Assembly: GCA_963514005.1 (NCBI GenBank)
Contig: OY740800.1
Span: forward strand, 29,202,001-29,266,000
DNA length: 64,000 nt
Direction: 5' to 3'
Origin: Raja brachyura
Taxonomy: Eukaryota
A program made the translations under genes and the position numbers. Positions within the stretch are counted from its first letter, which is position 1, and the number at the start of each line of letters is the position of its first letter. Positions 1 to 64,000 of this stretch are shown here, in pieces. The notes under the pieces were generated by a model, which worked only from the letters and a program-made list of their open reading frames with translations, ran no database searches and was not told the DNA's origin.

Positions 1-546
1 AGGCAACAACCATCACCCTTATTAAACACAACAACCTTCAAATAAGTTCTGAACTACATAAACTTGGGGGTCATTATTTTCTCTATTTTGCACTATTATT
101 TTTGTAATATTGAACATATATGCTGAATAATATTTGTTATTTATTATGGTATTTTCAAATCGATTCAATCTTTATTGTCATTGTGCAGTGTACAATACAG
201 AGACAACAAAATGCAGTTGGTATCTCCGAAGGGCGAACTTACGAATGAACAAGTAACTGCGCAGTAGTATGAGTTAATATACGTCTATACATATACAGTG
301 TCCGGGGGGGAGGGGTGGAGACAGGCAGTCATTGAGGTGCAGCGTTGAGATGTGTGACAGCCGTAGGGAAGAAGCTGTTCTTGAGCCTGCTGGTACGGCA
401 GCGGAGGGACCTGTAGCGTCTCCCGGATGGGAGGAGGGTAAACAGTCTATGGTTGGGGTGTGAGCTGTCCCTGGCATTTACAGAGTACTATGTTTACATT
501 TTACTTGACTCTAGAATTGGAAGAACGTTCTATATGTGGACGTTCT

Positions 547-679
547 TCTTGCGTATGGCGTGCACAGCCTAAAGCTGTAGGACAACTTGTTCCATTTGAT
601 CTTACTTGATTGTGCACGCCAGGTTGATTGCATTCGTCGAAACAGGGCGGACCAGGTGAAGGTTGCAATCTCCAACCCC
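547..679 (-). mobile_element. HDV-like-ribozyme-headed short retroposon, copy 1
   Basis: Flanked by TSD tgtggacgttct (535-546) / tgtggatgttct (680-691). Minus strand starts GGGGTTGGAGATTGCAACC and ends CATACGCAAGA(AGAA). Near-identical to the copies at 1651 and 12578. Confidence 0.85.
626..679 (-). ncRNA. Minimal HDV-like ribozyme, degenerate copy (P1 mismatch, L3 G>C)
   Basis: P1 GGGGTTG/CCGCCCT, P2 GATTGCA/TGCAATC, P3 ACC/GGT, L3 TTCACCT, J4/2 CGAA. Folded by eye. Confidence 0.65.
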
Positions 680-744
680 TGTGGATGTTCTGAAGGTCCA
701 TTTCACTGAACATTTCAAATATATTTCCATTTCAAACATCCTAA

Positions 745-975
745 TCATGGGTGCTGTCTGTGCGGAGTTTGAATGTTTTCCTTGTGACCTGCATGGGTTT
801 TCTGTGGGTGCTCTGGTTCCCTCCCACACTCCAAAGATGTACGGGTTAATTGGCTTTGGTTAAGATTGTAAATGATCCCTAGTGTGTAGAATAGTGCTAG
901 TGCATGTGGATCGCTGGTCGGCGCTGACTTGGTGGGCCAAAGGTCCTATTTCTGCACAGTGTCTCTAAGATAAAC
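745..975 (+). mobile_element. HE1/V-SINE, 5'-truncated
   Basis: V-domain-like gggtgctctggttccctcccacactccaaag followed by a CR1-like 3' tail. Confidence 0.7.
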
Positions 976-1094
976 GAAGAGAAAAAATCAACATTTAGAG
1001 TCGATCATTTGTGAATAATCAAATATTTGATGACTGAAAACTTTAAATGTACTCATTTATATTCTAGAGAAATATATATTTCTCTAGAATTCTA

Positions 1095-1403
1095 TATACC
1101 ACGGGCCACAGTCTTAGAATAAAGGGGAGGTCATTTAAGACTGAGGTGAGAATAAACTTTTTCACCCAGAGAATTGTGAATTTATGGAATTCCTTGCCAC
1201 AGAGGGCAGTGGAGGACAAGTCACTGGATGGATTTAAGAGAGAGTTAGATAGAACTCTAGGTGCTTGTGGGGTCAAGGGATATGGGGAGAAGGCAGGCAC
1301 GGGTTATTGATAGTGGACGATCAGCCATGATCGCAATGAATGGAGGTGCTGGCTCGAAGGGCCGAATGGCCGCCTCCTGCACCTATTTTTTATGTTTCTA
1401 TGT
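1095..1403 (+). mobile_element. CR1 LINE 3' fragment
   Basis: Encodes the RGHSLRIKGRSFKTEVRINFFTQRIVNLWNSLP-type CR1 ORF2 end; 3' UTR ends tatgtttctatgt. Confidence 0.85.
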
Positions 1404-1650
1404 AAACAAGGAACAGCGGATGCTGGTTTTAAGTTGGAAGAACTTAGCAGGTCAGGCTGCAGATCTGGAGAATGTGCTTAAGTGACGTTTTGGGTCGGAT
1501 CCCACCTTCAGATTCCTGACATGCCAATCCATGTTCTCCAGCAATGCTACCTGAGCCTCTGAGTTACTCCAACACTTCGTGTCTTAATTTATTTTTCGCC
1601 AATTCGTTGGTAAGCCATGCTTGATCCCCTGGCTTGATGATGATGGTGGT

Positions 1651-1704
1651 GGGGTGGAAGATTGCAACGTTCACGTGGTCCGCCCTGTTTTGACTAATGC
1701 AATC
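1651..1704 (+). ncRNA. Minimal HDV-like ribozyme (one P3 mismatch)
   Basis: P1 GGGGTGG/CCGCCCT, P2 GATTGCA/TGCAATC, P3 ACG/GGT, L3 TTCACGT, J4/2 CTAA. Confidence 0.7.
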
Positions 1705-1787
1705 AACGCGGCATGCACAATCAAATAAGATCAAATAGAACAAGTTGTCCTACAACTTTAGGCTGTGCACGCCATACGCAAGAGGAA
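1651..1787 (+). mobile_element. HDV-like-ribozyme-headed short retroposon, copy 2
   Basis: Perfect 12-bp TSD gatgatggtggt (1639-1650 and 1788-1799). Starts GGGGTGGAAGATTGCA and ends CATACGCAAGAGGAA. Confidence 0.88.
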
Positions 1788-3162
1788 GATGATGGTGGTA
1801 TATTGAATGATATATTTAGATGAGGGTGGTGTATATTTTGGTTACTGCTGCATTTGATCTGCATGGCCGAATAATGGATGCTGCAGAATAACAGAATTTA
1901 GAAGAATTCTGTATTTGTGACACGCCTGAAGTTGACGCAGCTAGTATAGAATTTATTGTAGCAGAACAAATGTCTTTGCCCTATTAAACATATCAAACCT
2001 CATGGGATTATAAATGGTAGCTGGCACACTAGACAGTGGAATGTTTTCTGAAGATAACGGTATCACAATCTATAGTAAGGTTCATTGCAGTATAGATGGA
2101 GATACATGGGAAGGACCCAAGGGACTTATTGGCTCCAGATGGGCAGACTATGGAATAGCTACATAATGGAATAGAGATAATTTTTAAGCTTTCCTAAAGC
2201 AATTAATCCCTTAAGAAATACAGGGAAAGGTGACAGTTTTTGAACACAAATGGTTAGCAGAGAATATGCATCTACTGTAAAATACAGGTCCATTTGAAGG
2301 GATGTGATGTTGATAAAATGAATCAAAGGTATGTTTTAATATGATTGGATATTGACAAGGATATGTCTTGTATTGCGTTAGTCAAAGGTCTTTGAGCTAT
2401 AGTTAACAAAATGATCGGTAACCTTTAACGTTTATATTGGACTAATGTAATTATGCTCATTGTATAAATATCACTGTGATTTTTACGTCGTCTCAAGTTC
2501 TATAAGATTATCTTCCTTTCAAATAAGGCAATACAGGAATTTGAGTTTTAATTGGTGCTAGTGCCGAGGGTGACTAAACTCCCATGAGACATCCATTTTC
2601 AAGATGTTCCATTCAGCCTGACTATTACAAAACAATACATTAGAGAATGCCCTTGGTTGATGATTGATCTCCATAAATACTGTGCTCTGCTCAATTCTAA
2701 CAATGTTGTCAAAAAAAGATGATCTGCTCTAGGTCAAATTATAAAGATACTACATGAGGTAAAATAGGTTTATCCCTTGTTTTGATTCATTCACTACCTG
2801 CTGAAAATTGCAGATTAATAACTGACTTTAAATTTCACAACTGCTACCATGGAAATTCTGGTCTTTCAGTTGTTAATTGAGATTTCTAAATTTGCTAATA
2901 AATGAAAATCAAACTGCAGCTGCTGTAAATCTGAAATTAAAACAGAAAATGCTGGAGGCAATTAGTAAAATATCAGGCAGCACCCGTAGAAAGAGAAATT
3001 GAGCTAACATTCAGTTTGAAGACTTCCTTAGACTACTTCTATGATCTAATATGTTAATGTTTCCCTTTCCACAGAGGCAGCCTGATCTGCTGAATGTAGC
3101 CAGTATTTTATGTGTTAATTCTAGATTAATCATCGTGGAATGTAACCATAGTGCCACCACTC

Positions 3163-3525
3163 TACCACATATACAAAATCACGAGAGGAATAGATTGGGT
3201 AGATGTACAGAGTGTCTTGCTCAGAGTAGGGCAATCGAGGACCAGTGGACATAGGTTCAACATGAGGGGGAAAAGATTTAGGATTCCGAGGGGTACCTTT
3301 TTCACACAAAGGGTGGTGAGTGTAAGGAACAAGCTGCCAGAGGAGGTAGTTGAGGCTGAGACTATCCCATTGTTTCAGAAACAGTTAGATAGGTACATGG
3401 ATAGGACAGGTTTGGAGGGATATGGACCAAGCGCAGGCAAGTGGGACTAGTAGCTGGGACATTGTTGGCTGGTGTGGGCAAGTTGGGCCGAAGGGCCTGT
3501 TTCCACATTGTATCACTCTATGACT
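3163..3525 (+). mobile_element. CR1 LINE 3' fragment
   Basis: ORF 3151-3450: YKITRGID...SRTSGH...FFTQRVVSVRNKLPEEVVEA, the CR1 ORF2 C-terminus. Confidence 0.85.
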
Positions 3526-3554
3526 ATGCTGATTTAGGATATACTTTAATATAG

Positions 3555-3722
<168 letters not shown>

Positions 3723-4811
3723 TAATATTTACCACAGGAATATTTCTCATTCGTTCTCGGAGGCTTTAATATTTTCATCTCAATGGCTCACCAGATCAAG
3801 GACATTTTTTCCAGTCCTGAGAATTTACTTTATTACTCTTATCTATTAATCTGGAAAAACTCAGCAGAGCAATATGCAGAGTCATACAGCATGGAAACCG
3901 GCCCTTTGGCTCAATTCGTCCATGCCAACCAAGATATCCATCTAAGCCAGTCCCTTTTGCTTGTGTCTAAACCTTTTCTGTGCATGTACTTGTCCAAATA
4001 TCTTGTAAATGTTGTTATGGTATCTACTTCAACCACTTCCTCTGGCAACTAGTTCCTTATACCTACCACCTTTTGTGAGAAGAAGTTGCCCACTCCAACC
4101 CCACCCCTTCTCAGATCCAATTAAATCTTTCCTCTCTCACCTTAAACCTATGCCCTCTAGTTTTATAAATGAGTTGGGGAGGGTCTGTACACATTTGTGA
4201 TTTCCCAAAAGTTCTGACCCAAAACGTCGTCTGTTCCTTTTCTCCAGAGATGCTGCCTGCCTGCTGAGTTGCTCCAGCATTTTTTGTGTCTATCTTGAGT
4301 ATAAACCAGCATCTGCAGTTCCTTCCTTTCCATCTAATTTCTCCAACCCTGGTGAACCCTGGTATTCACACTACCTTTGCCGTTCATGATTTTATACACC
4401 TCTATAAGGTCACCCCACGGTCTTCCACGCCCAAAGGAATAAAGTTCTTGACTGCCCAAACTCTATAACTCAGGCCATCAAATCCTGGCAACATTTTTGT
4501 AAATTTTCTCTGCACTTTTTCCAGCTTAATGATTGATGTCCCTCCTTTACATTGTGACCAAAAGTGAACACATATTTAAAATGTGGCCTCACCAACATCT
4601 TGTATACCTGCAACATAACATCACAACTCCTGTACTCGGCTTTCAAACTGATGAAGGCCAGTGTGCCTATCTTCCTGCGACAGCATTTTCAGAGAGATAT
4701 ACACTTCTTGGTCCGTCTGATCTTATCCACTTCCCAGGGCCCTACTGTTCACTGTGAATGTCGCACCCTGGTATAGGTGAAGTGCAAGTCTCAGCAGTAT
4801 ATAAATGATAC

Positions 4812-6613
4812 TTGTTTCTCAGTCTCATAATGGCTTCTTTGCCTTTCATTGGGACAACTTGGGTCCGTTGTTGATAAACTGAATAAAAGGTTCCAAACGT
4901 GATGGAAAGACTAGGTGCCGAGAGCTCTCTTATACCTGCATTAAGGAGGCAATTAAACACACCTGAGCAATTACAAATACCTGTGAAGCCATGTGTCCCA
5001 AACATTATGGTGCCCTGAAATGGGGGGGACTATGTATAAACCAGGCACGTGCCGTGAGTAATTACTCGGGGTAGGCAGTCAGTCGGCTTTTTAAAAATAA
5101 AAAAAATTAAACCGCGCATGCGCAGATTGTTCACTCCATAAAAATTAAAATAAAAACAGAAACAATTCAATTTGCCCATGGCTTCCGAGTCTCCTTTATT
5201 CTTAATTACTGAATGGGTGGGGAGTGAAGGGTGATGGCAGGTGGAGCGATGGTGGGAAATACGGGAGTACAGGGAAAAGTTGAATCGGTTGTCATCTAAT
5301 TGAATGACAACACTTGTTCAAGGGTCCAAGTGTTCCTTTCACAGCGTGTGGAGAGTCTGTGCCAGGCGTGAAGTTGCGCGGAGGGCAGGAGTGTTGAGAA
5401 GGAGAGGGTCGGGGATAATGCCAGTCACTCACTCACCGCTGCCGCGGCGTTCCGGGCGCGAAGCCATCGCACTGTAGTCGGGGATAGATGCAGCTCGGGG
5501 AGCTGCGAGCAGCCGCCGGGAACCGACAGCAGAACTGGCTGCCACTAGAGTGCCTTCTGCCGGCCCGCTCACCTCTGGCAGTGCTCTCCGTCTGAACACC
5601 TCTCACCTGCCACTCGCCGACTTCGCTCATGTCAGCGGCTTCCTGCAAATCGTTAAATTCCCACATCCGAGTAACCTCAATTGCGCTGGTGGAATTTAAG
5701 GATTTGCGGGATATGAGTGAGGACAGCGAGCGGCAGGAGAGAGATTTTTAGATGGAGAGCTGCCAGAGGTGAGCGGGGACCAGCAGAAGGCGCTGAGGTG
5801 GCAGCCGGTTCCGCTGCCATGCCGCTCGCAGCCACCCGAGCTGCTTCGCCCCCCCCGTGCAAGGAGTGTTGCAAGTGGCATTATCCCGATCCCCTACTTC
5901 ACAACATTCGTGCCCTCCCCGCAACTTTACCCCGGATCAGACTTCCCAAACGCTGTGAAAGGAGCTCTTTCCCCCCCCCCCCACCCCCACACCCCGGGAA
6001 ATACAGTACAAAATGTACTTACCACATTATTGGTACACAAACTCCATTCTTCTCTCTTTGTTTCCTAAGATACATTTAAAATATTGCCAATCCATATTTG
6101 AAAACCCCGCCAAGAAACTAGCGCTGCGCATGCGCAGTAGGCTGCTGCGCATGCGTAGTGCTGCAAAGGCAGAATTTCAGCTGCCTTCAGCCCCGCTTGT
6201 CATTGGCGGCTTCAGGCAGCGCTGACGGCATGTGGGCTGCACAGAGCTTCGCGTGTTACAAGCGCTGCGGTTGAAAGGCATGGAGAATTATGCCTACCTA
6301 AGAGATCGATCTCTTAGATAGGCATAATTCTCCCATGCCTTTACTATTTATATTTAGTTATTACCATGTTATAATTTTAGTCGGGGTAGGCAGTGCCTAC
6401 CTTGCCTACCCTGACGGCATGTGCCTGGTATAAACACAGCTGTTGTTTTTACATGGTGAAACCAACATGTAAAAAATACCCTTTAATAAAATCTGACAAT
6501 GTACACTTTAACCACATGTGATTTTTCTTTTTCTCTTACAAATCTCAAATCGTGGAATACAGAGGCAAATAAATAAATGATGGGTCTTTGTCCCAAACAT
6601 TATGGAGGGCACT
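4812..6613 (-). mobile_element. Tc1/mariner fragment (same family as 13146-15115), interrupted by a hAT element
   Basis: Ends with TIR ...gtcccaaacattatggagggcact; 4812-5040 is the reverse complement of 13500-13740. Confidence 0.85.
5042..6427. mobile_element. Non-autonomous hAT DNA transposon
   Basis: TIRs caggcacgtgccgt / acggcatgtgcctg; 8-bp TSD gtataaac (5034-5041, 6428-6435); repeated subterminal ggtaggca/tgcctacc motifs; no transposase ORF. Confidence 0.85.
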
Positions 6614-7851
6614 ATTCTATATTTGATGTCAAAGTAATTCTATGTTCTGGTAATCAAATGTCCCCTTTATTTAGCATATATTGTGGTCAATAGTATTTAC
6701 ATTTGAACAGTAACATACAAATAGCAGGTGACTTTAAATAAGGATTGGAAATGTATTCCAATTCTGAGAATATCTAAGTCCCCTTTTAATCCACTTACAC
6801 AGACATTCCCCAAGTTACATAATTGGTCACCTGGGTAAACCCGCACTTACGTTATCAACTCTTTAAGCCTACTGACGGCCACACGGTCTCAGTTTCGGAG
6901 CTTGCCCGCATAGTAAATTTATGCGTGTTCAGTAGCACTTCCTTTTCCAACTTCCGTAACATTTGATTTATGCATAGGTGAACAGGGTAACCGTCGGTAA
7001 GTCTTGTCACGGTATTCCCCGATCTATAATGAACCCTTTCTCATCCTGTAGCATTAACTTGTTTTTTCTCTTTGCCGTGCTGTTGAGATTTTCCAGCATT
7101 CTTTTTATTTCTAATTTCAGGTAACTTAGGTTCTTGTTGTCTCTTGTTCCCCCCTCTATTACCATTTACACCATCCAATTTGTCCTTATATTTACACCAT
7201 CTCAAGACTGGTTAACAGCCTTTGTGAACCCTTCATCATTCTCCCTCAGCGAAAACCAATCTTTTCATTTATTTCCCCTTGTTCTCCAGCTTATCAGACA
7301 TATATTTTGTTCTGTAGTGTTCTGACCGTCCTCTACTACTTAAAACATGTCTGTGGCCTAACCTTTTCTGTTAAAAATGTAATTGACATATTAACTCCAA
7401 TTAAACTTTGTCTCGAATGACACGTACCGATTTCTACAGATGCGCCATGAAAAGCATTCTGTTGGGATATATACATCTCGCTATGGTACCTTTTCTACCC
7501 TAGAGAGCAAGACATTTCAGAGGTGTGGACACAGCCCAGTCCATCGTGCAAACCAGCCTAAACCCTCTCTTCCCCCCCCCCCCCCCCCCTCCTCCATTGA
7601 CTTTTCTTAGGAAAAGCAGCCAACATAATAAAGGCTCTTCTCCTCCCTCCTGCTGGTTGAGAAGATACAAAAGCTTGAAAGCATATTCCAACCAGATTCA
7701 AAAACAGCCGTCAGATCATAATTGCTACATATTTCCATATTTTTAATAGTCAAATTCCTTTCCTCTCAATATTGGATTGTATCTCTTATTCAGTGATTTG
7801 ACCCATACCCTTTTTGGTTTAATGTTTCAATATCATCTTTTCTCTTGGTAG

Positions 7852-7998
<147 letters not shown>

Positions 7999-8943
7999 TA
8001 TTTTCTGTGGACAACATTTAATCTTTAGTAAGGCTATATCAACAGCACTACTATACCAGCAGTGTGGCAATATCTGGAAATTACATTATAATGACCAAGC
8101 AAGGCCTGGTCATAACTAAGCATCATGATGGATTTCTTCTAACTTTAAGAAGGCAGAGGGACAAAAATGATGGTTTGCAGTTTTTTTTTAAATTTAGTAG
8201 GATTTAATTTTTGGTTTAAAATAGCAAAAAAGGTTTTATTTTAAGCGAAAGGAGCAGCTTTCCATTACTCAGTTCAGACTGACTCTGTGTGTATGTTTCG
8301 GTTTTCTATTGGCTTAAATTCTGTTTTTAAATGATTTGATAAGTTTCTTGATTCCTTGAATGATATCAGAAAAATGTTGCATGATGTGTTACTGAACCCT
8401 GGTGTCAAATCCTTTCAAGTGATTTCTGGCTGCCTTAATTGGCCAGATAACTAATAATACTTGGTTGCCTGTCATACTTCTGCTGTTATAGAAATAATTT
8501 ACCAGACTGACATTGGTAGAACAGCTGGCGTGTAATTCTGCTTGGGCAATATCTAAAGCAATTCACTGGACCATTGTAAGTGGATGCTCCTCTTTTCAGC
8601 AAATTAGTCATTCATTCTTGATCCTTAAAAAATATATACTGCTTGGTTATCTCAATTTAAAATGGTGATTTCAACAGTTTTAGTCTCTTTTCTCCAAATG
8701 AGCCTGATTTTAATGGAGCCTTGCTCTTGGCAGCTCTAGCTGGGTTATTAAGACATTGTGATGGCTAGATTGCTTGTTTTCTTGTTGTAGCAAAAGCATT
8801 TATCAACCACATTTCTTCTCCATTATCAAGCCATTCACTGCACATAGTGATTTGTTACCAGCACGATATGATTTCCTTGTTTGGGGTTCTCAAACTTGGT
8901 ACCGAGAGCCAGTTCTCGGAATCTTAAAATACATACTCGACTG

Positions 8944-8949
8944 AATAAA
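8944..8949 (+). promoter_or_regulatory. Candidate polyadenylation signal of CCDC77
   Basis: AATAAA about 950 bp after the stop codon, followed by a T-rich tract. Other AATAAA hexamers occur near 9043 and 9226. Confidence 0.4.
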
Positions 8950-10972
8950 AATCTGTTATACCTTTTTGTTCATGCTAACAAAAACAAATAGCTTGAAAAA
9001 CTTTTTACTAACACTGAGGTATTGCTAGCAATTTATATTAAAAATAAAAAAAAGCAGCTGATACATTCTCTTAAAATTGCAAAACATTTTTTAAACTGGT
9101 CCATGTACTATAATTATGGATAATGTGATTATCACCTCGAGTTTGGGTATTTTAGGACCACCATCCCACAATGCAAATTATCATTGGTAATACAGATGTG
9201 AATGGAGCTACTCTAACTTGCTTCATAATAAAAGCTATTTTACTTCCATTAAAAAGATATTTTGATCAACATAATTAAAAATATATAAGCCTCTTTTTGC
9301 CAGTCTCACTGACGAGGGCTACATTGTTGACAAAGTCAAGGAAATGGTGTTCTTAACTAGTCTTTCCTTATCAAATTATATCTATCCTTTTTTTCTTTAC
9401 TATTTTTCCTTGTACTCCTTTTTTCTTTCAAAAGACCATAAGGTGCTCATTCAGAATTCCAATTTTGCTTTCTGAGTTATCTAAAGATATTTTTTATTCC
9501 TAATTGGCCCGATTCCTTTGCTTATCTGTTTACTTTTTACACACCTGCAGACTGAAAGGCTTCATGTTAACTGCTATTACCTTACTATGCGATCTTTGCC
9601 TGTTGAAGAATGGGGTTGTTGGGAATGCTCTGAGCCGGCATCAGCTTGATGTGTCCAATAGCCTCCTCTAATATTGTAAGGAAATATTATGTAATAAATG
9701 ACTATCTCCTTTTTCAATTGGATTCCCGTTACATTTTCAGATTTGAATTGCTTTCTCTAAGACGCTTGGAGGTTGAAGAGGGACCTGATAGAAGTATCTA
9801 AAATTATGAGAAGCATAGATGGGGTAGACAGTTGCAACCTTTTTCCCAGGATAGAAAAATCAAATACTTGAGGGTAGAGTTTTAGGGTGAGAGGAGCAAA
9901 GTTGAAAAGTGATGTGGGACATGTTTTTTTACTTAGAGTGTGGTGGGTGTCTGGAATATATTGGCATTGGGTGGTGGTGGAGGCAGATACGATGGTGGCA
10001 TTTAAGAAGCTTTTAGATTGGTATGTGGATATGCAAGGATTGAAAGGATATGGATAAAATGCAGGCAGATATGAATTGGTCTTGATATCATATTCGGTAT
10101 AGACATTGTGGGCCCAAGAGCCTGTTCCTGCACTGTACTGCTCTATGCTCTAATTCTCATCTCATTGTGTTATTCAACTGACAGTGGTCATAAACCTTCT
10201 TTATACTTCTCCATCTGCTTTATCTTCAAGTTTTGGATTTCATCATTCAAAATTCTATAGATTCTTGAATTGGTTCCTCAGATAAAAGAAAGCAATGGGA
10301 GCTTCAATATTTTAATAAACGAGGGAGAGAGAAAGCAGGAACTACAGACCAATCAATCTGAGCATAGTGGAAGAGAAAATTGAAACGGGACATGTACAAA
10401 ATATCAGTAGGATTGACGATAATCAATTTGAATTTATGAAAGGAAAATTACGTTTGACAATTTATTAGATCTTGAGGTTAGCCTTTTGAGGTGTTAACTT
10501 GCAGAGACGTTAATGCAGAACCATCAAAGTAGTGTTTTTGTACTTCAAGGAACCTTCAATAAAAAATTATTAAAAGTGGAGCGTGTGGTTGGATAATGCA
10601 CTGACTGGCTCAGTTGGGAATCAGTTTGCAGAAAGAAGAGTTCAAATTAATTGGTCATTTTCTGGTTGAGAGAGTGATAAAAAGGGTTCTGTTGGGATCA
10701 GTACTGGCTCCCCAACCGTTCAAAATCTCAATCAATGATTTGGGTGGGGGGAAGCTCATGTACCAATTCAGCAATGAAGTCTCCACAGTCCTCTTGTGTA
10801 GGAAAGGCTGATCCAAAGCCTCCTCTGATATTGGTGTGGCTGTGAAAATTATGCAAAGTGATTTAAGGGGATACAAATCCAATTAAGTGCATCGGCAAGG
10901 ATATGTCAGAAGGAGTGCAGTGGGGGAAATTTCTTTTGATAGGAAAATAGAATGGGGTATATTTTTTAAATG

Positions 10973-12390
10973 ACTTGTAATGGTCAGGGATTCTCACGTG
11001 AGAGAATCTTTTGGAGTTACTCAGTCTACATGAAATAAAATAGAATAGGAGCAAAAGTTCTAAATTGGAGGAAGCCTGGAGATATGATTTAACAAAAGTG
11101 AATTAGAAAGAGCTATTTGGAAGTTATCTTTAGAGGTCCCTCTGTATTGATGTCTTGCTTCTACTCTGGTAATCAATGAGCCTATGTGTGAACCAACATG
11201 CTCTACCACAGAAGATACCTGGTGAGGCAGGTGAGTGGATACATTCTGCTATTTACACAAGGCTTCTGTGTTCTTCCTGTGTTCTTGAGGTTCACAACAG
11301 CATCCCGATTCCTGCTTCTCCAGCTTGATTGGTTGCTGGCTAGGAATCTCAAGTATCTATCAGGATGTTGCAGTTTTCAAAGCGGCTTTAAGCAGTCTTG
11401 AACCATTTCTCTTGGCAACCTCTTTCTTTGACAGAGGTTGAAATAGGGTATCTGCTTCAGGGGTTTGGTGTCCGGCATGAGAAGGGCAAGGCCTGCCCAA
11501 CTGCAATTAGGACCTTATTGGGTATTGGCTTGTTTAGGGTGAAGAATTTCTTCCCTGTCCTGAATGGCTGATCCTTTATTGTGGGACTGTGTTGGCTGGT
11601 TCTAGGCACCCTTGCCTAAGGGAACTGCACATCTACCCTCGCATGCATCATAAGAATTTTCCATATTTCAATGTCACCTCTCAATCTTTTGCACTCAAGA
11701 GTACACACCCGTTTGTTTATTCTCTCTTTAAATGACAAATCTTCGAGCCCAGGAATTAATCTGGTGAATCTTTGTGACTCTTCCTCTTTCACAAGTACAT
11801 CCTTCCGTAGGCCAGATCTGTACATGATAACGCAGATGAACCATCAGAGGAATCCTTTATAATTGGAGCAAGGTGGCTCTAGTCTCAAACAAATATCCTC
11901 TTGTATATTTTACAATATCTGTTAGCTTTCAATGACTTGTGTAAAATACTAACCAGAACCCTCAAGACTGCTTAAAGCCGCTTTGAAAACTGCAACATCC
12001 TGATAGATACTTGAGATTCCTAGCCAGCAACCAATCAAGCTGGAGAAGCAGGAATCGGGATGCTGTTGTGAACCTCAAGAACACAGGAAGAACACAGAAG
12101 CCTTGTGTAAATAGCAGAATGTATTCACTCACCTGCCTCACCAGGTATCTTCTGTGGTAGAGCATGTTGGTTCACACATAGGCTCATTGATTACCAGAGT
12201 AGAAGCAAGACATCAATACTGATGGACCTCTAAAGATAACTTCCAAATAGCTCTTTCTAATTCACTTTTGTTAAATCATATCTCCAGGCTTCCTCCAATT
12301 TAGAACTTTTGCTCCTATTCTATTTTATTTCATGTAGACTGAGTAACTCCAAAAGATTCTCTCACGTGAGAATCCCTGACCATTACAAGT
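10973..12390. repeat. 429-bp inverted duplication (arms 10973-11401 and 11962-12390) around a 560-bp spacer
   Basis: Arms are reverse complements with only about 3 mismatches seen. The ORF track shows the same 67-aa peptide on both strands (11198+ and 11962-). Confidence 0.95.
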
Positions 12391-12577
12391 GGAAAAGAAA
12401 CAGTAAGAATAGCAATGAGTACATCAAGTCCCTTTGTTCGTAAACCTGTACAACTACAGTGTAAAGAATGCATATTATCCCCCAAACTACTGACCCATTC
12501 ACACTTTAAACATCCTTAACCCTTAAGGATGGCCAGTTGATGGCATGGTCGTCTACACCTTCCATCACTTGGCTGAT

Positions 12578-12709
12578 CTTCTTGCGTATGGCATGCACAG
12601 CCTAAAGTTGTAGGTCCACTTGTTCTATTTGATCTTGTTCGTGCAAGTCGGGTTTGATTGCATTAGTCGAAACAGGGTGGACCACGTGAAGGTTGCAATC
12701 TCCCACCCC
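12578..12709 (-). mobile_element. HDV-like-ribozyme-headed short retroposon, copy 3
   Basis: TSD acttggctgat (12567-12577 and 12710-12720). Minus strand starts GGGGTGGGAGATTGCAACC and ends CATACGCAAGAAG. Confidence 0.88.
12656..12709 (-). ncRNA. Minimal HDV-like ribozyme, structurally intact copy
   Basis: GGGGTGG-GA-GATTGCA-ACC-TTCACGT-GGT-CCACCCT-GTTTCGA-CTAA-TGCAATC: 7-bp P1 with G1.U wobble, 7-bp P2, 3-bp P3, 7-nt L3, vestigial P4, catalytic C in CUAA. Confidence 0.8.
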
Positions 12710-13145
12710 ACTTGGCTGATAATTGAGATAGACTGAGAACACAGTAATTAGCCAGATTAGATTTGTGAAAACATATCTTCCACACTCACAAAGTGCTGGT
12801 GGAACTCAGTCTGAAGAATGGTCCCGACCCAAACCATCACTTGTCTAATCTCTTCACAGACGCTGCCTGAGCCACCGAGTCCTCTAGCACTTAGTGTTTT
12901 GCTAAAGATTCCAACACCTGCCATTCCTTGTGTCCCCATATCTTCCACATGGATGGGTAGATGTCAGTGTTGTAATTGTATTTGAAAAACTAAGCTAGAG
13001 GTCCAATTAGTTCTAAAGAACTTGTCTTCTCGACTATGGTCTGGTCGTTTAGCCAATGTTGTATCCATTGCTCTATTGCATTTTCTTGATACCTCAACTG
13101 TCTTCTATGTTGGTGGGGATAGAGGAAGCCAAGTTGGATCATATA

Positions 13146-15115
13146 CAGTGCCCTCCATAATGTTTGGGACAAAGACCCATCATTTATTTATTTGGCTATG
13201 TACTCCAATGCTATATTTAAGAGGGAGCTAGATGTGGCCCTTGTGGCTAAAGGGATCAGGGGGTATGGAGAGAAGGCAGGTACAGGATACTGAGTTGGAT
13301 GATCAGCCATGATCATATTGAATGGTGGTGCAGTCACGAAGGGCCAAATGGCCTACTCCTGCACCTATGATTCCACAATTTGAGATTTGTGATTTAAAAA
13401 AATCACATGTGGTTAAAGTGCACATTGTCAGATTTTATTAAAGGGTATTTTTATACATTTTGGTTTCACCATGTAGAAATTACAGCTGTGTTTATACATA
13501 GGTCCCCCCCCCTCCATTTCAGGGCACCATAATGTTTGGGACACATGGCTTCACAGGTGTTTGTAATTGCTCAGTTGTGTTTAATAGCCTCTTCAATGCA
13601 GGTATAAGACAGCTCTTAGCACCTAGTCTGTCCTCCAGTCGTTCCATCACCTTTGGAAACTTTTATTGCTGTTTATCAACATGAGGAACAAAGTTGTGCC
13701 GATGAAAGTCAAAGAAGCCATTATGAGACTGAGAAACAAGACTTAAACTGCCAACCTAATGCCCCTGTCCCACTTGGGAAACCTGAACGGAATCCTCTGG
13801 AGACTTTGCGCCCCACCCAAGGTTTCCTTGCGGTTCCCGGAGGTTTTTGTCAGTCTCCCTAATGGTCAAATAGTGGTTTCCGAATCTTCTATGTTCCGGC
13901 GATTATTCCAAAAAATTTAAAAAACCTCCGGGAACCGCACGGAAACCCTGGGTGGGGCGCAAAGTCTCCAGAGGTTTCTGTTCAGGTTTCCTAAGTGGGA
14001 CCGGGGCATTAGGCTTACCAAAATCAACTGTTTGGAACATCATTAAGAAGAAAGAGCACTGATGAGCTTACTAATCGCAAAGGGACTGGCAGGCCACGGA
14101 AGACCTCCACAGCTGATGACAGAAGAATTCTATAATTCTCTCCCAAACACCTGTCTGACAGATCAGAAACACTCTTCAGGAGTCCGGTGTGGGTTTGTCA
14201 ATGACCACTGTCCGCAGAAGACTTCATGAACAGAAATGGAGGCTACACTGCAAGATGCAAACCACTGCTTAGCCGCATAAATAGGATGGCCGGGTTACAT
14301 TTTGCCAAGAAGAGAAAAGAGCAACCACAGTTCTGAAAAAAGGTCTTGTGGACAGATGAGACAAAGATTAACTTGTATCAGAGTGATGGCAAGAGCAAAG
14401 TATGAAGGAGATAAAGAACTGCCCAAGATCCAAAGCATACCACCTCATCTGTGAAACATGGTGGTGGGGTGTTATGGCCTGGGCATGTATCGCTGCTGAA
14501 GGTACTGGCTCACTTATCTTCATTGATGATACAACTGCTGATGGTAGTAGTATAATGAATTCTAAAGTGTGTAGACACATCCCATCTGCTCAAGTTCAAA
14601 CAAAAGCCTCAAAACTCATTTACTGGCAAAACAATGATCCCAAACATACAAATGAGTTTTTGGAAGCTAATAAATGGTCAATTCTCGAGTGGCCAAGTCA
14701 ATCACCCGATCTGAACCCAATTGAGCATGCCTTTTATATGCTGTAGAGAAAACTGAAGGGAACTAGCCCCCAAAACAAGCATAAGCTAAAGATGGCTGCA
14801 ATGCAGGCCTGGCAGAGTATCACCAGAGAAGACACCCAGCAACTAGTGATGTCCATGAATCACAGACTTCAAAAACAGTAATTGCATGCAAAGGACATGC
14901 AACAAAATACTAAACATGACTACTTTCATTTAAATGTGTAAAAACTGCTGCAATTTCTACATGATGAACACAAAATGTATAAAAATGGCCTTTATTAAAA
15001 TGAATGTGCACTTTAACCACATGTGATTTTTTTCTATTACAAATTTCACATTGTGGAGTACAGGGGCAAATAAATAAATGATGGGTCTTTGTCCCAAACA
15101 TTATGGAGGGCACTG
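13146..15115 (+). mobile_element. Tc1 DNA transposon with decayed transposase
   Basis: TA-flanked TIRs cagtgccctccataatgtttgggac...gtcccaaacattatggagggcactg. Transposase motifs WTDETK, GGGVMAW, NNDPKH, SPDLNPIE. Carries a CR1 tail (~13208-13367) and a MITE. Confidence 0.92.
13760..14008. mobile_element. PIF/Harbinger-like MITE
   Basis: TIRs tgcccctgtcccactt / aagtgggaccggggca, flanked by TAA and TTA; long internal inverted symmetry. Confidence 0.75.
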
Positions 15116-15555
15116 TATAGGCATGATGTCATTAAACCGAATGCAACAAAAAAAATTATTATGAGGGCGTTACTGAAAGGTTTGGGTTATGAGAGGCTGG
15201 ATCTTTTCTCCTGTGGAGCATGGGAGGCAGTAGGATGACCTTAAAGATTTATAACATCAAAAGCAGCAGAGATAAACTGGTCACATTCTTCTCCAGGGAT
15301 GTGATGGCTAAAATGAAGTCATACTTTTAAGGTGAAGAGGGAAAGATTTATAGGGGACCTGAGGGGGGACCAGTGCGTATAAGGAACAAACTGCCAAAGG
15401 AAGTGGTAGAAAGAAAGAGGTGGATACAATTACAACATTGAAAATATAGTTAGAGGGGTGCAAGGTAAACAAGGTTTGAAGGGATAAGGAACAGGCTAGT
15501 GGGACTTGCTCAGTTAGATAACTTGGTTGGCATGCCAATTCATCCATGCTACAAA

Positions 15556-16315
15556 AATGACCCAAAGTAACTCAAAGGGTCAGGTAGCATCTCAGGAGAA
15601 CATGGTTAAGTGACGTTTTGGGTCGGGACCCTTCTTCAGACTGATTGATAAGTGAGGGTAAGAAAGCTGGGGCAAGACAAAGCCTGGCAAGTAATAATGG
15701 GTACAGTTGAGGGGGGTAATGGGTTTGATATGCGGGTGGTTAGAGAAAAGCCAGAGATGAAAAGACAAAAGCTGTGGGATAACGACAGAAGAGTTCTAAA
15801 TTGTGACACCAGGGGAAGGAATCCTATGGAGGGCACTCATTCTGGCAATGGAGGAAGCCCAGGACAAAGGTCAGTATGGGAAGTTAAAATGGTTAGCAGC
15901 TGGGAGATCCAGGAGGCCTTGATAGACCAGGTGCAAGTGTGCCCCGTGTCCCACTTTCCGATGTAAAGCAGGACATCGGGAACACCGGAGGCAGTAGATG
16001 AGGTTAATGGAGGTGCGCGTGAACCTCTGTCTCACCTGGAAAGAGTGCTGGGGTCCCTGGATAGAAGTGAGGGAGAAGGTGTAGGTGTTGCATCTCCTGA
16101 GGTTGCAGGCAAAAGTACCTGGGGAGAGAGTGGTTTGGTGGGAAGGGATGATCGAACCATGGAGTTGCACAGGGAGTCTGCAGAAAGTGGAGAGGGGTGG
16201 GGTTGAGAAGATGTGACTGGTGGTTAGGATAGATGCTGCTGGTGGTTAGGATAGATGAGTTCCTCCAGCACTTTTTGTTGCTCAAGATTCCAGCATCTGC
16301 AGTTCTTTTTGTCTC
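15556..16315 (-). mobile_element. Penelope-like element fragment (GIY-YIG endonuclease 3' end plus pseudo-LTR)
   Basis: ORF 15871-16170: PGTFACNLRRCNT...FQVRQRFTRTSINLIYCLRCSRC. Confidence 0.8.
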
Positions 16316-17029
16316 TATTCTGAGTTAGTGGATAGAGAGAAGAGAGAGATGGCAGAGCAACCTGAACATGGCATGGGGAAGTGAAGGAAGAAAAGAATAG
16401 TGTGTACGAGCACAAGAGAAGATGTCAAGGTATGAATGGAGGTGAAAGCAGAGGCTGTAGATGTAATGAAGCTTCTCACATTGAGGATCTACCTTTTTCA
16501 ATCTTATAATATATTTTGCGATCTCTTGAATAGAGGACTTGGAAGCATAGAAAATAGTTGCAGGAGGAGGTAATTCAGCCCTTTGAGCCAGCACCGCCAT
16601 TCATTGTGATCATGGCTGATCGTCCCCAATCAATAACCCGTGCCTGCCTTCTCCCCGTATCCCTTGATTCCACTAGCCCCTAGAGCTCCATCTAACTCTC
16701 TCTTAAATCCATCCAATGATTTTGCCTCCACTACCCTCTATGGCAGGGAATTCCACAAACTCACAACTCTCTGGGTGAAAACGTTTTTTCTCACATCAGT
16801 CTTAAATGGCCTCCCCTTTATTCTAATGCCTGAAACACTGAGACACTGAAGCACAATGAGGCATGAGCAGCAGAATTCCTTTCCTGAAGGTCGTTACTTA
16901 AATCGGGTTCAATGACAATAGATCACTGCAGTCATTTGCAATCATACTAGCTTTTAATTTCCAAATTAAAAAAAATAGAATGTTTAATCTATTAAACGTT
17001 GTTATCACCAGAATTTTAGGAAATGGCTG

Positions 17030-17345
17030 CCTATAATGAAAGGCTTCTTCTGCAGTTGTATAGGGCTCTGATAAGACCACATCTGGAGTATTGTGTACAG
17101 TTTTGTTCTCCTAATTTGAGGAAGGACATCCTTGTGATTGAGGCGGTGCAGCGTAGGTTCACGAGATTGATCCCTGGGATGGCGGGACTGTCATATGAGG
17201 AAAGATTGAAAAGACTAGGCTTGTATTAGTTTAGAATTTTGAGGGGGGATCTTATAGAAACATATAAGATTATAGTTGGACTGGACAAGCTAGATGCAGG
17301 AAAAATGTTCCCAATGTTGGGCGTCCAGAACCAGGGGCCACAGTC
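17030..17345 (+). mobile_element. CR1 LINE fragment
   Basis: ORF 17023-17229: LYRALIRPHLEYCVQF...VQRRFTRLIPGMAGLSYEERL. Confidence 0.88.
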
Positions 17346-17348
17346 TAA

Positions 17349-17760
17349 TGCCCCTGTCCCATTTAGGAAACCTGAACGAAAACCTCTGGAGACTTTGCAC
17401 CCTACCCAAGGTTTCCGTGCGGTTCCCGCAGGTTTTTGTCAGTCTCCCTAATGGTCGAAAGTGGTTTCCGCTTCTTCTATGTTCCAGCGATTATTTCAAA
17501 TAATTCAAAACCGGCCGCGACTAAAAATGAGTTGCCGTTTTAAAAATCGATAATTTTTTAGTCGAAGTCGGTTGCAATGCTAGTTGAAGGTAGTTGCAGT
17601 TAGTGGAAGGCAAGACCTTTTTTTCACCCAGTTTTATTCCACCAGGGAGGTCTTGCCTTCCACTACCTGCAACCTCCGGCAACCACCTTCAAATAGCATC
17701 GCAACCGGCTTCGACTAAAAAAAATTACCGATTTTTTAAAACGGCAACCTATTTTTAGTC
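17349..17760. mobile_element. PIF/Harbinger-like MITE, longer palindromic variant, right end truncated
   Basis: Same left TIR as the 13760 element (taa|tgcccctgtccca); internal inverted repeat at about 17520-17760. Confidence 0.7.
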
Positions 17761-18489
17761 CCAAACATCGTCACCTTAATTTCCCTCAAAAGTCATCAAT
17801 CGTGCTGGTGTTGGTCACCTGCTGAATCACTTGATATTCAGGAAATACAGAAGGTGAAATGTAAGATTTACAAGCAACACCCACATTCCAAGAATGATTT
17901 ATTTTTAAAGTTTTGCTTTGATTCTAGGCCCATTCAAGAGATTTATTTTAACTTGCAGCCCATGAGTCTAACTGTTTTCCATAATTACCTGGACAGCACC
18001 TAAAATATGTGGTTTACTCCCATATTCTCTCAATAGGTGTCATACATCAAAACGGAAAATAGCTTGTGGGTGGGGACCATTTTAGCAAGTAAAATGAATT
18101 TACTGCTCATGGTATTTAACCTTTTATTACTTCATAAGACAGATCATATTTACTTTAGACACTGTGCAACTTGTCAAGCCGGTTTATTCACAAATAGAAC
18201 AAAAATAACTGGCAGTATATAGGAATCCCAACATGAGTACCAGATCATCCTTACACATTCACACTAGTATGACTTCACATTGTCTGTATTACTACCAAAA
18301 CTTAAATCACTCTAACAATTGAATCATACCACTTCCTGATACATTATTAGGATCTTCCATTGTTTTAATGTATTCATAGAATGTAGGTGTCATTGGCCTG
18401 GTTAGTTTATTTCATATCCCAATTGCCCTTGTGGTGTTTGTCTTCTCTCTGGAAATAGTTATTTCTGTGCAGAGTAGTTCCTGGTCTCT

Positions 18490-18930
18490 GATCTTTGATC
18501 GCCCAAGCACAAAGGAGCATACACAATGTGGTGGACACAGCTTGGTACATCATAGGTACTGACCTCCCCACCACTGAAGGGATCAATAGGAGGTGCTGCC
18601 TCAAAAAGGCAGCCAGCATCAAAACCCCACACCACCTTGACTATGCTCCCATTTCATTCCTACCATTGGGAAGAAGGTGTAGGAGTCAAAACCAGAACCA
18701 CCAAGTTCAAGGATAGCTTTTCCCCAAAAAACATCAGGCTCCAGAACTACACACTAACCAATGAATTGTCTGGTTGCAATAAGGACTTTGGGCTTTTTTG
18801 CATTATTATTGTGGTTATTAATTTATTAAATGTTTGATTACATATCACGTACATATCTTGCGTTTACAGATCTGTTATGCTGTTGCAGGTAAGAATTTGA
18901 CTGCTCCCTTGTTGGTACATATGACAGTTA
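18490..18930 (+). mobile_element. Rex1/Babar-type LINE 3' fragment
   Basis: ORF 18495: VVDTAWYIIGTDLPTTEGINRRCCLKKAASIK. Confidence 0.7.
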
Positions 18931-21900
18931 AACACGATTAAGATTCAAGAGTTTATTGTCATGTGTCCCTGATAGGACAATGAAATTCTTGCTTTGCTTC
19001 AGCACAACAGAACATAGTAGGCATGACTACAGAACAGATCAGTGTGTCCATATACCATTATATAGATATATACACACATGAATAAATAAACTGATAGTGA
19101 CTTCTTCAGTGTTCTTGAGCCGGATTTTGATCTGAAAACACTGAAAAAAGTGTTATATTTCCCATTACAGGAAAGATGTGGATGCTTTGGAAATAGTACT
19201 GAGGAGGTTCACCAGAATGCTGCCTGGATTAGAGGGTTTCAGCTGCAGGGATAGTCTTGGATTGCTTTCTCTGGAATGTCAGAGGTTGAGGGAAGACTTG
19301 ATAGAAATATATAAAATTATGAGAGACATCAATAGGGAAGATAGTCAGAACCTTTTTCCCCAGGATGGAAATGTCCAATACTAGAGGGCAGAGCAATAAG
19401 GTGAGAGCGGGAAAATGTAATGGTGATGTGCAGAGCAAGTTTTTTTTTACACGAAGGGTCGTGGAGCCTGATATGCATTGCCGGGGTGGTGGTGGAGGCA
19501 GATATGATCGTGGCGTTTGAGGTTTTTAGATATGCAGATGAAAATGCAGTGAATAATGGGATGTGGAACATTTGCAGGCAGATGAGATCAGTTTCTCGGC
19601 ATCATGTTCAGCACAAACATTGTGGGCCAAAGGGCCCGTTCCTACGCTGTACTGTTTTATGTCCTATCTACACTAATCCCAGCTGCCCGCATTTGGCCCA
19701 TATCCCTCTAAACCCCTACCATCCATGTACCTGTGCAAATGCTTTTTAAATGTTATTACATTTACAGTACCTGCCAGTCCAAGATAATGTATTGAAGGAA
19801 GGAAAACAAGGTAAGAAAATAAATGGGGTGTGGAGGAAAAGTGGGATCTTGGAGCGATTGTCCACATATCCCTGAAGTAACAGGAGGGGTAGATAGATTT
19901 TCCAAATGTCTCCTCGCCTTTAATTGGTTTAAACAAATAATATGAAAATAGCATAAAATCCATTTAGGCACAGCTACTGTACAGTTCTGACCACCACATT
20001 TGCAATGATTTATTTGAAATAAAGGAAATGGAGGAGAGATTAAATAGCATTATTAAAAAAATGAAAATCTAAACCGGACAACTGGAAGGTCATCTCCCTC
20101 AGCAAAGGGCAGCAATTGAAGTTTATTTGGAGGAAACGTGGAGGAAGTCAAGGGGCAAGACATATATAATGCAAAGTAGCCTTGCAAATTAACAAAGCTA
20201 TCAGAAATCTAAGCAAATCATTGGTGTCAGTTTCTAGAAGAAAATAATTAAACAGTAGAGGCGTTACATGAGGTAAATCGTGCTTGGGGAAACTGGACAG
20301 TTCTAGTCTCTGTTTCATAGGGAGGATTTAAAAGGGAGAATGTAAAAAAAAAAGCTGAACGGACATTGCAAGAATCTCTCAAGACCAGCGTCTCAGTGAA
20401 GGTGGATATTGATGATGAAATTAAAAATCTTAAGATGCTGGAAATTAGATATAAAACCAGGAAACAGTTGATCAGGCAGCATTCATGGAAGTGGAACAGA
20501 GTTCCTGTCTTAGATCAAAGATACCAATGACTTTCAGTCAACGCCTTAAATCAATGCGAGAATACCAACAAGATCCTCCAAATCCACAGGCAGGATATGC
20601 AACTGTGTCCTCTCCCAGACCAACAACCCGAGGATTGATGTTCTAATCATCTTCAACCAGCGCTGATAGTTGGGCAATGTTGTTCACATACCCTACAGCA
20701 CATTCCTGGAACAAGCATTGTACTCCAAGTGAATCATAGCATATGAGAACAGACCCAACTCGTCCATACTGACCAAGATGCACCATCTAACATAGCCATT
20801 TACCCATGTTTGGCCCATTTCCTCTAAACCCTTTCTATCCAAAGCAAGAATTTTGTACTCTCCTGAAAACTCTAAAGAGATCTTGAGGGGTTGGGGTAGA
20901 TTTTTCCGAATCCTTAGCTCAGAACTGCTCAAACAGATGGAACATCATCCAGAAAGACGAGCAGTACTCCCAGTCTCTCTGGATGAAGGAAGAAAGCCTA
21001 TTGTAGCTTGCAGAAGGAGCATACGGTGACAGCTTGAGGCAAGTCTGTGGATACGGCATTTGTCACTTCAGAAACCACAGAACTAGAGGGGAAGCAAATC
21101 ACCCTCAACCCTAAGGAACTGCCTAAGAAAAATAATGATAACATCTCACGTCAGCTTAAGATTGTGGATTTAAGTCCTACTCCAGAGATGTGAACCTGAA
21201 GGTACACAAAAATGCTGGAGAAACTCAGCGGGTGCAGCAGCATCTATGGAGCAAAGGAAATAGGCAACTTTTTGGGCCAAAACCCTTCTTCAGACCATCA
21301 AGGAAAGCTTCAGGTAGAAAGAAAGATGTGACAGAAGAAGGCTCTCTCTTTTATCATTTCTGTTTGAGGAATATGCATCAAACAGTGCACATCTACTCCC
21401 CTGCTCCATTCCAACAAATATTCAACTGAGAAGATCTAAGGTTTTACCCAGGGGTTGGCACCTCTGGCAGTGCAGCACTCAGAGTGTCAGCCTGAATTAC
21501 AAGCTGAAGTCTCTGGAGTGATCCTAGAATCCACAACTTGATGCAGAAGCAGAAATGGCATCAGATGAGCCAAGACTTGGCCACAAAAACAACATCCGAG
21601 GCACTATCTTTGGGTCTTTGTAGCTTTACTTGAACATTCAACAGCAGCAATCATGTTTTGTGGATACATTTCAATCCAGAAGAACATGCATATTAAAAGG
21701 TATTCGAGCAGCTGTGGTGAATGTTCTATCCTTTCAGGGTAATTTCCAGCAAAGGTTCGGCATCAATGGCAAATATTTAACCAGAAGCACTGTCTTCAAG
21801 AGAGGGACCAAGAATCAGAGTTTGTAATTTTGCAGTGATCTGTACAGCTCCAGTCTAGTGCACTGCAAACTAGTACCCCTGCAAACTGTTCCACAAACTA

Positions 21901-21995
21901 GAACATCACTGAAGGATATTACATTGCAGAAGTTGACCTCCGAGCTCCAACTACGTCAGGGCGGTTCAAACTCAGCTAACTGTGAATAATGATAC

Positions 21996-22261
21996 TCAAC
22001 AGGGACAGGGATTTTTCTGCGGAGGTGCACCAGTAATGACTGGCCGGGAATCCAGGTGGAGTGAACTCCGACTACTTTCACAGGATAAATGTAGCCCGTT
22101 CCGCGCCAGCAGCTCTCGAGTCAACAGCAGAAAGGCTTCATCGACATTCTGCGCCTCTTTGGCTGACGTCTCCAGCACAGCCAAGAGACCAAATTTTTCA
22201 GCCACATTGCAGGCCTCCTCGAACGGGACCTCGCGTCTCTCCCCAAGATCAGCCTTGTTTC
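21996..22261 (-). CDS. RAB19: RAB19 last coding exon
   Basis: Acceptor tcccaacag|, phase 1. Translates [59 protein letters not shown]...KNPCPC*, with G4 NKxD, G5 SAK and a CxC prenylation end. Confidence 0.95.
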
Positions 22262-23928
22262 CTGTTGGGAGTGGAGAGAATCACAGTGATCAGCCACTTG
22301 CCTCATGTGCCAGTCCCATATCTTATGCAGATTTACCAATGAGTGCACCCACCCTGCCCTTTTACGGTTGTGCTGGAAAGAAGATTCCTTAGGACATTCC
22401 AAACCTGTTTATATCACCCTTTAATACATTGTTTCAGATCATATTTCAACTATATCCCAAACTCATCCTTCACCATCTTCACCTCCACTGACACAAGGTG
22501 CAGTGGAGCATTATGCAGTTGTATGGGAGTGACCCCATTAGCATCCTTTATTAATTCTGGACTCTGCGCCTATGGCATCAGGTCATATCACCTGGATTAT
22601 TGATCCAGAGACAAGAGTTCAAATTCCATCACGCCATCTGAGAAATTTAAATTCAGTTAATTTGATAAATCTTAAATTAAAAGTTATTATTTGTAATTAT
22701 AATCTTGAAATGATTGGATTGTTATAAAAACTCATTTTTTTCAGGGAGGGAGATCAATTTGTTCATCTGTTCAGGCATTCCCGACTGACTGTAGAGGGAT
22801 CGGCCCTCACTTGGACTCTATATCTGACCACTTACTACAATCTGCTGGCACGTGAACGGTGGCTGGGAATAGGTACAATGGAGGGCAAATAACCAGCTTC
22901 ATTGATGAATCGATTCTCCTCCCTGACTAACGACAAATTAAGAAAGCACTAAGTGCGATGAACTGAAGAGACTCACAGTCAGGGACTAAAATACCCTTCC
23001 ATGACCTGATATCTCCACTATCCTGGCCATGTGCTAAAGGACAAGATTTAATAGGAATCTGAGGGATAGTTCCACGGATTGCTTCTCCAGTCTCCCCACA
23101 TAATTGAAGTCATTCAACTAAGCTACCGTTCTACTATAGTAAATTGCATCTATATTCTCCCTGAAGTCTTTCTTTAAACAAAGTGACCAAAACTGCCCCA
23201 ATAATCTAAATGGGACCCAAGTAAGAATGTAAAGGTTTAGGATAACTTCATCATTTTTGCATGAGAGCATACAACAATACAGCATAGGAACAGACTCTGT
23301 ACCCCATGACACCTGTGCCTTTAAATCCCTATTTATGAAGCCAAGGATCACGTGTTGCTTCTCAACTGGTCTTGCTTCCCTCAAAGATTTATGTTCCAAT
23401 ATTCTTGCAGGATTGAACCACTTAGGTTATGGAAGCAAAACATGCTGGGAATACTAGGCATTCCATGGAGAATGGAACAGAGTTAATGTTTCAGAGGATC
23501 TTTGATCGGAGCTTAAACCTTCACAAATTTGAATCCAACACAAGTAGAGAATGAGGAGAGTTTATTTGCATTGCAGATTGCTGAGGCTTGACACCAACCA
23601 CTGTTGATCATTGACTCATGATTGTGACTTTGTGGAGAAAGTTACCAATTAACCCCTCCAGTTTTACCATATGCAGTGAGATCATGGTTTATCACTGTCC
23701 AGCTCCTGCGCTTACCCAGTACCTGCCTAACAGAATGCTGATTCTCTGCTTGATTGCTAATTAACAACATTTAAAAGCCATTTGGACAGGTATATGGATA
23801 AGAAAAGCTTGGAGGAATACAGGCCAAAGGTAGGCAAATGGGACTAGCCTAGATGGATACCTTAGTTAGCATGGATAAGTTGGGCCATAGGGGAATGTTT
23901 CCTTGCTGTATCACTCTGTGACTCTTTC

Positions 23929-24232
23929 TGGCACGGTGGCGTAGTGGTAGAGTTGCTGCCTTACAGCGAATGCAGCGCCGGAGACCCGGGTGCTGTCTGT
24001 ACGGAGTTTGTATGTTCTCCCCGTGACCTGTGTGGGTTTTCTCCAAGATCTTCGGTTTCCTCCCACACTCCAAAGACGTACAGGTATGTAGGTTAATTTG
24101 CTTGGTAAATGTAAAGATTCTCCCTGGTGTGTGTAGGATAGTGTTAATGTGTGGGGATCGCTGGTCGGTGCGAATCCGGTGGGCCGAAGGGCCTGTTTCC
24201 GCGTTGTATCTCTAAACTACATAAAATAAACT
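23929..24232 (+). mobile_element. HE1/V-SINE, near full length
   Basis: tRNA-like head ggcacggtggcgtagtggtagagttgctgcc, V domain gttctccccgtgacctgtgtgggttttctcc, CR1-derived tail and (taaa/ctaaa)n. Confidence 0.85.
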
Positions 24233-24320
24233 AAAAAGTGTTTTTATCCAGGCAAGTAATTCTCATACTTCATTTCAATTGGATTTATGATTCTTGACAG
24301 AAACAACTGATGAAACATAC

Positions 24321-24504
24321 CGATCAGCAACTGGACAACATTGGCTGCTCCATATCGCTGGATCTCGTTGACCCAGTGGGGCACCGAGTTGAAGGAGGAC
24401 TGCTTGGTGATGTCATAGGCGATCATGGCCCCATGGGCACTCCGATAGTAGCTCTGTGTGATGGTCCGGAATCGCTCCTGCCCTGCGGTGTCCCACACCT
24501 GTAC
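24321..24504 (-). CDS. RAB19: RAB19 middle coding exon
   Basis: Acceptor tttttaag| and donor |gtatgt; 184 bp. Translates [61 protein letters not shown], with G3 DTAGQ and the RAB19-type YGAANVV. Confidence 0.95.
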
Positions 24505-26491
24505 CTTAAAAAATAAAAAAAACACTGTGTTAGCAAACTGCTGTCAGCAGGAGCATCAAAGCCATACCGGACTGCTTCCAGAGCGCCAAAGTGGAAGACT
24601 AGGCAATTAAACTCCACCATGTCTCTTACAGATCTCAACAGAAGATGATAGAGCTGGGATCACTTGCCGGTTCTGATCCTTTCAAATGGATTTTCGGGTT
24701 AGACTACGATAACCTGCGAACAAATCTGAAAACTCAAAGGTGTTCTTCAGGAGAGGACCAAAATATAAAATAAAGTATGCAGGAATGGATTAGAAGCTGA
24801 AAACCTCTCAGTGAGTCAGGTGGTAGCTTTTATAGAAGAACTGTTATCCTGGAGTAAATTTCAGAACACAAAGGACGTATGACGGGGAATGAGCAACCTG
24901 CAGTTATGGAACACAGAATTGGCACAGGAACATTTGGATACGCAGGACACAGAAAAGGGCCCTTCAGCCCACTGTGTATGCCAACCTTTTTGTCCATTTA
25001 TACCTTGTGTCCATATTGTGACCTTCTATGCCTTGCCTGTTTGTATTAATCTAAATGTTTCTTAAAGGAAGTGAGTGTATCTAATGCATCATCTTCTCTG
25101 TTAGTGTGTTCCTGGTACTAGCCACTCTCTATGTGGAAATCTTGCCCTTCAGATTTCCTTTTAAAACTCTTTAGTCATACAGTACATGAACAAGCCCCTT
25201 CAGAAAAAAACTTACCCATGCTGACCAAGATGACTCATCTTCACTACTCTCACTTGCCCACATTTGGCGCATATCTCTCTAAACATTTCCTAGTGATGTA
25301 CCTGTTCAAATGTATTTTAAATGTTGTTGTAGTACCTGCCACAACCATCTCCTCTGGCAACATTCCATATACACATCACACTCTATGAAAAAGTTGCCCC
25401 TCAGATTCCTATTAAATCTTAACTTGCATCTTAACCCTTTTCCCCTCATTTTTGATAGTCCAACTCCTGGGAAAAAGATTTGACTACTGATACTTCTCAA
25501 AATCTTATATACTTCTATCAAGTCAACCGTCAGCCTCCTTTGCCCAGGTAAAACAAGCCCAGCCGATACAATCTCCCCCCATAATAAAAGTCCTCAAATC
25601 CAGCCAACATCCTGGAGAATTTCCCCTGTACTCTCTCCAGTGCAGCCACATCTTTACTATTGTGTGGCAACAATTGCATGCAATACTCCAGTGTAATCTA
25701 ACCATTGTTGTGTTAAGTTGCAACATTACATCACAACATTAAATATTGTATATGTCCCGACCCATGAAGTCGAGCATGCCATATATCTTCTTCATCGTCC
25801 TATCGATCGCTGTTGTCATTTTCAGGAACCTATGGACCTGAATCGCAAGGTCCCTCTGTTCATCACATTCTTTAGTGCTTCATTATTTACTCGATACGCT
25901 CTACCCCTATTTGATCCTTAAAATACATCACCTTGCACTTGTCAGAATTAAATTCCATCTATCAATGCTCCGCCCAACCTTTCAACTTTTCCTTTCAGAA
26001 CTTATAAAGGCCATTTGGTGCTCTAGTGTGTTCCACATTCAATAAGATCATGGCTCATCTTTAACCAATTGCATATCCTCCTCATTATTGGCACCTTTAG
26101 ACATCAATCTTAGATTTGAAACTCGTATGTTGCAAAACATACTTGGCTAATAAAGTATTATTATGATTATGATAACCGATTCAATGTCAGTTACAATTTA
26201 TGGAAGGAAATTCCAAAATGTTAACCATTCCTTGAATTTAAACATATTTCTTAATTTCAACCCTAAAAGCCATGGCTCAATTTTATATCATATTCAGTGG
26301 AAATGTTTTTGCCCCTGGCTTGCCTTTACCATCTTGAAAAATGTAACAGGTCATCCCCTGACTATGTAAATTCCAGATAATACAATCCAAGTTTGTGCAA
26401 TCTCATAAAGGTGATAGTGTCCAGGCATCATGCTGGCAAATCTACATTCCTCTTCCTCTAAGGAAAATCCCAATCACCTTTATGATTATTT

Positions 26492-26643
26492 AAAACTCCC
26501 GGAAGCGATGGCTTACCGGCCGAGTTGTATTCGGCTCTGTGGGACTGGATGGGCCCGGACCTGCTAGAAGTGTACAACGACATGCTTCTAGCTGGTAGCA
26601 TGTCAGACTCCATGAGGAAGGGCAACATCACCCTAATCTACAA
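26492..26643 (+). mobile_element. Isolated internal fragment of an L1/Tx1-type reverse transcriptase
   Basis: Open frame KTPGSDGLPAELYSALWDWMGPDLLEVYNDMLLAGSMSDSMRKGNITLIY, containing the PG.DG..E motif that precedes the non-LTR RT core. Confidence 0.8.
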
Positions 26644-27690
26644 TTTGACAACTGATGAAAGTTTATTTTTATGATTCTTCCTATTCATTTCATCAGTTTT
26701 TGTCCTCTGCCATTCCTCCCAGTCATTACTATCTGTGCTTATTGTTTGTATTTTGTATGGTTTCCTTTTACTTTTATGTTGTGTCCCACTTTTTTTAATT
26801 GCCGATATTCATGGTATCGGTCGATGGTAAAATTGACTTTGCACGACTTTAAACTTTTTATCGACTCTTCTTGCAATTTTTTCTGTCACTTTACTCTTTC
26901 AATATTTGTCCAATTTACTGTGGACAGTCTCACCAAAATCATGCTTAACTGGACCTACAGAAACCTAAAGTCCCACACCATCAAGTTCAGGAACTGTTAG
27001 TTTCCTTTTGCCATCATCCTACACGAGCAACAAACACTACTGACTACCTCTTACTCTACCATGGACTGACTTTCTAATTGTGTATTTTTGACTAATGTCT
27101 TGTTTATGGGAGTTTTTTTCCTTTTCACCATCTTGTAGAATTTATGTGTAATTTATGTTTTGGGTGTCTGCGTCTACATAGCTGTGATGATGCTGCAAAC
27201 AGGTTTTCATTGTACCTGTACTTCACTATACTTTTGCTTGTGACAATAAACTTGAATTACTTCATCCATTTCACTAGGTTTATTGCTCAACCATCTGTGC
27301 AATATCTGTTACTTTGGAATTTTTTCACCAGACAAGTTGATGCTCTCAGATCTGCCTTATACCCCCACAACTTAAGCTTTAATAGTTTCCTTGGTTCTGT
27401 TTTCTAGTTTAATCATTTAAAATTTCCCCTTTACTTATGTTACATAAATTACTGCACTTTATTGTTTCTTTTAAGTGGTAATAACACCATTTCCACCTAC
27501 AATTCTAACACCCCCTGTCATATTTATTATCTGTTGGGTTTCCGATTCTAACCGTGTTAAAATGCAAAAGTAATGATTCCTTCCAGTGCCAGTATCTGGA
27601 TGGCAAGGATTCCATTTGCCGCGGGTAAATGTTTTGGAGAAAGTGAGCCACTTATAGTGGGAGTGATAGAAATGCAAGCAAGTTGCCCAC

Positions 27691-27885
27691 CTTCACTTTC
27701 TTGCCTTCAATATCCATTGTTTTAACGATGAAGTCCACTCCAATGGTATTCTGCTGCTTCTCGAGGAAAACGCCAGATTTGAAACGATGAACCACACAGG
27801 TTTTGCCAATGTTGGAATCTCCAATAAGCACAATCTTAAAGAGATAGTCAAAAGCTTCATCTGCACCAGTCCCCGTTGTGGTCAT
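27691..27885 (-). CDS. RAB19: RAB19 first coding exon (Ras-related protein Rab-19)
   Basis: Acceptor ttgcag|t-ATG and donor |gtgggc. Translates [65 protein letters not shown]; QQNTIGVDF favours RAB19 over RAB43. The three exons join in frame (195+184+266 nt) to give 214 aa. Confidence 0.93.
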
Positions 27886-27972
27886 ACTGCAATTGAACAA
27901 TGTTATTGTATCAAGTTAGTAATATAACTTCCAGTGAAACCAGCGACTGATAACAATAACAGTTTACGATCT

Positions 27973-28475
27973 AGACACAAGGAACTGCAAATGCAGGTTT
28001 CTGATAAAACCTGCTGGAGTAACTCAGTGGATCAGGCAGTATCTCTGGAGAACATTGATATGTGACAAAGCCTCACAGGTAATAAGTTGACACAAACAAG
28101 GGAGGGGGGTTTGGAAGGCAGATGGTTGAAGAAATAGTTGCTATTCCAGGTGGGCCACGAGGAAGATGGAAGGGGAGAGAGGGATTTGCAGTTACTTAAA
28201 ATTGGAAAATTCATTGTTTTTAACGTTGGGTGGTAAGGTACCCGTGGGATATGAGGTGTTCGTCCAGTTTGCCTTATTCTAGCAATAGAGAGAAAGGTCA
28301 GTATGAGAAATGGAAAATAGTTAGCAACCAGGAGATCCAGTAAGCCTTGGCAGACCAAGCGCATATGTTCAGCGAAATAGTTGCCATGTCTACACTTAGT
28401 CTTGGCGATGTACAGAAGGCCACATCAGGAACACTGAATGCAGTTGATGAGGTTACAGGAGGTGCACATGAACCT
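27973..28475 (-). mobile_element. Penelope-like element fragment
   Basis: Degraded GIY-YIG region and pseudo-LTR resembling the copies at 15556, 36903 and 55057. Confidence 0.7.
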
Positions 28476-29339
28476 CTGATAAACATTGCTCACCCATCCT
28501 CAAATGGCCTAAGAGACCCATTCCTGAATGGCCCCGAGGTCTCACTGGGGATGTACCTTCTCGAACCCCTGTATTTAGGCTAATGACCAAGTAAAACGGG
28601 AAAAAGTTTGAGATAAAATAAGTTTCAATTTGCAGGCGCGGTATGGGATATTAAGGTGAAATTACACATGTAGGAGTGATCGTACAAGGATTAAAAAGTA
28701 CAGATCACTGGAGACTAAGACTCATAATCCTGGATGAAGAAAGTCAGCAAATCTGCATTAGTCTTGTAGAAGGAACATGTCATTCATTGCAAAACTGAAA
28801 GAAGTGCAAGTTCATTATTGTTTCACCAGAAAAGTGCTTTAGGTGCAAAATCTGAAGATTCACCTTCACTATCATTCATCCAGAACCCTTCAAGTTTCAA
28901 CATCGCCTGTCAAGAGAGTCATGATCAATGTTCCAATGTACCAACAGAACAGTGAAATACTTACTTGCTGCAGCTTTGCAGGCCTGTAAGCGTGGATAAT
29001 ATATAATAAACAAATATTCAATAAATATAGTGGCAGCTGAAAGAGCTGCTGCCTCACAGTGCTGGAGACCGGGTTCAATCCTGACTTTTGGGTGCTGTTG
29101 TGTAGAATTTGCATGTTCTCCGTGACCGCGTGGGATTCATCTTGGTATAATGGGTTTCTTCCACAAAGATGTGGAGGTTTGAAGGTTTAATTAGCCCACT
29201 TAAATTGCCCTAGTGCGACACAAGTGGATGAAGTAGTAGGATAACATAGAACTAGTGCAAACGGAAGATTGATGGTCAGCTTGGACTCAGTGGGCAGAAG
29301 TGCCTGGTTCCATGCTGTATCTCCCAAAGAAAAAAACAA

Positions 29340-32200
29340 TACTACTGCAAAAAAAAAGTTCTTAGTGCAGTCATAGACAATTGCTAGTTTATAGTTGAGG
29401 TTAGTGTGTGTGTGGTGTTCAAGAGTCTGATGGTTATTGGGAAATCACTATACTTGAAGCTGGTGGTCATGGTGTTCAGACTCCTATATGGACTCCAGAT
29501 TCCCAATGCTAGGAATGAAATGAGAGTATGGTCAAGGAGATGTTCGTCTTTGATGATACAGGCTGCCTTTTTGAAGCAGTATCTCTGGTTCAATAGTTCT
29601 CTGATGGATCCCTTTGGGGAGGTCAGTAGCCGTGATGGACTGGGCAGCATCTACCATTTTCTGTAATATCCTTCATTCCTGGGCAGCTGAGTTGCCGAAC
29701 CTGGCAGTGATGCAACCAGTCAATATGCACTTGACTGTAGACCTGTCAAAGTTCAAGAGTATTTGTCGACAAACAAAAATCTTTGCAACCTTCTAAGGAA
29801 GAAGCAGCATCGATGGGCTCTCTTTATGATTGCACTATTGTGCTGGATGCAGGACAGATCTTCAGAGATATCCACACCCAGGAGCTAGAAGTTGTTGACT
29901 TTCTCCACCAATATTTTGATGAAGACAACAGTGGATCCTCAACTTTCCCCTTCTAAAGTCAACAATCAGCTCCAGCTGACATTGGGAGCAAGAATGTTGG
30001 TCTGGCACCATTTAATCAGATTTCTGATCTCCCTCCTATAGTTTGATTTATCATAATCCATTATTCATCCAACAACAATGCTATTGTGGGCGAGCTTAAA
30101 GACAGCGTTCGAACTGTGTTTGGCCAATTAGTCATGGGTAAAGTGAGTCAAGCAGAGGACTAAGCATACAGCCCGGAGGTGCTCCTGTGCTGATGGTTAT
30201 CGAGGAAAAATGTTGTTGTCAATTTGTACAAATTGTGGTCTGTTGTTGAAGAAGTCAAGGATCTAGTTACATTGGTGTGAGCAGACATCTAGTTCCCCGA
30301 GTTTGATAACAAGTTTGTAGGGGATGATTGTGTTGAATGCCGAGCTATAGTCAATGAACAACACCCTGATGTACAGTGCATTTAGAAAGTATTCAGACCC
30401 CTTCACTTTTTCCACATTTTGTTACATTACAGCCTAATTTAAAATTGATTAAATTAACTTTTTTTTATCATCAATCTACACACAATACCCCAGAATGAAG
30501 AAGCGAAAACAGGTGTTTAGAAATTTTTGCAAAGTAATTAAAAATAAATAACTGAAATATCACTTTTACTTAAGTTGATTTTCCTTGAGATGTTTCTACA
30601 ACTTGATTGGAGTCCACCAGTGGTGATTTAAATTGATTAGACATAATTTGGAAAGGCACACACCTGTCTATATAAGGTCCCACAGTTGACAGTGCATGTC
30701 AGAGCAAAAACCAAGTCAAGAAGACGAAGGAATTGTCCGTAGACCTCCGAGACAGGATTGTGTCGAGACACCGATCTGGGGAAGGGTATAAAACAATTTC
30801 TGCTGCATTGCAGGTCCCAAAGAGCACAGTGGCCTCCGTCATTCTTAAATGGAAGAAATTTGGGCAAACTGGGCAATCGGGGGAGAAGGGCCTTGGTGAA
30901 CCCGATGGTCACTCTGGCAGAGCTCCAAAGTTCCTCTGTGGAGATGGGAGAATGTTCCAGAAGGACAACTATATCTGCAGCGCCACTAATCAGGCCTTTA
31001 TGGTAGAGTGGCCAGACGGAAGCCACTCCTCAGTAAAAGGCACATGGCAGCTCGCTTGGAGTTTGCCAAAAGGCATGAGAAACAAGATTCTCTAGTCTGA
31101 TAAATCCAAGATTAAACTCTTTGGCCTTAATGCCAAGCGTCATGTCAGGAGGAAACCAGGCACTGCTCATCCATACCTACGGTGAAGCATGGTGGTGGCA
31201 GCATCATGCTGTGGCGATGTTTTTCAGTGGCAGGAACTGGGAGACTAGTCAGGATCGAGGGAAAGATGAACGGAGCAAAGTACAGAGAGATCCTTGATGA
31301 AAACCTGCTTCAGAGTGTTCTGGATCTCAGACTGGGGCAGAGGTTCACTTTCCAACAGGACAACGACCCTAAGCACACAACCAAGGCAACGCAGGCTTCG
31401 TGACAAGTCTGTGAATGTCCTTGAGTGGCCCAGACAGACCCTAGACTTGAACCCAATCGAACATCTCTAGAGGGACCTGAAAATAGCTGTGCATCGATGC
31501 TCCCATCCAACCTGACAGAGCTTGAGGGGATCTGCAGAGAACAATGGGAGAACAATGGAACAAATACAGGTGTGCCAAGCTTGTAGCATCATACCCAAGA
31601 AGACTTGAGGCTGTAATCGCTGCCAAAGGTGCCTCAATAAAGTACTGAGTAAAGGGTCTGAATACTTATGTAAATGTGATGTTTCAGTTAATTATTTTTT
31701 AATTACTTTGCAAACATTTCTAAACACCTGTTTTCGCTTTTTATTATGGGGTATTGTGTGTAGATTGATGATTTAAAAAAAAATGAATTTAATCCATTTT
31801 AGAATAAGGCTGTATCATAACAAATTGTGGAAAAAGTGAAGGGGTCTGAATACTTTCTGAATGCACTGTATGTGTTCTGATTGTCCAAGTGGTCCAAAGC
31901 AGAGTCGAGAACCAGCATGTCAGAGCAAAATAATGATCTATCAGTAGATAAATTGTATTGGGTCCAGATCCTTGCTTAGATAGGAGTTCATATGCGTCAT
32001 AATCAATCTCTCAAAGCATTTCATCAGCATGGACGTTAGTGCCACAAGTCAGCAGTCATTGGGGCATGTGACCTTACTCTTCAATAACACCAGTATTATT
32101 GATGGCTTTTTAAAGCAAGTGGGAACTCGGATCCTAGTAATGAGAGGTTGAAGATGTCTGCAAAGGCTCCAGCCAATTGGTCTACGTGGGTTTTCATTTC
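29340..32200 (-). mobile_element. Rex1/Babar-type LINE interrupted by Tc1
   Basis: ORF 29384: KKAACIIKDEH...; ORF 32096: DQLAGAFADIFNLSLL. Sequence is collinear across the Tc1 TA site. Confidence 0.75.
30374..31868 (+). mobile_element. Tc1 DNA transposon with long TIRs and decayed transposase
   Basis: TA|cagtgcatttagaaagtattcagacccc...ggggtctgaatactttctgaatgcactg|TA. Motifs [42 protein letters not shown]. Confidence 0.93.
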
Positions 32201-32994
32201 ATCCCCAGGATATAAATACAGGAATTCCTCAAGCCCAGTTATCATCAGCTCCTTCATCAAGTGGCCTTCCTTCCAGAACTGGGTGATGCTTGCTGACAAT
32301 TGACGATGTTCAATTCCATTTGCAACTCCTCAAAGATGTAGTGCATGGCACATGCAGCAAGATGGGGCAAAAAAAATTCTGCCCTATTCCAATGCTGTTC
32401 CAAGGTATTTCAAATGATACCTAACTATTCCAGCACATCACAGCCTTCCCGTCTCAATACTGGGATTCACAATTTAAAATAAAGAAAAATGGGTATAGCA
32501 AAATCACTGAACTGACAAATGGCAATGAACATTTGTACCAGAAAAGTGATAGACAAAGTCCTTCTCCAACAAAAGCGAGTCTTAACAATGAAGAAACTCA
32601 GCAGGTCAGGTGGCATCTGTGAAGATAGAGGTAAAAAATCCCAGATACTCCAGATCCCAGTATCTGCAACCTCTTGTATTTACACTCTTTTGATGTTCAT
32701 TGTCACTACCTAGTCCTTTACTATCATCATCTTGGCAATCACCATTCACTAGAAACTCAATTGAACTAGCTACATGAATGCTGTGGCTAAAAGAACATGT
32801 CAGAGACTGGGTATCTTGTAGAGTCATACAAGGTGGTACCAGGTCCTTCGGCCCAACATCCCCAAACTGACCAATTTGCCCCATCTACACTAGTTCCACC
32901 TGTCTGTTTTTGGCCCATATCCCTCTATCATATAAATCTATCCTATGTACCTGTCTAAATGTTTTTTTTAACATTGTGGTAGTCCCTGGCTTAA

Positions 32995-33457
32995 CATAGA
33001 AACATAGAAAATAGGTGCAGGAGTAGGCCATTCGGCCCTTCGAGCCTGCACCGCCATTCAATGTGATCATGGCTGATCATCCAACTCAGTATCCCGTACC
33101 TGCCTTCTCTCCATACCCCCTGATCCCTTTAGCCACAAGTGCCACATCTAACGCCCTCTTAAATATAGCCAATGAACTGGCCTCAACTACCTTCTGTGGC
33201 AGAGAATTCCAGAAACTCACCACTCTCTGTGTAAAGAATGTTTTCCTCATTTCGGTCCTAAAGGAATTCCCCCTTATCCTTAGACTGTGACCCCTTGTTC
33301 TGGACTCCCCCAACATCGGGAACAATCTTCCAGCATCTAGCTTGTCCAACCCCTTAAGAATTTTGTAGGTTTCTATAAGATCCCCCCTCAATCTTCTAAA
33401 TTCCATCGAGTACAAACCGAGTCTATCCAATCTTTCCTCATATGAAAGTCCTGACAC
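32995..33457 (-). mobile_element. Young CR1 LINE 3' fragment nested in an older CR1
   Basis: Open ORF 33086-33457 (LSYEERLDRLGLYS...FFTQRVVSFWNSLPQK) and a (catagaaa)n tail. Confidence 0.9.
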
Positions 33458-35399
33458 CTCCTCCGGCAGCTAGTTCCATATACCTACCACCCTCTGTGAA
33501 AAAAAAGTTTCCCCTCAGGTTCCTATTAAATCTTTTTCCCCTCTCCTAAAACCTATGTCTTTTGGTTTTTGATTCACCTATTCTGGGTAAAAAACACTGC
33601 ATTTACCCGACCTAATCCTCTCACGATATTATGCACCTCTATAAGATCACCCCTCATCCTCCTGCACTCTGAGAAGTAAAGTCCTGCAGTGCACAATTTC
33701 TCCCTATAATTCAGGCCCTCGATTCCTGACAACATTCTCGTAAATCTTCTCTGCACCCTTTCCAGCTTGTAAATCTCATTTAAAGTTTCCCCCTCTTTCC
33801 TTAAATCTACATCCTCTAATATTTGACATTTACTTTCTGGAAAATGGGTTCTGACTGTCTACCCAATCTATGCCTTTTAAAACAGTTATAAACTTCTGTC
33901 AGGTTTTCCCTCAGTCTCCAATACTCCAGAAACAATATTCTAAATTTGTCCACACTCTCTTTATAGCTAATACTATCTAATCCAGGCAACATCCTGGTGA
34001 ACCACTTTTGCACCCTCCCCCAAGCCTCGACAGACTTCCTGTCGTGCAGTAACCAGAAATATTGTACAGACAATACTTTAAATTTAGCCTAATCAAACTT
34101 GTGTGCGGTAGATTTTTCCTTCTCTTTACTCCATGACGTGCTGGTAGTAGTGAGAGAGGGAAAACAGCCAGCAAGAAACAGACTAGTTTGCCTGACATTT
34201 CTAACTTGGACTGTATAGATGCTGGATATTGAATGTCAAGGAAAGGCATTCTGACTCTCCCTCAGAGATGATCAGTTATTGTGAGACATCGATGTTGTAA
34301 TTGGCCCAGGCCCCACTGTTATCCTGGATATACACAAATTGCTGGAGTAACTCAGCGGGACAGGCAGCATCTCTGTAAAGAAGGAATGGGTGACGTTTCA
34401 GGTTGAGACCCTTCTTCAGGCCGTTATCCTGTCTTGTTTTCAGTCGTAAATAGACTGCTTCATAATCTAAGTGGCAACTGAAATCAAACATTCCCAGTTT
34501 TGACCTTGTAATGGAGGAAAGGTCATTGATGAAGCAGCTGAAGATGGTCTAGAGTACAACATTATCCTAAACCTTTCACGGCACTGTCCTGGACCAAGTT
34601 ACTTGGCCTCCAACAATAATGCTACTTTCCTCGACACAGGTGATAACTCCAGCCTGTGAAAAATTTATCCTAATTTTCCACTGACCATTTTATTCATCAG
34701 CAGTGTTTAATCAAATAGGGTCCTATCTATTCTCTCACCTGGCCTCCCATAATAACTCTCCATGCACTCCGCAGATGTGCCGACAACCCAGGCTCTCTGC
34801 CAATATGATCACAATGAATAAACAAACGAGATAACAGCATCTATAGGAAACATTGGCTTCTGTACTAAAAAACGCTATCCCTTTCTCTTTCATTTCCCCG
34901 CAGAATTCCTTCTTTGCTTCAAAGCAATATTTAGAGAGCTGTGTAGCTCCCGAGAAGCAACTTGTTTACATTGTCAAGACTCGCTGGGGAGGCTATGGAC
35001 TCCCTCAGCTCTCTTATTGTTTCCTTCAGTAGATATGAAGTCCATTTTTTTTCCACATAGATCAGTTTTTTTCTTGAGCTTGACATTGAGGAAAAACACA
35101 AGCAAATATTATACAAATCCGGTCCCCTCCTGCTCTAACCCCATGCCCTCAATCCCAGCCTTCAAGAGGTTGTTTCCTTGCGGCGACGATGGGAGTGAAC
35201 GATAAAGTTGAAATCACAGCTCCCATTATTAAACATAAAGTAACTCGTGTGCTGGGATGCGAAGAGCGAACGCTCCCAGTCACAGCGGGTGGACATTTCA
35301 TGCTCTGCACTCAGTGAAAGGTGCGGGGTTAATGCACTCAGTCCATCGCCCTGATCGGGAAGCCGGCTTTGGCAAGATTATACTAAATAATACCAACAA

Positions 35400-35650
35400 A
35401 CATAAAGAGCGAAGCCGCCAGTGCCCCCCTCCCTTCCTGGAAGTGTAGATCACAGGGGGACTTACTTCGCACCATTTGCCAGCCCGCTTGCTCCGGTGTT
35501 TGCCGCCGCGACCCGCTCACCTTCCTGGCTGCAAACACCTTGCTCGCACCTGTCGCACCCGCTTCCTGGGTACGCGTGGGGGCCGCTGGGACTTGTAGTT
35601 CATCATGGGCTGAGCTTCTATCCCAGCGGAGAGGAGCATGCGCGCTTTAA
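35400..35650 (-). promoter_or_regulatory. Probable RAB19 promoter and non-coding first exon
   Basis: Non-repetitive CpG-rich patch with a ZNF143/THAP11-type ACTACAAGTCCCAG motif (35586-35599, minus), ETS-type GGAA motifs, and minus-strand donors aag|gtgagc (35521/35520) and gaa|gtaagt (35466/35465). The RAB19 ATG exon has an acceptor, so an upstream exon is expected. Confidence 0.6.
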
Positions 35651-35800
35651 CAAGACCAGATCTGACCTGGAGACACAGGAGACAATTCGGCCCATTGCGT
35701 TATGCCGGTTCACAGGGTAATCCCATATCCCCTACAATCTGTTCTCCTCATAGTCCCATCAACTTCTCCCACTCACCTACACAACTAGGGACAATATCTG

Positions 35801-36606
35801 TTAAAGAAGGAACTGCAGATGCTGGAGAATCGAGGGTTACACAAAAAGCTGGAGAAACTCAGCGGGTGCAGCAGCATCTAAAGAGCGAAGGAGATAGGCG
35901 ACGTTTCGGGTCGAGACCCTTCTTCAGACTGGTCAGGGATCAGGGAAACGAGAGATATAAACAGTGATGTGGAGAGATAAGGAACAATGAGTGAAAGATA
36001 TGCAAAAAAGTATTGGTGACAAAGGAAGCAGGCCATTGTAAGCTGTTTGTGGTGTGAAAATGAGAAGCTAGTGCGACTGGGGGGGGGGGGGGGGGAGATG
36101 GAGAAGGAATGTCAGGGCCAGAGGGCTGAGGGAGAGGTGGGGGGGAGGCAGTCTGGGTTAACAGAATTGAGAAAATTCAATGTTTAAGCCCAGAGGATGC
36201 ATAACAGGAACAGCACCTCATATTCCGCTTGGGGAGTCTGCATCCTCTGGGCTTAAACATTGAATTTTCTCAATTCTGTTAACCCAGTGCCTCCCCCCCA
36301 CCTCTCCCTCAGCCCTCTGGCCCTGACATTCCTTCTCCATCTCCCCCCCCCCCCCCCCCCCCAGTCGCACTAGCTTCTCATTTTCACACCACAAACAGCT
36401 TACAATGGCCTGCTTCCTTTGTCACCAATACTTTTTTGCATATCTTTCACTCATTGTTCCTTATCTCTCCACATCACTGTTTATATCTCTCGTTTCCCTG
36501 ATCCCTGACCAGTCTGAAGAAGGGTCTCGACCCGAAACGTCGCCTATCTCCTTCGCTCTTTAGATGCTGCTGCACCCGCTGAGTTTCTCCAGCTTTTTGT
36601 GTAACC
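35801..36606. mobile_element. Young Penelope-like insertion with inverted pseudo-LTRs (hairpin form)
   Basis: Arms 35833-36201 and 36239-36608 are near-perfect reverse complements, with a ~32-nt unpaired extension at 35801-35832. 16-bp TSD ctagggacaatatctg (35785-35800, 36607-36622). Confidence 0.88.
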
Positions 36607-36902
36607 CTAGGGACAATATCTGATCCCTCAATAAGCCCATCCATTGGGGATGCGAGAGGAAACTAGGGAGAACAGCACATGCACACATACAGCAGCCAAG
36701 ATCAGGATTGAACCCGGGTCTCTGGGGCTGTGAGGCAGGGGTTCTGCCAGCTGCACAACTGCCACCCGTTTGTGTTCAAATTGGAAAGAAAATGGTAAGA
36801 AATATGTTATGTGGTACGTGCAATTTCTGCCGGATTACTATGGTGTGGTTGTAAGCAATATAACTGAACCAGATCAAACAAGAAAACGTTCTTTTTTACA
36901 AC

Positions 36903-37553
36903 CCAGCGGTATTGATTTCTCTAACTTCAAGTAACCCTTGCATTCCCTCTCCCTCTGTCCCCCTTCCACCTTAGTTGTCATACTAGTTTCACTATCGTCC
37001 TGTTGAGTTTCACTGTCTGGTCACTGAGGGGTAACTACCCCTCAACCAACAATGGACCATTGGGGGCTCTGCCATTCCTTGATCATCGTTGCTTTTTGAA
37101 TATCTTTCATTCATTTGTTCTATTTACCTTGTACATCTCTAGTTTCCCCTGACTCTCAGTCTGACCAACGGTTTCAACCTTTTCAGGTGAGGCAGAGGTT
37201 CACTTGCACCTCCTCTAACCTCATCAACTGTATCCGCTGTTCCAGGTGCGGACTCCTACATATCAACGAGACCAAGCGCAGGCTCGATGATCATTTTATG
37301 GAACACCTCCACTCAGTCCGCCTAAACCTACCTGATCTCCCGGTTGCTCAAACTTTAACTTTCCCTCCCAATCCCATACTGACCTTTCTGTCCTGGGCCT
37401 CCTCCACTGTCAGAATGATGCCAGAGCAAATTGGAGGAGCTGCAGCTAATTTTCCCTTGGGCAGCTTACACCCCAGTGGTATGAATATTGACTTTTCTAA
37501 CTTCAAGTAACTCATGCTTTCCCTCTCTCTCCATCCCACCCCTTCCTAGTTCT
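36903..37553 (+). mobile_element. Penelope-like element (GIY-YIG end and pseudo-LTRs), resuming at 43725-44020
   Basis: ORF 37115-37510: FQVRQRFTCTSSNLINCIRCSRCGLLHINETKRRLDDHFMEHLHSV. The pseudo-LTR is split by the Gypsy insertion. Confidence 0.85.
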
Positions 37554-38059
37554 TGTAAATGACCCAGTCATTCTCACAACATGGTACAACATCTATATAA
37601 TTAAAAGTCTCATCTTGACCACATCCTGTCTGCGCTGTATATTGATTTTAGAAAAAACGCTATCCTGTATCGCTGTGATTTTTGGCCATCCTACACACAG
37701 TCTTCCTCCGCTGAGCCAGCCCCGAGATTTTTCCCATCGATGAGAAATCAAAAAAGTTTGGAGTGTTTAAAGAACTTGAGATCAGCTGATTGGTCCTCTC
37801 GCCTGTCGATCACTGTGATGAAGGTAACACCTCTTCCGGGGGGGGGGGGGGGGGGGCAGGACTATAAAACCCTGGATGCCTAGACGTGAGTCAGTCACTC
37901 TGCAAGATCGCGAGGGAAAGGCCACGACTGTCATTCTAAGCGGTGAATCAACTGAACTGTGAGTCTGCAAAGTACTTGCAATAAATGATTTGTTAGCCCT
38001 TAATGACAATGCCATGAGTTGTTTGGCCTGCTGCACTGCCTGTGCTTGAAACTGCAATG

Positions 38060-38190
38060 CTTTATTTGGTCTGACTGTGTCTGGAAGGAATAAATGCTTT
38101 ACTAGGTCTGACTGTGTTTGGAAGGAATAAATCCTTTAATAGGTCCGACTGTGTTCCGAAGGAATAAATGCTTTATTAGGTCCGACTGTA
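38060..38190 (+). repeat. 37-bp tandem repeat, about 3.5 units
   Basis: Unit approximately gctttantaggtc(t/c)gactgtgtnnngaaggaataaat. Confidence 0.85.
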
Positions 38191-38350
38191 TTTAGTCCAA
38201 AAGTACTGCTAATTTCGTGACTTCCGCTTAGTGGACAAGTCACGGTGATTGCGTAATTTCCGGTGAGTGCAGAGGTTGCGCTGATTGCGGAAGTGCCGCT
38301 GACTGCGGAAGCCCCATAGTGGATTCAAGAAAGTTTACTGTCATATATAT

Positions 38351-38500
38351 GGTGTGTGAGTGAGTGTGTGTGTGAGTGTGTATGTGTGTGTGTGAGTTTG
38401 TTTGTGTGTGTGTGGGTGCGTGTGTGAGTGTATTTGTGTGTGTGAGTCTGTGCATGTGTGTGTGAGTGTATGTGTGTGAGTGTATGTGTGGTTGAGTGTG
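38351..38500. repeat. Imperfect (TG)n microsatellite next to the assembly gap
   Basis: Read directly from the sequence. Confidence 0.95.
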
Positions 38501-38503
38501 AAT

Positions 38504-38646
38504 NNNNNNNNNNNNNNNNNNNNNNNNNNNNNNNNNNNNNNNNNNNNNNNNNNNNNNNNNNNNNNNNNNNNNNNNNNNNNNNNNNNNNNNNNNNNNNNNN
38601 NNNNNNNNNNNNNNNNNNNNNNNNNNNNNNNNNNNNNNNNNNNNNN
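38504..38646. other. Assembly gap (N run)
   Basis: 143 N. Confidence 0.98.
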
Positions 38647-39069
38647 TGACGTATAGATGGTTTACACAAAATCCCCATACCTAAGGGGTGGCTTACAGAC
38701 TTGTCTCGCGTGGGTGTGGTATAGATCCGCATCACCTCCCTTCACCGGGGACCCATGCGGGATGACGCCGGAGACCCGTGGGGTGGAGACGGCGAAGCCG
38801 GTGAGCTGGGCGCCGAATGTTAAGGTGAGGCCGTTGGGGCACAGTAAGTGGCTGCTCTGCAACAGCAGAGCGCAAGGGAGGAGACAGTCTAACAGTAAAG
38901 GGTACATCAGACGCATAGCCTCTGGATACCAGACTGCAGGATGTGGTTCCTTCACAGGAAGGAGATGTTGACGGTTGCGTCTGTAAAGGCCTCCGTCGGC
39001 GCTCACCAGGTAGGAGCGAGGCTTCTTGGCAGGGCTGTGAATGTGACCCAAACGGCCATAGCCCTTGTC

Positions 39070-39792
39070 GATAGGGGGCGCCGTCCTGTATGGTATGGCT
39101 GCCCAGCCTGCAGCTGTCTGTGTTTCACTCTTTTTTACATTTTTAGTGAGTTAAAGTATTTTGTTTGGAGTCTATTCTTTTTTATGTGGGGGTGGGGGGT
39201 GGGGAAGGGGGAAACTACATTTCCTGGTCCCTACCTGGTCGGAGAGGCAGCTTTTCTCCGGACTGCATCTTTGACCCGTCCTCGCGGCCTACCAGCGAGC
39301 CTGGAGCGGCGTTTCTTGAGGAGACCGCCCAGAACCTCGACTTAGGCAGCGGTGCAGCACTGGAGCCTATCGCAGGGCGGAGCAGGTGATGCCTTGCCTG
39401 GGTCGCCGCGTTGGAACTCCGGTGAGCTGAAACTGCCGACAAAAAAAACATTGCGGAGCCGCGGTTCTGTGGAGCGGCCGGCTGCGGGCGGCGGTGCTGA
39501 ATTCAACATCGGGAGCCAGTGGGGGAGCTCCATTCAGCGTTGCCTTGTTGGCTTCGGAAGCCGCGGACTCCAGTAAGGCGACTGCGGAGGCCTCAATAGG
39601 CCTGACTATGGGTGGACATGGGATGGGGACTGGACATTGTGCCTTCCCTCATAATGGGAACCATTGTGGGGGGATGTTTTTTGTGTTTAAAATCTCTCTA
39701 TTATTGTTGTCTGTATTCTTTTTTATGTGCTGCATTGGCAAAAAACATTTCACTACACCAATTGGTGTACGTGACCAATAAATACCTTTGTA
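39070..39792 (+). mobile_element. CpG-rich non-autonomous retroposon inserted in the Gypsy integrase
   Basis: TSD ccttgtc (39063-39069, 39793-39799); 3' end gtgaccaataaa with a short (taccttg)-type tail; no recognisable ORF. Confidence 0.7.
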
Positions 39793-42700
39793 CCTTGTCT
39801 GAAGGCGAACAACCTGCCCACTAGAGAGAGGTTAAAGTGGTCTGCTGGACTTGTCGAAAGATTGTTTCTGTGCATAGTGTTTCAGCTGGAGTTGTTTCTG
39901 GACAACAGGAGGTGAACGGACCTGTGGCTGCAGCAGCTGCTGGGGCACGGGCAGGGCAGCACGGGTTTGCTGAAACATCAGGCATTGGGCTGGAGACCCC
40001 AGTATCGGGTCGCGGGCGATGTTCCTTAAGTTGAGCAGGTCCAAGAATACATCAGATTTAGCAAGGTGTGAGTGCTCCATTAATTGTTTGGCGCTATAGA
40101 CTGCTTGTTCTGCGAGTCCGTTGCTCTGTGGAAACTCTAGCCTGCTGGTGACAGAGCGAAAATCCCATCATTGAGCAAAGTTTTTGAAGCACTGACTGGT
40201 GAACTGACTGCCGTTATCAGATAGGAGACGTGCAGGGGCGCCGTGCACGGAAAAGTGGAGTGATAACTTTTGGATGACTGCGTTGGATGTGATGGTTTAG
40301 AGTAGGTCAATTTTGAACCAGCCCGAATACGAGTCAACGAGAACCATATTGTTTTCCATGCCACTCGAATATGTCGGTAGTGACTGTGGACCATGGCAGA
40401 GGAGGAACAAGGTGTGAAGCAGGGGGTTGTTTCTGCTGGTGTGGCGTCAGGCTGTTGCAGACAGCGCAGGCTTCGACTTTTGCACGTATATATTTGGTCA
40501 TACATGTTCTGTGCTCGTTGTAGAGTTGTTTCCACACTGGGGTGGCCCCTGTGAACGGCATTAAAGTGCTTGTCCTGAAGAACAGCTGGGATGACTGCTT
40601 TGTGACCCTTGATTATGACCCTGTCCTGTAGCATCAGTTCGTCGCGAACCGGGTAGTATGGACGAATCACAAGTGGGGTACTTTGTTGTTTATCCGGCCA
40701 GCCACGCCAGATGACTGAAAACAGTAGTTGTAGAGTTTGATCTGCAGCCGTGTGCTCTGCCAGGCTGCTTAGGCATTCGATAGGTATGTATGACACCATC
40801 ATTATGGTGAACTGGTCTTGTTCTGAGGGTTGTTGTTCGCAGGTTTTGCTCTTAATAGTGTGTCAGCTATGTGCATGTCTTTGTCCTTTTGTAGACTATG
40901 GTGAAATCGAAACCTGCATCATCATCTGTTGTAGGTGAGCCGGAGCGGTGTGAATAGGTTTGTTCAGAATGGTGACCAGTGGCTGGTGGTCTGTTTCCAC
41001 AATCACAGACTTGCCAAAAATAAAGTCTTTGAATTCCGTGCAGGGAAACACCACAGCAAGCAATTCCTTTTCGATCTGGGCATAACATTGTTCAGTTTCA
41101 GACAGGGTGCGGGAGACATAAGCAACAGGTCTGCAGTCGCCTTTGGTGGAAGTCTGCAGGCAAGCAGCGCCAAGTCCATATTGGGATGCATCACATGTGA
41201 GCGTCACTGGCAACTTCAAAGCAAAGTAGGAGAGGGCTGAAGCATGTTGCCAGGATGTTGCCTGTTGCAACTTAAGGATTCCGAAAGCTCTCTGGTGCTG
41301 TGAGTCAGTTCCCGCGGGGGGCAGATCTATCGCTGAGGTTGGGAATGAATTTTCCCAGGTAGTTGACCATTCCTAGGAATCTCTGTAAACGTGTAATGGC
41401 AGTGGGAACTGGCATCTCGTTGATGGCAGTGGTCATGCAGGGGTTTGGTCTGAGGCCATCATTGGTGAAAATGTGACCGACATAGTTGACTTCTGTGACA
41501 CAAAATCTGCATTTTAGAGGGTTGAGCTTGAGATGGATGTCTCTAGCACGGTCCAGTACTTTTTTTAGATTGGCATCATGTTCAGCCGTGTTGCATCCGG
41601 CAATGAGAATATCATCAACAATTATGGCGCACGGGGACCCCGCAAATAATTGTTCTATTGTGCGTTGGAAAACGTGGCTAGCTGAGTTGATGCCAAAGGG
41701 CATCCGCAGGAATTTATAGTGGCCAAAAGGGGTTGCGAATGTGTTGAGATTGGATGAGTCGGGGTCCAGCGGGATCTGCCAAAACGAACATTTGGCATCC
41801 AGAACAGAGAGCAGGGATGCACTGCCTATCTTAGCAGCAACTTCCTCCACTTCCTCCACTGTGCGCATCGGGTAGTGTGGGTGTTTGATCGCTGTGTTTA
41901 GGTTGCTGGGGTTGATGCAGATTCAGATTTCTTCCTTGTTTTTCTTTGTTGCAACCACCATGGTGGAAACCCAGTCAGATGGGTCAGTGACCTCGAGGGA
42001 CACCATCCGCTGGAGCTCATTGTATAATCTGTCGTGCATAGCATGTGGGATGCGGTGTGGTGCTCAGACCACAGGTAGGACATTTGGATCAGTGGCAATG
42101 CTGTACTTGATGGGCAGCTTTCCAAGCTTGTCGTCAAATAGTTATTTGTATTCTGAAAGTATCTGCTGAGTGGAGCCCTCAGTGGGAGAAAAGTGACAGC
42201 AGGCCCAAAGGTGACCAGTCCTAGATCCTGGCATGCGTCAATGCCAAGCAGAGTTGCAGAATCCCCACGGACAATGAAAAACTTCAGTTTGTGAGCTTGT
42301 GACTCCAGGCGGCTATTCAGTTCAGTTTCTCCAAGTGGGAGCAGTTCCCCTCCCCCATAGCCTCATAAAGTGTTTGCAATACGTTCGGCATTACAAATTT
42401 GTTTAAATTCAAATAAAGACATGACATTACATTTAGCACCAGTGTCAATCTTTGTAACTGCAATGTTGCTGTTAACGAACAGAGAGACTTCAGGGTCAAG
42501 TTGCTTGTTAGTGGAAGCAAACAGCGCATTGATGTCTGGACTGTTACCTTGGTACTCAGGGACGAGAGCAGGGGATGACGCTTCCAGCTCATGGAATTCG
42601 TTATCAGTAGGTTCATGTTTTAACATGTGTACAGTTTGTCTTGAGAACAAATGAGCCATGCGAGAATGACAGCATCTCATGAAGTGGTTAATCTTCTTAC

Positions 42701-44914
42701 AATAGTGGCAAATTTTACCGTAAGCAGCGCAGAATTCGCGACCTGGAGCATGGGAGCCGTCACAGTTAGAGCACCATTCGATAGATCTCTGAGGCTGCCG
42801 GGGATGTGTTTGGGGTTGTGAACACCGGTTACGATAGGGGGTGTCGGAAGCATTGACATTGTACGAGGATCGTGGCCTTGAGCCAAAAGACTTTGTGTGA
42901 GAAACAGTTAGTTCAGCAATTCTGCGAGCATGTTCAGCTCGGGCCAAGGTCAATTCAGTATCGCAAAGCAATTTGTCTCGTACCTTATCACTAAGCAGGC
43001 CTCCTACCAGTTTGTCACAGATGAGATCTTCACACAGATCTCCGAAATGGCAGCGTATAGCCATGTGTTTTAAATTACTGATGAAGTTTTCAACAGGTTC
43101 TCCTTGCTGCTGGTAGCGAGCAAAAAAGTTAGTACTTTCAATTATGGAGTTGGCACGAAGGTCGCATAGCGGTCTGAACTTAGTGAGCAGGACTGCAGGG
43201 TCGTCAATAGTTTCAGCAGGCAACACAACCTGGTTGTTGTGATCCAGAACTGCAGCCGTGTAGTCAAAACCCTCAGCACGCTTCACTGCTTCAGGACCAG
43301 CGACATTGATGCACGCACATCTGGTGCAGCGTTGCGATGAGCAGTGCGAATGTAATGGTTGTAGTCGCACTCAAAGATGCGCCAGCTTTCAGCAATGTCC
43401 GAGTTCAAGACCAGAGGGTCTGGAAGGCAAAGCGAGCTAGCCATGGCAGCGATAGTGAATATGCAAAACAAGTGAACAAAATTAAAAACGATACAATTAA
43501 ACACAGAGTGGGTTCACAGCCACTTCTTGACACCATGTAAATGACCCAGTCATTCTCACAACATGGTACAACATAGTTTTATTAAAGATAACTTACAGTA
43601 CACTTCATGTTGTTACAGCTGTGTAGCGACGATTAGACTGGTAGCACAAGCTGGGTTACGATAATATAAACAGTGTTTTAGGCAGAGCTTCTACAATTGG
43701 TTAGTGTGGAGTAACCAATCTACAGTTCTCTGAACAATCCGACTGTTCCCCTGATTAAATTTTATCTCTGTATGCTTCGTTATCACATTCTCCGAGCTAA
43801 CAATCATATATTGTACATTTTGCTTGAACTGCATCCCCTTTGATGTCTCGTTTTCACACCTTCGTTATCTCTGTCTCCCTCTCCCTGGACTCTGAAGAAG
43901 GCTCTTGACCCAAAACGTCATTCATTCCTTCTATCCAATGATGCTGCCTGTCCCATCAGTTACTCCAGCATTTTATGTCTATCCTCGGTGTAAACCAGCA
44001 TCTGCAGTTCCTTCCTACACATTCTTCCTGCAGGAAGCAATTCGCCGGTTCTTCCGTTCAGCCACAGGGATAGGTTCGACGGAGTCCCCCCGGAAGTGCA
44101 ATCTGCTGGATCTTGAGTTCGGCCACGCAAGGGCCACAGCCACCTGGGAGCTTCAGCTGCACGCGGCCTCCTAGGAGCTTCTTGCTTACAGGGTTTCTGG
44201 CACTGTGAGGCAGCAATTTTATTGCTACTGTGCCACCATGCCATTGGCATCTTTGATTCTTTGAGATAATATTTTGTAAATTCTCAATCTCTCTTCCTTT
44301 GGATAGTGCACATTAACTAAATACCACGTTTATACAGCATCCATACACACACACAAACATACACACATGCTCACAGACAAGCTAACACATATAGACATAC
44401 AATACACACGTGCTCACAGACAAACATATACATTCTCACAGACAAGTTAATGCACATGTGATCTCTCTTTCACACATAACTCTGGTGTACACGACTGTCA
44501 CCGTACAATGTGCAGCAGTTGCCTCTCAGTCCCGGCGATGTGGTTTTGTTCCTGACCTCGGGTTCAATGGTTCAATGGTGCTTTTATTGTCACATGTGCG
44601 AAGTGCAAACGCACAATGAAATTATTTTCTTGCAAACAGTCCTGTAGAATATTGTCATTCCTAAGCACATCCCCGATTAGCAAATTGTACAGAAATAGTC
44701 TATTGATCCTGCATGCAAGAGTGTTTTGGCGCCATTTTCAAAGTTCAGTCCACCCTCTAGGTATTATGAGCGCGCCCGTTCCAGGCAAGCACCAGGCTGC
44801 TGCGGGCTTCCAGCCATCGCCTTGCAGCCATCCACTGCAGAGGTTTCTTCCGGGTATTCCAGTTAGCTCCCACATTCCAAAGATTTCTGGGCTGATGAAT
44901 TAATTGGCCATTGT

Positions 44915-45725
44915 GTCGGTGGGGTTGCTACGGGACGGCTGCCCTGTCAGCAGCGTGGTAGTCATTTCTACTTTTTTGGGGGTTTTTAGAATGTCTAAAT
45001 GTGTGTTTTAATGTCTCTCGGTGTGTCTTGTGTGGGGGAGTAAGGGGGAAACTGCTTTCCATGTCGCCTCCCTCGCAGCCTAACACCAACGATTGGTGCG
45101 GCCTTTCCTGGAGTCGGGCCCGGAGCTTCAGCAGCGGGCGCAGCGGGGACTTTTTCCGATCGCTGGCCCCACGGACTGTTCAGTCTGAAGCCACGAACTG
45201 CGGTGCTCCTAGCCGTGGGCGCGGTATCCCTCGTTTGGGACCCCTGGAGAAGAAGAGCTCTGATCCGCCGGCCAGTGGCCTACAACACCTTGAAGCCACG
45301 GACTGCAGTGCTTCTAGCCACGGGTGCGGCGGGGACTGACTTATTTACCATCTGGAGCGGGATTCCTCGCCGGGAGTCCCTGGAGAAGAGCTGCGGCCTG
45401 CGGTCTACGTCATCTTCAAGCCGCGGTCTCCGGTAGGGAAGCCTCGATTCGGGACTTACCTTCCAGACGAGAGGGCCTGTCATCTGGCCGCCCGGAGCGG
45501 CGACTGCGGAGATTATGGTCCCAACCATGGGGGAAAATGGAGGAGGACTGACTATAATTTGAGCCTTCCACCACAGTGAAGAATACCTGAGGTGGATGTT
45601 TGTGTTAAATTTTTATTGAGTATTGGGTTTTCTTTTTGATTGTACCGCTGCTGGCAAGTTCAATTCACAGCACCTTATTGTGTATGTGATGAATAAATCT
45701 GATTGATTAACTGATTGATTGATTG
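44915..45725 (+). mobile_element. CpG-rich non-autonomous retroposon related to 39070-39792, inserted in a V-SINE
   Basis: Same layout (ggctgccc..gcagc head, gggggaaact, GC-rich core, gtatgtga..aataaa) with a (tgat)n tail; possible TSD attgt. Confidence 0.6.
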
Positions 45726-45843
45726 ATTGTACATGGCCCCTGGTGTTGGTGGGTGGTAGAGGAACTGAAGGGCATGTGTGAGAATAGGTTGAAGTGAAAT
45801 AAGTCAGGAAAAGAAACTGGCGTGAATTTTGTGATCCAGCATA

Positions 45844-46042
45844 CAGTGCAATCAGAAAGTATTCAGACCCCTTTACTTTTTCCACATTTTGTTACATTAC
45901 AGCCTTATTTTAAAATTGATTGAATTATTTTGTTTTATCATCAATCTACACACAATACCCCAGAATGAAGAAGCGAAAACAGATGTTTAGAATTTTTTTC
46001 AATGTAATTAAAAAGAAATAACTGAAATATCACATTTACATA
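45844..46042 (+). mobile_element. Solo Tc1 TIR (same family as 30374)
   Basis: TA|cagtgcaatcagaaagtattcagacccc... about 200 bp, matching 30374-30570. Confidence 0.88.
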
Positions 46043-46240
46043 ATGAAGGCCCTATCGCTGCCCAGGCTTCACCGCCGCCGCTTCACCGCTGCCGAAGCCC
46101 CACTGCCGTCGAAGCTCCATTCGGCCCAGGCAGGCTTCACCGCCCGGCTTTTCTGCCGCCTCCTGGCGAGTCAGGCCTGCCCTAGAAAAGTTGGATGAAT
46201 ATTTTGACTGGGAGACTTCCCCATTAAGCTGCAGCAATGC

Positions 46241-46241
<1 letters not shown>

Positions 46242-46274
<33 letters not shown>
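46242..46274. repeat. (GA)n microsatellite
   Basis: Read directly from the sequence. Confidence 0.95.
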
Positions 46275-46277
<3 letters not shown>

Positions 46278-47150
46278 AAGCAGGAATCGGCATGCAGCTT
46301 GCAGCAATTCACCTTTCTCTTCCATCACCTCAACTCTGGATTTGACCCGCTTCTCTGCATGGAGTCGGTGTCCTTCCCCTCCACCAGTGGCCAATGGGTC
46401 AGGTAAGAGCTGCTGTGGAGGCACAGGGGGACATCACTCGACAACGTATCCTCCCGGTGTCTGAGGGTGACCCAGGAGGAGCTCTGGTTTCAGGCATCAG
46501 GAAGAGACAGGTATATTACAGGAGCATTTAAGTGCGATATCAGCAGCTGTACAGAAGATGGCACAGTGGGGCATCTCGTAGAGCTGCTGCCTCACAGCAC
46601 CAACAACGCAGGTTCAACTCTTACTTTGGCAATGTCAGTGGAGGTTTCACGTTCTCTCTGTGAATATGTAGGTTGCTTCTGTTTCCTCCCCGCGAGCGAA
46701 TAGCCACTGTACATTGCCCTGAGTGGGCAGTTGAGTGGTATAATCATGGGGGAGAATAAAATGGGATTATTGAGGGATTAGTATAATTGGTTGGTTGATG
46801 GTTATTGCAGATTTAGTCGACTGAAGAACCTGTTTCTGCATTGTGTCTCCCTAATGACTTTAATGGAAGCCAGCCATGAGTAGATTACCGTCAAGAGTGT
46901 TTAAATGCCATATGCACTGGGATCAGAATAATGACATTCTTAGTTGCTGCATATTTACAGGGCGCATTAGCACGCTATAGCAAATAAATATGCAATAAAT
47001 AATAGTACGATAAATTACCAGTTATACCAGGTGAACCAGATCATCTCAGTACAAGTTGGAGCATGTAGTGCAACATATACAAAATCCATAGACTAGACTT
47101 TAGAGATACAGCTTGGAAACAGGCCCTTTGGCCCACTGAGTCTGCGCCAT

Positions 47151-47790
47151 TAGACAATAGACAATAGGTGCAGAAGTAGGCCAATCGGCCCTTCGAGCCA
47201 GCACCGTCATTCACTGTGATCATGGTTGATCATCCACAATCAGTACCCCTTCCCTGTCTTCTCCCGATATACCTTGACTCCGCTTTAAGAGCTCTATCTA
47301 ACTCTCTCTTGAAAGCATCCAGAGTATTGGCCTCCACTGCCTTCTGAGGCAGAGAATTCCCCAGATTCAGAACTCTTTGGGTGAAAAGGTTTTTCCTCAT
47401 TTCTGTTCTAAATGGCCTACTCCTTATTCTTAAACTGTGGCTTCTGGTTCTGGACTCCCCCAACATTGGGAACATGTTTCCTGCCTCTAGCGTGTCCAAT
47501 CCCTTAATAATCTTGTACGTTTCAATAAGATCCCCTCTCATCCTTCTACATTCTAATATGTACCAACCCAGTCGCTCCATTCTTTCAACATATGACAGTC
47601 CCGCTATCCCGGGAATTAACCTCGTGAACATACGCTGCACTCCCTCAATAGCAAGAATGTCCTTCCTCAAATTTGGAGACCAAAACTGCACACAATACTG
47701 CAGGTGTGGTCTCACTAGGGCCCTGTACAACTGTAAAAGGACCTATTTGCTCCTATACTCAACTCCTCTTGTTATAAAGGCCAACATGCC
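47151..47790 (-). mobile_element. CR1 LINE 3' fragment nested in a V-SINE
   Basis: ORF 47230-47730: YRALVRPHLQYCVQFWSP...FTQRVLNLGNSLPQK. SINE halves at ~47095-47150 and ~47790-48030. Confidence 0.9.
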
Positions 47791-50633
47791 GAGCACTGTA
47801 CACGAGCACTACACTACACACGAGGCAAAATTTACAATTTTACCAAAGCCAATTAACCTACAAACCTGTACATCTTTGGAGCGTGGGAGGAAACTGGAGC
47901 ACCCGGAGAAACAGCACGTGATCCCAGGGAGTACTTGCAAACTCCTTACAGACAGCGCCCGTAGTCAGAATCGGAACTGGATCTCTGGCATTGTAAGGTA
48001 GCAACTCCGCTGCTGCACCACTGGGCCGCCCTAATATTTGTTATCCATAGTATTTGGTGCTGAGTTAGGGTTGCTGTTAGTATTGTCCTGTGTGATGCAA
48101 AAGCCTGTTGACGGCAAGAAGCTGATCTTGAACCTGGAGGTAACGGTTCTCAAGCTCCTGTACTTTCTTCCCAACGGTAGCAGTGAGCTGAGAGTGGATT
48201 ATGTTGTTGTGGGTCTTTGATGATTAGCTGCCTTCTTGAGGCAGCACTTCATGTAGATCACTTCGAAGGTGGGGAGATCTGTACCCGTGATGGACCGGGC
48301 ATGGATGGATTGATACCACTGTGAGCTGCTCTGCAGGAGTAGGGAGATTACACGTCAGCAGATTAATTTTCAATGTGAGCAGAGACACCGGCCCACATGT
48401 TGCCCTCTCAAGGGAGTAGGGAGATGTCAGCTGTGAACTTGTTCCCATTGGCAGAGAAATGTCCGCAGTTTCATATCTCTCTCAATTGTGAGGGCAGATA
48501 GTTCAAATTGACTCCAGGGAGAGGAATGGACGAGGCCGTGCCCGTCGGAGCCTGTCGGCTGTTCAGCCTGGAGGTTGGTATTGATTGTTGTGCCGTCTGA
48601 GTTGTACCATCAGCTACCAAAACCCATCCGCAGTGTGGGCATGAGGATATATCACTGAGCTTTGAAAGAAAAAGAACATGAGATGAGGTGTTTGTTTTCA
48701 GAGTCATAGGATTGTACAGCATGATAGCATTTCTTTAGCCCAACCTGTGCATGCTGACCCAATTGCCCATTTGAGCTAGTCCCACTCACTGGCACTAACC
48801 CCATATCCCTACAAATGTTTGCTCACCACGTACCTGTCCAAGTGTCTATTAAATATCACAATTACACCTGCCTTTACAACTTCCTCTGGCACCTACTTTT
48901 ATGCACCTCCCATCGTCTGTGTGAAAAATTACCCCTCAGGTTGCCTTTCAATTTTTCGCTCTCACCTTTCCAATGTCTTGTACCACTGTAACATGATGTC
49001 CCAACTCTTGTACTCAACAGTTATTTATGTGGAGATACAGTAGACTGCAGATGCGGAATGAGCTAAAAGCAAGATTGGAGGATGTTGTGAACTTATAGAT
49101 GTGTATCAGGAGGATGAGAGGCTGTATAAAATCATGAGAGGAATAGATCTGGTCGATGTACAGAGTATCTTGCCCAGGGTAGGTGAATCAAGGACCAAAG
49201 AACATAGGTTTAGGTGAAGGGAAAAAGATTTAATAGGAATCTGAGGGGTAACTTTTTCACACAATGGAACAAGCTGTCAGAAGAGGTAGTTGAGGCTAGG
49301 ACTATCCCAACGCTTAAGAAACAGTTGGACAGGTACATGGGTAGGACAGGTTTGGAGGGATATGGATGAAATGCAGACAGGTGGGACTGGTGTAGCTGTG
49401 ACATGTTGGCTGGTGTGGGCAAGTTGGGCCGAAGGGTCTGTTTCCACACGGTATCACTCTGTGACTCTATGACCTTAAACCTATGTTCTCTGGCTTTAGA
49501 CTCCCCTGCCCTGGTGAAATAATGTGGCTGTTCAACATATCCATGCACCTCATGAGTTTATAAACCTTTATTTGGTCACACCTCAGCCTTCTACACTTTG
49601 GGAAAATAAGACCCAGCCTATCCAGATTTTCTCTCCTTACAACTAAACCCCTCCCATCCTCGTAAATCTCTTCTGGCACCCATTCCAGATTAATGACATT
49701 CTTCCTCTGGTAGGGTGATCAGAATTGTACACAGTATTCCAAAAGTAGCATTTCCAATGTCTTGTACAGCAGTAACATGATGTCCCAACTCTTGTACTCA
49801 ACAATCATTTATAAATGGATTGTTGAGTACACAAGAGACTGCAGATGCAGGAATCTTAACGAAAAAAAGGTTTGTAGGAACTCAGTGGGTCAGGAAGCTT
49901 CTGTGGAGGGAAATGGACAGCCGGCACTTTGGGTCGAGACCCTTTGTCAGACTGATGGAATAGCGGGGAGAAAGTTAGAAAAGAGCAGTGTGGGCAGGAC
50001 AAAGCCTGGCAATTAATAGGTGAACAGATGGGTGTAGCAGCGTTAAAGGCTAGAGGTGCAAATAAGACAAAATGTGTCAGGTAAGGAAAGAAAAGGAGTA
50101 AATGCAAAGCCAGAGGTAGGGATGACTTGTAAATATTGTTCATGAAATAGCATCACCAACAAGGGAGGAGTGTGTTCAGACTTGTGGCTGGAAGGGTGTT
50201 ATGCTGTGTCTATGCAAAAAAAACTGCTGTTATTACATGATTTGACAATATACTTCCAGACCAGAGCATTTTTATTTCCAAATCAGAGCTGTGTTATTCA
50301 AATCAAGTCACGATGAGTCAGGTTTGTCAGGTGCACAAATATGGTGTGATAAAGGAACAATGAAAATCTAGCTTGCAGCAACATCACAGGCACACACAAA
50401 ATCAGTTTATCAGACTCTATCCTGCACTAAATATTTTACCCTTTATCCTTTACCAGTGCTTTGTGGACGGTTTGATTTTAATCATCTTTGACTGGATAGC
50501 ACACAAACAAACGTTTTTCACTGTATCTCAGTACCCGTGATAATAATAAACTAAACTAAATTAATTACACATAAATCACAGATAAATCTTTAAGGCAGTG
50601 AAAAGTGAGTATTTTAAAAATATATACATTAGT

Positions 50634-51677
50634 TAGCAATGTTACAAAATTTTGAGATTAAAAAAATCAAGTCTGCAATTTATCCCATCAGGAAAAGCAT
50701 AAAAAGAAGTTTAATTTGACACCTAATTCACTTTCATATCTTCAGTATTAAAAAAGTTATGGCCATTTTCATACTCGGAAATTAGCATCTTGTTCCCTAT
50801 TGCTTTTCCATTGACTTAACACAAAAGTTGTGATCGAGGACAGTCAAAAGCCCATAACTTCCTTAAAAATTAAGAGAACTGAAAGAAATTTTCAGTTATT
50901 ATAGACTGAAGCATTCTGAAACAAATATGAAACAATCTTACTTGGATGATCTGAAATTAAAGTATATAATTAGTTAGTTACCCAATTGTAGCTAATTACA
51001 AAATTCAATTACTAGATCTAAACATCTATCCATTTCTTAAGAAATTATTTAAAAATTTAAAAAGCCTATGTGTCCAAATAACATTCACACAAGAATTCAC
51101 AATATAACATGATTTTTAAATCTCATTGTCATTAATTTATAGGCCAAATTGAAGGAATTTAGTGTTTAATGCCCGTAAATTAATGGCCATTTAAATCAGC
51201 TTGCGAGTGGGATTCTATGGAACGCGATGGATTGGAACGTTGCAGTTGCGGTGAATTTAAACCCCATATCGGCAGGAAAAATACTGCCGGTTCGTATGGG
51301 GAATAAATCACCGTTTCGCAACATGAAATTTGGATTAAGGTCATCTTAACAATCAGGTTTATATGTAAAAATAAACGGATTTCCTTTACCTGTCCCCTAC
51401 GTAAAATCTGTCCCCGTTGTCGGCGTTCACAACATTAGAAGCTAATTTTTAATTTACTCCAGCGCTGAAATAGTCGGGCGATTTAAAAACAAAAGTCACA
51501 TACCGGCAGTCGGAACGAATCTTCAGAAAAAGCTAGCACTCCGAGAAAATATAACTCCAGAAGGCAGGGGAAAACCACATTTTAACCCCCCCCCCCCCCC
51601 TCAAAGGCGCCAAAGTTGCGCACACGGCCAGTGACAGAACCGCAGCACCGCTGAAGGTAAGTTTTGTAACATACCTA
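50634..51677. mobile_element. Non-autonomous TIR DNA transposon, superfamily uncertain
   Basis: TIRs tagcaatgttacaaaa / ttttgtaacataccta; duplicated flank cattagt (50627-50633, 51678-51684); AT-rich, no ORF. Confidence 0.7.
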
Positions 51678-52004
51678 CATTAGTATGGCAATGCACAATT
51701 AGTAAACAAGTCCATGGTGGTGAAACTGATGGTCTGTAGTGTTCCATTACTGAGGTGGGATGAGGGTTGTGCAGGTTGATTGAGGAATCTGACAGTTACA
51801 GTAAAGTAGCTGTTCCTGAATCTGGCGGTGTGGCACTTCAAACCTCTGTACCTCCTGCTGAAGGGAGCAGAAAGAGAGCACAGTGGGGATCCTTCATAAT
51901 AGTTGTATCCTTCTATAGGCAGTGCCTCGTGTCCATGCTTTCGGTGGTGAGCCCCTGATGAACCAGGTTGAGTCCACCACTCTCTGCTGCCTCTTGTGTT
52001 CCTT

Positions 52005-53305
52005 TAAAAAAAAATCAAAATAGACCTTATTCGAAATATAAATATATACAAAACATGATCCTTACAAAACTCCATCCGACATTCTTGGAGGCTATACATG
52101 CATACAATACAGTTTCCCCACATCACAGATTTATCCCCCCATCCTTGCCACTCATGTGGCCCACCGGCATGGAATGCTTTCCCTTATTTTGAAGGGCGTC
52201 TCCACCACACCGTGCCCCTCATGTCCAGCAGCGGAAGGACCCTAGACTGTGGTTCTCCCCCACCGAGCCTTGGCGTTGGCTGCACCAAGTTAAAGTGCAT
52301 CCCTCAGCACGTACTCCTGCAGTCTGCAGCGGGCCAGTCAGCACCATTCCCTGACGGACATCTCGCTCCGCTGGGTGGTGAACAACGCTTGGGCAGACCA
52401 AAGAGCGTCTTTCACCAAGTTGATGATCTTCCAGCAGCACTCGATGTCAGTCTCTAAATGCGTCCCTGGGAACAGTCCTCTGTGATGGAGCTGTTCGGAA
52501 TAAACCGTGACAGGGACCCTTGCAGACTTCTCCAGACTCTTTGCGAATCCACACTGCAAAGAGGTGGTCAACCGTCTCCTCATCATTGTAGCCGTCCCAA
52601 GGGCAGCGTGCGCTGGCAGTGAGGTTCCGAAGGTGCAGGAAGGATCTGACTGGGAGGGTTCCCCTCACCGCCAGCCAAGCCAGATTTTGGTGCTTGTTGG
52701 TGAGTTCTGGCGATGAGGCATTTTGCCAAACAAGCTGGGCAATCTGCTCTGGGAACCACGCCACCGGATCCATGGAGTCATTTCCCTGCAGTGCCTGCAG
52801 GACGTTCTGTGCTGACCACTGCCCGATGGACTTGTGGTCAAAGGTGTTGGTCTGGAAGAACCTTTCATGAACGACAGATGGTGTGGCATCTGCGCCAGGC
52901 CCATCCTTCGCAACATCAAGGACAAGTAGAACCTCAGCAGGTAGTGACACTTGGTGCTCACTTGCCTTGGCTCTACGCTCCGCCTGATGCAGCCACACAT
53001 GAAGGTGGTCATCAGGATGAGAGCGACGTTGGGCATGCTTTTACCCCCATTGTCTGCCAACTTGTGCATTGTGACCCGTCGCACCTGGTCCATCCTCGAC
53101 CCCCAGCTGAACTGGAAGATGGCCCGGGTGATACCTGTGGCGTAGCAGGGAGGGACAGTCCACAACTGCGGTAAGTTCACCAGCCCCAAGAGCACCTCAC
53201 ACCTAATGACCAAATTTTTCCCTGTTGCAGAGAGGGAGCGTTGCTTCCACAGCTCCAGTTTCTTCCCCAACTTGGCTATCTGCTCCAGCCAATTCTTTTC
53301 ACACG
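52005..53305 (-). mobile_element. L1/Tx1-type LINE 3' fragment
   Basis: ORFs 52665-53339 (KNWLEQIAK...WKQRSLSATGKNLVIRCEVL) and 52447-52998 (AWLAVRGTLPVR...CPWDGY..EETVDHLF, zf-RVT-like). Confidence 0.85.
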
Positions 53306-53859
53306 CCTCAGCCCCCATGCCTCTTGTGTACTTGAGCATTGGAATTACCGTACCAGACCATGATACAACCAGTCAGGTTACTTTCAACAGTATATCTGCA
53401 GAAGTTTGTTAGAACATTCGGTGATAAGCCCAATCTCTTTGAACTTATAACAATGTAGTGGTACGCCTTCTTTGTGAAAATATCTATGTGTTTGCCCCAG
53501 GACAGGTCATCTGAGATGTTAACATCCAGGAATTTGAAGCTGCTAACTCTCTCCGCCTCACTAAGAAGATTTACAAGGGTCTGCAAAATCGTTCCAAAGT
53601 AAACAACCTCATTTCTCTTTGGGAAAAGTAAGATTATTTATTTTGCAGCAGGGGAGATATTTAAATGAGATATGTAAAATTCTTGAGGCCTGGACAAAGA
53701 GGACGGATCTATATCCTAGCTGTCATACATTTTAAATAATTCAATGATTCAATTATGCTTTATTGTCACTTGTATCTAGGTACCGTGAAATTATTTGTTT
53801 TGCATACAAAACACAAAGTATGCAAAGAGTCACATCGTATAGGGTGCCGATGACGTTAA

Positions 53860-54550
53860 GAGTCAAGAGTCAGGAGAGTTTTATTGTCATGTGTCCCAGA
53901 TAGGACAATGACATTCTTACTTGCTGCAGCACAACAGAATATGTAAACATAATACAGAACGGGAGATAAAGGTTCAGTGTATCTATAGACCATATACCAT
54001 ATATACACAATAAATAAACAGATAAAGTGCAATAGTAATAATAGACTGTTATTGTTCAGAGCTTATTTGATGTTGTGTTTAATAGCCTGATGGCTGTGGG
54101 GAAGCAGCTGTTCCTCAACCTGGATGTTACAGATTTCAGGCTCCTGTAGCTTCTTCCCGATGGCAATGGAGAGATGAGTGTGTAACCAGGATGGTGTGGG
54201 TCTTTGATTATGTTGGCTGCCTTTTTGAGGCATCGACTGCGATAGATCCCTTCGATGGTGGGGAGGTCAGAGCCAACGATGGACTGGGCAGTGGTCACAA
54301 CTTTATGCATTATTTTCCGCTCCTGGACGTTTAAGTTGCCGTACCACGCCACGATGCAGCCAATCAGTATGCTCTCTACTGTGCACCTGTAGAAGTTTGA
54401 GAGAGTCCTCCTTGACATACCGACTCTTCGTAATCTTCTCAGGAAGTAGAGGCGCTGATGTGCCTTCTTTATAATTGCGTCAGTGTGCTGGGACCAGGGA
54501 AAATCTTTGGAAATATGCACGCCCAGGAATTTGACGTTTTTGACCCTTTA
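53860..54550 (-). mobile_element. Rex1/Babar-type LINE 3' fragment, young
   Basis: Open ORF 54056-54520: WSQHTDAIIKKAHQRLYFLRRLR...FYRCTVESILIGCIVAWYGN...RLRNSCFPTAIRLLN. Confidence 0.85.
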
Positions 54551-54574
54551 CAGAGGTATTCATTATAGTCCCGA

Positions 54575-54735
54575 TGATCCCTCTTTGTTCTTTTGGGGGG
54601 GCCTCCACACCAGGAACCTCTGTTCTCTCGAACCCCCGCCGGCTCCCTCTTTGTTCTCTCAGCGCCCCCACCACCGGGAACCTCTTTGTTCTCTCGCGGT
54701 TGCCCCCACGCCGGGTCCCTCTTTGTTCTCAGCTG
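54575..54735. repeat. GC-rich imperfect tandem repeat with core cctctttgttctc
   Basis: Five cores at roughly 35-40 bp spacing. Confidence 0.7.
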
Positions 54736-55056
54736 TGCATCCTCGTCCAGCCGCCAGAACTCACGTGGCCCGACCTTGGCTGACCCCGGTACTTGCTCAG
54801 GCCCGTCCACGACTACCCATGGCCAGTTCCTCTCTTGGACAGCTCTGTGGCGCTGTCATTTGGCCCATCAAGTTTGTACCAGTTCACGACTGCATTAAAG
54901 ACATCACTTACAACACTTGTAACCGAGCTCCATTTCTCCAGACAGTGCTCTTCACCAAAAGAATCAACAACGCCTGAAGGGATCAAGTAAATTTCCAAGA
55001 AAAATGTAGAAGGATCTCGACCCGAAACTTCAACCGTTCCTTCTCTCCAGAGATGT

Positions 55057-55690
55057 GTAAGAAGGAACTGCAGATGCTGGTTTAAACCAAAGATAGACAC
55101 ATAAAGCTGGAGTAACTCAGTGGGACAGGCAGCATCTCTGGGGAGAAGGAATGGGTGACGTTTTGTGTCGAGACACTTCTTCAGACAGGTTAGGGATAAG
55201 GTAAACAAGTGATATAGACAGTGATGTGGAGAGATAAAGAACAATGAATGAAAGATATGCAAAAATGTAATGATGATAAAGGAAACGGGCCGTTGTAAGC
55301 TGTTTGTAGGGTGAAAATGAGAAGTTAGTGTGACTTGGATGAGGGAAGGATAGAGAGATGAGGAATGCCGGAGTGAGAGAAATAAATATTCATACCACTG
55401 GGCTGTAAGCTGCCCAAGCGAAATATGAGATGCTGTTCCTCCAATTTGCGATCAGCCTCACTCTGACAATGGAGGAGACCGAGGACAGAAAGGTCTGTGC
55501 AGGAATGGGAAGTAGAATTAAAGTGTCCAGCAACCGGGAGATCAGGTTGGTTCAGGCTGGCTGAGCGAAGGTGTTCCGCGAAACGATCGCCCATTCTGCG
55601 TTTTTGTCTTGCCGATGTATAAAAGTCCACATCCTGAACAAGGGATACAGTGGATGAAGTTAAAGGAGGTGCAAGTGAACCTCTGCCTAA
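55057..55690 (-). mobile_element. Penelope-like element fragment inserted in another pseudo-LTR
   Basis: ORF 55325-55717: RMGDRFAEHLRSA...HFNSTSH...LEEQHLIFRLGSLQPSGMN; flanking duplication ccagagatgtg. Confidence 0.85.
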
Positions 55691-56490
55691 TCTCTGCCAG
55701 AGATGTGCCTGTTCCACTGAGTTACTCCAGCATTTTGTGTCTATCTAAGAAAAATGTAATTGACTGTGAAAAAAGTTTTGGTGTGTTCAATGACTACATG
55801 AAGGGTAAACAAACTTTCTATTCAGGAGGAGCCTGCGGATATTCAGGGAAGCATGCCTAGCCCTTCATGTGGCAGTCTGCATGTTGGAGAAACCGGCAGT
55901 GCTGGCAAATCAATGTGCAAGCAAATCCATCTCCAGCCCACTGAAATGTAAATGTATAAAGTCACATTTAATGCAGTTGTGAACTAGTGCAAACTTGATG
56001 GGCCAAATGTCATCCTTCCATGCTGTAATGTGAGTATGAACTAGGGTCAGGATGGCAGGATACAGAGGTAACCTAGGCTTGTGCTAAAAGTGCATGTGAG
56101 CCCATGGGGGAAGGACGAACATACCTTGTCTTGCTACAAGGTAGAAGATCTTGAGTGCACACAGGCTGCTGGAGTAGAGTGAAAGAAAACCTTTTACTGG
56201 TAGCATTTAACTTAAACATTTCATATAATCCAATCTAAGCAACACAGTGAAGACATCAGTAGCGTAACGGTTAGCAGAAACACAGTTACCAAAATCAGGT
56301 TTCAATCCTGACCTCAAGTGCTGAATTTGCACATTCTCCCTGTGACCGAGTGGGTTTCTTTCAGGAGCTTTGTTTTTCTCCCACTGGGGGGGTGAGGGGG
56401 GGGGGAGGAGGGGGGGGCACAGGAACCAAAGGGGATGCATGAGGAAAAATCAAATTTGTGCAGATGGTTGCTTGATGGTCGGCATGAACT

Positions 56491-56790
56491 GGGCGGTGCA
56501 GTGGTAGAGTTGCTGCCTCACAGCGCCAGAGATTCTGGTTCAATCCTAACTTCGGGTGCTGTCCGTGGGCTGTGACCGCGTGGGTTTCCTCCTGGTTCCT
56601 CCAGTTTCCTCCCACATCCTAAAAACAAGCAGGTTTGTAGGTTAATTGGCCTCTGTAAAAAGAAAATTGGCCTTAGAGTTAAGGAAATGATGAGAAAATG
56701 GGATAACATAGAACTAACATGATCCATGGGTCAGCATAGACCCAGTAGACTGAAGGGCCTGCTTCTGTGCTATATCTCTAAACTAAACTA
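56491..56790 (+). mobile_element. HE1/V-SINE
   Basis: Head gggcggtgcagtggtagagttgctgcctcacagcgccagag, B-box-like ggttcaatcc, V domain, (ctaaa)n tail. Confidence 0.8.
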
Positions 56791-58209
56791 ATATAGATGG
56801 GCTGAAGGACCTGTTCCTGGTTTATACAACTATCTCTATGTTTCTTTCACAGTGCAAGTACAGAGGCTGGAATCAATTTAACTTTATCAATAAGTTACAA
56901 ATGAGGGGTTTGTGCAATGGGAGGAACTGGTTGCTTGCAATTTCGCATTGAAATAACCATCAAGACATTGCTATTTTTAGAGCTTTTAGACCACCTGTGA
57001 CAATAATGAACTGGCCCAGTTTAAATTGCTAGGCACAAAGACCCTCACATTTTAGCAAGATTATGGTCTCGATGGAAATGGTTTTTAGAAATTTTGAGAA
57101 TTCCATCCATCATCAAGCACCAACCAAACAGTAGCCCACAGTCAGAAGTCAGCAGTAAAGATTCCTTTCAGCTCCACACTGGGTTAGTGGCAGTCTGGTG
57201 TGCATGATTTTGTATGCATTGTATGCAATGGCAACAAGCTGTCGTTCCTGTAAAGGAGATGAAGTGCTTTACATGCCAGATGAAATCAATGGTGTACAAA
57301 TTGCAATACAACACCAGGAGGAATAAGAGCAAAGTTACTAATGCAGCACCTGCACAGAGAGGGTAACTTTCCAACAGGAAATCATGGAAGTGTCTGCACT
57401 GCATCCGCTGTTGAAGATCGTGTAGAGTACATTGCGTGTGGCAGTGGCTGCAAGCACCAAATCTTAAAATCACTGTTGCTATTAACGGCAGATTATTTGA
57501 CAAGCAGAATAACACAAGCGGCAGATTGTTCCATTGTGGGTAAAAGTACCCCAAACAAGAATCTTAATCACATTCTCAGCACAATGCACAGTCTCATACT
57601 TCCGCTGGTGACGTTGTGAAGGATGTGGTAACATACAATGGTCAGCAATTAGAATTGGGACTTGTTGTAGCTGACTTAACTGAGTGACGTGTAGGAAGGA
57701 ACAGCAGATGCTGGTTTAATCCGAAGATAGACACAAAATGCTGGAGGTTTTGGGTCGAGAGCCTTCTTTGGGGTGGGGGGGGATGACCACTGTAATTCAC
57801 CAAAGTTTGGATGAGAAGAATCAAGCACATTTGGAAAGATTTATTCCATGCCTAAACACCTGCAAATACTGTTGTACAAACATGAAATCTTTAAAGATGT
57901 CTACACCAGTATCACGGGCTACATGGCAGATGTATCTGCATCAAACCTGGTGCCAAACCGGAACATGACATCACAAACCCCAACCAGCTAACAGTCAATG
58001 AGAACAGTCAAGAAGAACCAGCCAACCTGAAATAAATGCAGACTAATAGTAAAAAACAGTCTGTGTTGAATAGGCCAACCAAGTCCCAGGAGTAGACGAT
58101 GGAATAATGTGGCAACAGCTATGTGATTCTCAAACACACAACTGTAACAAGCAAAGGCTATTGGCTACATCTCAAGGCCTGTACTCAGAGCTGATGGGAT
58201 CTTTACCTT

Positions 58210-58512
58210 GGTTGGTGGGATCTCTACGCAGAGTTAGTGGGTCTGTACACAGGGTAGGTGGGTATGTACACAGGGTTGGTGGGTACAGTATGTACACAGG
58301 GTTGGTACAATCTGTACACATTTGGTGGATCTGTACACAGGGTTGGTGTGTATGTACACAGGGTTGGTGGGTACAGTATGTACACAGGGTTGATACGATC
58401 TGTACACATTTGGTGGGTCTGTACACAGGGTTGGTAAATCTGTACACATTTGCTGGGTCTGTACACAGGGTTAGTATGATCTGCACACAGAGATGGTGGC
58501 ATCTGAACACAG
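58210..58512. repeat. Degenerate ~20-27 bp minisatellite with core TGTACACA; related units resume at 59500-59760
   Basis: Repeated ggtgggtctgtacacagggtt; repetitive ORF translations such as TLCTDPPNVY. Confidence 0.85.
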
Positions 58513-58549
58513 AGTTGAGTCAAGAGGTAAGAGTTTTCTAATCGTCAAT

Positions 58550-59495
58550 GTACTCACAACGGAACAAGGAAATTCGTCCTTGCAGCAGTATAACAGCCCA
58601 ATACACTCAAAATTCCGTTAATATATAATAAACAAAAAATCAATAAATTAATTACCACATTACAAGAGCAAAAATCTACCCCAAAGTCCTTAGTGCAATC
58701 AAAGAAGTTCAGAGTTGCGGTTAGTGTTGGGTAGTGAATTGAGAGCATGGCCAGGGTATATGATATTGGCTGCCTTTTTGAGGTAGCGCATCTTATAGAT
58801 CCGTTTAATGGTGGGGATGTTAGTATGCTCTCTACCGTATACCTGCAGTATTTCAAGAGAGTATTTGTCTTGAATATTGAAACGCCTCAATCTTCAAAGG
58901 GAAGTAGTGGTGTTGATGGGCTTTCTTTGCAATTGCATCAATGTGCTGGGTCCAGGATAGATCTTCAGAGATATGCGTGCCTGGGAATTTGAAGTTGTGG
59001 ACTCTCTCCACCACTGACCCATTAATGACGACAGGTTTATGGATCCTCGGCCTTCCTCTTCTAAAGTCAATGATCAGTTCCTTGATTGTTGTTCGATCAG
59101 ATTCTCAATCTCCCTCCTATACTTTGAGTCATCATTATTCATAATTCTTAATGACAGTGGTTTAGTCAGCAAATTTTAAGACAGTGTTGCAAGGGTGCCT
59201 GGCTACACAGACATGGGTATAGAGTGAGTAGACCAACAGACTGAGTATACAGCCTTGAAGTGCTCCTATGTTGATGGTTATTGTGAAGGAAGTGTTGTTA
59301 CCAATTTGTACTGATTGTGGTCTGCCAAGGATTTAAGGATTCAATTTCATAGGGCTGAGAAGTATGATAACAAGTTTGGCGAGGATGACGGTGTTGAATG
59401 CCAAGCTATAGTCGATGAACATGAGCCTGACGTACATGTCCTTTTTGTCAAATGGTCCAGTGCACATTGGAGAGCCAGCAAGATCATATCCGCCA
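58550..59495 (-). mobile_element. Rex1/Babar-type LINE fragment
   Basis: Motifs YVRLMFIDYSLAFNTV, YTVESILT, LKKAANII. Confidence 0.75.
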
Positions 59496-60267
59496 TTGAT
59501 CAGAGAATTGGTAGGATGTGTAAACGGAGGTGGTAGGATCTGTACAATTGAGATGGTGGGATATCTAGGTAGAGATTGTGGGATCAATACACAGGATTGG
59601 TGGGTTCTGTACACAGAGGTAGTGGGATCCATACACATAATTGCTGGGACCCATCGATAGTATTGGTGGGACTCTTACAGAGAGTTGGTGGGACCTGTGC
59701 AGAGAATTAGTGGAATCTGTACACAGAGGTGGTGTAATCTATAAATGGGGTTGGTGGAACCTGCAAAGCTGCCAACTCTCAGGCATTGAGCGTGAGACTC
59801 ACGCATTTCACCCAATTCTCACGCTTTCACCCTGATCACAGAATTTCTCACGCTCTGTCGTTCTCTGTTATTCTCACTTGACCGAACCGGTTATTAGGAG
59901 GTTATTATTTGTCTTTAGTTTTAGCTTGAACCAGGACATGTGAAGATTCAAAGTTTAACATAGTAATTGTGCTGATACTGACTCCAACTAACCACGTAAT
60001 GAATATCATCCATTCTGGAAGTTTTATTTCAGAATGAATGATATATCTGGAGGGTACCCCCCTCCCAACTCTCATCCAAAGTTTGCAGCCCTGAACCTGT
60101 ACACTGTGAAAAGGATAGGGATAAATCAGTAGGATATGAAGAGACTTGTGGAAGGGGGTGATGAACAGTGGATAAAGTTTAATGCAGAAAAATGTAAAGT
60201 ATTACATTATGCTGGAAAGATTGAGCAGAAGAAAAAAAACAGGGAAGCCATGTTGAACTTTTATAAA

Positions 60268-61804
60268 ACACTTTTCCCACATTTTGTTACGTTACAGCCT
60301 CATTCTAAAATGGATTAATTATTTATTTAATCATCAATCTACACACAATATCCTATAATAAAAAAAGCAAAAACAGGTGTTTAGAAATGTTTGCAAAGTA
60401 ATTAAAAAGAAATAACTAAAATATCACAATTACACCTTTGGTAGTGTTTACAGCCTCAAGACTTCTTGTGTATGACGCCACATGCTTGGCACACCTGTAT
60501 TTGGCTAATTTCTCCTATTCGTCTCTGCAGACCCTCTCAAGCTCTGTCAGGTTGGATGGGGAGCGTCGATGAACAGCTATTTTCATGTCCCTCCATTGAT
60601 GTTCGATCGGGTTCAAGTTTGGGCTCTGGCTGGGCCAGTCAAGGACATTCACAGACTTGTCAGGAAGCCATTCCTGTGTTGCTTTGCCTGTGTGCTCAGG
60701 GTCGTTGGCCTGTTGGAAGGTGAACCTCCACCCCAGTCTGAGGTCCAAAACGCTCTGGAGCAGGTTTTCATCAAGAATCTCTCTGAACTTTGCTCCGTTC
60801 ATCTTTCCCTCGATCCTGACTAGTCTCCCAGTTTCTGCCGCTGACAAACATCCCCACAGCAGGATCCTGCCACCACCATGTTTCACCATTGGTATGGTAT
60901 TGGCCAGGTGATGAGCGGTGCCTGGTTTCCTCCAGACATGTCCCGTGGCATTCAGGCCAAGGAGTTCAATCTTGGTTTCATCAGACCAGAGAATCTTGTT
61001 TCGCATGGTCTGAGAGTCCCTTAGGTGGCTTTTGGCAAACTCCATGATAGCTGTCATGTGCCTTTTACTGAGGAGTGGCTTTCGTCTGGCCACTCTACCA
61101 TAAAGGCCTGATTGGTGGAGTGCTGCAGATATAGATATGTCCTTCTGGAAGGTTCTCCATTCCCCACAAAGGAACTCTGGAGTTCCGTCAGAATGACCAT
61201 CGGGTTCTTGGTCACCTCCCTGACCAAGACCAAGACACCGGATTGCTCAGTTTGGCTCTATGAAGAGCCTGGTGGTTTCAAAGTTCTTACATTTAAGAAT
61301 GACGGAGGCCACTGTGCTCTTTGGGACCTGCAATGCTGCAGAAATTGTTTTATATCCTTCCCCACAATCCTGTCTTGGAGGTCTATGGACAATTCCTTTG
61401 TCTTCATGACTTGGCTTTTGCTCTGACATGCGCTGTCAACTGTGGGACCTTATATCGACAGGTGCGTACCTTTCCAAATCATGTACAATCTATTTAATTT
61501 ACCACTGACGGACTCCAATCAAATTGTAGACACATCTCAAGGATAATAAATGGAAACAAGATGCACCTAAGCTCAATTTTGAGTAATAGCAAAGGGTTTG
61601 AATAATTATATAAATGTGATATTTCAGTTATTGTTTTTTAATTACTTTGCAAACATTTCTAAACACCTGTTTTCGCTTCTTCATTCTGTTTTATTGTGTG
61701 TAGATTGATGATAAAAAAAATAATTTAATCCATTTTAAAATAAGGCTGTAACATAACAAAATGTGGAAAAAGTGAAGGGGTCTGAATACTTTCTGAATAC
61801 ACTG
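60268..61804 (-). mobile_element. Tc1 DNA transposon (same family as 30374), one TIR tip lost
   Basis: ORF 60515-61093: [11 protein letters not shown]...[11 protein letters not shown]...KHGGG...FQQANDPEH...[15 protein letters not shown] ends ctgaatacactg|TA. Confidence 0.92.
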
Positions 61805-63793
61805 TATGCCTCTTGTAATTTTATATTCTTCTATCAGGTCTCCCTGCAACCTCCAACATTCCAGAGAAAACAATCCAAGTTTTTCCACCTCTCCTTATAG
61901 CAGATACAACAAACTGCAAATGCTATTTTACAAAAAAGACACCAAATATTGGAAAAACTCAGCGGGTCAGGCAGCATCTCTGGAGAAAATGGACAGGTGA
62001 TGTTTCAGGTCAGGATCCTTCTTCAGGGTCTGAAGAAGGGTCTTGACCCAAAATATCACCAATTGTTAATCTCCAGAGATGACACTGAGTGACTCCACCA
62101 CTTTGTTCTCTTCTTATAGCAAATACCCTCGAATCCAGTAAGCTTTCTGGTAATTTTCTGCACCCTCTCCAAAGCCTCTACATCCTCCCTGTAATGAGGT
62201 AATTAGAACTGCATGCAATAGTCTAGGTACTCCAAGTAGATACAGAAATCTGAGACCATTTAACTCCAAGTTCAAGGACAGCTTTTTCCCAAGAACCGTT
62301 GGACCACACTGCCCAACCCGAGCCGCATACCTGTCTCAGCAATGAACTACTATGGACTTTGTATAGGGGTTGCATTACATACTTTGGCTCATACTATTAT
62401 GGTCTGGTTACCAAGTATAACTAATCATTTATGGTATTGTTTATTATATATGTATTTGTTGTGTTGTTTGTTAATGTGCCTGTAAAGCTGCGGCAAGTAA
62501 GGTTTTAATTGTTCTCTTTGCCGGTGCAGATGACACTTCACACTTCAGATAACACTTCGGACATGGCAGATAATAGAAAAGAAGTAGAATGGCAGTAGAG
62601 CTAAAGGTGTTGGTGTTCAGAGGAATCTGAGAGTCCTTGAACATGAGTCACTGAAAGTTACTATGTTAGCAAGCAGATTGGAAGGAAAATGAAACATCAA
62701 TCTTTATAGAGAGGGGATTTGAGTTCACTTTTAGAGAGGCTGGACTTGGAATATTGTGGACAGGCTGATGGCCTTAATTTAGCAAGCATATAATTTGAAT
62801 AAAAGGAATGCAGCAAGGCTGACTGGATGGATTCTTGGGATGGTAGGTTTGTCATTTGAGGATAGATTAGGCAGACTGGGTGTATATTGTAGTCTGAATA
62901 CCCACGAATAAAGGAGATTACATAGAACTGGAGGAACAGCACCTCATATTCCGCTTGGGTAGCTTACAACCTAACTATGTACATTGAATTCTTCAATTTC
63001 AGGTAACCTCTAACCTCTTCCCCCTCCCCTTCTCCCCCCCCCCCCCCTTTCTCTTCCACCCCCCCCCCCCCCCATCCCTCCCCTGGGTGCCACTTGGACT
63101 CCCACGCATTTCTCCCCTCCACACGCCACCCCCTTCTGCTACTTTCCTCCCCCTGACTTCACAATCCACAACTCTTCAAACCAGTCACACTCCTATTGTT
63201 CTTATTTTCAACCTTTGTTCCAACCGTCTGCCTGTCAAAAAAAATCCTTTGCCTGTGCTTTGTCCTGCCTCTCGCCTTTCCCAGCTTTCTTCTCCACCCC
63301 CACCTCCCCCGCTTCCACAATCAGTCTGAAGAAGGATTCCAACCAGGAACGTTATCTATCCATGTTCTCCAGAGATGCTGCCTGACCCGTTGAGTTACTC
63401 TAGCAATTGTGTCCTTTTGTGTGTTAACCAGCAACTGCACTTCGTTGTCTCTAGTTTACGGAATGGTAGACACTGCCTGGTTCTTCACAGGTTCAATCAA
63501 CGACTTTACAGTAGACAACATTAACCTCAGCAACAATGAACTTCTATGGACTGAGTCTGTGCCTTTTGCCTTTATGCTATTATGGTTACTTAGTACCACG
63601 GATATTAAATTGTTACAATTTAGATTATCATTATTATTTGTGTGGAATGCATTTACAGGTCTGTTAAGCTGCCTTAGGTATGAATTTCATTGTTCCGTTG
63701 TTGGTACATATGACAACTAAACATTCATGACCCTCCTAAGTCTCTCTTGCCTCTCTTGATAAACTGACCTTGAAACATTGACTCTGTAAGAGT

Positions 63794-63925
63794 GTTAAAG
63801 AAGGAACTGCGGATGCTGGAGAATCGAGGGTTACACAAAAAGCTGGAGAAACTCAGCGGTTGCAGCAGCATCTAAGGATCTCCTTAGATGCTGCTGCACC
63901 CGCTGAGTTTCTCCAGCTTTTTGTG
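63794..63925. mobile_element. Very short hairpin Penelope-like insertion (same family as 35801)
   Basis: Same 5' extension ttaaagaaggaactgc(a/g)gatgctggagaatcg, ~55-bp inverted arms, 15-bp TSD tgactctgtaagagt (63779-63793, 63926-63940). Confidence 0.85.
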
Positions 63926-64000
63926 TGACTCTGTAAGAGTATTGATCTCAGTGAACGCTTCAAAATTCTTACATGGTTTTATAGGATTCATTCAGCAATG

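Follow-up and report, generated by a model that had tools for sequence, protein, structure and literature searches.

The 132-bp insert on the minus strand of the analyzed stretch of DNA (64 kb in full, hereinafter "the window"), at positions 12709-12578, is almost certainly an internally deleted copy of a Vingi-type LINE, the head of which likely cuts its own transcript before the first nucleotide, G1, and the RNA of which is copied by the LINE protein. This model is based on the ends common to the insert and the LINE, the presence of TSDs, the 5′ edge located at G1, and a covarying fold found in Vingi-like families.

Anatomy and Predicted Fold of the Mini-Element

The insert, further referred to as the mini-element, or mini, is flanked on each side by an 11-bp TSD, as the initial annotation of this DNA had indicated. 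Its parts and the other family members in the window are as follows (the basis of each assignment is given in parentheses):

12710-12720, minus strand: 5′ copy of the TSD, ATCAGCCAAGT, 11 bp, or 12 bp with G1 counted (sequence)
12656-12709, minus strand: 54-nt P4-less HDV/CPEB3-like ribozyme fold, the same as the head of the parent LINE, with predicted cleavage 5′ of G1 at 12709 (descriptor, LINE alignment)
12703-12709, minus strand: P1 5′ strand GGGGTGG, partner CCACCCT at 12674-12680, G1.U36 wobble (descriptor)
12694-12700, minus strand: P2 5′ strand GATTGCA, partner TGCAATC at 12656-12662 (descriptor)
12681-12693, minus strand: P3 (ACC/GGT) and L3 TTCACGT, the latter being the L3 of the Rfam CPEB3 consensus (descriptor, Rfam consensus)
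12672-12673, minus strand: J1/4 GT; predicted P1.1/T1 pseudoknot C22-G37 plus U21.U38, like that of CPEB3 (descriptor, PMC9901934)
12667-12671, minus strand: 5-nt stub TTCGA where P4 would be (descriptor)
12663-12666, minus strand: J4/2 CTAA with the predicted catalytic C44 at 12666 (descriptor, copy comparison, Rfam consensus)
12635-12655, minus strand: retained remainder of the LINE 5′ UTR, LINE nt 55 to ~75 (LINE alignment)
12617-12634, minus strand: junction linker of 18 nt lacking a match to the LINE ends and differing among subfamilies (LINE alignment, copy comparison)
12578-12616, minus strand: final 39 nt of the LINE, comprising the ORF end D-L-Q-L-stop (stop at 12602-12604), the 3′ UTR and an (AAG)2 tail (38/39 identical to LINE copy L084)
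12567-12577, minus strand: 3′ copy of the TSD, ATCAGCCAAGT (sequence)
1651-1789, plus strand: second family copy, P3 broken by one change (copy comparison)
544-679, minus strand: third family copy, P1 and L3 altered (copy comparison)

The nested HDV/CPEB3-type double pseudoknot of 54 nt proposed in the initial annotation was recovered letter by letter, with canonical pairs at 17/17 positions across P1, P2 and P3, the G1.U wobble and a 2-nt J1/2 (GA). A strict HDV descriptor applied to both strands of the 64-kb window matched at 12709 alone; a relaxed descriptor matched at 12709 and in the sister copy at 1651, and gave zero matches in the window after replacement of the catalytic C by A, G or T. 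The L3 core (U, C, G) and J1/4 GU are identical to the Rfam CPEB3 consensus. The copy at 12709 was rightly described as the best preserved of the three in the window, one pair being broken in each of the other two. Overall, the head of the window copy very likely has an HDV-like fold, and self-cleavage of intact copies 5′ of G1 is predicted with good confidence.

Other claims made from the letters fared unequally. The absence of a tRNA, 5S or 7SL head was borne out: ARAGORN detected no tRNA, and the Rfam scan of the window returned no family, 5S and 7SL included, at the gathering threshold or E<=10. The HDV/CPEB3 model search suggested in the annotation, done with the Rfam models, gave no match to the window head at the same thresholds, so these models overlook the P4-less head. 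The stub in place of P4 does exist; its reading as TTCG, with a UUCG tetraloop, was discarded, since the stub comprises 5 nt (TTCGA) and a P4-less sister family carries TTCCA (see below), so the tetraloop is not required. Likewise, the (AAG)n tail is present, but as just (AAG)2 in the window copy.

Nested folding of the whole element yielded an alternative structure at -29.4 kcal/mol vs. -22.7 kcal/mol for P1 and P3 alone, although energies of this kind cannot score pseudoknots and P2 is not countable in the latter figure. The folding energy of the head alone was no better than that of shuffled sequences (z 0.20). Pairing of the linker with the tail was no better than in shuffles either (267/500), so a model of end-to-end pairing lacks support. 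Another high-copy repeat resides directly upstream of the mini-element, at 12790-12920 of the window.

Origin from a Vingi-Type LINE

A pattern combining a D-L-Q-L-stop type ORF end with CCATACG from the 3′ UTR had 129 matches vs. 0 in the control. These turned out to be 5′-truncated LINE copies possessing the 3′ UTR of the mini and an (AAG)n tail, with a CCHC knuckle encoded upstream. Two walking steps in the 5′ direction led to 10 distinct copies starting with the head of the mini, followed by a short UTR and then an APE ORF; one copy, L121, extends from head to tail within ~3.1 kb. Fragments of the LINE pass the cut-offs for APE (PF14529) and RT (PF00078). The nearest intact homologue, P0001, is a protein of 1019 aa harboring APE, RT and a zinc knuckle and collinear with the entire L121 at 55-69% identity; RNase H was found neither in P0001 nor in four relatives.

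In the alignment of the mini with this LINE, nt 1-75 of the mini correspond to nt 1-75 of the LINE, and nt 94-132 to its last 39 nt. The partner LINE anticipated in the initial annotation as the source of mobility was found, with the same head and the same tail. At the same time, the designation of the element as a SINE equivalent had to be abandoned, the mini being an internal-deletion (bipartite) derivative of a 3.1-kb LINE whose 5′ end is the head. What the annotation called a "~70-nt domain" consists of LINE 5′ UTR and LINE 3′ end with a short junction between them. In other words, the mini is of the SIDE type, with LINE 5′ and 3′ ends only and no ORF, and, being composed of both LINE ends, it should be termed a bipartite non-autonomous LINE, not a SINE.

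According to the published descriptions, Vingi elements encode one ORF of ~993 aa (PMC3708506) and, unlike Ingi, are devoid of RNase H (PMC13708176). The parent displays these marks: a single ORF of ~1000 aa with APE and RT, an element length of ~3.1 kb, and no RNase H. Two reference elements, Ingi-1_Pp and Ingi-1_BF, were later renamed Vingi. Their motifs are shared by the RTs of P0001 and P0093 in a by-eye comparison with the RTclass1 supplement. Overall, the parent is almost certainly a Vingi/Ingi-type LINE and the mini its bipartite derivative.

No intact ORF was found among 17 long LINE copies, the longest open frame being 313 aa; with 17/17 of them broken, the LINE system looks inactive now. 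Six of ten long copies begin at nt 5-10 and thus miss most of the P1 5′ strand. A search for LINE heads that excluded the A-rich linker of the mini retrieved mostly shorter mini subfamilies, with one match representing a LINE head. Several minis (L035, L046, L047, L052, L270 and L311) have deletion junctions unlike that of the main type, an indication that minis arose from the LINE repeatedly and independently. Counts of linker classes, obtained with crude patterns, were discarded as unreliable. A full-length parent LINE was also spotted with a mini copy, complete with its own TSD, inserted in its 5′ part (L158, 410-548).

Genomic Copies, the 5′ Edge and Variation of the Head

A 22-mer of the head had at least 21,399 matches in the genome at <=2 mismatches (a lower bound for the number of heads) and 0 in the control. 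The best 30 copies all begin at or beside GGGGTGG and differ in their flanks. Since these copies had been picked on the whole element, a second sample was picked by the 3′ end alone. This sample, biased towards young copies, consisted of 80 of the first 82 of 1,751 places, the two omitted ones being already known LINE 3′ ends. It included 66 short head-bearing copies, 3 LINE 3′ ends and 11 truncated or interrupted copies. G1, regarded in the initial annotation as the 5′ edge of the element, is reached in 63/66 of the short copies. A TSD of 8-16 bp (median 11) is present in 50/66, and its end falls within -2..+1 of G1 in 43 of these 50. Dispersed, and bearing TSDs and tails of their own, the copies appear to have been mobilized independently, by TPRT. 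Still, a sharp 5′ edge is expected for any short element with a fixed start and cannot separate cleavage from an internal promoter.

The predicted catalytic C44 is kept in 62/66 copies, whereas the adjacent position 45 is variable. Within the family, variant letters exceed 25% at only 4/54 head positions, all structure-neutral: 8 (J1/2), 32 (U-A to U.G), 42 (the stub) and 45 (the base following the catalytic C). By our own rule, 51/162 single changes are structure-neutral, so that four of four would arise by chance with a rough p of ~0.01. Position 42 belongs to a CpG, hence its variation may represent decay rather than a change in a master copy. Every pair and core base is intact in only 15/63 sampled heads.

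The mini family is present in contigs of organisms A-F, where neither an RNA start nor an empty-site allele was detected. Head variants reach >=5% only at positions 32, 42 and 45 in the contigs of organisms A-D, and loose ends accumulate at 12709-12710.

The Same Fold in Related Vingi-Like Families

Metagenome contigs were scanned with a 31-protein alignment, which gave 80 loci, 26 of them keeping the APE start. An HDV-like parse was found directly upstream of the APE ORF in 6/26 of these loci vs. 0/52 reversed or complemented controls. In the remaining 20/26, the upstream part is short, truncated or decayed; three further heads, adding one more family, were seen by eye. Across 8 families, all P2 cells pair while the letters vary at 6/7 P2 positions, and covariation is also evident at P1 positions 3 and 5-7 and at P3 positions 1 and 3. 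At the same time, G1 (as G1.U), the L3 core and C-N-A-A are unchanged, with a P3 mismatch in one copy. The covariation was taken from the descriptor parses, because MAFFT placed P4 and P2′ wrongly in the case of the window head. The descriptor itself selects for pairing; hence, the independent signal is the location of the parses at LINE 5′ ends together with the 0/52 outcome in the controls.

A genuine P4 stem occurs in most of the relatives, which makes the 5-nt stub of the mini a reduced form. A second P4-less mini family (L349-L357), ~135-165 bp long to the tail, has a distinct head with a TTCCA stub, an (AAG)n tail and TSDs; it scores just 35-37 bits on RF00622. As read from its letters, this family lost P4 likewise, keeping the putative catalytic C. 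CPEB3-like heads with a P4 form three or more further families in the genome (L328-L348, L350). At L332, an APE-RT ORF comes after such a head; this ORF belongs to the same protein group and has P0093 and P0104 as relatives. The P4 of L331 resembles that of mammalian CPEB3.

Inverted 5′ Tips of LINE Copies

In some truncated LINE copies, the outermost part of the LINE 5′ end lies inverted where the truncation occurred. This was encountered in 6/30 truncated LINE copies picked by the 3′ end and in 3 of another 30 (L066, L069, L071, L075, L077, L082, L100, L112, L119). Ordinary adjacent inversions numbered 0 and 2 in these two sets. The inverted tip ends at nt 4-13 in 7/9 copies, the joined body starting 1-3 kb further on, and the inverted piece has TSDs on its flanks in four or more. 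From this arrangement, second-strand synthesis would seem to be primed, at the second DNA nick, on a 5′ UTR kept close to the target. If both RNA ends reside near the target, the internal deletions making minis would be favored.

Among the CPEB3-like sister loci, the head is inverted against a truncated ORF in 8/30 (L331, L333, L334, L336, L340, L341, L344, L348). A density estimate from locus flanks was dropped because of few matches, 4/10 of which were inverted LINE heads. Among the papers found on twin priming with ribozymes, none concerned Vingi, judging by titles and the opening lines of abstracts.

Proposed Mode of Propagation and Its Alternatives

The life cycle of the mini may comprise the following steps. 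A host or internal Pol II transcript would pass through an intact copy, read-through being slightly favored as the main source of transcripts. The ribozyme would then cut 5′ of G1, leaving an uncapped, compactly folded 5′ end, and the LINE APE-RT protein would bind the retained 3′ end in trans and insert the RNA by TPRT, with TSDs of 8-16 bp. Internal deletions probably yielded minis more than once, presumably because a head and a tail are the only elements needed in cis.

The strongest alternative holds that the head serves chiefly as an internal Pol II promoter, alone or combined with a ribozyme, and that the 5′ edge is the transcription start. There are precedents: in L1Tc and NARTc, one 77-nt stretch (Pr77/L1TcRz) is both promoter and ribozyme (PMC3383444), so the mini, promoter-less according to the initial annotation, may contain a promoter after all; and bipartite LINEs were argued to be Pol II transcripts with 5′ ends driving transcription (Kojima 2018, PMC5786205). 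The TSD data cannot distinguish a start from a cut. A promoter alone, however, leaves unexplained the base-pair covariation amid free sequence change across the families. Copying of a cap would enrich G at position -1. In the 63 full-length copies, G occupies this position in 10/63 vs. a background of ~22%, i.e., without an excess, and T in 33/63 vs. 28%, although G1 itself may be cap-derived. The prevalence of T and the missing excess of G are weakly consistent with an RT running off an uncapped end. Extra T-rich bases between the TSD and G1 were also noted among L248-L327; along with the T at -1, they would fit an untemplated A added at the cDNA end. We consider the promoter reading unlikely, if worth keeping in mind.

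Even less probably, the fold persists as a 5′ module for protection or protein binding, and cleavage by the P4-less form is poor or absent. With R2 templates, the efficiency of insertion was reported to rise through the ribozyme structure as such, and Bombyx R2 barely cleaves (PMC11331408). In the mini, a possible small hairpin of G37-C44 and U38-A43, seen in the sequence, could hide C44, and the inverted tips suggest a 5′ UTR positioned near the target site. Against this, P4-less theta ribozymes cleave in vitro, and the C-to-U change abolishes their cleavage (PMC10879173). Furthermore, none of the 8 parsed families has lost the C, the A's following it, G1.U or the L3 core, and the second mini family also lost P4 yet kept the C. 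A true Pol III SINE (tRNA, 5S or 7SL), or a captured head joined to a LINE tail, is hardly tenable: the size, copy number and LINE-derived 3′ end are SINE-like and TTCGA resembles part of the B box, but the LINE copies with this head refute the idea by revealing it as the parent's own 5′ end, neither a tRNA nor an Rfam match was found, and related families have a real P4 stem or TTCCA where TTCGA stands.

Comparison with Known Systems

With a LINE derivative that likely cuts its own 5′ end as the preferred reading, the closest counterparts of the mini are NARTc, RIME and SIDER of trypanosomatids, the non-autonomous derivatives of L1Tc/ingi bearing the HDV-like ribozyme Pr77/L1TcRz (PMC4035085, PMC3383444). 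Like the mini, they are short, internally deleted LINE derivatives with an HDV-like head at +1, TSDs and a parent from a sister clade. In contrast, the mini resides in an animal genome, descends from a Vingi-type parent without RNase H, and has a 54-nt P4-less head (a predicted ribozyme), a length of 132 bp and more than 21,000 copies. SIDEs of Drosophila R2 (Eickbush and Eickbush 2012, PMC3414825) similarly make a minimal mobile unit of a ribozyme 5′ end and a LINE 3′ end; however, R2 belongs to the RLE elements and is restricted to rDNA, while the mini is APE-type, dispersed and abundant. Internally deleted Vingi elements keeping both ends are represented by the Vingi-1_EE derivatives and SINE2-1_ACar (via Kojima 2018, PMC5786205). 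As for the fold, drz-Mtgn-1 and the theta ribozymes (Kienbeck 2024, PMC10879173) feature the same P4-less nested double pseudoknot with the catalytic C first in J4/2. Nearly all of them occur in gut phages beside tRNAs, whereas the mini head belongs to an animal retrotransposon and was reduced from a P4-bearing Vingi head.

Thus, ribozyme-headed bipartite LINEs (NARTc/RIME, R2 SIDE) and bipartite Vingi elements are already known. The new features, all concerning predicted ribozymes, would be a ribozyme head in the Vingi clade, the occurrence of a P4-less ribozyme within an animal genome, and a link to CPEB3. The presence of HDV-like ribozymes in some LINEs and SINEs is noted in a review (PMC6765202). 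In the available text of Kojima 2018 (PMC5786205), Vingi is absent from the listed ribozyme clades, and no answer is offered as to why such derivatives are formed by RTE, Ingi, Vingi and R2 alone. The research papers searched contained no report of a Vingi ribozyme, and Ruminski's "Ingi" examples might include Vingi.

If the prediction is true, all four LINE clades with bipartite derivatives that lack an ORF (RTE, Ingi, Vingi and R2) would bear 5′ ribozymes, suggesting that self-cleavage makes head-plus-tail parasites viable. It would also mean that P4-less HDV ribozymes extend from gut phages to an animal genome, in thousands of copies. Vingi, native 5′ UTR included, serves as a platform for gene writing (PMC13708176), so a ribozyme there and the insertions with inverted 5′ tips would bear on the design of templates and on junction fidelity.

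Relation to the Mammalian CPEB3 Ribozyme

The window head shares with the CPEB3 ribozyme (RF00622) the L3, the J1/4 GU, the 2-nt J1/2, and the 7-bp length of P1 and P2; the T1 of CPEB3, composed of a C-G pair and a U.U pair (PMC9901934), is the one predicted here as well. Still, the P1, P2 and P3 sequences of the window head are different, P4 is missing, and RF00622 does not match it. In addition, CPEB3 is a single conserved intronic copy, unlike the high-copy mini family.

The P4-bearing sister heads come much closer. RF00622 scored above its cut-off of 35 bits in the genome at 32 of the 41 places listed, with a best score of 65.8 bits, and matched none of 14 control genomes. In the gharial element Vingi-2_Gav (PMC5786205 supplement), nt 2-74 coincide with the Rfam CPEB3 consensus at 46/48 non-P4 positions in a comparison by eye. 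Since the matches include paired positions free to change among Vingi families, descent is likelier than convergence. By these sequence matches, the Vingi sister heads likely indicate the source of the mammalian CPEB3 ribozyme, which would thereby gain the outgroups missing in Bendixsen 2021 and a testable origin. It seems fairly likely, overall, that HDV-like ribozymes constitute the standard Vingi 5′ end, that their P4-less shrinkage recurred in high-copy minis, giving a first large collection of minimal ribozymes within an animal genome, and that the mammalian CPEB3 ribozyme, thus far unknown beyond mammals, is a domesticated Vingi 5′ end.

The CPEB3 likeness of Vingi-2_Gav passes without remark in the available text of PMC5786205. 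The supplement of the same paper also presents an alligator tRNA SINE, SINE2-1_AMi, nt 61-127 of which are a copy of a Vingi-2_Gav-type head with a changed L3.
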